64,000 nucleotides of DNA from Parasitella parasitica NRRL 2501. Its lineage: Eukaryota > Fungi > Mucoromycota. How positions within the stretch are numbered: position 1 is the stretch's first letter; each line of letters begins with the position of its first letter. The notes below the pieces were generated by a model. The model was not told where the DNA came from and ran no database searches. It was given only the letters and a program-made list of their open reading frames with translations. The stretch lies in assembly GCA_025201805.1 (NCBI GenBank), contig MU619239.1, forward strand, positions 426,752 to 490,751, written 5' to 3'. Below are positions 1 to 64,000 of this stretch, in pieces. The translations under genes and the position numbers were made by a program.

Positions 1-370
1 CCAAGCTTAAATTAACACAATTCGGTAGTAGGCGTGATCTCCTTGATTTCGTATACTCAGAGTATGTGTATTTGTCAAACCAAGATTGAGGATATCATAC
101 ATTGGTGATCTATACATACCCCAGACCGTTTCTCTTGCACACATTGAATTAGAGATGTGCTGATAATCATCCATTTGTACAACACTGCTCACATGGATGT
201 AATAAGACAAGATTCCTCTATATGCCCTGGATGTGTGTGTATGCGTATTTATGTATACGTGCATGCACATTAATAACAACAACAAATGATACAATCTGTA
301 TGAATAAATTACAAGCAAAAAAAAACACAATATTTTATTAACATATACCATAAATCATCACTCATCACTC

Positions 371-1330
371 TCAAAAAGAGTTTCTTCTAGCACGACCAAC
401 AACAGGAGCACGGCTAGCAATAGTAGCAACGGATGCAAAACGGTCAGTTCCATTTGTAGTTCCATTTGTAGGAAACGGGCAATACTCATGCATCATACGC
501 ATAGCGCTAGTATTCTGATGTAAATTAAATTGTCTTTTGCCTTTGCCGCTTCTTTTTTTCCTCTTGACATTGAATGCACCTGGTATGACTTTTGGGGGTT
601 GTAGTGATGAAACTGGGATGGCATTTTCAATCATAATCACATTGGTTACCGCAAAGATGAAGGCCCAGATGAGCATACCGCTAAAACTGCTGCTATTCTC
701 AGCCGCCAAAGAAGACACAGGTACCAGCGTATCGTAATTAGATATCGAATCAAACACCATGGAAATAAGCACATGTGGTACGTGAAATAAGGGTATCAAG
801 ATTAAGGCAGATAGCCGAGAATCAAATGTCAAACTGCGTTTTTTCTCTTGTTCTTTAGCGGGAATAGTGGCTGTAGCTGCAGAAATTGTAGCTGAAGTAG
901 TAGTAGTTGCAGGTACTATCAAGTCTTTAGAGAGAGAATCAATGATGGCCAGTGAAGAGTCCAGTCTTTTAAAGGATTCCAAGACGACAGGAGCTGTAGT
1001 GCTGATTTTCTGTTGTGTGACATATGGTCTTCTTGTGATCATACATGTTGGGGGAGAGAATAGTAGAATGGGAGAATTTGTAGAGGGCCTTCTTGATGGA
1101 GGTCTTTTGGTCGATTTCTTCTTGGTGGGTGTCTGTGCTGTATTTGATAGTTTGCGTACCATGGGAATAGAAACAGCTTGATTTGCTTCTTGAATCAAGT
1201 TTGATAGAATATCAGCTATTCTATCAAATTGCTGGTCGTTTTCTAGCAGCACATCATCGCTTTCTGTTAACAATGCCAGAGCTGATTCAGGTCTGGCAAT
1301 TGTATATCTTCGTTGTCTTTTGGATTCCAT
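371..1330 (-). CDS. Hypothetical protein, Ser/Thr/Pro-rich with two hydrophobic (possible TM) segments
   Basis: Long single ORF; first ATG at 1330 (MESKRQRRY...); hydrophobic stretches ALILIPLFHVPHVLISMVF and GMLIWAFIFAVTNVIMI; no recognisable domain. Confidence 0.6.
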   Translation of the reverse strand: MESKRQRRYTIARPESALALLTESDDVLLENDQQFDRIADILSNLIQEANQAVSIPMVRKLSNTAQTPTKKKSTKRPPSRRPSTNSPILLFSPPTCMITRRPYVTQQKISTTAPVVLESFKRLDSSLAIIDSLSKDLIVPATTTTSATISAATATIPAKEQEKKRSLTFDSRLSALILIPLFHVPHVLISMVFDSISNYDTLVPVSSLAAENSSSFSGMLIWAFIFAVTNVIMIENAIPVSSLQPPKVIPGAFNVKRKKRSGKGKRQFNLHQNTSAMRMMHEYCPFPTNGTTNGTDRFASVATIASRAPVVGRARRNSF

Positions 1331-1539
1331 TATTTCCGTATTTATTTGATATATTTTTAATAAATCTAATCTATGAATGTCTATGTATGAAAGAGTCAAC
1401 TAGTAATTTACGCAACTGTGAATAAAAAAAAAGTGCAATATTATATATATATTTGCGTACGGAAAGAAAGAGAAGGGAAAATGCATCTTACAGATATACA
1501 CAAATATATAAAGCTTAAATAAACTTGCACATGATCGCT

Positions 1540-4485
1540 TTAAGAGAACCCAATGCTAGTCTTTTTGTTCTTTTTGCCATCGCCATATTTAGCATCCCAC
1601 TTTTTGAGCTCGACTAAGCTTCCCATTTCATCGTTTGAACTAGCAGGCACCATCTTGAGAGCTTCTGTAAAGTGATCCATAGTCAGTGCCTGAAATGCGT
1701 CTGTCTTTGCTTGTTCCTGAACAGCTTTAAGTGCAGCTGTAACACAGAGATTCTTCAGGTCAGAGCCTGAATATTGTCTAGTGATCTTGGCTAATTCATC
1801 TATGGGCACTTGATGGTCCTCCTCCTTCAAGAGAATCTTTAAGATTTCCGCACGATCTTTCTCATTCGGTAAATCAACTATATATATAAAAAACAAAAAT
1901 AAACGAGTAAATATATAAATATTCAATAATATTTGTATGACAAGGTGTACCGAGAATACGACGTGGCATACGTCTTAGAACAGCATCATCCAAGTCAAAT
2001 GGTCGATTGGTTGCAGCCATGACGATAACGCCTTGATTAAGACTTGATAAACCATCCCATTCCACCATAAACTGGTTAATAATCTCCCGGTGAGATCTCG
2101 CTGCTTGATCTGAGCCACGCTGATTCAATAGGCTGTCTACTTCATCAATAAATATGACACAGGGCGAGAGCTTTCTTGCAAGAGAGAATACTGCCTAAAA
2201 TGAAAATCACGACAACAACATAACAATTGTAAGCTTAAAATGTAACCATCCATTTTTGCCTGTGTACCTTGACATTTTTCTCGCCTTGTCCAACATACAT
2301 CTCGTAGCTATGGTATATAAAAATAATAATACATTAAACAACAAAGTAATCACTTCACGTCAGAGGCACCACATCAACCTACACATCACTAGCTTGGATA
2401 TCCAGCATGCGGCTTCCGCTATCTTTTGCTACTGCTTTGGCCAACATGGTCTGTTATGAAATACGCATGCGTATAAATAATCGATACGCAAATATCAGGA
2501 GATGCATGTATACAATACCTTTCCTGTGCCAGGTGGCCCAAATAGCAATACACCAGGAATAAAGTTCTTTTTCAAAATGCCTTTCCTAAACAGCTCGGGG
2601 CGAAGCAAAGGTAGCGAAATCAACGATTGTAGTGTATTGATCGTCTGTGGCGGTGCACGTACGTCTTGAAAGGACCCCTGTACTTGAGCTATGTGGAAGT
2701 GTGTTACCATGTCAGTTAATAGACTCTAAACACACAACTTACTGCCATCCACGACTCTGGCTAACAACTTGCGCTCAAACTCATTGCACTGCTTGCCGAG
2801 ATGCGCAAGATCAATGCTGCCATCTTGCCTAAGTTTTAAGCTCTCTCCTGTCAGGGTCGATAGTGTGGTCGAGCTTTTTTCACTCATATATGCACACTGC
2901 TCCACAATTTGGTTTGCGGCTTCGAAATCTTGCAAATCTAGGCCGGATTTGTTGTGTTGTAATGCATGTCCTATAGCAGCTGTGACACGACGATCTACAT
3001 CCGAGGATGGCCATATCGCCTTCGAAATGCCATCCATTGCAAGCAAGTCATTCAGCAGATCACCTTGATTCTCCGTCTTTAGTTTCTGTGGATTCTTGTG
3101 GCTGTACATAGCCAGCAGCTGTTTGGCGTTAATCTCTCTAATCCTGCGCGATTCGTCCTGCTTCATGAGAAGTGCCCATTCTGATAGCTGATTTTCATCC
3201 TGCAGCGATGGTAGCACAGAGATACGACGCATGTTCAATATATCAGGGTAGTCTGGGTCTAATTTTCTCGTTCTCTGGCAGTGAGAAGCTATCATGATCA
3301 CCCTATGTCCTTTTTGTTTCAAGTCTGCAACTGCGTCGACCAGCGAATTCAACAGTATCTTGGAGAATTGGTCATGTATACCTCCGTAATCTCTCAGATA
3401 GACAATCTTGTCCTTGTCGCTGCCCTCCGACAAATGGCGTTTGAACATCTGAGCGTATTTTCTCGATAGCTGCTTTATAGCCTTCTCGGCTTCTTTATCT
3501 CGTTTACTGCGTTGCACTTGGATGACTTTGTCAGGATCGTTGGGCTGTCCAAATGGCACGAAATGTAGCTTTACTTTAACCTCTTGTTCGTCGGTCTCAT
3601 CGTCGTCCTCGTCGAAATTGTCTTCGTCGTATTCCTCTATATCGTCCTGGTCTTTATCTTCTTGTTGCTGTTTGATTATATCTATTGTATCATGGCCTAG
3701 ATAGCCTACGTCTGAATCGTCTGCATCCTGCATATTATCATCCTCGTATTCTTGGCTCAGAGCTAACAGTTTCTTGCGTTCTTGAGCATTCGACGAAAGC
3801 AAAGGCATCAGCTCGGCAACTAACAATGTATTAGACACATTTCCATCTGCTGCCATTCAACATTCTTTTACCATCTCTACTGAAGCTACGTTGTGCAAGA
3901 AATATGAAGTCTTGGGGATCCAAGATGAGCACATTGGCTTTGACCTTGGCCGCTAATTGATGGACCATATGATCTTGCAAATAACAAGATCCAGCATTGG
4001 GTACTGTGAGCCCAATATGGTCTGTGTGGTCAAATGCTGCCAAGGTCCCCTTTGGTGCCAGTCCTGATCTAATTGTGAATTCCAGCTCTTTCCAGACATA
4101 ATCCGGTATAAATGATGCATATTTATTAGGCAGTGTCTTCAATGCTGCATGCTTGATATAATTTGTGGATAAGAATGATTCTTAATGTAAATATCAATTA
4201 GTCTTTTACTCTTTTTCCAGATGTAAGCATCAGTTTGGTGCACATTGCAGGATTTTGCTTACCTGGTAAGGTGGCCATGGCCATTGTTCGTCTTAATTTG
4301 GTCGAACGGTGACGGCCGAGTTTTGTTGAATTTAATAAACTACTCGTTTTTGACGCAGTCGTTGCAGGTTTCTCTGTGTGAGGTTTGGCAGCAGGAGATT
4401 CTGCCACCCTTAAATAAGCCGAGGTATGAATCCATTTATTTACATTTCGTACTGGGAGTCTTTGCAATCGATAAAATATAGACAT
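1540..4485 (-). CDS. Msp1/spastin-like AAA+ ATPase with long N-terminal region, probably mitochondrial (multi-exon)
   Basis: Walker A GVLLFGPPGTGK|TMLAKAVA, pore loop YEMYVGQGEKNVK, Walker B VIFIDEVD, SRH AATNRPFDLDDAVLRRMPRR, lid YSGSDLKNLC; Arg-rich presequence-like N-terminus; GT-AG introns join the ORF fragments. Confidence 0.9.
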
Positions 4486-6145
4486 TGGTTATATAATCTA
4501 TGTATAAATAATGTACAGAACAAGAGAGTAACCAGCACATGGGTCGAATAAACTAGTCCATAATTCCTTGCCATTACAGCTGTCCCCCCGCCCGCTTCAA
4601 ATTAGCACTCAGCATTGAAAGCATAAAGCAAATGCCATTAATAAGAACGAAGAAACAATTCAAAGATTGTTTAAAAAGACCAGAAAAAGTTTAGTGATTA
4701 TAAAATCATCTACTTTTGTTGAAAGATTGGTTGTTTGTAGCTCGTGTAGAACTCCTTTGCATATTGCGAATACTTAAAGTATTGGATGATTGCTTTGATT
4801 TTAGTTGTTGTGATAAGAATACAGAAAATTAAATGCGTTTTCAATCAAGTATTAATAAAGTTTTGACATAATGAAATGAATTTTATATGTTTGCATTCAT
4901 CAATTAGAATAAGGTCATACTTTAGCTGCGTTTGGGATGTTTTGACTATATTGAAAATAGCTTTTAAGTAACTTTGCAAGTTTCTCACATAAATACGCTG
5001 GTATAATATAAAAGGTAGATCAGTCGTTACAGGTTTAATATCCACCAGTATGCAGAATGATAATCATTGAAGGCAACAAGTGGGAAACTATCCAAACAAA
5101 ACTGCATTTTCATGAAAAAAATGACTCTCAACTTGACAACAAACCTTTGATCCGTCTTCTAATTATTTTTTGTACCCATTCCGTGCTCAATTTGGCCATT
5201 TGAAGTAGTAATTTCCAAGTCAACTTTGATCAAAGCCTAATAATTTTTCAAATGGAAAAATGCAACAGGTAGCTACTAGTTAGCACTATGGATAAATGCA
5301 TTCTTATTTTGCTTTTTTTATTATTTGAAAAGTGAAAACTCGAACATGTTGAAAATGATATGAAACAAACAATTTTAGCTAACCAAATAATGTTTCAATT
5401 TGTATGAGATTCTTTCTGTATAGGATGTGGTAAATTTTTAAAAAAGAGCATTTTCTACGTGTTGTGAACTCTTCTGTATACAAGGTCAATACATATCGAA
5501 TCTCAAGAATCATTGTTTTCCGAAAAAGTATATAATATGTATGATTTGTAAAATTATATGGATTAAGCCTGGAATAAAAAGCTAAATGTGCAGGCAGATG
5601 GGGATCTAGGTATATATATTATGCTGCACAAAGTAGGAGAATACATCGAAGCCAAAAATACCGTGTACATTCCGATGATAGCCACAGTATCAACTTATCA
5701 GCATGGCATGTGCAAAGGGCAATCCATTCTTTTTTTGATGATGCATTGATCCCTTAGAATTGTGGTTGTTTGTTTCAATAGTAACTTGTCTATAAAGCGT
5801 AAATGCCACCAGATCAGATCACTGGAGAGCCAAGTGTCGAGAAAATGGTAATTATGTGAAATTACAGTGACATTCAATCTCGTTTGCATAACCGGCTGCG
5901 ATTTTTTACAATCAAGAGACTTGGTGCATCATTATCAAAAGCTTGATGATGTAGATGCATTTGATGACAGAGAAAGAAGAGAGCAATTGATTGTTTTTGT
6001 GTGAGAAACTGGAAATCTGGCGTCATGATTAAAATTGTCTGGATTTCAAGTGAGAGAAAGAGTACCTTTTCTCTTTTTTCCTTCACTTTTTTGTTTTCTC
6101 TCCATATCCTTTTCCATCTCGTATACAAACCTTTTACTCCTCATC

Positions 6146-7727
6146 ATGACAGAAATTACACAACACTCTTTGCAGAGCCAAGTGATTCAAGAGGAGGTCT
6201 CTATAGATGAACGAAATGTAAATAGCATACTTGAGGAAGAAGATATCACAGAAGCAACTTCTAGCAATTTGAATCGCACTCCCTCACCACCAAGAGATAA
6301 ACATGAAAAATTGCACCAGAATGGGGGTTCCGATTCTGAAGAAGATGTGACAGAGGAAGCTGTGCAGCGCTTTAGCTTTTGTAAACCAACAACCGGCATG
6401 GATAGTTTGAGCACGGATTCTGCCGAGAATGCAATAGAAGAGACAGATGCTGCGACTACTACATCTAACAGAGATCAAGAGCAAGACGGACATTCTCATA
6501 TACTAGCAAATGTCCATGAGCATGCAGATCCAGAACAAGCGTCATCTGACAGTCATTTAATTGGATCCACGGACACTGTCAATAGTGCTACCATGTCAAC
6601 TGCGCCTACTACTGCCGCCAATACTGCTGCATCGACTGATAGCAACGTTAACAGCAACAGCAACAGTAACCCTACCAACAGTAACCCTACCAACAGTAAC
6701 CCTACCAACAGTAACCCTACCAACAGTAACAGTAACCATAGCAACAGTAGCAGTAACCATAGCAACAGTAGCAGTAACCATAGCAACAGTAACATAGCAT
6801 ACACCACTCAAAACTCACCTCCCTCTATAAGAGGTCGAAGCGCAAGCAGCGCAAGTCCTACCACGCTAAATGGTAGCCTTTTACCTCGTTCACAAAGAGT
6901 TTGGGAGATGGATAGGCAAGCACCTGAATGTCGACGTTGTCACAGACGTTTTAATTTCCTAATTAGAAGACATCATTGCCGGTAAAATGTGCTGCGTAAT
7001 ATGAAAGCTCAAATAACTGACACCATACCTTACCATACCTTACCATAGTCGCTGTGGACAGATTGTATGCGATAAATGCAGCTCAAATAGAATTCGTTTA
7101 CCTGTAGAAGAATTGATCGAAGACCCCATAGTGTCACCCTCCCAATACCCACTACTAGCCTCACAATCTCAGCGAGTCTGTGACACTTGTTATCGAGAGC
7201 CGATACGCCGCTCATCCGAATCACACCAACGAAGAGGTCATCGATCTACTCGACCCATGGGATTTGGATCGCAAATGAGACGCACAGATAGTAATCAGAG
7301 TCTAATGATAGATTGCCCAGTGTGTGGCACTACTTTTTTGGGAATGCAGAAAAATGAGCAGGAGGAACATCTACAACGATGCTTAAATGTAGGCAGTCCG
7401 CCTGTGCAATCACCACGCTATATTGGTAAGTGTTCAGTAGTGCGTATTAAGCGTAACAGGAATCAACGACTAATTTTATCTCAGTATACCAATTGTCACA
7501 GGACTCAACACAAATAGGCGATGAATGTCCCATTTGCTTTGAAGAGTTTGAACAAGGTAAGTTGGACTCAGTACTACCTTGTTTTCTTATGCTGACCAAA
7601 TGAATGGATGTTAGGCGATAAAATATCAAGAATGATCTGTTTGTGTTCGTATCATCAACAGTGCTTGGGCTCATGGCTGCAGAAAGGGAAAGGCTGTCCA
7701 GTACACTATGATTTCCTCCAAATTTAA
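6146..7727 (+). CDS. PIB1: FYVE + C-terminal RING E3 ligase (Pib1-like)
   Basis: WEMD..CRRC..FNFLIRRHHCR|RCGQIVCDKCS..RVCDTC FYVE domain; spliced C-terminal ECPICFEEFEQG..RMICLCSYHQQC..W...GCPVH RING. Confidence 0.88.
6655..6793 (+). repeat. Coding tandem repeats: 15-bp (SNPTN)x4 then ~21-bp (SNHSNSS)x3
   Basis: agtaaccctaccaac x4 and agtaaccatagcaacagt(agc) x3 seen directly. Confidence 0.9.
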
Positions 7728-7844
7728 TTGATTTAAATTTTTTGTAAAATCTCTTTTTCCCTTATGTATGCTAAATATACACACTCATATTCTTGTTACT
7801 CATAGCTACGAACAACGCAAAATAAAATCTATAGCTCTATTGGA

Positions 7845-8380
7845 TCATTTATTTTACGGAAAACACTCATTTTCAGCTGAATTGCCTCGTTAGCTCGTTT
7901 AGCATTTTAAGCATTTTGAAATATCTTCTAGCAGTGCAGAATCCATGATGTATATCGTCAGAAACAACAAGATGGCAGCGACCTCCAAACGGTTTTTTGC
8001 TTAAAATAGCCATATAATTTGTCATATCAGGCTCATCCTTTGGAATTGACTTGAAAATAGGGATGCCTGACTTTTCTGCATCTTTTCGATCAATGAGAGA
8101 GGGATGAATTAAACAGGCGCCGACGAAAAAAGGTTGTTAGCTGCACATTAGCTTATGCACCCAACAGTATCCTACAAATGTGGCTGCTTTGAGACCATCT
8201 GCCTTCAATTGTTTCTCTACTCTCAACATTGGAGTCACCTACAATAACTGTCAGATTTGAACATCCATCTATCAAGCCAATCGGTTTTCTGATGGGATAT
8301 GTTTATTTAATTTTTTCGAGTGGTTATACGGATACATTAAATTTCACTCAAATAAAATCGGGACCAAGGTCTCCTTATAA
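7845..8380 (-). pseudogene. Dienelactone hydrolase (AIM2-like) pseudogene
   Basis: Manual minus-strand translation: QLKADGLKAATFVGYCW (GxCxG-like nucleophile elbow), IHPSLIDRKDAEKSGIPIF..KDEPDMTNYMAILSKKPFG..DDIHHGFCTAR / NAKRANEAIQL, broken by stops and frameshifts. Confidence 0.75.
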
Positions 8381-8740
8381 ACAAAAAATACTACGACATA
8401 AAAACATCACTGAGGAAGTAACTGATAGATACGTACTGTTCCTCTAATTGAAGAACGAGATTGTTTATGTCACACAGAGATAAATCAGGAAACATATGCA
8501 TCAGACCCTTTTGTTCTCATGAATATTCTGCAATTCATTTTTCTTTCTCTTTTCATTTTTTTTATAACCTTTGCAGATGAAAAATGGCTAGAACTAAAAA
8601 GAAGCAACGATTAACGTATATTCCTGGCGTAACACAAATAAACACTCTTCCACGCTGGAAATCAATGGGCAAAAAAAGAGCCATTGAGGAAACAGAAGTG
8701 GTTGTTGTGCCAGGTCTTGAAAATGAGCACAGCAGGTGAT

Positions 8741-9133
8741 TGTATGTGATATAAAAATATAAGAATGTAATAAAGACTTAGTTTACCAGATACAAAACTA
8801 TTGATTTATTGATTGACAAGAAGCTGTCTATTTATATTAGAATAAATCTATCTAAATCAATCTATAAAATACAATCAGGTCATGCTCGACATTTAATTGT
8901 CAAACAAGATTATAACACAGTAGTAGTCAGAGCAAGACCTATTTCTATATTTAATCAGCTAATCGTTATGAATGTGAATCATTCATCGATAAGTTGAGCT
9001 CCGCAATTTAGAATAAGAAGAACCCAAATAGATGGTTTCTTATACAAGACATTCTATTGAATACTTCTATTTACTAGATAGAATAATCGATGCCATTTAA
9101 CCTTAGATACGATCAGGAACGGTTGCCATGACA
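8741..9133 (-). mobile_element. Possible solo LTR (copy 1 of a diverged direct repeat)
   Basis: Bounded by TGT(A)TG...CATGACA; tataaatag and aataaa on the minus strand; shares blocks such as accagatacaaaact, tctatttata, tgtcaaac and agacctat with 9331-9545; no TSD seen. Confidence 0.45.
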
Positions 9134-9330
9134 ACTGAGTTGAAATAGTGGTAACCATGGTATTCTATGGATACAACAGGCATGATCATCGCTATCTGAG
9201 CATAACTTGGTTTCTCTTGGGTGACCTTTCTATCACAAGTTATCTGCAAAAACAGTTTTATTTTTCAATATTTATCATAAATATCACATATTTGCTCATT
9301 GTTGTGCCAGTGTCAAAGGGCGCAGCGTAA

Positions 9331-9545
9331 TGTTATGTAAAATATGATTTGTATAAAGTAATAAGACTTTTCTGAATAAAACCAGATACAAAACTGAAGA
9401 CTTTTATTGACATAAGATATGATCTCTATTTATACTAAAATATATCCCAATCAATGTTTATCCACATAACATCTGATGTTTGACAAGAAGTGTCAAACCT
9501 TATTAAACCACAGCATTTCCAGGACAGACCTATCTTTCTATTTTA
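9331..9545 (-). repeat. Second diverged copy of the LTR-like repeat
   Basis: Colinear matches to 8741-8950; right boundary not resolved. Confidence 0.5.
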
Positions 9546-10548
9546 CATTAAAGAGAAGATTGGGTAGGATGTCTTCCCGACATCCCGCGATCTGATCTAG
9601 ATGTATTCTTTGAATAAGCCTGGAACCTTGCAAGAGGTCCAGTTACAACTTGTAGCTTATTCCTTATATGTAAAAGAATTACCAACAATTAATATCATGA
9701 TCCGTGCATTATGACTAAGTTAGATATGACATATGTAGCCTTTATATGGATACAACATCGATCTTTTTTTTTATCAATTCCACAGAGACTCGGTAAATAA
9801 TTGTAAATAATAAGGTCATTTCTATGAAGTATTTTGAGACATGGAACTAAATTAAACCTTTTTTTGTATAATTGTCTTTTGATATTATGCACGGTAGTAA
9901 CCTTTTCCAATTCATTAACTACTGAGATATTTCAAATCATAGATACAAAGTTCTAAAATATCAATAAAATAGATATCACCAAACAGAAAAAGACCTTTTT
10001 TTTAAAGCTTTTTGGCGGCGGCTTGTACAAAATGGATGCTCTCTTTTCACAGCATAAAAAGTATTGGCAGGGCAGGTAACCTAGTTTGTTCAAATTAGTT
10101 CAAACAATGGGAAATTCATGAATTTAATACCGGTATTCAGTGCGCTAAAACCTACAAATGAGGAGCAAAACTTCGAGCGTTAAGAATAATGAGAAGAGTT
10201 TTTATTTATAAAATAGCCAGATCATGTTCAAGTCTCTACATCTCCTCCTTTCGCAAAAACTAGGCTTTCAATGTGTTGAAGAAACAAATTCAAGGAAATA
10301 CTGCTAAAATACATATACGAGGGGCTTTACACAACATTCATGTTTGTTGCCCCATGTAGAATATCGTATACAAGAGTCCACGACCTGAATAATGATATTA
10401 TATAACATGGTGGAAAAGCAAAATGATCAGGGGTGCATTTGCTCACATTTATATTTAATTTTTGATGCGCATAATACGCTGACTCACATCCATACATTTA
10501 GGAGAGGCTTTATTTGTTTGCATAATGTGCTTCGAGATATGGAATATA

Positions 10549-11636
10549 TTATATGTGTATTGCATTGCTATTTTTACGGTCCAAGATGTGAATCGGTTTA
10601 AGATTAATGCTATTAGTAGAGGAGTTCTTTGTTTTGACACCAAATGTACGCATAATAATGGTTACGAAGCTTTGATACATTAACCAGGCAGTAAACGAGA
10701 CAAACGACATGCAAAAGTGCACTAGTTGTGTATTCTTGCTTGCTTTGGCGACAGTATTTTGCTGTTGGGGATTATAATGAAATCTGCCAAATATTGATGA
10801 AAACAAGACAGTTTTTAGAAAAGATCCCACTTGCACAACTACTTTCCATAGTTCTTCGTCTTGATCTTGATCTTCTTGCTCTTCTCCATCAGAGTCTAGA
10901 CTGAAGTAGCATGATTTGAATGATTCCTTTACAGGAGTTTCCGGTAAAAATTTCACTTCTGTGATATCTGGATTGAAGCGCACACTTTGCTTGCCTGATT
11001 CTGAAACGCATTTCGACCAAAATCGATCGTTTGTTCTCCAGTAATCTTTTTGTAATAAAATTGACGAAGTAGATGTGTTTTTTTTCAGAACTGGTTTGAG
11101 TGAATTGATAGCTTTATTTGATGTATGGAATTTTGTGTTGAATGATAGTGAAGGGTGCGTATTCAATTCTTTATCAGATGATGTCGATTGTACATCAGGT
11201 GGCAGGTACAGCGGCCCGTATAACCCTGGATCGAAAGAAATTTAATTTTATATTCATGATTATTATGTGTATATACCAACAGGTAACATCTGATTCTTTT
11301 TGCCTGTAAGGTAAAATGTAAATATTTTTTGAAATAAAATTCATAAATGAATGGTATTTACCAATTCACTGTCGACGGATGGATCATTTGATTCGAATAG
11401 CTAAGTTGCTTGGTACATGATCGAGCCATTTGTCTCCAAATTGCATTTTGGTATCGAATTTGCTTATTATGCTCAACTGACAGTTTTTTAAGTTCTTTGG
11501 GTGTGCCTGTTTGCTGTTTACTGACAATGTTGAATTGTGTTTTGGACCGTTGTCTTTTGAGTTCTCTGTGAGCTTGGATCAGATCTACACAAGACCATTG
11601 ATGCGATAAATAGTCGACACAGACACAGGCTTTCAT
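10549..11636 (-). CDS. Reg1-like/DUF1752 protein (candidate PP1 regulatory subunit), 3 exons
   Basis: VDYLSHQW..RYQNAIWR..VNW|QKESDVTW|LYGPLY signature assembled via a 23-nt micro-exon (11281-11303); KQSVRF RVxF-like motif. Confidence 0.75.
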
Positions 11637-12513
11637 ATTAAAAGAAATGTAAAAAGTTATACAAAGAAGAAGGAGATGTGAATTTACTCTCCCTATGTAC
11701 CATGTTTTTATAGGCTCGTGCAACTTGTTCCCACAAAAAGAAAAAGTCGAAACACTTTATAAATTTATAGTTTCAATTTAGCCCAAAACAAAAAAATTAT
11801 CTTCTGACACAAGCTCTGAATGGGCGTTTTATCTTACAATCGAATTTTGCAACACACATACGAATATACACACACAGACCTAGTTACACATGATATTCTC
11901 TTTAAAATGGTATATAGTGTTTTGTAGATCATGCAAAAGTGTCTGGTTTCCCGCTTAAACTACAATTGTAGTAATAATTCAGCATGTTTTGACAACAGGG
12001 GGGTGTATTTCAAAAGGGGAATGTATGTACAGCAAGTAATTTAATTATTAATTCAAAATGATAACATTTTATTAATGTTTAAAACGTTGATTATTTTGTC
12101 AATATAATCTAGAACAGTATATACAAATGACGATTGCATAAAGTGCTTGATCTGATACAGCATTTCACAAACAAACATATATTCGATGAAACAACAACAA
12201 CAATAAATGTATGTAACAAAGACTTCTAATAAGTATACATTTAAATATTTTGCTATCATGTCTTTACAAAATACTCATCTGCCATTGCCATGGCAACCAG
12301 TTAATCAAAGTATATGTTTACGCTTGTTGCTCTATAGAATCCCTCCTACACTTCTTTACTAAATGAACAATCTCTTTCAGCAAAGGCATTGAGCTCTTTA
12401 CTTCATTGTTGAGCTACTTTGACGTCATACAATTGACTTCTGGATAACAAGAAAAAAGCAATTTGTGAGAATACAGTTCACGACCTCTTTTTTTCGTTTT
12501 TTCATATAAAATT

Positions 12514-13627
12514 ATGGCTCAGTCTACTGATGGTATAAGGGTTGTTGACGCCGAGCCTCAACCCACAGCTACACCTACTCAAAATTCATCCTTGAATGCA
12601 AATGCTCTCTTGAATAACACTTTAGATGGATTTGCCAACTTGAGCTCTCGCTTTAACCCGTTCGCACAAAAGCTAAACAAGAGTTTAGGTCAAGTCAGAC
12701 AGGTAACCTATACAAAGTTTCACACAGAACAAGGCTAATTTGCTTACCAATGCGATAAAGTATGCTCAAGAGAAATTGGGAACAGCTGAAAATGTCACCG
12801 AATTGCCTCAAGAATATAAAGATTTGGAAAAGGTAAATGCTTGAGTTTTAAGAGGAATCAGTATGGATGGCATGTATTAACTTGATCGAAAGCGTATCGA
12901 TGCTCTTCGCAGCGTACAAAACAACATGCTCAAAGTTTCTCGCACATACAGCAACTCGTCTTATGATTATCCCGTTCAAATTCAAGAATCTCTACTTGGC
13001 ATGACCAATACTGTCACCAGAGAAATTCAACATTTAACCTTGTCTTCTGCTGCTGATCGTGCAGCAGAAAATGCTCCTGCTACAGCAGAAGAGCCCAAGA
13101 CCTTATTACATGGTCTTGCGCGTGTTGCTTCTCAAGGATCTCAAGCTATCGGCGTTGAAGAACCTTTAGGAACTGCGCTTTTCAAATATGCTACAATCAC
13201 CGAAAAAGTAGCAGACGCTCGTGTAAAGATGGACCATGCTATTGTCGAAAAGTTCAACAAGCCTGTTCAAACCACTCTCAATTCATCGATTGAACAAGCT
13301 CTCAAGGCCAGACGCAATGTCCAATCAATTCGTCTGTCGCTTGATGCATGCAAGGCTAGATACCGTTCCGCGCGTCCTGAGAGATCAGAAGCAGCTCGTT
13401 TGGAAGTAGAACAAGTTGAGGATCAATTTGTTGCAGCAGTTGAAGAAGCCACCAATTTGATGAAAGCAGCACTGGAAAACCCTGAGCCTTTCCGTAATTT
13501 GGCAGATTTAGTCCAAGCTCAATTGCAGTATTTCAAGGAAGCCCATGAACTTTTGAGTGATCTTGCTCCAGAATTGGATGAAATGCAAGTAAATCAAGAA
13601 TCTTTGTACAGAAATAGTCGTGTTTAA
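12514..13627 (+). CDS. GVP36: BAR-domain protein Gvp36-like
   Basis: YAQEKLGTAENVTELPQEYKDLEKR..YDYP..RLSLDACK..EDQFVAAVEEA..QLQYFK; 2 introns. Confidence 0.88.
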
Positions 13628-13942
13628 ATTTTTCTTTTCATGATTAAACAAAATTTGTGTATTTTATATCTGTCTGACACATTTCAACATGCCATTTGCT
13701 TCTGTTAATTTCAGAAGCTCTCTAATTATGAGATCTGACGTAGCAATCCGAAAGGAAGCTGCCGGAGAAAGTGCTTTATCCTACAACTTTCAGAATTGTG
13801 ATACTGTATCATTGTTGGAAGGCAATCTTAAAAAATGCGTCGCACGAGGAGGCTTTCATTATCACATGTCTTCAACAAGCCAAAATCAAGCCGAACCAAA
13901 TCTATATAATTTTTTTCTTTTTTTTTTTTTTTTTTTCCGAAC

Positions 13943-16125
13943 ATGACGAATAAACGAAACCATTCTGCTCCTCGTTCAATGGATGAGCAAGTTAACAGCC
14001 AGGATACGAATCATTCAGATATGAATATTAGCCATTCTTCTTGGTTGTATAGACTGACAACGGTACCGAATTCGAGCACAACAAAGCTAAATGACAGTGA
14101 AAAAGAACCTCAGACAGATGGAATGCTAGATAAAGTTGAAAATGATGCAAACATTATTGTCGAAAAAAATCATGAACAGCCACAACAAGAAGAAAATGCT
14201 CCCAATTATCCCGGCATTGGTATTTGGTCATGGTTGGGCTATCCAAGTTCTCAAGCAGCTACTTGCACTTCCGTTCCTGAATCAGAACCAGCGTCTGCAC
14301 CTGTTCCAAACGATGATGTGAATACAGCGAACCAAGAATCAACAACGAACGCTCATCAGATGAGCGATGTTACAGTTACACCCAAGCAATCCATTTATCA
14401 TCAGACCCGTAATTCATCTACTGCTTCCACTAAACAATCCTATTGGAAATCATTGTTTACATCGAAAGAGGATACCAATAACAATCAGCAAGATTCTGTC
14501 ATAATCCTTGACAAGGATGATCCTACAGAGCCAGATATACCCGCAACGGAAAACGCTGCAGAAGGAGAGCAACGGCGACGAAAACAGCCAGTCGCGCCAT
14601 CTCGGCATAATGTTGTTTTACCAACGTTCAAAGCCCAGTTTAGCAAAGCAACTGTTCCGCTCCATCATTCAAGCCCTTCCATATTTTCTAAAGCAATCAA
14701 TGCTATTAATTCAGTTATTTTTCCACGGAGCCCTCCGTCAGCCATTGATGATGAGTGGCACTATATCAATCGGCTGTCAACTGTACTGGATTCACTAAAG
14801 GTAAACATCTCAAATAAGCGAATAATTATCGTAGGAGTGCATGGATGGTTTCCAATGAAGGTTCGTATCAACATAAGTTATATGAACACAGTATAATATG
14901 CAATGGTAACTTTTGTATATAAAGCTTGTTCGAAGCATGATGGGAGAACCGACGGGCACCTCTATCAAGTTTTGTGAGCAGATGACAATGGCAGTAAAGC
15001 AATACTTTGAAAATACACATGGAATCACAATACCAGACGAATCTATAGTCAGTATCCCTTTGCAGTGGGAAGGGAAAGTGCTTGAAAGAGTAGAAAAATT
15101 GTACAGCATTATTGAATCAGATTATAAAAACGTGATAGAAGAAGCTGACATTGTTCTGTGGGCAACTCATTCGCAAGGAACTCCTGTTTCTGCCATTTTG
15201 TTGCAAAAATTGATCCAAGAGAGCATTATCAAAGCCGATAGACAACCTATTTGCTTGCTTGCAATGGCTGGAATATCACATGGACCGTTTCCGTCCCTAA
15301 AAGGAAGCCTATTTGTAAAGGTAGAAAAATGTACACGCAGCAAGAAAAATACAGAATAGCAAGACTAAAAGATTCAATCTGTAGTACTTTGAAGCGGATG
15401 CAGCTAGGGAGCTATTTGAATTCATGAACTCTGATTCAGATATATCAATACAATACAGAGAAGCCATGGCATATATCTTGCAAAACAAGGTAAAGACTGT
15501 ACTAGTTGGTTCAATGCAAGATCAGGTTGTCCCGCTGTATTCTGCCATCATGTCTGGTATCAGCCATCCCAATATTTTACGGGCAGTATACATTGACGGC
15601 CATATCTACACCAAAGACGACTTTTTGATCCGTCTGATTACGTTTGCGCTTCGATTGCTTAACGTAGGCTTATCAGATCATGGATTTCTCATACATATCA
15701 GTGAAGTTCTTGCGGGGAACATCTACGCTTGGGAAGGCGGCCACTCCACAGTGTACGAAGAGTTAGATGTATTTATGCTGCCATTGCAATACCTGTTTGA
15801 AACGAAACCCGTCGGTCAATTGGAAATCCTAAAACCAGCATCTCTCATATCTCAAAAGCTAAGCAACTCCAGCGACAAAGCAAAGCAAAAGGTATTGGAT
15901 ACAGTAAAGGCTAGATTGGATCCTTTTCAAGCTAAACTGCGACTTAATCCTTTCCATCTTCCATGGGCAATGAGGGGCATATGGGATGACCCTAGAATTC
16001 TGGATGATGATACGCTAAGTAGCGAGTTGGACAGGCTGCAGGAACTGTTTGATAGATGGAACCCTACAAGCGCTAGATTGAAGGAAATCAAGTTTAGATT
16101 GGAGCCGTTGAAGGCGAGGTTGTAG
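13943..16125 (+). CDS. YML020W-like conserved fungal alpha/beta-hydrolase-fold protein
   Basis: IIIVGVHGWFP..GEPTGTSIKF..ATHSQGTPVS..MAGISHGPF..DQVVPLYS..GGHS motifs; 2 introns. Confidence 0.85.
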
Positions 16126-16238
16126 AATGCAGTATTTGATGCGTATATTATTTGACATTGTTTTATTGACTTGGTTATATGTATAAATGTTTCGACTGCA
16201 ACTACTATATTCAGCTTCCTCTAATATTAATAAACTAT

Positions 16239-17342
<1,104 letters not shown>

Positions 17343-17724
17343 TGCTATTGTATTGTTCAAGAGATANNNNNNNNNNNNNNNAAAAAAAAAAAAAAAAAAA
17401 AAAAAAGAAGGTATTGTGAAAGCTTTCCGCCCTGTTAATTCTACCGAGGTGGCTTGAGTTGGATGTCACGCATCATGGTTGCATACTTTCTGTTATGTTG
17501 ATGTAATGCATGATTCAATCAATGCAGCTATTTATTGAAACGATACGGTATATGCCAATACGAGACTGATTCGAGTTGTGAATCTCTGAAAAATAAAGCA
17601 CTGTCATGTCAAAATCTTTAGAAATTTGGATTTTATGTAATGAAAAGTCAGGCAGCTCGAATGGATTCCAAAGATCTCGAATGTTTGGCAATAATTCTTG
17701 ATATATATACATGTATTGGATCAG

Positions 17725-19163
17725 TTATTCCTCTTCTGCTAAATCAACTATGACTGGAGCATCGTCTTCGTCTTCATCCTCATCTTCGTTTTCAGCCACT
17801 TTCCAATCAAACTTGTTCAAGATAAAGTATCTAAGCTTTGTATACCGAGAAACCAGTTTTTCTTCTGATCCTGGAATGTTTCTTTGCAATGTCTGTAATG
17901 TCTTGATTAATTATAAAATAACCACACCATATTATGCCTTACCTTTAGCATGACGCCTGTAAAATTGCCCTCTGACAGTATATCTCGATAGAAATCCTCG
18001 GGACATTCATCCAGTTGGAATTGTAGTACGTCTATGATGAATAAATACTTGACACCTCTATCGAACCTACCCCCACAAAAAAAAAAATTGCTTACCCATA
18101 AACTCTATAAACAGACATGGCTTTTCTGTCATTAGCTCGCTACATGAACACAACAGATGGACAAGCTTCTTCCACTGATTGAATCCTGAAAAATTCTGTG
18201 CCATCAACAAGCAGACAAATGAAAGCTGCAATTCGCCCAATAACACCTTGTAATCTATGGCAAGGCAGCCAGTTAATTTGGGCATTTTGAGGCATAGATG
18301 TTGGGCTGATTACCATTGTAATAAACATTTTCAAGAAGTTGGCCAGCGAGCCACGATTTATCCAGGCTCCACCGTGTCACTGTATCTCCCGAGGCACCGT
18401 CTGGAAATGACTTGCGTAGATCGAACGCTGTAAAGTCCATACCTTCTTCTTTTTCAATTGCTTTACCTAATCGTTTATCGTTAAGTGTGTTGATATCTTG
18501 ATCGGATACATTGACTGATTTGTCTGGCAAATGGGAAACTTTGCCATTATTGGGGAGAACCCGTCGAACAAGCCCTGGAATGATGTAATTTGTCAGTTTC
18601 TTCCATCTTTGAAAGTAGATGGGCGGTTCAAGAGGATATGGGCCCATATTGCGGTCTAAACTTCTGATATCTGCATGCATTTTAGAAGTTGTACGGGCAT
18701 TACTACGCCTTGTATTGTATCTTACTGGAACGAATACCCTCAAGTTGAACGGGGTCTAAATCGGATTCATCTCGAAGATCCTCGGTCTGTGGATCCCATT
18801 CTCTTACAAGGATCTGGTAGCCAGCCATAGATGTTTAGATCGTCGCAAGTTTGCTTTATTGTGGTATTACCTCTTGTGATTCGAAAAAATGAAAAAATCC
18901 AGTCCTGATACCTTGAATGCCTTCTTTGCTTGTTGTGCTATAAAGCAAGACGTTAGTCGCATAATGTAAGCTCGAGTCGAGACGATGTTTATGTACGAAA
19001 AGTATATAAAGTGGAGGCCAGGAGGAATAAGCTTGACACCTTTGAACATTGGGCCAATTGTCCACGCATTGTAATCAATGCCAAATTCTAGATTAGGCGG
19101 TGCGTCCATAAAAAGCATGAAAGCCCCTACATCAAAAAGCTTGTTTGCGGTTTCTTGATCCAT
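17725..19163 (-). CDS. AAR2: U5 snRNP assembly factor Aar2
   Basis: EFGIDYNAWTIGPMFKGVKLIPPGLHFIY..LDRNMGPYP..SLDKSW..LLGELQLSFV..DAPVIVDL. Confidence 0.92.
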
Positions 19164-19175
19164 TTGACCTTTGTG

Positions 19176-19213
<38 letters not shown>

Positions 19214-19322
19214 GCAGTCAGAATTGGTTGCCACTTGAGCTTCATATACCCAGTTTATTTGGCATGGCAACGAACCGAATTTACGATTCAAGAACATTTC
19301 TACTAGGAATTTTTATTTACAA

Positions 19323-21494
19323 TTAGTATAATTCTTGATGCTTCAGCTTGGAAGATACATGGTGATAGTGCTGTAGATCGTCATTGTATTCCAATTTGCC
19401 ATCTATGGTCAAATTGCTAACGTGAAATAATGGATTATCCCTATAAAATTGCTGGATTAGTACACGGCTACTTATTTCTAGCGATTCACCCTACAGATTG
19501 AGTCTTGTGGTTATTTCGGTAAGATTCAAGTCAAGCACTTTACTTATGAATTCGCCAACTTGGGTGTTTTCATGACTCCCGATCAAATATTCAGCGCCAC
19601 TCCCATAAGCATACAGATTAACATCAACACCACTATGGCCATGAGTTGCCCACTGCATTGCAATGTTATTTAGTAAATATCCATGGACACAACGGCAAGA
19701 CACTTACGCCTAATTGAGCTCGAATGGACACCATGTCTGCTAAATATTTATCCAAATTGCTCTTTCTCAACAACTGTTTGATTTCCTTTTCTGTTGCGTC
19801 CGTGATTCCGAGATTATCTTTCAACACTGTGTCCACAATGAACTTTCTTGTCAGTGAAGACTGCTGCTTGATCAATTTTTCGAGGTTTATAGTTGAGCTT
19901 TTGACTTTGGTCAGCACATCTGGATACCACAGATACTCTGGGTATTCTTTAGTTACTTGACGTGCTAATGATAAACCGCCGGTTTCATGATCACTGGTTG
20001 AAATCATAACCGTGTCGGGATGTTCGTCGACATATTTCTTGACCAGTTCAACAGTGTTCTGATATTCTAAAATCTCATGTACATGAGTGGCAGCATCGTT
20101 CCTACCAACGTTCTGTTAAAATAACGCTCCTATATTCTAATGGATTTTTGTCACTTACGAGTGTGCGGCCATGTCGATTCGGCTGCCTTCAATCATCAAA
20201 AAGAATCCCTTTTCCTTATTCTCAGTTGCCTCGTACAGGATATCTAGGGCTTTCTTTGACATTTCTGTCAAACTAGGTTGGCTGTCAGGATTTCTGTCGA
20301 TTTCGTAGTCCATATGCTGCAAGTAAGTTAGTACTTGCATAAGATGCGCTATAAGGGGTGCTTACGTCTGAGGAAAACAAGCTAATTGCGGGTAATACGC
20401 TTCCATCTGAAGGCAGGGCCTCGAACGCTTCTTTACTGTTATGGATGACGGTAGTCCAGTTGTAGGAAGATGATGCTTCCTCCAATAGATTGCGGGAATC
20501 TGACCTGCAGCCCCCGTCTTTTGAAATCGGTAGGAAGTGACAATACCCGCCCCCGAACATCAAGTCGACGCTCCTTCCTAACGGGTTGTCACCTATTTGT
20601 TGTATTGCTATTGCATTTTCGTTATCTCTGTCTTGCACATGTGCCGAAAAGGAAGCAGGTGTTGCGTGCGTTATACGAGACGTTGCAACCAATCCGGTCA
20701 GCATTCCTTGTCCATGCTTGGCAGATTCTAGCACAGTTCCACAAGGATTCAGTTTAGGGCCCACTATTTTTTTTTTTTTTTTTGTTTTGTTTTGTACGTC
20801 ATTAAGGAAAATAAACAAAAGTGAAAAATGCATGCATTTACCTCCAACTGCTCCATTGTACGTTTTCATGTTGCAGCTAAACGCCGTAGCACCAGCAGCA
20901 CTGTCTGTTACTAGAGTTGATGAGCTCCTTGTTCTAGATTGCCCAACATGGATTTTATCCAAGGGCATTTCGTAGTCGTAGGGTTGGTTTTGTGTGTACT
21001 GGTAATATGTTCTAGCAAACGAGACTGATGCTGGACCAAGTCCGTCACTAATCATCATGATTACATTCTTAGGCTTTTGCAAAGATGCCGTTGATGAGCT
21101 CAAGAACCGTGTAGGTTGTTGACCTAGCGACAAACGAGTCAATTTCAATATAATAAATGTACAAGGGATAAATTAATTAATTCTTACTGTGAATCCAAGG
21201 TTGGCTGACATTGTTGGAACCCTCAATAATGTCTGGCCCTCTCAAACTCATTGCGATAGCTATTCCAATCACTGATATTACAGTGGTCGTGCAGCCGGTA
21301 ATAATCCATCTGCGGTACCGGCGCTATTCAATGTTTTAGTATAAATGTAGCACTGAAAATCATAGGTTCAGTATTACCATACAAGACGGCTGCTTTTCAT
21401 TCGGAACCCACTCATTGTCTAATGAAATGTCTTCGCTGTATTCTTCTGTAGAAGATCGAGATGTCTGGTTGGAATCTAGGAGTGGCTCGCTCAT
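19323..21494 (-). CDS. PHO8: Vacuolar alkaline phosphatase
   Basis: NVIMMISDG, TDSAAGATAF (catalytic Ser), ITHATPA, EGSRIDMAAH, TSDHETGG, GHSGVDV; N-terminal MSEPLL dileucine-like signal followed by a TM segment. Confidence 0.93.
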
Positions 21495-23225
21495 TGATAA
21501 CAAAATTAAAAAAAGGAAACAATGAGAGAAAAAAGTGAAGAAAGAGCAGTGTGCTTTTGCAGAAACTTAAAACAATGCGGAGATCTAGCCAACAAGCCAG
21601 TAAGTCGTCGATCATTTTCTTTTTTGGGATGTGAATTTATTTGCACTTTGCCTTTTTAAGAGTGGGTCTTATTGAATCCAACACAAACAATTCCTAACGC
21701 CTGTTGGCTTCACATCGATTTTGTACATGGTCTTTTAGTTAATATGCATATCATATCAAACGAAGTGTAAAAAGTAAAAGAGCGAATTTCAGTCCCGTGT
21801 GTATAATTTTATACAAATTTACTAAAAACCATAAATTATCTCTATATGCGATATATATGATATACGATATTTGAGCAATTCCAAGATCATTGCTGGCCTC
21901 ACAGTCTTCAAACTAGGAAGAACAACTATTTGGTGGGCACATTGCCGTCCAAATGAGTTGGCTAATTGATAAACCTATAGGACCTGGATTCTTTTTCTTG
22001 ACACATCGCGATTATTCATTGTTTCCTCATCGATACAAATATGATAACACGTCCTCACTATTAGTGAACAAATAATAAGAAATACACACGGGCTCAGTAC
22101 CCTTTGACTAATTGTTTTATTATTGAGATTGGTACAGGGACGTGGGATGATAAAGCATATCAAATAGTGGGTCCGTGCCTTGACAGTTGTTTAAATCAGC
22201 CTAATGTTGTTGTTGCTATGGAAACCGTGATATTAAGCTATCCAGCAACAATTGAGGTGTTTACTGATCTGTATCAAATGCAAATACAAAAATATATAAT
22301 ACACCTATAGCAAACCGCGGATGCTTAGTACTTGTAGGAGATTAAGCACTATATTATTGCATTCAAAATCTACATGTGCAGATCTACCACTTATTGATTT
22401 TGTCAAAGGGCGGTGAGGTTTTTCAATGTTTCAATTGGAAAACTAGAAATATCAAGTGTCTTGTTAGGGAAAGTTAGATTTGCACTGAATCAAATTGGTC
22501 GAGAACTTTGCTTTTTTTCCTTCTTTTAGCTTGCAAATAATAGAGAGATACAATACGCGATGGTACTCCTCAATTTCATGTCAGATAACAATGTTGCTTA
22601 TTAGGTTTATGGTAATAGCCAGGCTTGTGTAGGACCTAATGTAAACTTGAAAATTTTCCATCGAAAATACTCTTGTCAAAACTTTAACGAAAAAGAAAAA
22701 AAAATTGCCTTGTTTTATCTATAAATAATGTACTGCTGATTGTTGTATGCTTTTTATCTAGAAATGAAGCTTGCCAAATTCTTGTTTTCATGATCTAGAT
22801 CAGAAAATATGCCTATTATTGTTTCAACACGAATAAAATTGTCCGGTTGGTGCATACATTAGGTTTGTTGATCCGATCGACCGGAGATCTCATGCTTCGT
22901 ATGAGGGACATACTTTACCCATTGCCTCTTGTTTATGGCATATCTCCTGCAGTGCATAATGTAGACATAATGCCTTGTTTTTGCATATAGCAAATGGTAA
23001 ATTTTTCAAGAAACTAATATGAATTCGTATCATGATCCAAAGCTCTGGTTGTCCTCATGGATAGCTTGATGAGTCATGATCTGCTGTATTTTTACAAAAT
23101 GTACTTGTCGCAACAATCCGATTGTCTCCGCCCAAAAAGGATTACAAGATGTCTATGTGATATAAAAAGCACGACATGAAAATCACCTATCCTTGTCTTC
23201 TCTTGCAAATTTCGTAAATCAGAAA

Positions 23226-25308
23226 ATGAAGCATTCAATTGACCTACCAACAACTGAGGTGATTGCAGAAAATGACTTCAACGGCGATACAACTACAGAT
23301 CAGACGTATGTGTCTGCCAACGACGCCACTAGTGTTGCAGGAGCAACTACATCCAAATGTATAACAGGCAACAGTAAAAAAAAGTGCAAGCTCAATGCGT
23401 GGTATAGCCTTATGATGGGTGATATCTACGCTTCAGATGATCCTAATCTATACTCGCAAAACAAAAAAAATGTCATCATAATGCTGGTAGCTCTCAGTGG
23501 GATTGCAGGACCAATGTCGTCCATGATGTACATGCCTGGTATTTTGGCCGTAGTTCAAGACTTGCATACAACAACTTCTGCTGTGAATGGCACAATATCT
23601 GCATTTGTTGTATTTATGGGTATATCTGTAAGTTTTTTTTTTTCTTTTTTCGTCCATAACGTGCATGAGATTCATTATTGACAATTTACAAAGCCATTAG
23701 TTTGGGCCGCTTTGAGCGACACCTATGGTAGAAAGCCAATGTACGTTTACAGCGGTATTATTAGCGTGGTAAGTTCCATTATTGGAGCTAATTCCTCCAA
23801 TATTGGCATGCTTGTTGTATTCCGTGCTTTACAGTCTTTTGGCTCAAATGCGGGTTTGACATTGGGCGCTGGTGTTATTGCTGATATGATTCCCGTTGAA
23901 TCCCGAGGCAAAGCTTATGGTATATTTTATACGTGAGTCCTGATTCTTTTTTTTTTTGTTTTTTTTTCTTTTTATAATAACGTGTGATAATTTTATATTC
24001 TGTAGTGGCCCTTTATTAGGCCCTGTCATTGGTAAGTGTATTTGATCTCTTGCTTCATCATACACAAATCGTACTTACGTCTTTCACATATAGGCCCTAC
24101 AATTGGTGGTATGTACATCATGCTAGGCTTTTTGAGTTGCGTACATCTACTAATCTGATGCTTTTACAGGCTTTCTTTGTCAATATTTGGGTTGGAGATC
24201 CACATTTTATTTTACAGCCATCCTATGCGGAGTTTTGCTGATATTCAGTGCATTTTTTCTGCCAGAGACACTAAGGAAGCAAAGGCCACAAGAAAAACAG
24301 CTCGACGACACCCTATCTTCTACGAGCACTACGATACATGTCAAGAGTAGCTCGTCCTCATCGCCGTCCTTTTTGGCTACACTGTACACCAGTTTCCATC
24401 CCATGATTACCATGCTATACGATCCGAATGTTATTCTTTTGATGCTGTTTAACAGTATTATTTTTGGAAGCTTATATATTTTGAACCCTACCATCACTCA
24501 AACATTCAAGCACATCTACGGCTACACTGAATGGCAAACGGGCTTGTGTTTCCTCTCTTTGGGATTTGGTTTTATGCTAGGTTCTATTATCAGCGGACGG
24601 CATTCCGACTATATCCTAAGAAAGCTCTCCAAAAAAAATGCCGATGGCAAAAAGATCGTTTCTGAAATGCGTTTGCAAGCTGCAGTGCCATCATTTTTTC
24701 TCATGCCTGCAGGTTATTTGATTTATGGCTGGACTACAGAGAAGCAAGTAGGCGTCTATGCTCCTCTTATTGGTTTATTCGTTTGTAAGTTCAACCCATT
24801 TGTATCTTTTTATGGCAAGTGTTGGCTCGATTCTCATGTGTACATTTTTAGACGCACTGGGGCAGATGTGGGCTTTTACTCCAACTTCGGTCTATCTTGT
24901 CGATTCAAAGCCAGGTACACAGACATGCTTTTACGATGCCCTACATTTCAATTAATAATGTATCTATATATATATGTAGGCTATTCAGCAACTGCAGTTG
25001 GTGTAAACAGCTGTGTTCGCTGCATTGTTGCTGCAATTACAACGGTGTTTTCTAGTGCTGCCGTGGATGGTTTGGGTAATGGTATCATGTTTACTATTCT
25101 AGCAGTTGTTGGAATATTGAATGGTGGATTTGTTGTTGCTTGCTATTTGAAAGGCACTAAATGGAGACGAACATTTGAGCAAAAGCATATGCCGGATTTA
25201 TACATTTTGAATAACCCTGACCTGGCGGGTGTGTCTGCAGTTGTCAAGCAAAATGAAGAACAAGATCTCGAAAAGGTTTATACTCAACATAGTGCATGTA
25301 TTGCTTAG
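23226..25308 (+). CDS. MFS transporter, DHA1 family (Qdr/Dtr1-like)
   Basis: SDTYGRKP motif A, FRALQSFG, GPLLGPVIGPTIGG assembled via micro-exons, GWRSTFY, FLPETLR, EMRL. Confidence 0.92.
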
Positions 25309-25798
25309 ACCATTTGGATATGCATTTTCATTACCTTTTTTTTTTTGTTTTTTGTTTTTTGTACACTTATTTTCTGTTTATTCCTACTATATCACTATAT
25401 TATTATACAACTTGCATCAACTCATTTAATCATACGTATATAAATATTTATGTTAATGCCTGGCAGCCATTTATTCTTTCCGGATTACATGTAAAAAAGA
25501 GACCGCATGCGACCAAAAGGGGGCCAGCCCAGTTTAGTTTCTGACACAGTCATATTATAGCAATCTGTTGTTATGGTAACATGTTGAGATAAAAGATTTA
25601 AAAATAAACATGAAGCGTACAAACATTGGAACCCCAAAGTTCGTGCATAAGTGTTATGTGAGCACATTGACTTTCCACGTGGACATCACATCCCCCCCTA
25701 AAACATGAAAGAGTGAGTGACTTGTCGCACGATGGGAGATGTGCCCCATTCCAAACCACGAGTGGGCCCGCTTGGAGTGGGGTTTTTGGTTGATAAAC

Positions 25799-26296
25799 AT
25801 GCAAAAAGAACAACAACAAAGGAGCCCATACGAAATTTTAGGAGTCGGCCGCTTTACGACGCAAAAGGAAATCCGAAAACGCTACCTACAGCTCTGTAAA
25901 ACACATCATCCAGACGTTTCAGCAAACAGCAGCGTAGATTTCAGGGAAATCACAGTTGCTTACGAGATGTTGGCAAACAACAAACACCAGCAAGCATTAG
26001 ACATCAAACATCACAGCAACCACCGTAGTCCAATAGACACCAAGCTGTGGACAAAGAGAAGCTATCTTTTTGGAGTTGCATTGGTTGCCTTTACGTTTAT
26101 GTATGCATACGAAGGGAAATCTTCGCCGAGAGTGTTGCTGCCTCATGAGAAAAGAAAATTGGCAGCAGCAGCAGCAGCAGCAGGGGCGGCTCAGCAGCAA
26201 TTGCCTACTACGAAAGAGCAAAACCAAGTGAAAAGAAATGATGTAACCCCGTGGCAAGCAGCCGGAATCTCTTTTCGTGAATGGCGAAAAGGCTAA
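25799..26296 (+). CDS. Small DnaJ (J-domain) protein with one TM segment
   Basis: SPYEILGV..IRKRYLQLCKTHHPD..FREITVAYEML; TM YLFGVALVAFTFMYAY. Confidence 0.8.
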   Translation: MQKEQQQRSPYEILGVGRFTTQKEIRKRYLQLCKTHHPDVSANSSVDFREITVAYEMLANNKHQQALDIKHHSNHRSPIDTKLWTKRSYLFGVALVAFTFMYAYEGKSSPRVLLPHEKRKLAAAAAAAGAAQQQLPTTKEQNQVKRNDVTPWQAAGISFREWRKG

Positions 26297-26304
26297 AAAT
26301 ATTT

Positions 26305-26342
26305 TTCTCTCTCTCTCTCTCTTTCTCCTCTCTCTCTCTCTC
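26305..26342. repeat. Imperfect (CT)n microsatellite / pyrimidine tract just upstream of the next gene
   Basis: ctctctctctctct... seen directly. Confidence 0.8.
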
Positions 26343-26395
26343 TTGCTGAATACCCCTCCCCTTTTTTTTTCTCCCCTTTTCGTTTATCACAATAA

Positions 26396-27556
26396 ATGCC
26401 AAGTACCACCCTCATGCTACCGTCAAAGCCTATCGCCATCCCAGGCCAAACACTGGATAATGAAATGTCTTATCGAGAAATCATTAAACAATTGGCACAG
26501 ACTACAGCGAAGCCCTATGGCGACATACCCCCTATGATGAAAACAAAGAAAAAAAAGAGATCCAAGAAGGATAAAGCAGGCTCACCCACGTCAAAGCCAG
26601 CGTCACCCACCTCATCGTCCAAGCCTATAAGAAGGATGTCGCATGTCGAAGACTGGATTGTCGTCGACAGTAAGGAATCTTTGCCTGACGAGGAAGAATT
26701 GGTATGTGGGCAGACACAAATTTTAGTGCGATGGGAAAAAAAAAATTAAAAAATGCTGCTTGAAATACAGGTACGATCACCATTTAGAAATTTTTTGTCT
26801 GGAGATTTTTTTACAGAGGTGCTGCCATTGCACATGCCGCCACCTTCTTTGAGCGAACAGTTTGGATTGGAGGAAGAGCAGGGCGAGGGTAGGAAATTAC
26901 ACGGCGATGCGCAATTATCGCTGGAGCTGATGCAAGAATATGATGGCATGAGCGATGATGATGATGATGAGCAAGTCCTGGGCACGAGTTGGAAATCACC
27001 ATCCACTTCGGTAATGCCCAAAGATTTACTGCGCAGACATTCAATATCTTCATTTACCTCCTCCGCTTCATCGACCACTACGACGGCGTCGTATGCAGTC
27101 TCTTCATCTCCTCCACACCTGTCAAATACGGACCATGAATTATGGAAAGAAACACTGGCTAAATTAAAAAGGTCTCTATTTGTATCCCCTCCACCAACAC
27201 TAACACCGGTGCCCGTACCACCGACGACCACAATACCACCAGCGTTCAAACTGAAAAGAACCAGCAGCAAACTAATTCCAATGCCTATACCGCCCCGAAA
27301 AATATCGCAAAAAAGACGATCGGAGGCTACCACACAGCCAAGATTTAACCCGGATACCAACACATATACAAGAGACACGCGGTCGAATCCAGACCATCTG
27401 AGGATGATTTCCGCTGAATTAAACATGATGAGGGGAAGGAAATTGTTGAGCCCCCTGAAACCAAGAGGATTTCTACCTAGAAGAAAGGATGCTTTTGTTC
27501 GTGGTGCAAGACGAAATAGATCACATTTGATGCAAGAGATTATGATTGATAAATGA
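26396..27556 (+). CDS. Hypothetical Ser/Pro-rich protein, 2 exons, with a compact C-terminal motif
   Basis: Intron gtatgt...atacag (~26702-26770) joins the two ORFs; C-terminal RDTRSNPDHLRMISAELNMMRGRKLLSPLKPR resembles a motif I recall from uncharacterised fungal proteins. Confidence 0.7.
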
Positions 27557-27557
27557 A

Positions 27558-27559
<2 letters not shown>

Positions 27560-27638
<79 letters not shown>
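27560..27638. repeat. Poly-T run (~79 nt)
   Basis: Seen directly. Confidence 0.95.
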
Positions 27639-27644
<6 letters not shown>

Positions 27645-29109
27645 TCGTCTATCGAGCAAGTATTAATAAACGCTTTCTTTTTGTTGAGTGGTTTGTATAC
27701 TTTCCTCAATTTCTATTCTCTTGCGGAATCCCAAGGCAGTGATTTTCCATCAACCCACATTAACTATATATCACTTGATATACGTTGATGTGCGTTGATT
27801 AAGAGACACATTGATGAGTGGTATAATACCCAAACGAAAAATAGCCTGCTGAAAGTCTTTTGTCTATCCAAGAATTTCATCGTAACTTTGTCATCCGGCC
27901 AATGTTCCAACACAAACTTCAAATTGTAGATTCTTTTTCGTAATCTGCTAAAGATAGTTGGCTGCTATCGTTAAATCCTTGATATAGCATTTAATAAACT
28001 TGTCTCAAAAAATGAGAGTGAATATCAACGTGTGGAAACGCAACATAGGCTGATGTTACCCCAGAAAATATGAATTCATTGTCATGTTGCTTAGCGCTGT
28101 AACATCGGCATCAGACCATAGGCGTCTGGATTTTTTAATAGTTTCTATCTTTGCAATCATTATCAGCAGTTACATGAGATGTGAAAGTTCATCCATTACC
28201 TTCACTGTTCAAATGCCCATTTTCAGCCTCATATCAAGCACATGAAGTCGTCCCCATCTGGCCTTGTTAGCCCTCATGAAAAATGCAGATTTAAAAAAAA
28301 AATTGCTCTTTCATCCCAGTAACAACAATTTAATACATTACAATGTAGAGCCAAATTAAAGACATATAAAATTCACATTGAATGGTACTCTGGAATATTA
28401 CCTTTCAGAATGAAACCGATTATTTCAAGGCAAAAGACGTTTTTTTTAATTAAAGATTTCTATCAAGATATAATGCAATAGAAACCATTGCATATTATAC
28501 CCATTCAGAGAGAGAATTTACTACTGTATATTTGGGTATTTTTTTCATTTGTACTCTTGAAGGCATACTGCTTTCAAATACTAAAAAAAAAAAAAAAAGG
28601 TCAACATGCATCCCGCTTTTGTCCAAAACGGAGAAATTAAACCGCAACAACAACAGCAGCACTACATCTGCCAACATGATGATGGTTGCCAAGTTCGGGC
28701 TGAAAGTCATTTAGACTGAAAATGCAGTGTCTTTGTAGCCCTTCATCAGATGTTCAACGTTTGATGGGAGAAGCCTCAATCACAGCTCTCAAGTTGGAGG
28801 ACAAGAATCGATCTATTTATCGCATTTTTCCGTATTCGTTCCAAACCGACACTATTATATCTACCTACCTGATATCTGCGAGTGTTCCGTCATGACTTTT
28901 ATATGTTGGATCAATAGGTACTGTAACATTGGAACCATACCTTACCGGTAGGTTCCAAGTGGTGACTGTACAAGTGACCGGTCGAAGCAATGGCATCCAA
29001 CATTTCAAAGGGAAGGGGCCTGTCTAAAAAAAAAAAAAAAAAATACGAGTGGAGATATGAATTGCCACAAGTGATATTCCTTCTTCCTAACAACACAGTT
29101 TTTGCTCAA

Positions 29110-30213
29110 ATGTTTCGTTTAGGACGAGTCTTTCAGCAGGCCGGCAGTAAGGCGCCTACTGTGCTTGGTCGAAAATTATACCAAACCCCACCCAGCATGA
29201 CTTCACTGATCTCTCGTTTCAGCCAAATGCGCACTTATTCTAGCAGCAAACCCCCTGTGGAAAGCCCTAGTTTTCTGACAGGTTTCAATACGCAAGGCAA
29301 TGCTATGGGCAGCATCAAATCCTCAGCCTCACCTTCGAGCCAATTCAAAACGAAAAAGCCTACTACGCCTGGTAAGCGTTGGTTGAAGCGTGTACCTCGT
29401 GATCATCTCTACAAGGGTAAAGCTGTACGCAAGCTGACTATCGCCAAACGCAGCTCAGGCGGACGCAACAACACAGGCCGCATCACGATTCGCCATCGTG
29501 GTGGAGGACACAAAAGACGTGTCCGTGTAGTGGACTGGCATCGTCAAGAATCAGGCACACAAACTGTCATGCGTCTTGAGCATGACCCTGGACGCACTGC
29601 ATGGATCGCCTTATTAAAGAACGACACTACTGGAAAGCTTAGCTATATCATTGCTCCTCATGGCATCAAACCTGGCGATAAAGTTAGATCGTATAGAGAC
29701 CAACAGCAAAAAGAGCAGCAGCATTCTGATGAACCTGTGATTACTCGTACAGTAGCCGTAGATGCTGGCAATTGCATGCCTTTAAAGATGGTCCCTGTTG
29801 GCACAATCTTGCACAACATCGGGTTGAAGCGTAATGGACCTGCAGTCATGGTAAGAGCGGCTGGCGCTTACGCCCAGTTGATTCAAACGGGAGAAACTGG
29901 CTATGCACAAGTGCGTCTATCCAGTGGTGAAGTTCGTTTAGTCCCTGTTGATGCTTGTGCCACGATCGGTGCTGTCAGTAACCCTGATCATCAGCATGAA
30001 ATGCTCGGTAAGGCTGGTAGATCAAGATGGCTTGGTATTCGCCCTACTGTCCGTGGTATGGCTATGAATGCTTGTGATCATCCTCACGGTGGCGGTAGAG
30101 GTAAATCAAAGGGTAACAAAGACCCTAGATCTCCTTGGGGCGTATTAGCAAAGGGTGGCAAGACTAGAAAGACACCTAATCAGTTCGTGGTTAAGCCAAG
30201 ACCAAGACGATAA
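29110..30213 (+). CDS. RML2: Mitochondrial ribosomal protein uL2m
   Basis: GGRNNTGRITIRHRGGGHKRR, EHDPGRTAWIAL, GKAGRSRWLGIRPTVRGMAMN..DHPHGGG; presequence-like MFRLGRVF. Confidence 0.96.
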   Translation: MFRLGRVFQQAGSKAPTVLGRKLYQTPPSMTSLISRFSQMRTYSSSKPPVESPSFLTGFNTQGNAMGSIKSSASPSSQFKTKKPTTPGKRWLKRVPRDHLYKGKAVRKLTIAKRSSGGRNNTGRITIRHRGGGHKRRVRVVDWHRQESGTQTVMRLEHDPGRTAWIALLKNDTTGKLSYIIAPHGIKPGDKVRSYRDQQQKEQQHSDEPVITRTVAVDAGNCMPLKMVPVGTILHNIGLKRNGPAVMVRAAGAYAQLIQTGETGYAQVRLSSGEVRLVPVDACATIGAVSNPDHQHEMLGKAGRSRWLGIRPTVRGMAMNACDHPHGGGRGKSKGNKDPRSPWGVLAKGGKTRKTPNQFVVKPRPRR

Positions 30214-30370
30214 ACACTATCCGCCTTTTTTGTTTTCTTTTTAAGCTGCCAAGTATATAGATTCAAGAATCCTCTCGCCTTTGTATTGTGAATATTTAAA
30301 AATTATATTAAAAAAAAAAAAATTATACAAATCAATCTTTTTGCTATCTCTTGTGCAATCTTTGTGTACT

Positions 30371-31608
30371 ATGACAGGGCTTAAGTGCGAAACCACCACA
30401 AGTAGAGAATGTTCTGATTCACAAGAATTCGTTGAAATGCATACATTTGACAGTGTTGGTGCGAACGATGATATTGAGGCTGAAGAATTTCCGATACTTG
30501 AATCTGTTCTGGAGGAATTCTACTTTGACTACTACAGCCAAGAGCAGAGCTATAATCAGCTAGTGCACTATGGAATTGCTGCAAACCCCTCTACTGATGT
30601 CAACTACAGTACTAGCTTTGCTGAAATGGTTTTGGAATCAGTAAAACATGCAGATAAAGTCTTCTTGACTGAAGTGGCTACCAACTTTGACGACAATCTA
30701 CCTTCATTTAATTCCATCATCAATTACGATGCTTGTGCAGCAGAGAATCCAGACGAGAGGGAGGAAAATGTAGTTGAAAGAGCTAGACAAAATCATCACC
30801 AACTCGACGAAAGCGAAATCCCCTTACAGTTACTCCAAAGCGAACAGGAAACCGATCCTGCAAACCAAACATTCTCTGGGTTATTCAAAGCAATATCATT
30901 CTATTCGCAGCCTTCTCGTGATGAAGCCAGCCGAAACAAACTGCTGCTTGACGAATCACAGCATGAACGGCTTGATAACAATCAGCTTTTCATGTTTGAC
31001 AATGATGATAGATCTAAAGATTTTTCTTCGTGGTTCTTGTTTGATAGCGATGATGAGAGCGAAATTGCCTTGTTTAAAGTAAAGCATGCTATGACATAAA
31101 GCCATCCATACGTTAATTTTTTTTAAAGAAAGACATATTAGGCGAGGAAGATGCTACGCTCAAGTATTTTGCTAGCAAGAAAAAAAAAGTGGTTGGTACT
31201 AATAATCAATGCGTTGCACCCGAGTCGAATCAAACCAAAGCAAGTGATACAACCGATTCAAGAGTACAACAAAAGGAGAAACATCATCAAACATACATTG
31301 CAAGCAGCTCACAAACATCGGACGAGTGGAAGGACATGAGTGCGAAGGATAATGGCTCCAGCAATGAGATGAAACCTCTTTCAATCACAAAAGATGTCTC
31401 GTTAGGCAAAGAACTTGACTTTAAAGATGCTATTATCAAGACAAGTACACCTAGTAACAGTAAGCTTGGATCTTTCAATGACACTAAAGCGGTTGGGGAA
31501 GAGTCATATCTTCTTGAAGAAGTGCCTTTTAGAGAAACTAGAAGCTCAAAATACTTTATTCGTAATAAGCGTAGTATTATTATCAGCAAAGAAGGCCCAG
31601 CATCATAA
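30371..31608 (+). CDS. Hypothetical acidic, low-complexity protein (2 exons)
   Basis: A 50-nt GT-AG intron at 31079-31128 joins ORFs 30281..31099 and 31189..31608 in frame. Confidence 0.5.
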
Positions 31609-32812
31609 TATGCAGGTATAGACGAGGCCTATATACTGGAGTTTTTTCTTTTGAAAAAACATTTGTATATTATATTGCTGACGCACAGCACTTGAAATCA
31701 CCCCTAATAAATACAGAAACATGATAATGTCGCGTATCAAGATTCTCTAGACTGAAAATAGTACAAGTAATGAAAGCTTCTGCAATAATTTCTTATGGGG
31801 CACTATATACGTATAATATTACATGCAAAAGCAAATTAATTTCACGGATAAAACGCAACAGCTTGAGTTTGCCTCCTACAACTATCACTTTGTCCTTGTA
31901 TCCACCAACTTTCAGTTGCGGAGCAAACCATGAGTCTATAGATAACTTGAATATACCTTAGTATGGGTCAATAGACACAACGATAATATAGAATATGTGT
32001 TTAAGAAATCATTCTATATAGATTCTTATTTTCGTTGAGACAAGTAATGTTCCAGTGAAGCACTGCCAGTCTGCAATAAACAGTCAATCTCTTTCTTAAA
32101 TTCTGCACTCTTTCAGGGCGATCCTCAAAAGCGGATATAAGTGTGAGGCATACTATATCCTGAGTAATGCTTTCAAGCATGCTTTCCAGATAGACATATA
32201 CGTATATCTCATTTAGCATATCTTCCTTAAATCGACAGAGGGCACTTGGCAATCGCTGGTTGTCTATTCTATTTATACACGCCTGCAACTGAAAATGACC
32301 CTGAATTAACTCTTTTCGATCTTCTCAACGATAAGTCTGGTTGATGATTGTGATTTTATGATTGACATGAGATAACTCACACGCTGACTAAAAGTATAGA
32401 TCATGATTTGCACCGGAGATCATATTATTTATATAAGTGTTTATTTTGAGCTTTAAGGAGTGGGGGGGGCACACTTACACATCATTTATCAAAGTTCCTT
32501 GAGCAGTATCTAAAATCACGTTTAATTGTTTAATATTCGACGATGTACATATATGTGTATCTATTTCTGTCAGTAATTAACGATTAGTTCACACTGATAT
32601 CTCTATATGCTTTCAAAGAGATTGTATTGTATACAGGAAAAGCAACGTTAAATGAGAGAGGAGTCTAAAGCGTAATTTACAACGTATTTAGACCAAAAAT
32701 ACTTGAATTCTAGACTTTGAATCTATTTCATTATAAAAAGAAAATTTTCTCTGATTCCGCACTTCTTCCTTTCCTCTTTCATCTCTTTTAATAACTTTAT
32801 AATAATACCAAT

Positions 32813-33264
32813 ATGATGCTCAGTAAATTAACCATGTCAACAACATCCATAAGCTTGAACCTAAGCAATTATAAACGGAAAAGGCCGTCCAGCTTTGTTT
32901 CCAACATTGGGCCATTATTGCAACGCATCAAAAGGTCATTCAATCCCAATATTAATTCATCAACTGCACGACGATCAAATACAGTGCATTGCTGCTTGAA
33001 TGATTACCAAGAAACGTCAGAGAAATGTGCATTGAGTGCATCCCTAATTGAAGAGCGAGGTAAGAATGCTCCTTAGCCATACCTACATGGTCAACCTGAC
33101 AAGTTTGTCTAGATGAAGATGACAGATTGAGCTGGTCTCAAGAAACCTTCATATGCGCTGCAAGATCTGACTCGGAACCCAGTAAAATTTACGCTAAACA
33201 TGTCGAAAATTGGTGGTCAACAACACCTTCAATCCACTCATCGTCCACTAATGCCGTTTTGTAA
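32813..33264 (+). CDS. Small hypothetical protein (~133 aa, 2 exons)
   Basis: TATAAAA and CT-rich leader upstream; intron gtaaga...tctag restores frame to DEDDRLSWSQETF...NAVL*. Confidence 0.55.
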
Positions 33265-33390
33265 ATATCAATTCATTTCATCATTTTTGTTACACAATTC
33301 AATCTAAAGGTCAATGATATCATTTTTTGGTTGTAAATATTAGTTTATTATGATATATGTACAATTTGGTATATAGTTATTCTCTCGCTT

Positions 33391-34579
33391 TTAAATGGAA
33401 GTTAATAAACCTGTGTGTTCATCAGGTTCACTGTGTGTCTGCTGATCTGATTTTCTATAAATCAACTTCATTCTAGTCCACCATGTTGCCCCGCATATGC
33501 CATCTTCCTCGTCTAACGAATTTGTCTTTAAAAATGGCTGTGAATAATCAGATGGCGTAATGCTCAAAGTCGAATTCGAATCACTCGAGTTGGTAGCACA
33601 AGCTGATGGCTGCAACGAGATCACCAAAACACCATACACTAACAATGCAATACCGAAAAGGACGGCCATAACTTGCCAGTAAAATAGCCTCTCCCACTGA
33701 TTGTAATAAACCAAACCATTGAATAGACAGGAAACGTTGAAGGAGCAAAAATTGAGTGGAACCAGAATAATCGTATCACAGAGTTGAACACCACGATTTA
33801 AATAATACAACTACAGCAAAGGTTTTTGTTACAATCTGCAGCAAAATAAGCACTTGCCAAATCACAATATATACCTGGAGTACGGCCGAAAACACCAGTG
33901 CGAATACAATGACCCACGTGAGAGGATAGATGAATTGATTGTCATGGTGAAATACTGTCAAAATAAGCAACTCCAGCCCGCTTTTGGCAAACAGCATGGC
34001 CTGGCTACTGATGTTTGCTCCGAAGATGCCATAACTGATCCCCAACCACATCTTCAAATCGGGATGTGTCCAGTGATTCGGTCTCACCTTCATCAGATAC
34101 TCGACCACATGAGTCGAAATTAAGCCAACACAAGTGAACATTTCGACTAGCGAAAAGTAGACGATGAACGCAGGCCGTTTATACAGAGCAATCAGGTCTT
34201 TGAGTGTGTGCTGGGGCTCGGGCACAGTGCCAAACCCAGCGACGAGGGCAGCGCCCAAGACAATCAATCCTGTGCCCACAACAGTCCTCTTTGTAAATGG
34301 ATCGCCCAAGATCCATTTAGCAAAAAGAGCGTTGAATACCAGGCCAATGGCGCCGATGGGAGCCAATATTATAATAGGTAAATATCCTATTGTGCATGTA
34401 GATCCTATTAAATTTGATATTGTGTAAACCAAAAATCCAGATACCCACATAGGTCGTTTGTAGAGTGGTATAGTCGAGTCAATTATGAGATGCGACTTCC
34501 TTTGCAGAGAAATCCCGAATGCTTGTGTCATGCTTGCTACCAGAGCAATTGATAGTGGCCTCCAGATCTCTTCTTTCAT
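33391..34579 (-). CDS. NIPA/DMT-family magnesium transporter
   Basis: GISLQRKSH, YKRPMWVSG, ILAPIGAIGLVFNALFA, LFAKSG, QLYYLNRG; one intron. Confidence 0.88.
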
Positions 34580-34926
34580 GATATATTCTAACGACTGGCT
34601 GGATAAAGGAAAGAGGGAAGAAGAAAAAGTAGAAAAAGTAGAGAAAGGGAAAAAGGTATCGAGTCTAAATTTAGCCCCCCAAAACAGCCTTTTTATTCTT
34701 TGTGTGCCTTGTAATTAATAAACCACAATTTCTTTTTTGGCATTTTCACTCACTGCGCATGTTTATTGTATACTATATAATCTCCTAGCAAAACATGTCA
34801 TCTATTATTTTTACTCCTTTTTACAATATATTATCACATGTAGGAAAAATAAAAGAGGGGCCTGGACTTGATTGCAATAAGATATCTAACGTGCGATGTA
34901 TTAAACCAATTAAAAGGCAACGCTTA

Positions 34927-35686
34927 TTATTGCCAGTACGGCTGTCTTGGCTGCTGTTGCTGGTAGAATGGCTGTGGTTGCTGATGCACTGGTGGTGGAG
35001 GTATTTGAGTGCTGCTGCTACTGCTGCTGTACGCCATTTCATTGTTGTTCTGTTGCTGCTGATAATAGTCTTCATAGGCACTATAATCATACTTGTTCAC
35101 GGGTATAGCAGCATTATATACTGATTTATTTACATAGGGCTGTGTGTAAGGCTGTTGCGGAGGCTGTTGAGGTTGCTGCTGTTGTTGGTAGTGTACCGAG
35201 TAGTAGCCATAGCTCTGTGGTGGTTGAGGAGGAGGAGGTAGTGGCGCATAGGGATGATGATGTGGTGGGGGTGGATGAGCATATTGATGTGCTGGTGGGT
35301 GTGGTGGTGGTGTGTGATTCATCATTTCCATTGGTGGGTGCGGTGGTGGTGTGTTGTACTTGTCACGAGCAAACAGAGGCACATTCGCATTACCGTTGAT
35401 GACAGGTGATTGACCATAGAAAGAAGTGTCATAATAACTCTATTATAGAAAGTGTCAGTCCTGTACTTTGCGTCTGAACATGTTGGCTGCACATACCATT
35501 CTTTGCGGATCAGCACTGTAGTAATCGGTTGGTAAACCGCCTGTATATCCCGCGACCGAATTATGCACGTTCGGCATATATGCTGTATAAGGGTTCATTG
35601 TGTATGGTTCATTGTATACATGCTGAATAGGCTGAGGCTGAACTAGTTGCTGTTGTTGCTGTTGTTGTTGCTGTTGTTGTTGTTGC

Positions 35687-35782
<96 letters not shown>

Positions 35783-37095
35783 GGCTGAACATAGTGTTGT
35801 TGTTGAGGATGGAATGGTTGTGGAAGAGGTTTATTTGTATTGTGAAAAGATGCCAAGCCGTTCGATACTGCTACTGCTGTTGTGTGGTTTGCTTTGGTAT
35901 GTTCAGAAACATCTGTTGCTGTTGGCGCTTTAGGCCGTGGCGATGGAGTTGCATCCACTTTGATTTCTGCAGCAACAGCAGCATCTTGCAGTTGTTCTTG
36001 CTTGGCAACATTTACTGTGATGGCTGTTTCCTCGACCGCTTCCTCATTCTCATCTCTAATGATCTCTTCTCCATTGATCAAAGTCAAGCTGCCAAACTGC
36101 ACGTTGATCGATGACAGAGACGTAGCTTGTTGGTTGTGTGGTAATACGACGGGCTCTGTTTGATTTAATCGTCTGATTATCGTTGGCTTCCGGATATTTG
36201 CAGCAGTGGTAGCAACTGGAGTTGCAATGATTACTGGCTCAACAGTTGGCTCTGATTCCACAGCTTCAGCTGCTGGAGTCTCTGGCTCACCAAATGTCGG
36301 CTGGTCCTCTACTATTTGCTCGCTCACTTGATCTACAGCTTGGTCTGCTGTCTTTGGTTGCTCGACTTGATCTACTACTACTTCATCGACGGCTACGCTA
36401 TCCGGCTTAGCCTCGTCCTCCTCGTTTGTCGAAACAGGCTGTGCGTCAGGTTGCGAATCTTCAATACTGTAAGTAACCACCTCCGGTTTCGTCGGCCCTT
36501 TTGCAATGCTCGCCCATGAAGGCTTTTGATCTTCTTCTTTTTCGGCAGCTGTCTTTTGGGCTTTGTCTTTTTTATGTCTTCTTGATTTGTCTAGAGATGC
36601 GCACAAAGAATGAGTTGTCTGCGTTTTTCAATGGTATTATACAACATACGATTTCTGGACTTGCCGTTATTACCACGTGTTGCTACTATTGCATCTATTA
36701 TCTTTTGTTGGTTTCTTGACCCTTTTGTCTAGCATTTCCTTCTTACCTTTCCCCTGTGCTACAGCGTCATTTGCTGGTGTATGTGCTGCTGCTGCTGCTG
36801 CCGTGGCCGTAGGCGCTGCTTTATGATTAGATCTCTTGTGATTCGATTGCGTTGTCGGCTTGGGCTTGGGTTTTTTGGACTTGACTTGGCCCCATTGACT
36901 CGCATGGCCCTCTGAGATACGTGTGATGGCAATATCCAAGTCGCCTTGACATTCATCCATAGCAAACAAAAGGTCATTGTGGCTCCACTCTGGAAACAGT
37001 TCAGTTAAGGAAGGCAATGCTTGTCTGTATTGCGCTCGCAGTGATTTAATGTCGTTTGAATTATTTCGCTGCCTCGCGCCTGAGTTGGGTGGCAT
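34927..37095 (-). CDS. DEF1: Def1-like CUE-domain protein with polyQ and Q/P/Y-rich C-terminus
   Basis: LTELFPEWSHNDLLFAMDECQGDLDIAITRISEGHASQWGQVKSKK; PSWASIAK; RRLNQTEPVVLP; VQFGSL. Confidence 0.8.
35647..35781 (-). repeat. (CAA/CAG)n encoding about 45 Gln
   Basis: Long ttg/ctg run seen directly on the + strand. Confidence 0.95.
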
Positions 37096-37739
37096 TTGTT
37101 GTGATTTTTTGTAGTATATGAAAGAAAGAGTAGCCACCCTCCTACCTCCCCCTCCCCCCTTTTTGGATGTTTATTGTAGTCAAACCACACGTAAAACGCG
37201 ACTTGTTGCGTTTGGATAACCCTGTTAATTCAACCTCAGAGTCCTCATACCTTTGGGTTGCTCCAACATGATCCACTTGAAATACTCAAGGGAGACAAGC
37301 GGTAGTTCGATGGGTATAGGTTAGCTTCATGCATTTTTTACTCTGGTAAAAATAACTAACAAACAATACTTACTACTAGCTTTGTGCTGTTGGATTTAGA
37401 ATACAAACGGTAAGAATGAAGTAAGACTTTCTACAATTGCACAGCAGTTGCCTATGTCTGTGCATCAACGAGGGAGACTCAGTAAGGCAAAAGCATTACT
37501 AAACTGCAGCTAAAACGTAGCAGCATAGCACTGTGATTTTAAATATTTAATGCTTAGTCAGTATTGCCTCAAAACTGCAGCAGACAATTGATCTATGCGT
37601 TTTCATGTATTGAATACCACATTTGTCTATGGTTTTGATTGAACGGGTGGTTTCAATTTTCAGTATGATTTTTCTTTGCGTGGTAACCCACCATGTAAAC
37701 AGCTTATAGTAGTTATTTCCTTTACAGACACTGTTATCC

Positions 37740-39095
37740 ACGATTGCAGCAATAGCTACTGCGGCGACCTTTTTCATTTGTAGCCCTCTTCACCGTAAGG
37801 TAAGTTCAAGCCATCAAAAATTCTCACAAGATTGAGTATTTTCAATCACAAGCAAACCTTGCAAGAAGCTGTCAAGATACTATGAGATCTTTGAATTTTA
37901 ATAGTGATGAACAAATAAGAAATAAAATTAATATTGATTAGATCCTCCTTAAGGTTAATGAGAAATACTTTGGCATGTTTGTTTTAGTATGATATTTTTA
38001 TCTGTTTAATGCAATATGTAAATCTTATGCTAGCATGAAAAAAAAAAGCTTTTCTTTTTATAAAAGAAAGAATAGTAAACAAAAAGCTCAACTATTTATT
38101 AGCCAATATTGACGAGCATTTCGTTAAGATGTTTATTTGTGTGTAATAGTCCAAATAGAGATGAATCTGTTAACAGTTCAGTATTTTTGGTACAAGTTGC
38201 TGTTCTTTGAAGGGTGATTCATTACTTGATTTATTTCTTCATGTTGAAGGTCGTGAAAAAGATAGAACATATTGCTTTGTTAGTCGGTGCTACTTGTAGA
38301 TTGACTTGCCAGCCAATTAATATGGATGCATATTAACTTTGCAAGTTCAACTTGATCGAATAGATACGTTAAAATGATCATGAAAAAAAAAAATAGGTTA
38401 AATTCCATCATCCTTGCACGAACAATTGGCAAGAATAGTGGCAATTTTATAGTGTCAGTCATCCATTTGCAACTGGGGATGCCTTCTTTATTGTACTGTT
38501 CAAAGTGTGAACGAATTTGTTAAGCTCTTTGTTACACACTCACGTGGAAAAAAGGGAAGCTGGAGGGCACAGTAAAAGTTTGTTTGTATGTGTTGTTGTT
38601 TCTGTGTTGTTGTTATTTGCACTACCATTACTGGCAGATGCAGTAATGTTAGTGCAGCGGCACCAAGTAGAAACATGATTTAAAGTAGTTTGAATGGTAT
38701 CGCAGCTCTATCCTCAAAATTAGTCCTGTTTATCAATAAATTGCACATCTTACTTACATACTGTGCAACAGTTCCATCTTTATATTTAGCCGGCTTCAAG
38801 AACAAGGGGGACAAAGATCAACATAAAGTGCAATTTTGTTTATTATAATAGCGAAAGAAGGTAGCCGCATCTTGTTTGTCTTTGAATTTCGGAAGACAAA
38901 AGCTAAAATAAAAATTATAAATGAATATGCTTGAATGATATTGAGACAGCACTTACCCAACCACTTTTTGAGTTTTTATAACACTAATAGGCTTTACGAA
39001 GGAGCACTTCATAATTTCCAGAATGTCGTTATCTGTTTTTCCCTTGATTGTCTTCCCTCCAAGAAAAACATACAACTCAACATCTAAATGGGGTT
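37740..39095 (-). pseudogene. Degenerate multi-exon gene remnant, RRM-like fragments
   Basis: Splice-site-bounded fragments VELYVFLGGKTIKGKTDNDILEIM, FCLPKFKDKQDAATFF, LTVKRATNEK with stops; weak resemblance only. Confidence 0.3.
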
Positions 39096-39198
39096 TGTAC
39101 GGTTTGTACAATTTAGTTAGTACATTGTAAAGGATTTAGCTAAACATGTATACCTTTCAATTGATTGTTATTTTCTAATTCTTCCTTTTTTTAGGGAA

Positions 39199-40240
39199 TT
39201 AGCTGACCTGCTCGCTTCGCTCACGACGGCCATCGTCGCCCTACCGGGAGCTCAGATATTGAATGCTCTTTTATTGTAACTTAAAACATATTGTTAGACA
39301 GAAATAAATATATAGATGTAGTAAGGCATAATAGAAAAAAAAATTCAAAAATCAGTAGAGTTATTTAAATACTCCATGGATTACAATATTATCGGTGTAT
39401 GATCCAGTATAGTTTTTGGTAGTTGAGACATTTCTATGCAGAAGAATTTGATTGAAGGTAGCTGCTTAATGCTCGAGAAAGCAACATATAACTGGCCATG
39501 TGAGAAGAAAGAAAGTCGAGTGACCTTGGGCCTTGATGGTCATGGTGAATACCGGTCTAACAGAAAATTAGCAATCAACTCAGGACAGCAAAAAGAGAAA
39601 TAGGGGTTTGCACTGGTGCCTCCATTTTTCTCTATGCCCACATGCGTGCTTGACAATGGTGACAGATGCTGTTCCTTCCACCAAGGTCATGGCGTTCGGT
39701 GAAAGAGGGTGTAATTCTTTTAGCCATGTTATGAGTATTGTTGTGTATTGATTTGGCACATAATCTACTGGTAGATCGCAAATGACTTTCTTGTCCACAG
39801 CTTGAACAAACACGTCTGCTGGTTGTTGCGCCATTAACGCTGATTGTTTCTGTTTGCTGATCTACTTTCATAGTTTCAGATTGAGATCCCACTTTATACA
39901 AAGAGTTTGATTATGATTGTAAAGTGAAAACAAATTTGAGTCATACGAATAGCAATGTTGTTAGCGCAATGACGATAAGAAGATCGATGATGGCCTATGA
40001 CACCACAGCTTCCGCAAGTGTTAGTATTAGCACGGGTGTTATTGAGGCAAAGCCTGCTTGCAGAACGCGAACGGCCTTCTTGACCACAGCTTGAGCAGAT
40101 TCTAATAGCTGGCTCTCTGTGTTTGTAGTAATAAAAGTGTCAACATATTTGTATTAAATAAAACAGAGTGTGCAGCTTAAAAAGTCGCCTTTGTTGGTTA
40201 GACCATGTCCAATTTCGAAAGATTCAAGCTTTTTCGCCCG
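39199..40240 (-). mobile_element. Internally deleted Helitron remnant
   Basis: 3' end GC-rich palindromic segment then CTAA|T; Pif1 C-terminus FSVRPVFTMTIKAQG..FSHGQLYVAFS..TDNIV; N-terminal CxxCG.xGHxRS....C knuckles and HDLGGRNSICHHCQARMW; 5' end not resolved. Confidence 0.8.
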
Positions 40241-40550
40241 ACTTTCAACATTATTCACTCTGTTTAGAGAGTTTTAATTTTAAATTAATGTACATGATCA
40301 TCTATTTCATGTTTTGTTTCATACGCACATTTTACTTATAATTTTCTGAAGTGTTAAGTATTTTTATTTAGTTTCTGAAATTGAGGATGTGCTTGGCTCA
40401 ATGCCAACTTCTCGAAATTTAACAAACTGGAATGGAACTGAAAAAACCAACTAAAGCATTTGTTAATTCCATTTCTTCTTGGCTTAGGTTTGTTTTGCTT
40501 TATTCTTGAAGCGTGTAAAAAAAGTTAGCAGACTCCATTTTTTTTAATTA

Positions 40551-41235
40551 TGTAGATGGTCAAGGCACCGTTTACGATGAAGGCGGAAATGAAGCAATGG
40601 ACATTGACAAAGAATATGACCCTTTCAACACCAAAAGTTTAATGACATTAAGTAGACACAAATCATCGGGTCCTTACAATTTAGATCCTAGCAATGAGAA
40701 TCTCGACATTGTTATGCACGACTTGGAGGAAAAAATACGTCAGGAACGATCAACCAAAAAGTACAATGTCTATATTGACGATCAAAAGGCATTTGTATAC
40801 TTCAGAAAAATAAAGCTTTTGAGTGCAGCTGTGGCAGGTAGACGTGCTGGTATTGTTGAACGTACCGCTCAAACTTGGGCTAATAGACTGGACAATGATC
40901 CTAATTGGTATATATTTGAAAAGGAAACCAATAAGATCAACCGCCATAAGGCACAATTACGAGCAGAGCACAAGCATCGTTCATTAGAATTTTTTGATAA
41001 ATACCCTTAAGCTACAAGAAATGATGCCGTGGACAGTTTAACAGAAAAATTCGAAGGGCTAGATGTGAAAGGATCCTCTTTTGGTAGTTTTATACTGCAT
41101 AAGTGCAACTCGACTGTTTAAAACAGTTACTCGTCATCCAGCTGCAAGAAGTAGTGACGATAATTTGATTAAACGCTTAAAGTGGGAGCATGGAGTAAAA
41201 CGGATATTGACTTCTAAAGTAACTGTGTTTTCGTA
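40551..41235 (+). mobile_element. Tc1/IS630-like transposase remnant (HTH part, truncated before the DDE domain)
   Basis: DGQGTVYDEGGNEAMD..AGRRAGIVERTAQTW..LRAEHK..RHPAARS..TDIDF*SNCVF, with frameshifts and stops. Confidence 0.75.
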
Positions 41236-41890
41236 AAATCCAGATCAGAATCTTTCCACTCGAATCTCGTCTGTAGGTTTCCCACTGAGTTTCTGACTTC
41301 AGGCTCACACATTGGTTTTTTCACAGGGATGAGCATTGTGTTTCGTAAATGGCTAATAAGTTGCCACTTTGATATAGTAAAGTCTTCAAATCGTTCAGTC
41401 AAACTATTTATTATATCGTCTGAATATAACTGGGGGTCATTATCAAGTAGCTCTTTTATGTACTCGTTATGCTCGATTGTAAATGAGCTTTTCGGACCAC
41501 TGTTTTCTCAGACTTTTTATACGCAACCTCTTCTGCCTCTTTGTAATAATTCTACCATATTAATGCAGTGCGGTAATTAATATTCAAGTCTCTTGCAACC
41601 TTGGCCACAAATCCACGCTCTTGAGGATTTTCGAGCATACGGTCTATAAATGTTTCTCTGGTGAAGTCGCTGTAATTGTTGTATAACCTCACTGGTGGCT
41701 TCAACTTACTAGTTTTCTACTGCTTTCTAACTAAGGATTCTTCAGCAATATTTCCGGAGCGCTTAACGCTCAAGTTTGTTAACCAGTTATTGTTTTATGT
41801 GTTAACACATACTCCATCGGATCGTAAACTTTTTCTCCTTCATTAAAAAATTTTCATGTCCATCTTCATAGAAAAAAGGTATTCATCATT
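41225..41890 (-). mobile_element. Second, convergent Tc1/IS630-like transposase remnant
   Basis: FFYEDG..YDPMEY..RETFIDRMLENPQERGFVAKVARDL..LTERFEDFTISK..RNS..RFEWKDSDLDFTK. Confidence 0.75.
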
Positions 41891-42283
41891 ATGTTATAGT
41901 TTTATTAGGAAGAGAAAGGGACAAACACAGGTGCAGAAGATATGCGACAATTAGGCGCAATCTTCCTGCCAATTTTACCGTAGTTCTAGCCAAAGTGACA
42001 AAGACTATTTAAACCTATGACATTTATTTTTGTCTTTCCGCCATTTGCTCTTGAGAAAACGTCAAATTCCATAGGCTTGACTGTAATTTCACACAATAAA
42101 AAGGGATGCATTTTGTTTGTTTATTTGTTAAATGTTAGATACAGATGAAAGTTTTTTTTTTTTTTTTTTTTTTGGTATCATCGAAACAAGAAAAAGTTGG
42201 AATAAAATAAAGAATTGAAGATAAGAACTGAATACATAGTGGGTATAATCTCTATCTCTTTTTTTTTTGTCGCTAATCATAGT

Positions 42284-43099
42284 TCATTCTGGTGTATAAG
42301 GCGGGATGGGTAAGTGAAGATCAAGGACTCGTGAAAGCGTCTTTTTCAAGTCATTTGGAGAGACTGGTTTACCAATACATCCGTTCTATAAAAGTTTAAT
42401 AAATATACTAAATGCGTTATTGAATGTACTCACCATGCCAATTTCTCTATATTTTGCTCTCCATGTGCTTGAATCGTTTGTTGTTACAGCCACAATAGGA
42501 ACTTTGCGATTTCTTGGCAAAATATCAAATTCTGCCAATGAGCGAATATGTCTTGTTGTTTCAATACCATTCAGAATTGGCATGTCGATGTCCATGAGGA
42601 TAAGATCAAATGGTCTACATTTCAATGCTTCCAAGGCCTTGACACCGTTTTTCACCAACTCCATGTGCTCAATTGAAACTGACATGTGTATGTTTAGCAA
42701 TCTCGATAAGATTTGAAGATTAATGGTATTATCGTCGACCAACAGTACATGTAGTCTTGGTGAGTGTGCTGCGTGTGGTGGATTGCTGAATCTTCTTTTG
42801 AATGATTTTGATGACGACGGCAATGACAATGATGGAAAAACAGACAATTGCTGATGCGGTGTCGTTGGAGGAGAAGGCAGTGAAGTTGATAGCAACAGGT
42901 TTGGTGGATTTCCATCAGCAAATAATGAAGCCGAATAGCGAACACATGTTGGTTTTGAAGGTGATTTGCCGCTATCGTGTATGAAAAGAGTTGGCGCAGC
43001 AGATGGTGAAGAGGATGATTCACTGGAGGGCGAATTATCATTGAAATCTTTTCTACGTGAAATAGATTTTCTTTTGCTCTTGTAAGCGAAATAGTCCAT
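42284..43099 (-). CDS. Stand-alone CheY-like response regulator with Ser/Pro-rich N-terminus
   Basis: VLLVDDN, DLILMDIDMPILNG (phospho-Asp), IVAVTT, GM|NGCIGKP after one intron. Confidence 0.88.
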
Positions 43100-43597
43100 T
43101 TTTTAACGATAGAGAGTAGAAAGAAAGACAGTTGAACAAAGGCACTATCAATTATTGAATATCTTATTAACTCTTTCTTTTTCGAACTGCTCCGACAGAA
43201 CCACACAAGTGGCATAAATCTTGCTCGACGGAACATCCCCAAAACAGAACATGGGACCTCACCGTGCTGTGCTGTGGCAGTGGGGAGAACAACGCGGTTA
43301 TTCAATCACCCAACAATTCTATATAATTACCTTTTATGTTTTTGGAACCAATCCAAACAATCTTATATCTTTATTTAGACGGTTAATGCAAAAGGAAGGG
43401 GGCTGAAAAGAGAGAGAACCCAATCTTCGTTTGTCTAAATTTTCCGCCACTTTCTTTAAGCTGATTAATCCTTTGTCAGTTACGCAATCTCGGTATACGT
43501 ATTTGGGGGGTTTTTTTTTTATTCTGAAATCACTGCTATAAATTGTTTTGGTCTGCTTTTTTCTTGCACCTCTTTTTAGATAATATTCAACACAATT

Positions 43598-45726
43598 ATG
43601 GATACACCCGCAGAAGATTATTCCAAGATTCGATGGAGCTCTCATTATACCGTGGAAAATGCACCAGTGGAATTTAACTATGGCGATAAAGCTGTATTAC
43701 CCCCATCTGCTCTAGAACAATTGCTTGCACAAATAGGCATTTCTGGTACATTGCCATCACCCTTGACATTTGAATTACGCCACCCTCATTCAGGAGCAAC
43801 TATTCACTGTGGTGTCAAAGAGTTCAGTTCGGAAAGTAGCACAATACAACTCCCAAATTGGATCAGAGAGTCTCTTGGCCTCAGTCAGGGAGATCATGTC
43901 TTGATAAAATTATCACCATTGCCAAAAGGAACGTTTGCTCGGCTAAAGCCTACATCACAAGACTATAGAGATATTACTGATTATCGAGCTGCGTTAGAAG
44001 CGCATCTACGGGTGCACTACAACACGTTGACAAATGGGCAAACACTTTCTTGTAGATATGGTGGTCGTGTTTATGATTTCCAAGTCATGGAGCTGAAGCC
44101 CCAGGATGCAGTATCTATTACAGATACAGATCTCGAGGTTGAAATGGATCCCATCACTAGCATTTCGACCAAATCCAACATAGCGACTACAATTATTCAA
44201 TTGAATCAGGTTGTAGCAGGGACTATTATAGCAGCAGGCCATTATCAATATTGGAAGTTAGAGCTAGATAAGTCATCCCAGGTGTCATTAAATATAAAGG
44301 TTGAGGGTGGAGATGCAGGTAAGAAAGCTATCAAGTCAGGAAATCTTATATTTAAGGGGACTAATCCATTATACAGATGTCGTGATCAGCAGCACAGATA
44401 AATCACCGACATTGGACAATCACGAATGGTCTGATTTATCAAGCGAAGTGGAACGAACAATTAATATCAAAGATGTCACAGCAAATGCATTCATCGTTGG
44501 TATCCATGGATACAGGGATGCGGTAGTAACATGGGAAGCAACGAGTCAAATTAAGGACGGCGTGGACATGACAACCAAAGACGAACAAGCGTCGGACACA
44601 ACCGGAAAAGTGCAGTGCAAAAACTGTCATGCATGGATCGCTGAAAGAACCCTGATGTTGCATGAAGGATTTTGCTATCGAAATAACGTAGTTTGTGAAT
44701 GGGGTTGTGGGAAAATATTCAAAAAAGATAGTCGAGAACTACAAGAGCATTGGCATTGCAACCAATGCGATGCTACCGGAAACGATCAATACGGACAGGA
44801 CAAACACATGGCATATTGTCATACTCCAAAAATATGTGTTTGTGCGAATTTTACCGCACAATCTTTTGAGGCATTAGCGGAACATCGTCGCACAATCTGT
44901 GCTGAGAAACTGATTATTTGTAGATATTGTCATGTAAGCACATCTTGACCAACAATCCAATACTATAGTTGTTAATCCCTTCTATGCGTAGACGTTGGTG
45001 GCGCAAGGAGATGTGTCTTTAGATCCAAGAGATAGACTTTTGGGATTACACTCTCATGAGAGTTATTGCGGATCCCGAACGATTACTTGTCAAAAGTGCA
45101 ACAAACCCGTTTCGATCAAGGATATTACCGTGCATGCCAAAATACACGACGTCAAGCGTCAGCAACAGATATTACCGCCTACATGTTGCAACCGGAATTG
45201 CATCCGCCCCAAGCAAAAAAATCGCCTGGCGTTATGTCAGTACTGTTTTGGTCCGTTCTGGATCACAGAAGATGATCCCAAAAATGTTAAACTAATTCAG
45301 AGAGTTGCCCGTAAAATCCATTCTCAATTAACAGTAGGATGCGGGAATCGATGGTGCAGAAATAAGGTGAGAGCGGATTACTACATTGATTTATACAGAT
45401 TACTAAATATGTGTATTATGGAACAGTACTGCGCAACGAGTACAAATGATCCAAAAGATGCTACAACCGCTGCAAGTGTATTAATTCCAATGATTAAAAA
45501 TTTGCCAAAAGAATTAAGCTCATTAAACCCGAATCCTGAGCTATATTTCTGTGTCGATGAATCAGTAACAAGAAAGATGTTTTTAGCAGAGTTGCTGGTC
45601 AATCAAGTGGACGGAAAGTACGATTTGGGTTGGTGTGTTGTGGCCCTAGAAAATAACCACGAAGATTTAGACAAGGCTCAGCAGTGGTTAGATGGAAATG
45701 CGCCTAGAAAAAATGTGAGATACTAA
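43598..45726 (+). CDS. UFD1(UT3)-domain protein with TRAF-type Zn fingers, AZUL-like and UBA-like C-terminus
   Basis: GDKAVLPPSALEQL..HCGVKEF..YNTLT..ITDTDLEVE; CxxC..HE..C repeats; SQLTVGCGNRWCRNK|YCAT; WCVVALE..DLDKAQQWL. Confidence 0.85.
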
Positions 45727-46553
45727 ATAGATTCAAAAAAAGTAAACAAATCATTATACGTGTATGACCCGAATCGCTCCTCCCCTTATATAATAATTTT
45801 TATGTTTGTTAATTGTAATTGCAAATCAATGCCTTGCTTGTATATTAGGATGGCAAATATACTCACATTACTTTATTACTATATTTGTAGTCATCACCAT
45901 TGATTAGCCAAAAGTTTATCAAACCCAAAATGGTGCCAGAAAAAAGAATTTATTGTTCATTATTAAATTCAGCATCTCCTAAAGTTTAAGCGTTATTTTT
46001 TTTTTTTTGTTTGTTATATCACATTACTTTAAATTAGTTTAGGAAAAAATTCATTAAAGCAAGAAATTTCGGGCAACCGTGCGATCATATTAAACGCTCA
46101 GTATCTAGAAACACAAGGATTTAATTAATAAAAAACAAAACTTTGCGTGTTTTGGTTTTCTTTAGTTAGGAATCCTGTAACAAAGTTTCAAACATTAAAA
46201 AAAAACGTGCCTGGCTCATCAATGCATTCTGATTATGACTGTTACACACACGCATGGCTGTTGACACCTTATTATGCTCCTTTAGTTCCTGTTCCTGACT
46301 CGCTCGGATCACTTTTGACTCCTTTCAAAACAAAAGAATTTGTGGTATAGTCTGAACAGTCGTCAATCAATACTTTTTCCTGCTTGATCCAGATGTAACC
46401 TAACGTTATGAAGTAATTTACGTCCCTTGGTTGATAAAAAATGTGCAAATATAAAAAAGAGGAAAACTGCAATGTATTCTTTTTATTCCATCAATTTAGT
46501 TGTTAGCAAACCATATCTTTCTATAAGTAGCTTTCAATTATCTGTTATTATAC

Positions 46554-47565
46554 ATGAAATCAGCAGCATTAGCATATGTCACTTCCCTCGCTTTAGGTGC
46601 CTGTTTCTCTATTGCTTATTCTCAGCCGATTCATAATACAGATTTGGCCAATATTAATAAATCTACTCAAGCTGTCAAGACTCTTGCTTTCGAAAAAATA
46701 TCTACAAAGCACCATCCACCAAGAAACAAAGAGAAACGCTCTATTGCCCGCAAGAACATTTCAAAAAACTTAAACAAGCGTGGCTCAAAGCATTCTAGCA
46801 AGAAATCAAGCAAGCATTCATCCAAAAAGTCCAAAAAGTCATCTTCTAAAAAATCTTCAACAAAGAAATCCTCTACCAAAAAATCAAGCAAAGTGTCAAC
46901 AAAGTCTATTAAGAGTTGTTATAAAAGAGCGGCATTTACTCAGTACTGGATCCCTAAAGAAGGCGATAAAGACATGTTGAACGACGGCAAAACTGTAACA
47001 TTATCAGGTAGCAAGAGCAAAGCCCTGAAATCTGATTCTGGATCGACTATTGCTAAAGTGGCTGAAAACACCTTTGATGTATGCATACCATAATTTGAGA
47101 AAAAAGGCAATTATTAATCACTATGAATCTATCCAGAAATTCCAAATGGAAGGTACTGGTTTACTTAAAAACGGTGTCATGGTCAATTTAGGTGATAGCG
47201 ATAAAACCTTCCAAAAAGTTGATCGTTCCAAAGCACCTTATGGTCTCGGCAGTGATGATGACATCCACTTAACTCCCTGGGTTAGTGTAGCTGCCAATGA
47301 TCTTAAAATCGGTACAAGACTTTATGTCAAAGAATTAGATGGTGTCAAGCTGCCTGATGGCAAGACTCATAATGGTTGCGTTCGTGTAGATGATGAAGGC
47401 TGGAGCTTCAGTGGTTGTCAACTCGATTTCTTTGTACTCCAATTCACTGCTTACCAGAAGCTGGATGACATGTTACCCGAGAAGGTAACTGTCTCTTCTC
47501 AAAACTGTGAAATTTTGGATTATGTTACTGATTCCGTCAAAAAGTGGGCGGTTATCAACAAATAA
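46554..47565 (+). CDS. Secreted protein with Lys/Ser-rich linker and 3D (MltA-like double-psi beta-barrel) domain
   Basis: Signal peptide, KR sites, FTQYW, VSVAAND..GTRLYVKELDG..GCVRVDDEG..QLDFFV; one intron at ~47080-47136. Confidence 0.75.
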
Positions 47566-48439
47566 GCCTCTTTATCATCAACAAAACATTCATGTCATTT
47601 CCATTTTGTATTATACACCTTTTGTCTCAGTATCATATCTTTTGTATACACACACTTTCATATATATACAGCTTATTTTATTACTCTGGTAGAAATAATA
47701 AAGCAAAACACTGATCATCAAGACTTGAGCTTATTATCGAAATGTCTGCAAATTATCACAGATTAAGTCTAATGCAAGTACGCAAATCTGAGTAGTACAG
47801 GGTACCATAAATTGGGTGTTTATGTATTTCATGGGAACAGGATTTAATTATTTGCACAACTGAAGATCAATTTTTAATGCGTACCGTGTTAGGGTAAGTA
47901 ATGCATATGATTAGCATTGACATTCAACATATGAATTCATTTGTTCTGCGAGTGGCGCTATATAATTCAGCGATTGTGTGCAAACTTAAAATAATTAGTT
48001 GCAACCCAAAGGCATCGAATATTTGATAGAATTTTTTCATTCTTCTTCTGTGTTAGTCGTTTTCCTTGTTTTTCACATGCATGAGCATAACTGTCAATAA
48101 CAGCGTTCAACATCACTTATAATAGTTGTTCAGATTAAATATTTTTGGGGATCCTCTTATTAAGTTGAATAATCTATAGGCTTCAAGCGAGTGTTTTAAT
48201 CACCGAGTTACATAGTTCCATGTACAATACAAAATTATCTAGCATGGACAGCACAGTAATAACTTGTACGGTTCACACCCTATCAGTTAATGATCATTCT
48301 CAATATTTAAATTTTCGTTAAAGTTACAGCTGAAATTTATTCCAACATCGTTAAATTCGTTCACATCTTCTATTTACAAATGCATATGGTTTAAACAGGA
48401 CTATATTATCAGATAGATCTCCAAATTGACGACATGTGA

Positions 48440-48760
48440 AACTGACTAAATTACTAAAATACTTGCCATGGATGCATTGCACAACAATATCTTGATTTGC
48501 AACAAAGCCTCCTTTGTCAATAATTTTCGGTATTTCATTGCCTCACTGATTATTGAATGGGGGGTAGACCAATAGACAGAGAGTTCGGTTCTAAAATTAA
48601 ATCTGATCGACAACCGTCAGACCATTCGCTGTCTGCAACATTATAATGATCTGTATCATTGACCAGAGCCGCAGAAATGATCTTGATAACGGATGAGTTT
48701 CTTGAAACACCTTTTGCCAGTAAGTTAGAGTCCAGGCGCAAAAAGGGGAGAGGTCGCATT
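48440..48760 (-). pseudogene. Remnant of a repeat-type gene with a PD-(D/E)XK-like motif
   Basis: YNVADSEWSDGCRSDLILEP..GLPPI, then disrupted; resembles multicopy Mucorales TE-associated ORFs (from memory). Confidence 0.4.
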
Positions 48761-49223
48761 TCTAAGAAAAGGTTGATAAACACAAATTCAGTTGCATAAT
48801 TTGTCAACTTTGTCAACTGCAAAAGTTGAAAAGTTGTTATATACGTCCTCTATATTTTAGCGTTATTAAATCAAGATAAAGATTCCTATATATTTTGTCA
48901 ATAAATCAATATCTAATTTTATTACATTTCAGATTATGTTATATTTGAGCTTAAAGTTTAGCAGAGCTTTGGTGATGATATTCCTTTATTTGCAATATAA
49001 TAGATAATCTCGCTAAAAAACCTCAGAACACTGATTAATCATGATGTGAATATTGTCAATACAAAAATGTCTTCGCATGATTTTTTAACCCATTGGTTTG
49101 ATGTGGAACCAATTTTAGTATTTGAAATACCAATTAATGGTCTATAAACCTGAAATGCTTGACTAACTTTGGATGAGATGATAGTACGATGAGTTTATAT
49201 AAATATAATACACTATTGAATGA

Positions 49224-52200
49224 TTATAATTTGAGTTCCACCAGGATCTTACTACACATATTTTTGTACTGCCATGGATCGCCACTGACTCTTCTAAACT
49301 GAAGGCCATGCATCCCAAGTAACCAAGGCACCTTGACGATATAAATTTCGAATCGAACAACAAGATCGGGTAAGGGAACAATGGGTGTATTTGACATTAC
49401 AGGAGCAGCAGCTGTTGCCATTACTGCATGATCTTCTGAAGAGAATGACCTATGTTCAGCAGTGGGTTGTGTTTGATCCTCAAAACTGCTACTGTTGTTG
49501 TTGTTGTTGTCCACTACTCTGTTCAAATCGATACTTGGCATATGAACGCATTCAAATCTACCTTTGCTCTCTCTCCACTTGACTCCAATCCGTTCAAGTA
49601 CACGAATGAGATCAGCGCGAATAACTGAGGGGTGCTTTGTGGATGTTGTTGTGACAGAAAATAACCCTTTAAGAAATACCGGCTTAATGTTTTCATCGGC
49701 TGTTCCTTTTTGCGTTGTCTTTTTATGAGCAGATGATGGAAACTCTTGCTCATGATCATGCTGTGGTTGGCGATGAGGATTGTCGTCATTAGTATCACGA
49801 CGTGTCAATCCTAAATCGCTACTTTCGCTAGGTGCGGCTACATCTGGTGGTAGTTCAGATACTGGGCCTTTAGCAGAAGCAAGTCGACCTTCATTAAGTG
49901 AAAGCAGTTGTTGTTGTTGTTGTTGTGAGTGACGCTTATTAGCGATAGGTTGATGATTTCCTACCAAGTTCAAAAAGTTGGTGTGGTTTTCAGCATTCGT
50001 TGAACTTTGACCCAACGTCATTCTTCTAGGTATCATTTTGCTGAGTTTATTCGAAAACGTGTTCGACGAGGTATTGCTACTTGCAGCAGATGCAGCAGCA
50101 GCAGCAGCAGTGGCCATATCAAGCTTGTCTTGGTCAATACCGCCTGCATTGTCAGGATGATGAGGTGTGAACAAAGAATTGGGAAACTTGGACGAAGGAG
50201 CCGTAGCATAGGATTTCGATAAATGGCCAGCTGTTGAATCTCGACAAGTTTTTATGGGTGTCGACGTTGAGGTTGATATTGACGAGACTGCAGCTGGTTG
50301 GCCGCCATGCATGCTTGCTTTTCTCAATCGTTGAGGGGATTCGGCTTTGTCAGTAGACCTTCTTGATAAAGCATGGCTTAACCGACGGAGCACTTTGTTA
50401 TTGTTACTTGATTCATGGCTAGTTGTCCGATTCAGGTTGTGTACTTCCTCATCACCGGAAGAGTGATTCGATGGAAAAGAACGACGATCTTGGTGTCCAT
50501 TCGATGATTTTGAAAATAATCGGCCAAGGCTATTCTCAATTAAATGCAGCTTGTCATTGTCAATAATATGGCCTTCCTCGTCAACTTTGATTTGTGTTTT
50601 GCCGTTTTTATCATAAGTTACGCCAGTTGACACTGCTGCTAGACTAAACGTATCCGGATCGCCGAATAACGTTTGCTCGAATGGCACGCTTGCAGTGGGG
50701 TGCACTGTTTCGGGTAAAGATATATCTGGTATGCGCAACGATGTCTTGCTAGCAGTTAAAGTCGACTTTGGTGAAATATCTTGTTGCATTTCCAAAGCAT
50801 ATGTTTCGGCTGTTGCATTCAATGCGATCCGCTTCTCTCGTTCCTTGCGTTCTTTGACCAAATAGTAAATTGAAATTAACGGATGGTATGCAGCTGGTAT
50901 AGACTGTGGGTCATCGTTTGATAGAACAAATGTTTTCTTATTGAGATGCGGCGAAAACCGTGATGACAAGTATCCATGGTGATGGTCTCGATGCACCTCA
51001 GTTGCTCGTTCTACCAATGTTCTTGCGGCTTTCTGGTATTCCTCAGAAGTAATAATTTCTTCCAGTTTACCTCTAATTTCAGCCTCTGTTCCAAATTCAA
51101 ACCCTGTCATTCCACGAACAACTTCCATATCGATAGGCAGGCTTAGAGGTATTCGATCTGGTATATAATTGTCAACAGGGCCGTCATAACCTTTAATGAT
51201 CCAGGGGTGGATCATGATCTCTGACACTGTTGCACGATGAGTAGGGCTTGTAACTAGCATCCTAGACAGCAGGCTTTTACAATCTTGTATGCATGTGCAT
51301 TAGAATAAAATACACGTTTGTTTTAACCCAACTTACCGGTGCTCAAATGGGAAGGGTAATCGACAACACCTCTCTTGATCTTTTCGTGAAGAGCGGGCAT
51401 ATTTTGGTCATCGAACGGGACCTTTCCGCATACAAGCACATACAGTACAACACCAAAGCTCCAGACGTCTACTTCGGGGCCTGTGTACGCCTTTGCATTT
51501 AATAATTCTGGTGCAGCAAAGTACAATGAGCCACAAAATGTGCTTAGCGAGGACCGTGGCGAAAACAAATTGGATAAGCCGAAATCTATGATTTTGATGT
51601 TGCCTGCTTGAGATATAAGGATGTTTTCAATCTTCAAATCTCGATGCACGATTGAGTTTCTGTGGCAGTAATCTAATGCGCTCAAAATTTGACGTCCAAA
51701 TCTCCTTGCTTGTTTTTCCTTTAATTTTCCATGCGAAATGATATAGTCCAACAGCTGGCCTCCATTGACGTATTCCATAAACAAATAGTAGTACGGGTCC
51801 AAAATCATCATCTCTTTCAAACTAACAATAAATGGATGGTGAAGCAACAGCATGATACTTGCTTCTCTAATTGTGCGAATTTCACGATTTTCGTCCTTGT
51901 CCTTCCTTTTGGATCTTTGCTGTTTGTCTTTATGGTGGGCTCTTTGCGGCACAATTTTTACTGCGAGCTACGAGTAACAATAAAATGAATAAGAGTATCT
52001 TGATACCATGCCAACATACTTTGTCTCCAGTTATGTTATGAATTGCTAGTCGAACTTTGCCCATTGATCCAGAGCCCAGTGTATTTATCAGTGTATAATT
52101 TCCAATAATTCTTCTAGGCTTGGCACGCTCAGATGATAGCGAGCGTTTCAAAGTACTGGCAGCTGCCAGTCTCTTTTCTGCTTCTCTCGATATTTGTGGC

Positions 52201-52433
52201 GTCAATGTGTGGAGTGATATGCTGCTGTATTCGTCTGGGCCTGCATACGCAGGTAATTCTGATGGTATGGGCGAATCACATAATATCTTGTTTCCATTGG
52301 GCCCTTGGACAAGCCTTTCACGTTGGGTGTCTATCGTTGTAGTAGTCCAATCTCCTATAAATGATGTTGGTCTTTCATTTACATCATCGGATTTTTCACT
52401 TGTAGAATGTACACTACAATGAGGAGAGGCCAT
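49224..52433 (-). CDS. KIN1: Kin1/Kin2 (MARK/PAR-1) Ser/Thr kinase with KA1 domain
   Basis: [35 protein letters not shown]; [12 protein letters not shown]; [15 protein letters not shown]; [34 protein letters not shown]. Confidence 0.95.
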
Positions 52434-52831
52434 TGTATAAAAAGGAATATAGCAAGAGAGAAAAAATAAAGAAAGAAAGAAAGAAAGCCAACCATTATGC
52501 CATAATAAACCTTGTTTTAACGAGGGAGGAAATTCAATTTCTGTGTGTGAGTGTCGCCATGTAAGCATGATACAACTCGCCTCGGTGGAATCATGTGCTG
52601 TTTCTCTGTGAAGCAATTCGGATGTTTTCAGGGCTTATTGCATGTCCAATTTTACATGTGTTTTTTTTTTTTTTTTTTTATTACTTTTTTCATGCGTTTT
52701 GAATGTGTCTAGTGTTTTACATCGGGCTTATTTCGGGTGCGTTAATGTAACGATAATTCTGCTCTGCTGTGTAACATGGTAGCGGGTATCCGCCAACTTT
52801 ATTATTATTTCCATGATATATATACTAAAGA

Positions 52832-55363
52832 CTAGCGATAACTATAGTTGCCCCCATAGGGTGGCTGCTGCTGTTGTTGTGGAGGGTATCCGTGTTGAGC
52901 AGAAGGTGAGTGTCCACTATTTACAGCAGGGACCGATGCTGCACTATAGAATGAGCCGTTATTATGTGAGTAAGGTAGGCTTTGAGGCGGATAGGGCTGC
53001 TGAGACGAATAATAATCATTCTGATAGCTCATGGAGGGATTTTGAGGGTTGCTTTGTGGTTGATAAGATGGGTACTGCTGTTGCTGTTGTTGAGGTGGAT
53101 AGCCGACGGTTGCATTGGCTGCTGATGTAGGTGGGTAGGGCTGCTGACTGATGGATGCATTCACCATGCTATTTGTCAAGTCATTGACACCGTATGGGTG
53201 CTTTTGAGCATGAGGATCTGAGGAGGCCATCAATGGCGTTTGGTAATCACCGTAGCCAGCGCCGTAATTTGGATCGTAGGGCTGCTGCTGCAGTTGTTGT
53301 GGTTGCTGCTGTGGTTGCTGTTGAGGATAGGCGTCTGCTGCCTCGAACGATGAAGTAAATACAAACGACTTGTCGCGAATAATGCATTCAATCTTGATTT
53401 CAGTCAAACCAAAGTACATTTTGATGGTCATATTGACCTTTTCGCCAGCTTTAACGCCGTCTAGATGTGGCATACGAATTGGAAAATTGCCAACCTTTCG
53501 TACAAGTGGGTGGGATGTGAGACGAGGTGGCTGACCTTCGCCGTCAAATGCAAAGAGATCAGAGTCTGTATCGTTAGGGTAGCTGATGACAAAGTTTTTA
53601 GAGACACACTCGTCAACTTTGATGCTTTGGCCTTGATGAACATAGACGCTAAACCGCTGGCGACAGTAACGTTTCTGATCCCCACCCATGACAGAGTATT
53701 CAGGTGGATCGATGCCCTCTTGGAATAACATGCGAGTTTCTACACCATACGTGCGACGCGACACACGCTCAGTAACAATCTGAGGATTCAAGCCAAAATA
53801 AACTGCACCACGGACAACAGCCAACTCTCCACGGGGCGGTACACCAATCATTCCAACCTGATTAGCAAACTCATCTTCTACTCTGCGGAAAAGATAGTTG
53901 GACTGGCCGAAACCACCAACCAAGAAAATAGCCTCTAACTGAGGCGATTGAGCAAGCTGCCCTCTGATCAGATCAAGTACCTGACGAATAACAGGTTCAA
54001 AAACGTATTCTATCAGCTCCTCCTTTGGCAAACATAGTGCTCCATTTTCGAGTCCAATCTCGTCGTCTGTCAAGTCGCCCAATCCCATAGAAGCAGGTAG
54101 ATCGAGATAATGATCTTCACAGCCATCAAAATCTGGCTTGATGACATTGACAAACGTATCCATAATGAGCTCCATCGCACTATCGTTGATAGTATGATAA
54201 TGAGAGAATTTGCGCTTGAGATACTCTCGCATTCTCAAATCCAGAAAACCAGAACCGCAAGAGCCACCATGACCATTTGTCACTTCTTTCAGGGTACGTC
54301 TTTCTCCAGGAGGCTCATTGATCTCAAAAACAATCAGATCAACCGTTCCACCTCCTGCATCACAAATCATAAATCGCTGGCCGTGTCTCAAGTTGAATTG
54401 TTCAGACTTCTTTTCACAATACAATGCCGCTGCTTCCGGCTCTGAAATGAGCATGAGTCTATCAGGATGATCGGTGCTGTTGATCAATCCGGCACGAACT
54501 GCTGCTTCACGCATGGTTGCTTTGGCTCTGTCGCTCCACATGGCTGGCACTGTAAGACACTGTCTATAGACTTTAGCGAGGCCATCGTTTTTTTTTTTTT
54601 TTTTTTTTTTTATCAGTTGCTAAACGCGAGATAGAAAGANNNNNNNNNNTAGAAAGAGCAACATGCATTGCAAAAGTTTATGTTTGCCGAATCCATCTGC
54701 AAGATTCAGAGTCACATCACTGTTTGCTAGCCGTTGTGAATACATTATAAACTTACATAACGGAACCTTGTTTGGTCGTAGTTGCCAGCGAAGCCCTTCA
54801 AAAGCTCGGTGCAAACATGCAAATGGAAGGCACGAAGATAATCGGCAATGACATCAATGATATTGAGGCCATTTCCCAGATCGGTTTGCTGCAAATGCTC
54901 ATCCAAATACAGCTTGAATTTGGACAGGAGCATAGAGTCGGCGTTGTTGGGCTTCATAGCAAGTCTTCTAGCACCATGTCCCCACTCAACGAGCTGTGTG
55001 GATCCTTTGCGATACAAAGAAAGTGTCGGCGTCTATATTAAGCTTTAATAACATTTGTGAGTATAAATCTTCATCATAAATTACCTTGGGATAAACTTGA
55101 TTATTTTGTTTTGGCCTAAATTAAGCTTGTCGTTAGTATGTTGTCATAGATCAGTCATCCACAGGCTTACCACTTGACAATATCAATGACTTCTTCATTT
55201 TGAGCAAAAGCATAGCAACAACCAGAGTAAGTCGTACCTTTTTTTTTTTTTTTTGTTGAAGTAATTAGTGCCAAGAAAAAATAAGATTTGTGTGGATAAT
55301 TCATTTACCAAAATCAATGCCTATAATTACTGGATAGTCTGCATAGTTGAATCCGGAATTCAT
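52832..55363 (-). CDS. Atypical Hsp70 (HSPA12-like) with Q/P/Y-rich C-terminal tail
   Basis: VIIGIDF|GTTYSG, LTVPAMW, ISEPEAAA, ICDAGGGTVD, LVGGFGQS, AVVRGAV, SRRTYG; the N-gap lies in an intron. Confidence 0.9.
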
Positions 55364-56350
55364 TTAAGATAAAATCACAACCCAAAGGCTAAAACAGTAT
55401 ATTAAATGAAGAAAGAAGGGAAGAAAGAGAAAAAGTTTGGTGATTCATTTTGTAGACTAAAAATAGGTGAATGTATAAACACACACCGAATCAACTATTG
55501 TGTGGCAATCATTCACTCAAGCACGATGGCTGGCCCAATGACGATGAATCTGTGCGTCATATAGATACATTTACCAAATACATAACAAGCTGCAAAAACA
55601 TTAGAGTAAAAATAGATATTTTGCTTGGATTTTATCGGCCAATAAATAATGCTCTGGTGGAACTGCCCTGCTAACGATGTGTTCATACAATTGTATTGAG
55701 ATAGTTAAAATCACTTTTTATTGCTACTTTCTGATGATGGCTTAACAACGGTGCTTCTGAATCTATCAAGTCATAGATTTTTATGATGATTTGGCCTGTC
55801 TGTGTCATTTGATTACTTCAGTATACTTTAAAATAACGATCTTCTGAATATTGACAAGACAATGGCAGTAAACTTAATCATATCCAGTCTTCACCAGTTG
55901 TAACGCCAACAGCATTATCCTAGATTGAATAATTAAGTCTAAACGGATGTAAATCTCTATGCTTGACCAAATTACATGTGCAACAAAAAAAAATGGGAAG
56001 GGGACGATTATAAATGATAGAGTGATGTACTGTGATAGACTCCAGCGCAGGCTGCTATATGCTTACCAAATCATCATGCTTCCGAGTATAAACTATATTT
56101 TTGCTAGCTACATCACACAACAATGCCTATTTCTGCTATTCAATATTAACAGAAAAAAAGGCGTATATTACGGGCATTATTATTATCGCTTGAGCATCAT
56201 TGCGTTGAGCAGCTATGTATTGTTTCAGCACCTCTTGGGGGAAAGGAGTAATCTTGATTGAACTCCCGTCTCTATTATGACAATGAATACCAAAATAGAA
56301 TTTTATTTTCTGTCTCTCTCTCTTATTTTCTTTAAAAAAAAAAGGGAACT

Positions 56351-59300
56351 ATGATGGCAGCAAAATCATTACCGACATTCTCGTCTAAATCCACCATCAG
56401 AAGAGCTACAAATCAAAGCAATAGCAGCCGAAAGAGCACGGCCCGAACTACTAATCCAGGTACAGTATACGAATATGCTCTTCGCTGTGCTATACGAGCG
56501 CATATGGAGCAGACCGACAAGAAACAGGACACTACTACAACCACGAGCCCTTCTGGGTCTATCTCCAAAAAAAAAGAAGAAAGACATTTATCACTTCATC
56601 ACAGCTTCTCCAGTTTGGTCAACAAATTCTCAAACGATGACGATAAAAAATCTGGAAAATTGACTCGAGAAATTGTCAAGAGTCTGTCGAAACGTTTGGA
56701 GGATGTTTACGAGGAAAGAGACATTTCAAAAGCAGAGTTTATGGACAGCAGATTTCGTGCGGTGGCAAAGATTGTGAAAAAGGAGCTGCAAAGGCATCAA
56801 TATAGATCAACTGCTACAATTAATAACATTGCTGTATTTTTCTTACAATCAAGCAAGGCAAAATTAGAAGTGAATCAATCTAATCCTGCATTACAGTGTG
56901 ACGATCTCAACCGCTTCATGGCCACATTTGTCACCATGGTAATACAAACTTTACAAAACGATGCTCCTTCATCTGCCACACCCGAGTTGATTGAAAATCT
57001 TTCTGCCATTTGTGCACCCACTCAAAAAGCAGCATCAGAGAAAAGGACGTCCGTTAAATCGAATAATGACATACAGGATTTCCCAATGGTAATAACTATT
57101 AAGCAATTGTTTCGAATGACTGAAACAGAGCACCGAAAGAAGCTCAACGAACTAATTCCAATTTGCACTGAATCAGTAAGTGGCAAGAGTGCGTTAAAAT
57201 CAACAAGACTTGTCTAATCATCTAGCGCCAATACAGGCATTATTGCACGATTTCAAAAAATGCATTAATAATGTACACACAAATCAGTCGTTTCCCGGTA
57301 AAAAGGAGGATTTTCCATCAGTACCAGCCTATGAAAATTGGCAAAAAAAAGAAGTGAAGCAACTAACGGAATTGATGAATTCGCTAATGCTAATGAACCC
57401 CAAGTTGAGTATCACAACGTCGAGCGAGCAAGATGTGGGAAACACCAATTTACTGGCAAGACAAAATACAGCAGACTCGTTCACCTCGATATCAACGATC
57501 TCTACGCAAAGCAGTATAACGGTAAGAACTTGCAAGCTGTAATATGCATTCCTTGGATTAATACTCATTTTATATAGTCGTTTGAGTCTTCACCATTCAC
57601 TTTCATTCCATCAGATCCTAAAGGATGCTTCAAGTATCTTATGAGTTTGTGCCTTGATCAGGATACTGATAATCTGTCTGTCGTGCCCGAGGCTGAGCGA
57701 GCCAAAACCAGTGCCCTGTCTCAACAATCTGATGAATTACTTCGAGAGTGTTGGAAAACATGGAGACTATCAGCCCCATTCCGTGCAATTTTATATCTCA
57801 AGCTCGTGAGATCAAAGTTTGACGATAATAGTCTTGGCATTGATGACGTTAGTGATGCTCTTCGATCGTTGGAAAGGGTTGCCAAAGAAAATAACGCTAC
57901 AAGTTGGGCAATTGCAGATGTAGGATAATATAAGCGGTGTCAGCACATATACTCACACATATATCACTAGAGGGATAGTATTATTCGAGTATTGGAAGGT
58001 GTGGATAACTCTTTATTACATGAATTAGCAGATGGATTATCTGAATATTGGAAGATTAGGTAAACTGGCACAATTACCCTAGTATGCTGATTCATATGTT
58101 AAGACTCGCTTCTTTTTGTCTATAGCCCTACCTGGGTTCAAGATATAGTTGATCTGTTGGAAAAAGTGTATAGCAACGCTATTTATTCAGAAGCACTTCC
58201 AAACCCTGAAGAAGGGATTAATCAATTAGAGGATATAATCAAGGTATAAATATCAGAACTACCATAGAAGAAGTGTGTTGTAAACAACATGTAAACATAG
58301 GGGGCGGCAGTGGAAAGATGGAGTCATATTGAGAAAACTGCTAATGATCCTGAAAAGGACAATCTATCGAACCTGTTCTCAATGGCTGACATTCTCAGTA
58401 AAGAACTTACATCTGTTGCCAAAAAGAAGTTTCCTAGCCCTTTGATGAATCTGTTATCTGTTCCTAGTCTTGTCATGGCAAGACAGATGCCTTATTTTGC
58501 TCTCGAAATCGAAAACTGGGCATTCTCTCCCGAGTTCAAAACATGCCCTATTGATAGTGCATTTGCGTTATATGAAAAAGTACTGAATCTGGAGAAACTG
58601 TATGATGAATATGGACCCATGTGAGTAATTCGGATGTCTACGCGACCATGCGATGCTAAACAGTGTTTTAGGACAAAAAAGAGCCTGTTTAAAGTTGAAT
58701 CGTGGTTTTTACCTCATGTCAAGCGATGGTTGGTAAAGACAAACGACTCTACGTTCGATTGGGTCAACAATGCAATTGATCAAGACCAGGTAGAGAGAGA
58801 CTCATCGAGTTCTCTTTTATATATAGAAAAACTAACAAAGCTAGATAGTTTCAACGATACAACGATGTAGCAGCTCATTCATCATCTGTCATTGATCTAT
58901 TTTCCATGTTTAATCAAGCTGTCGAATTTATAGCTGGCCTGCAATGGCCAAACGACGTGCAGCACTGCTTATTTGCAACATTTATGGCAAAAATGATTGG
59001 AGAAGGCATTGAACAGTATTGTCGTGCGATGGAGGTTATGATCAGAAAAGAAATCTCCCCTAATCGTCCTTCCAGTCAAGACATGGCATTGGAAGCTGTC
59101 GCCTCTGGCTCAATATTAGGTATAGCACGCTACCAGATTATGGGTGGACGAGGATTGAACAAAGACGAAGCCTGTGCACCGAACGATTTTATCACGCCTG
59201 GGTTATGCATCAAGTTGAACAACGTGGACGCAGCCCGCGCTAAATTGGATCGACTATATCAAATCATGGATGTAGATCGAGTTGCTCAATTCATGAGAGA

Positions 59301-60754
59301 GAACTGCGGGCCACAAGGTACTTACAAGCCAGAAAAAAACAGCTTTCTGTACTCTATTCGCGTTGTAAGAGCAGAAAACCTAAAGCCCATGGATAATAAT
59401 GGACTCAGTGATCCTTATGTGTCTTTTGAAATTGACGGCAAGGCAATCACTAGAACGAACACCGTGTACGAGACATTGAATCCTAGATGGGATCAAGAGT
59501 TTGATCTGTATTTGAATGATGACGCTGTTGATGTTTGTGTTGTCGTCAACGATGAAGACATGCTTGGCTCTGATGAAAAATGCGGTGTAGCATGCTTTAC
59601 TTTGTCTCACAAATACAACGACATGTATCAAAAAGATGATTTAGTGCTTGATCTATCGCCTCAAGGTTCGTTGGTACTGCGTATCAATGCTGAAAGTGAA
59701 AAGAATGACATACAATTTTGGTTTGGTAAAACGTTCCGTACATTAAAGACTTTTGATACGGATGCGGCATGGCTTATCGTTGACAAAGTAAGTGCATTTG
59801 TATTGCTGTCAATGACATTTTATTGATAGTGCCACGATAGATGACGCCTTATATTCGATCTTGCTTGTCTCGTCAAACCATCGATAAACTTTTGGGTAGA
59901 GACAAAAGCGGATTCTTTTCTGCATTCAGCCGAGTTGCTAGTAAGCAATCAGAACCTGATTTACAAGCCTGTGAAGATGCAATTGCACCTTTATTGGAAT
60001 TCTTGGAGCGTAATTTGGCCGTACTGAATGAAAACTTGGCAGACACTATTTTGCACTTTATTGTTTTGGCGATTTGGGAACAAATCCTAAGAACTTTGGA
60101 TAGTATCTTATTACCACCATTGTCAGAGGATCTATCAGATATAGAGCCACTAGATGATTATCAGCTCCATGTAGTTTTGAAATGGTTAGAGGTAAGAAAG
60201 CTGGTTTTGCACACATATGTTCCCAGTTATCTGGTAACTTAAAATTTTTCTAGTTGCTTAAAATCATGTTTAATGGCGGTGAGGATGGAGATGCAATCGC
60301 ACTTGAAAATTTAGAAAATGCACAATACTGTTCTTTATTAGCTGTCAACTCTGCGTATCGATTGGACACAAGTGCTCTAATGGAAAGCTATCAGTTGTCG
60401 AAAAGACTATCTGGGTCTAGCATTCATGTCGGCAAGACTCCTCCTAATAGAAGTAAAACGGTATACCACTCTAAAAATACCATACGACATCGCAAGCCTT
60501 CAGAAAATAGAGATCAGAATACGGTAGCTCATATGCCTCATCGAGATGATATTTTACGTATTCTTTGCATGAGAAAAGATCAACATGTCTTGGAATTTTT
60601 AAGACAAGAACTCAAAACGCGTAATAACTACCATTCATCAAAAAGACATGGCACTGAAATTAGACAATCAGGATTAACAGACACGCCTACCTCTATTAAA
60701 GATGTGTCTATTCCACCTTTTTTGCCGGCACATGGTATAACACTCAGAGATTAA
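56351..60754 (+). CDS. Munc13/UNC-13-like MUN + C2 protein (Yor296w/Ync13-like)
   Basis: W..NAIDQDQF..HSSSVIDLF MHD1, CIKLNN, C2 domain RAENLKPMDNNGLSDPYV..TLNPRW, DIQFWFGKTFR, MHD2 LLPPLS; many introns. Confidence 0.88.
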
Positions 60755-61337
60755 TCTTTGAACACAATATGTAATAAAATACTCGTTAATGCTTCTCAAT
60801 TTCCTTAAGCGCTGTTAAAATGGTATCGCTACATATTTGCATCATCTTAGAATTCATTGTTGAAGTTGTGAAACTCATTACGGATACCAACCAGTGATAA
60901 AATAAATGTTTGAATTTGTGGATTTGGTTCAATGGGAATGTGTTAAACTCAACAATCTTGAATTTAAATGAAAATGAAACTTGACTTAACTACATAAACA
61001 GGAAACTAATTGGCATGAGCCAGAAGGGCGTTTATATATATTTATTTCATATGCTCATAATACACTTCATTATTAAATGAAGAAAAAGCTTATGCACGTC
61101 TCTTATTTTCTCTGTTCAGTACATTTAGATTGATCTGCTTGATAAATTAGCGATATGTTTTTAATTCTTACTTATAGTCTTCTCATAATTGACTACTCTT
61201 ACTTGCAAAATGAAGTATTTCCATATGTAAAATATAAACCAAGATACATCAAAAAGGATACGTGCAGCGTTTCTAGACACAAAAGGTGTTGAAGTTATTT
61301 AAACGTCTCACGTAAATAAAGATTTTTAAAAGAATTA

Positions 61338-61410
61338 AGCCCAACGGGGGGGTCGAACCCCCAACCTTGAGATTAAGAGTCTCACGCTCTACCGATTGAG
61401 CTAGCTAGGC
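61338..61410 (-). tRNA. tRNA-Lys, anticodon CTT, no intron
   Basis: GCCTAGCTAGCTCAATCGGTAGAGCGTGAGACT-CTT-AATCTCAAGGTTGGGGGTTCGACCCCCCCGTTGGGC folds into a cloverleaf with A and B boxes. Confidence 0.96.
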
Positions 61411-61725
61411 ATTCTCTTAGTATAGCAACCTATGATCATATCGATTAATGCATTAGATACTATTAATAAAAATTCAATCTTAAACTGAGCTAGCTAGGCG
61501 GCATCTCTTTCGTTTTTTCATCACTTTTTTCCTCACTTTTCGGTTAAAAGTTTTACTCTCCTACAAAAAACGAATTTTCTCAACCGTCAGCAACGCAATC
61601 AACTCGAAATTATACCAATATACTTGCCTTTAGTGATAGTCTATTGTGTTATAATTTCAGTATCGTCGAACACCTGCCTCATATTTTTTTTAGATTTTAA
61701 AAATTTATAAAAAATATACACCGCC

Positions 61726-62679
61726 ATGGACAATCCACTACAGCATTTGGACATGAATCAGTTTCCTTTGGTACTGCAACAACTTCAACAACAACTTACT
61801 TTAGTCACAGAGAAAGTTAATCAACATGATGAGCTGCTCACACGTTTATCTGTTCTTGAGCAAGAAAATAAGGAACTGAAAAAATTTTTACACGACAAGG
61901 AGCTTATAATTGAAAAACTCCAGGCTCAAATTCCAAGTCACGAAAATTCTTCCGCTTCGGGTCGAACCGAGGGGGGGAATAATCTCAACACTCAAGGCTC
62001 TCCCAAGCCTAACAATACTGTACCAAACTATAGTACCGTTGCTTCTGCTGCTGCTCACAAGCCAGATCCCCTTGCTACTGCAAACAAGAAGGGTAAAAAG
62101 CGCCTGGCTGCTGGTCGTGTCTTTCGAACTCCTGCTACCAAAGGTCCTCAAGGCTATGAATATGTTTATATTGGTAGATCTCGTAAGATCCAACGTTCTG
62201 AAGTTAGAAAAATTCTCAGAGACTCTGGTGTTGACTTGGGTCGTGTCTTGGATATCTGTTTTCCTGCATCTGAGGTTATCGGCATTCTGTTACACACCCA
62301 GTATGTACAAGATTTTACTGAACTCATGAAGGCTGCTGACGCCGAGCTTGTCTCCGGTTTTGACCCACTGGATCCTGCCAATATTGCTGACCCCAAGTAT
62401 GCCACTCTTGGTGTATCTGAGCGTTCTAGTCTGATTTTGGAATTTACTGCTACTCGCTGTCTTCAAACACTGGCTTTCCTGCGACCATTGAATGTTAGTG
62501 GTGTTGGTAAGTACTTCGTCGAGCAAGGCTGGATCTGTGAAGAAGACCTTTCTGTCTCTGTTGCGGCAGCTGTCAAGCGCTTTGCTGTCAAGGAGCCCAA
62601 GCGGGCTAAATTTCTGTTCCGTCGTCAACTGTCTAGCGACTCTGACTCTGAGGATAATGGCTCTGTTATGGAACAATAA
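61726..62679 (+). CDS. LINE ORF1 (coiled coil + RRM-like region)
   Basis: N-terminal heptad coiled coil; GYEYVYI..RVLDICFP..IGILLHTQY..FDPLDP; directly precedes ORF2. Confidence 0.8.
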   Translation: MDNPLQHLDMNQFPLVLQQLQQQLTLVTEKVNQHDELLTRLSVLEQENKELKKFLHDKELIIEKLQAQIPSHENSSASGRTEGGNNLNTQGSPKPNNTVPNYSTVASAAAHKPDPLATANKKGKKRLAAGRVFRTPATKGPQGYEYVYIGRSRKIQRSEVRKILRDSGVDLGRVLDICFPASEVIGILLHTQYVQDFTELMKAADAELVSGFDPLDPANIADPKYATLGVSERSSLILEFTATRCLQTLAFLRPLNVSGVGKYFVEQGWICEEDLSVSVAAAVKRFAVKEPKRAKFLFRRQLSSDSDSEDNGSVMEQ

Positions 62680-64000
62680 TGTGTTCCATGCCTGCACCTC
62701 CGTTACTGTCTAATATTTATGTCAACCCAGTCCGCTCCTTGTTTGTCTCTCTTTCCCTCTGGAATGCTAACGGTCTTCGCCAATCAGTAATTCATGATGT
62801 TCTCTCTCATGCTCTTAATACTCATGTGCTACTGGTTACAGAAACCTGGCTTACCTCTGGCTCTTTCCCCACCAGCTGGTCTCAATTTCATCTCTATGGT
62901 ACAAAAGTTCCTGGTGCATTTAATCGAGGTTCTGGTGGTATTACTGCTTTTGTCTCTCCTTCCTGTCCTTATAATGTCTCCCAACTCCCGTCATACAATC
63001 CGCACACTCTGTCCCTAAAGGTTGGCACCCTTACGGTCCATTGTGTATACTTACCTCCACCCCTATCATCTGATAAGGTGCTCTCAATCCTCAGTTCTTT
63101 GCCTATGGCTCAGGATACTATTCTGTGTGGTGATTTTAATGCTAGATTGGGCTCTCTAACTGGTGATACTATTGCTAATGCTCGTGGTAATGCTCTAAAG
63201 CCTTGGCTTGAAGAGTATAATTTCTGTGTTCTGAATACGTCTTTGGCTTTTGGTGTTCGAACCTTCTCATCCTTTCGGCGTCAACAGGAACTGAGCAGTA
63301 TTATTGATCTATTTCTGACAAACATTGGTGACTCTGGTATGCTGAATCCTCAAATGGTAGTTGAGTCTAATCTGTCTCTTGGTTCTGATCATCGGTTGAT
63401 GCTACTTACTTTCGAATATGTACCACCTCCCGATGATACTGTGGTCCCTGGTGATTCTGGTTTGGCTCCCAGGCGTCAGTGGAAGCTCTCGAAATTGACG
63501 AAAGAGAAGCCTTTGGGCTTACTCCGTGAATCCTTTCGATCTTCAGTGTCTCCTCTGGTTGGTACGCTGTCTGGTTTGGTGTATGGTTCTCCTGGTGTTC
63601 GTCCTGATATTGATGCACTCAACGATTCTTTGAATCAATGTTTGTATGAATCTCTGGATAGCTCTATTGGTGTAAAAACTAGTCGTCCTGGTCATTGGAA
63701 GAAGTACTGGACCCAAGAAATTCAAGATGCTGCCACCTCTCGCGATCGCCTATACAGTCAATGGCGACATTCCTTTGGGATTGTCAAAGTAGATAAGTGG
63801 GTCTTGTATAAGAATGCTCATCGAAAGTTTAGATCTTTGATTCAAGCTGCTAAGCGCAGGTCGTGGAAACAGTTTTGTGGTGCACTAGAACGTGATTTTT
63901 CAAAGGCTACTGCGGCTATCAAGCGCATCAAACGAAACAAAGAATCTTCTGCTACTTACTGTCACCCTGATGGACCTGCTGCTTCTGTTGCTGCTATGGG
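62679..64000 (+). CDS. LINE ORF2, APE endonuclease (RT expected beyond the window)
   Basis: Open from ATG 62679 to the window end: SLWNANGL, VTETW, VYLPP, CGDFNAR, SIIDL, GSDH, KYWT; absent from the ORF track, presumably because it has no stop in the window. Confidence 0.92.
   Translation, partial: MCSMPAPPLLSNIYVNPVRSLFVSLSLWNANGLRQSVIHDVLSHALNTHVLLVTETWLTSGSFPTSWSQFHLYGTKVPGAFNRGSGGITAFVSPSCPYNVSQLPSYNPHTLSLKVGTLTVHCVYLPPPLSSDKVLSILSSLPMAQDTILCGDFNARLGSLTGDTIANARGNALKPWLEEYNFCVLNTSLAFGVRTFSSFRRQQELSSIIDLFLTNIGDSGMLNPQMVVESNLSLGSDHRLMLLTFEYVPPPDDTVVPGDSGLAPRRQWKLSKLTKEKPLGLLRESFRSSVSPLVGTLSGLVYGSPGVRPDIDALNDSLNQCLYESLDSSIGVKTSRPGHWKKYWTQEIQDAATSRDRLYSQWRHSFGIVKVDKWVLYKNAHRKFRSLIQAAKRRSWKQFCGALERDFSKATAAIKRIKRNKESSATYCHPDGPAASVAAM

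What the first reader, a model, noticed from the sequence alone, without database searches (positions are those of the whole stretch)
61338..61730. Candidate tRNA-gene-targeted LINE whose 5' boundary carries a copy of the tRNA 5' end
Seen: an intact-looking LINE begins about 90 bp upstream of tRNA-Lys(CTT), head-to-head. The 14-mer TGAGCTAGCTAGGC (antisense of tRNA nt 1-14) occurs in the tRNA (61397-61410) and again at 61486-61499, where the LINE's pyrimidine-rich leader appears to start. The second copy continues CTCAG rather than CTCAA, which may point to a different Lys isodecoder rather than a simple TSD. Known: Dictyostelium TRE5 LINEs insert head-to-head upstream of tRNA genes, and some Tx1-clade LINEs target tRNA arrays. 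Inference: a Mucorales LINE family uses Pol III genes as safe harbours, and its RNA may carry a tRNA-derived 5' segment (transduced from a donor site or used as an annealing arm). I know of no described case in Mucoromycota.
Basis: partly seen in the sequence, partly recalled or inferred. Interest (0 to 1): 0.8.

Follow-up and report, generated by a model that had tools for sequence, protein, structure and literature searches.

The report
tRNA-targeting LINE, stacked twice
The repeated 14 bases are the footprint of a second, stunted copy of a jumping gene family that cuts tRNA genes at one fixed base in Mucor-type moulds and rebuilds the gene as it inserts, so the same gene can be hit again.

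Summary
The 14-mer lies at 61397-61410, inside tRNA-Lys(CTT), and again at 61486-61499. An open APE-type LINE starts at 61503, head-to-head with the tRNA.

The second 14-mer is not part of the LINE's RNA. It is a target-site duplication. The 75 bases between the two copies (61411-61485) are the 3' tail of a second, 5'-truncated LINE.

In this genome (Parasitella parasitica), 22 of 23 LINE 5' ends sit flush against tRNA base 1. All 11 copies of that 3' tail are followed by an antisense copy of bases 1-14 of a tRNA.

In every locus where both an intact tRNA and such a stub are visible, the stub matches that tRNA. This holds in Parasitella, two Mucor species and Helicostylum. Stub-separated arrays also occur in M. 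circinelloides, two Rhizopus species and Umbelopsis.

The inferred mechanism: the tRNA-sense strand is nicked after base 14, in box A, and the other strand at -1/+1. The 14-bp duplication rebuilds an intact gene, which allows tandem arrays.

The "tRNA-derived 5' segment" and "other isodecoder" ideas are not.

I found no published description in fungi. The scan's own notes on other pieces of this genome reach the same reading.

The parts
61338..61410 (-). Intact tRNA-Lys(CTT) gene, the regenerated target. Its bases 1-14 are window 61410 down to 61397.
   Evidence: ARAGORN. Rfam RF00005 at 65.5 bits. A T-run follows the 3' end on the sense strand.
61411..61485 (+). A 5'-truncated LINE copy: only the last 75 bases of the 3' UTR, ending ...CTTAAAC, flush against tRNA base 1.
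   Evidence: 61411-61492 is 98-100% identical to the end of a longer repeat at C222, C131, C11, C23, C162, C340, C173 and C154. There it is preceded by further LINE 3' UTR and the ORF2 C-terminus. Loose ends before 61411 in public contigs read that 3' UTR.
61486..61499 (+). 14-nt target-site duplication ('stub'): the antisense of tRNA-Lys bases 1-14, made by one of the two stacked insertions.
   Evidence: Identical to 61397-61410. All 11 copies of this LINE tail are followed by TGAGC(T/C)A plus the 7-nt acceptor arm of a tRNA. Wherever the neighbouring tRNA is visible, it is that tRNA's.
61500..61502 (+). Three extra bases (GGC) at the 5' junction of the full-length LINE.
   Evidence: Five other tRNA-Lys loci in this genome have the LINE start ATCTC.../ATTTC... 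directly after tRNA base 1, or with one extra base. Only the window has GGC. Their origin is inferred: 5'-junction filler.
61503..61725 (+). 5' UTR of the full-length LINE; it starts ATCTCTTTCG.
   Evidence: The same start is shared by 22 of 23 distinct 5' ends in this genome and by Mucor copies.
61726..62679 (+). ORF1, 317 aa: a long N-terminal helix, a disordered linker, a small alpha/beta domain and a helical C-terminal domain.
   Evidence: ORF list. No Pfam hit. 77 homologues, nearly all in Mucorales. AlphaFold model with mean pLDDT 77. Only weak RRM-like structural matches, Z about 6.
62679..64000 (+). ORF2, first 440 codons, containing the AP endonuclease; cut off by the contig end.
   Evidence: PF14529 at 5.6e-12 and PF03372 at 4.8e-8. 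80% aa identity to the C128 copy, whose ORF2 frame is 1123 aa. The Mucor velutinosus relative has APE plus RVT_1 in 1119 aa.

Best explanation
The window holds two stacked insertions of a tRNA-gene-specific, APE-type LINE family at one tRNA-Lys(CTT) gene.

Inferred from the junctions: the element nicks the tRNA-sense strand inside box A, after base 14 (T-R-G-C-T-C-A^). The freed 3'-OH primes reverse transcription of LINE RNA, which ends ...AAC. The opposite strand is cut exactly between -1 and +1, and fill-in duplicates bases 1-14.

The result is: upstream flank, 14-nt stub, LINE in antisense, then a complete tRNA gene. The LINE's 5' end therefore lies flush and head-to-head with tRNA base 1, and the gene survives.

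Because the gene is rebuilt, it can be hit again, which gives head-to-tail arrays separated by identical stubs.

In the window, one insertion is the full-length element (61503 onward). The other died after 75 bases (61411-61485). The 14-mer at 61486-61499 is the stub between them.

Shown: the anatomy, the junction rule, and its recurrence across copies, tRNA species and genera. Inferred: the nick positions, the order of the two events, and how the target is recognised. I favour direct reading of box A by the endonuclease.
For: 1. The block 61411-61492 is 98-100% identical to the end of a longer LINE at eight other places.

2. All 11 copies of that tail are followed by TGAGC(T/C)A plus seven variable bases. 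In the five loci where the adjacent tRNA is visible, these bases are the antisense of that tRNA's bases 1-14, with at most one mismatch. The tRNAs are Lys-CTT, three Ile-AAT and Thr-AGT. At tRNA-Thr the stub reads TGAGCCA, like the Thr gene. The box-A part therefore comes from the target, not from the LINE.

3. 22 of 23 distinct LINE 5' ends start right after tRNA base 1. Ten abut real genes (Lys-CTT, Lys-TTT, Phe, Met, Thr) and twelve abut stubs preceded by a LINE tail. Five tRNA-Lys paralogues show the un-nested state, without the 92-nt block.

4. The sister copy on C269 is 99% identical but carries an Ala-type stub.

5. Both junctions of a single clean insertion are visible in Helicostylum pulchrum. 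The order there is tRNA-Ala, a 5.4-kb LINE, the stub, then unique flank.

6. Mucor velutinosus has five tandem inserts at one tRNA-Phe, each closed by the same stub. Arrays with stubs also occur in M. lusitanicus, M. circinelloides, Rhizopus delemar, R. stolonifer (period 4859 bp) and Umbelopsis isabellina.

7. Where the tRNA's base 15 is not G (Lys, Ala), the base before the stub is still the LINE's C. The duplication is therefore 14 bp.

8. Public contigs that end before 61500-61502 continue into Thr-, Phe- and Ala-type tRNA ends.
Against: The 3' end of the window's full-length copy lies beyond the contig end, so its own stub is not seen. No empty-site allele was recovered, because Logan contigs break at the repeats.

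The order of the two insertions is not fixed by the structure. An insertion into the stub itself would give the same picture.

The nick positions are read from junctions, not measured. For tRNAs with G15-T16-T17 the duplication could be read as 15-17 bp.

Single copies examined in Absidia and Lichtheimia are not next to a called tRNA.

My sample of targets was gathered by similarity to this subfamily, so the target range is not complete.
Confidence: 0.9

Rival explanations
1. One reading: the 14-mer belongs to the LINE itself. It would be a tRNA-derived 5' segment, either transduced from a donor site at another Lys gene or used as an annealing arm.
For: The 14-mer lies three bases before the LINE's conserved start. 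It differs from the local tRNA at the next base.
Against: The fragment changes with the neighbouring tRNA (Lys, Ile, Thr, Phe, Ala, Met) while the LINE start stays the same. A 99%-identical sister copy has an Ala-type fragment. Five LINE copies at other tRNA-Lys genes have no fragment at all, and the gene itself occupies that place. The differing base is the last base of the intervening LINE tail.
Confidence: 0.03
2. The second 14-mer is the remnant of a decayed tandem tRNA-Lys copy that was there before any LINE arrived.
For: tRNA genes can be tandemly duplicated. The fragment is a perfect tRNA 5' end.
Against: What lies to the left of the fragment, where bases 15-73 should be, is a 100%-conserved LINE 3' tail and not tRNA-like sequence. 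No tRNA-like match was found there even at E up to 1. The same 14-nt length recurs at every junction in seven species.
Confidence: 0.02
3. Same anatomy, but a different way of finding the target. The element would be tethered to the Pol III machinery (TFIIIB/TFIIIC) on active tRNA genes, as Dictyostelium TRE5-A is, rather than reading box A DNA directly.
For: Many different tRNA species are used. The orientation is always head-to-head, as for TRE5-A. Notes from other windows of this scan report Asp and Tyr targets, whose box A differs; I did not check them.
Against: The junctions are exact to the nucleotide on both strands in every copy. Published work takes this as the mark of direct sequence recognition, whereas TRE5-A lands at a distance near the gene (PMC3706591). 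All targets in my sample share T-R-G-C-T-(C/T)-A at bases 8-14.
Confidence: 0.3

Closest known systems
Dictyostelium TRE5-A / TRE3 (tRNA-gene-targeted APE-type LINEs)
   Same: APE plus RT LINEs with two ORFs. They use tRNA genes as safe harbours in a compact genome and keep a fixed orientation relative to the gene. The target gene stays intact (PMC5006619, PMC5391098, PMC3706591).
   Different: TRE5-A lands about 48 bp upstream, at a distance set by protein contacts with the Pol III complex, and does not cut inside the gene. The Mucorales element cuts inside box A and sits at position -1 exactly, with a fixed 14-bp duplication made of tRNA sequence. RT kinship was not tested.
Sequence-specific LINEs of multicopy RNA genes (R1/R2 in rDNA; Tx1-group Keno in U2, Mutsu in 5S, Dewa in the tRNA-Leu spacer; NeSL-1_TV in tRNA-Pro, LIN15_SM/LIN25_SM in tRNA-Arg/Glu)
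   Same: Insertion at one exact nucleotide of a conserved multicopy RNA gene. They form tandem or nested arrays and many 5'-truncated copies (PMC4640811, PMC3706591, PMC4494074).
   Different: Those elements generally interrupt their target or lie in a spacer, and each uses one gene family. NeSL and LIN use a restriction-like endonuclease. Here an APE-type element uses a motif shared by many tRNA families, and its duplication restores a complete gene.
Ty3 (yeast LTR retrotransposon)
   Same: Inserts within a few bases of the Pol III start site of tRNA genes and leaves the gene intact (PMC6673722, PMC5911963).
   Different: Ty3 is an LTR element that uses integrase and TFIIIB tethering and makes a 5-bp duplication. 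There is no cut inside the coding region.
Dada DNA transposons
   Same: Insert at a fixed site inside tRNA or snRNA genes (PMC3706591, PMC8869645).
   Different: Dada is a DDE transposase element with 6-7 bp duplications, not a retroelement.
Grem-LINE1 of Mucor (pericentric LINE1-like element)
   Same: A LINE of the same host group with an APE plus RT ORF2 (10.1101/706580).
   Different: Grem-LINE1 has zinc knuckles in ORF1, a zf-RVT domain and a poly(A) signal, and it lies in pericentromeres. The present family has none of these domains. Its RT is only 24% identical to the Grem-like element on C173.

Membership tests
APE-type non-LTR retrotransposon (LINE) | ORF2 with an N-terminal AP endonuclease | tested here: met
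   PF14529 and PF03372 in window ORF2 and in relatives.
APE-type non-LTR retrotransposon (LINE) | Reverse transcriptase downstream of the endonuclease | tested here: met
   Not visible in the window because the contig ends. RVT_1 is present in the M. velutinosus relative at 2e-22. The FADD motif is present in the Parasitella C128 copy.
APE-type non-LTR retrotransposon (LINE) | Marks of target-primed reverse transcription: target-site duplication, 5' truncation, no LTRs | tested here: met
   14-bp duplications flank complete copies. Truncated copies of 75 bp to 3.4 kb share the 3' end.
Target-sequence-specific LINEs (R1/R2/Tx1-group type) | Independent copies inserted at the same nucleotide of a conserved multicopy target | tested here: met
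   22 of 23 5' ends lie at tRNA base 1. All stubs are 14 nt. The same rule holds in seven other species.
Target-sequence-specific LINEs (R1/R2/Tx1-group type) | The endonuclease itself recognises the target DNA | not testable with these tools
   Needs an in vitro nicking assay.
Dictyostelium TRE5 family | Insertion about 48 bp upstream of tRNA genes, outside the coding region | tested here: not met
   The distance is 0 and the cut lies inside the gene after base 14.
Dictyostelium TRE5 family | RT groups with TRE elements in a phylogeny | not tested
L1 clade | ORF1 of the L1 type (Transposase_22; coiled coil, RRM, CTD) | tested here: inconclusive
   No Pfam hit. The model has a long helix plus a small alpha/beta domain with only weak RRM-like matches (Z 6.2 to Prp24, 5.8 to GUCT) and no L1 ORF1p match.
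L1 clade | Poly(A) tail at the 3' end | tested here: not met
   The 3' ends stop at ...AAC...ACC or ...GCC directly before the stub.
L1 / Tx1 clades | RT phylogeny with labelled reference elements | not tested
   No reference set was at hand. The best solved relative is human L1 ORF2p at 1e-14, barely ahead of R2 at 7e-12.
Tad1 clade (the common fungal LINE clade) | RNase H domain after the RT | tested here: not met
   No RNase H family in the 1119-aa ORF2 or in the C-terminal 415 aa.
Grem-LINE1 | CCHC zinc knuckles in ORF1 and zf-RVT in ORF2 | tested here: not met
   Neither was found. A different element on C173 has the CCHC ORF, and its RT is 24% identical.

The most novel reading that the evidence does not exclude
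The element may create its own landing pads. The LINE's conserved last bases (...AAC, read GTT on the tRNA-sense strand) follow the 14-nt stub, so together they recreate an extended box-A look-alike (T-A-G-C-T-C-A-G-T-T). Orphan stubs could then be re-targeted without a tRNA gene behind them. Read-through LINE RNA carrying the downstream stub could also anneal to the nicked target, an 'annealing arm' at the 3' end rather than the 5' end. Arrays would then grow from any stub, and array order would not record age.
Probability: 0.2. Interest if true: 0.7.

Novelty: new variant of a known kind. Interest (0 to 1): 0.6.

Why it matters
tRNA-gene targeting by LINEs has been worked out mainly in Dictyostelium. 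There it is mediated by proteins and acts at a distance from the gene.

Here a fungal APE-type LINE lineage appears to cut inside the gene's internal promoter, yet hands back a complete gene through its own duplication. That gives nucleotide-exact, repeatable and apparently harmless integration at dozens of genomic sites.

The lineage spans Mucor, Parasitella, Helicostylum, Rhizopus and Umbelopsis. This explains why assemblies of these fungi break at tRNA-linked LINE arrays. It also warns annotators that tRNA 5' fragments next to LINEs are footprints, not pseudogenes.

Finally, it offers a natural endonuclease and RT with a short, conserved target that could be tested as a site-specific integration tool.

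Tried and rejected
- Extending the contig to see the full-length copy's 3' end failed, because the contig ends at window base 64000.
Many LINE stretches that I did fetch read N (withheld), so the Parasitella RT core was not seen directly.
- An exact-protein look-up of the window's ORF1 found nothing on record.
- The read test for an empty-site allele or a transcript start was uninformative. All runs were Logan contigs that break at the tRNA and LINE repeats, and the runs with the same species label but few shared words did not cover the unique flank.
- Clade assignment failed. PDB sequence searches with the window's APE part and the C-terminal part gave nothing. The full ORF2 hits L1 and R2 RTs almost equally. 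The ORF1 fold gave only weak RRM-like matches.
- A loose pattern search for head-to-tail junctions with other kinds of stub gave only chance matches besides the T-R-G-C-T-C-A type.
- I rejected the idea that the box-A half of the 14-mer is encoded by the LINE (a 7-bp duplication), because of the Thr-type stub.
- I rejected segmental duplication as the source of the C269 sister copy, because its stub is Ala-type.

Full report
**Observation.** The window is G000:C3:426752-490751, and the contig ends at the window's last base.
- ARAGORN and Rfam call one intact tRNA-Lys(CTT) at 61338-61410 on the minus strand.
- The 14-mer TGAGCTAGCTAGGC, the antisense of tRNA bases 1-14, occurs at 61397-61410 and 61486-61499 and nowhere else in the window. 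None of 100 shuffles gave two hits.
- From 61503 a LINE runs rightward: a 5' UTR, ORF1 (61726-62679, 317 aa), and an overlapping ORF2 that is open to the contig end and begins with an AP endonuclease.

**What lies between the two copies.** Searching the genome with the region showed that 61411-61492 is itself a repeat.
- It starts exactly one base past tRNA base 1.
- It is 98-100% identical to the end of a longer element at eight other places.
- In those places the block is preceded by more 3' UTR and by the C-terminal part of a LINE ORF2.
- The window therefore holds only the last 75 bases of a LINE (61411-61485, ending ...CTTAAAC), followed by the 14-mer.

**The junction rule in this genome.**
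- 3' ends: all 11 copies of this LINE tail are followed by TGAGC(T/C)A plus seven variable bases.
- Match to the neighbouring tRNA: in five loci an intact tRNA lies at the element's other end. These are Lys-CTT in the window, Ile-AAT on C131, C11 and C154, and Thr-AGT on C23. In each, the 14 bases are the antisense of that tRNA's bases 1-14, with at most one mismatch.
- Origin of the box-A half: at tRNA-Thr, whose box A reads TGGCTCA, the stub reads TGAGCCA. The box-A half is therefore copied from the target and not encoded by the LINE.
- What follows the stub: another LINE's 5' end in six of the 11 cases, a 5'-truncated LINE body in at least two (C23, C154), and apparently unique DNA in the rest.
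- 5' ends: of 23 distinct LINE 5' ends, 22 begin (ATCTC.../ATTTC...) directly after tRNA base 1. Ten abut real genes (Lys-CTT, Lys-TTT, Phe, Met, Thr) and twelve abut stubs preceded by a LINE tail.
- Un-nested state: an alignment of the window with five other tRNA-Lys loci shows the LINE flush with the gene. The window differs by one 92-nt block, made of the 75-nt tail, the 14-nt stub and GGC.

**Against a transduced leader.** The sister LINE on C269 is 99% identical but is preceded by an Ala-type stub (CATCCCC) and the tail of a different LINE subfamily. It is therefore an independent insertion, and the stub does not travel with the element. Public contigs whose match stops at 61500-61502 continue leftward into Thr-, Phe- and Ala-type tRNA ends. 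Those stopping at 61411 continue into LINE 3' UTR.

**Other species.** Contig lengths and protein names identify the genome as Parasitella parasitica.

| Species (locus) | What is seen |
|---|---|
| Mucor velutinosus (L073) | One tRNA-Phe carries five tandem inserts, each closed by the Phe stub (one with a mismatch): two 424-bp SINE-like units, a 4.8-kb full-length LINE with ORF1 318 aa and ORF2 1119 aa (APE + RVT_1), a truncated LINE, and a third SINE-like unit |
| Helicostylum pulchrum (L075) | A clean single insertion with both junctions: tRNA-Ala, a 5.4-kb LINE, the Ala stub, then unique flank |
| M. lusitanicus (L077) | tRNA-Ala followed by two inserts and two stubs |
| M. circinelloides (L074) | A LINE tail, an Ala stub and a LINE head |
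| Rhizopus delemar, R. stolonifer (L076, L081) | Head-to-tail LINEs separated by one 14-nt stub; period 4859 bp in R. stolonifer |
| Umbelopsis isabellina (L078) | The same layout with an Ile-like stub whose box-A part reads TAGCTTA |
| Absidia (L080) | The single copy examined is not beside a called tRNA |
| Lichtheimia ornata (L079) | The copy is flanked by a 14-15-nt duplication whose outer seven bases equal an Ala acceptor arm, but no tRNA is called there; I leave it open |

In an RT tree the tRNA-linked copies I could place fall in one clade with 95/93 support. The tree is midpoint-rooted and has 19 rows, so it is only a sketch.

**Mechanism (inferred from the junctions).**
1. In target-primed reverse transcription, the target strand that abuts the element's 3' end supplies the primer. 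Here that strand is the tRNA-sense strand ending at base 14, so the first nick lies in box A after T-R-G-C-T-C-A.
2. For Lys and Ala genes, base 15 is A, yet the base before the stub is still the LINE's C. One SINE-like copy ends in T where tRNA-Phe has C. The duplication is therefore 14 bp in those cases. For tRNAs with G15-T16-T17 it could be read as up to 17 bp, because the LINE ends in AAC.
3. The LINE's 5' end joins exactly at base 1, so the second nick is at -1/+1 on the other strand.
4. Fill-in then gives: flank, stub, LINE, complete gene.
5. The rebuilt gene explains the arrays.

The order of the two window events is not settled by structure. The usual expectation is that the full-length copy came first and the 75-nt copy then landed in the rebuilt gene. 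An insertion into the stub would look the same.

How the site is found is also open. Exactness on both strands and the shared box-A heptamer favour direct reading by the endonuclease. This is how the literature separates sequence-specific elements from TRE5-A-type tethering (PMC3706591). Tethering to the Pol III complex is not excluded.

**Comparison with known elements.**
- ORF2 has APE and RT but no RNase H and no zf-RVT. ORF1 has no zinc knuckle. This argues against Tad1-clade and Grem-LINE1 membership (10.1101/706580). A Grem-like element does exist on C173, and its RT is 24% identical.
- There is no poly(A) tail.
- ORF1 models as a long helix plus a small alpha/beta domain plus a helical domain, with only weak RRM-like matches.
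- The RT is about equally distant from human L1 ORF2p and from R2. Clade membership therefore stays untested.
- Functionally the nearest systems are TRE5-A (tRNA genes, head-to-head, but about 48 bp away), the sequence-specific LINEs of RNA genes (exact site, but gene-disrupting or in a spacer), Ty3 and Dada.

**Literature.** Full-text searches found no fungal LINE described with this behaviour. The terms covered Mucorales, Mucoromycota and Parasitella combined with LINE, non-LTR and tRNA. The Rhizopus genome paper reports only Ty3/gypsy elements near tRNA genes (PMC2699053). The library holds open-access papers only, so Repbase Reports entries could have been missed.

**Earlier notes of this scan.** I had settled the model. 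The findings index then showed that other windows of the same genome had led readers and follow-up agents to the same family and the same rebuild-by-duplication reading. They give the cut as after base 15, or the duplication as 17 nt. My Lys and Ala junctions argue for 14. Their Asp and Tyr targets, which I did not check, would widen the target range beyond the heptamer seen here.

**Limits.** I therefore did not read the Parasitella RT core, and I could not make a genome-wide tRNA tally.

**Verdict.** The tRNA-targeting inference is supported and extended. The "tRNA piece in the LINE RNA" inference is replaced by a nested target-site duplication.

Noticed in passing
L073:6904-7327, 7342-7765 and 15584-15990 (Mucor velutinosus): About 424-bp non-coding units with a tRNA-like head (box A and box B; Rfam tRNA only 22 bits) and a tail like the LINE's 3' UTR. 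They are inserted by the same rule at tRNA-Phe. They look like a SINE partner of the LINE.
   Followed up: partly
L057:5117-7603 (C23), L060:3343-5227 (C131), L056 minus strand (C11): Short elements of 1.9-2.5 kb at tRNA-Thr and tRNA-Ile. They have a LINE 5' UTR, an ORF1-like frame fused to an ORF2 C-terminal piece, and the 100%-identical 3' tail. They are internally deleted, apparently recently active derivatives. Parts of them read N.
   Followed up: partly
L061:1-4340, minus strand (C173): A second, unrelated LINE with a CCHC-knuckle ORF, APE and RT. It matches the published domain plan of Grem-LINE1 and lies downstream of the tRNA-type LINE on the same contig.
   Followed up: partly
L079:3839-3853 and 9107-9121 (Lichtheimia ornata): A related LINE flanked by a 15-nt direct repeat (CACAAAACCATCCCC). 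Its outer seven bases equal the antisense of an Ala-type acceptor arm, yet neither ARAGORN nor Rfam calls a tRNA beside it. It could be a decayed target or a different target.
   Followed up: partly
window 61500-61502: Three extra bases (GGC) at the full-length LINE's 5' junction repeat the last three bases of the stub. Other copies have zero or one extra base.
   Followed up: partly
window 61411-61802, run X7 record 25: A 1.2-kb contig from a run guessed to be RNA spans a LINE tail, a stub and the next LINE's 5' UTR of a related copy. It could be a read-through transcript across an array, or simply DNA.
   Followed up: no
L055:5192-6418, minus strand (C222): A Retrotrans_gag ORF, so an LTR-type element, lies within a few kb of a tRNA-type LINE array.
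   Followed up: no
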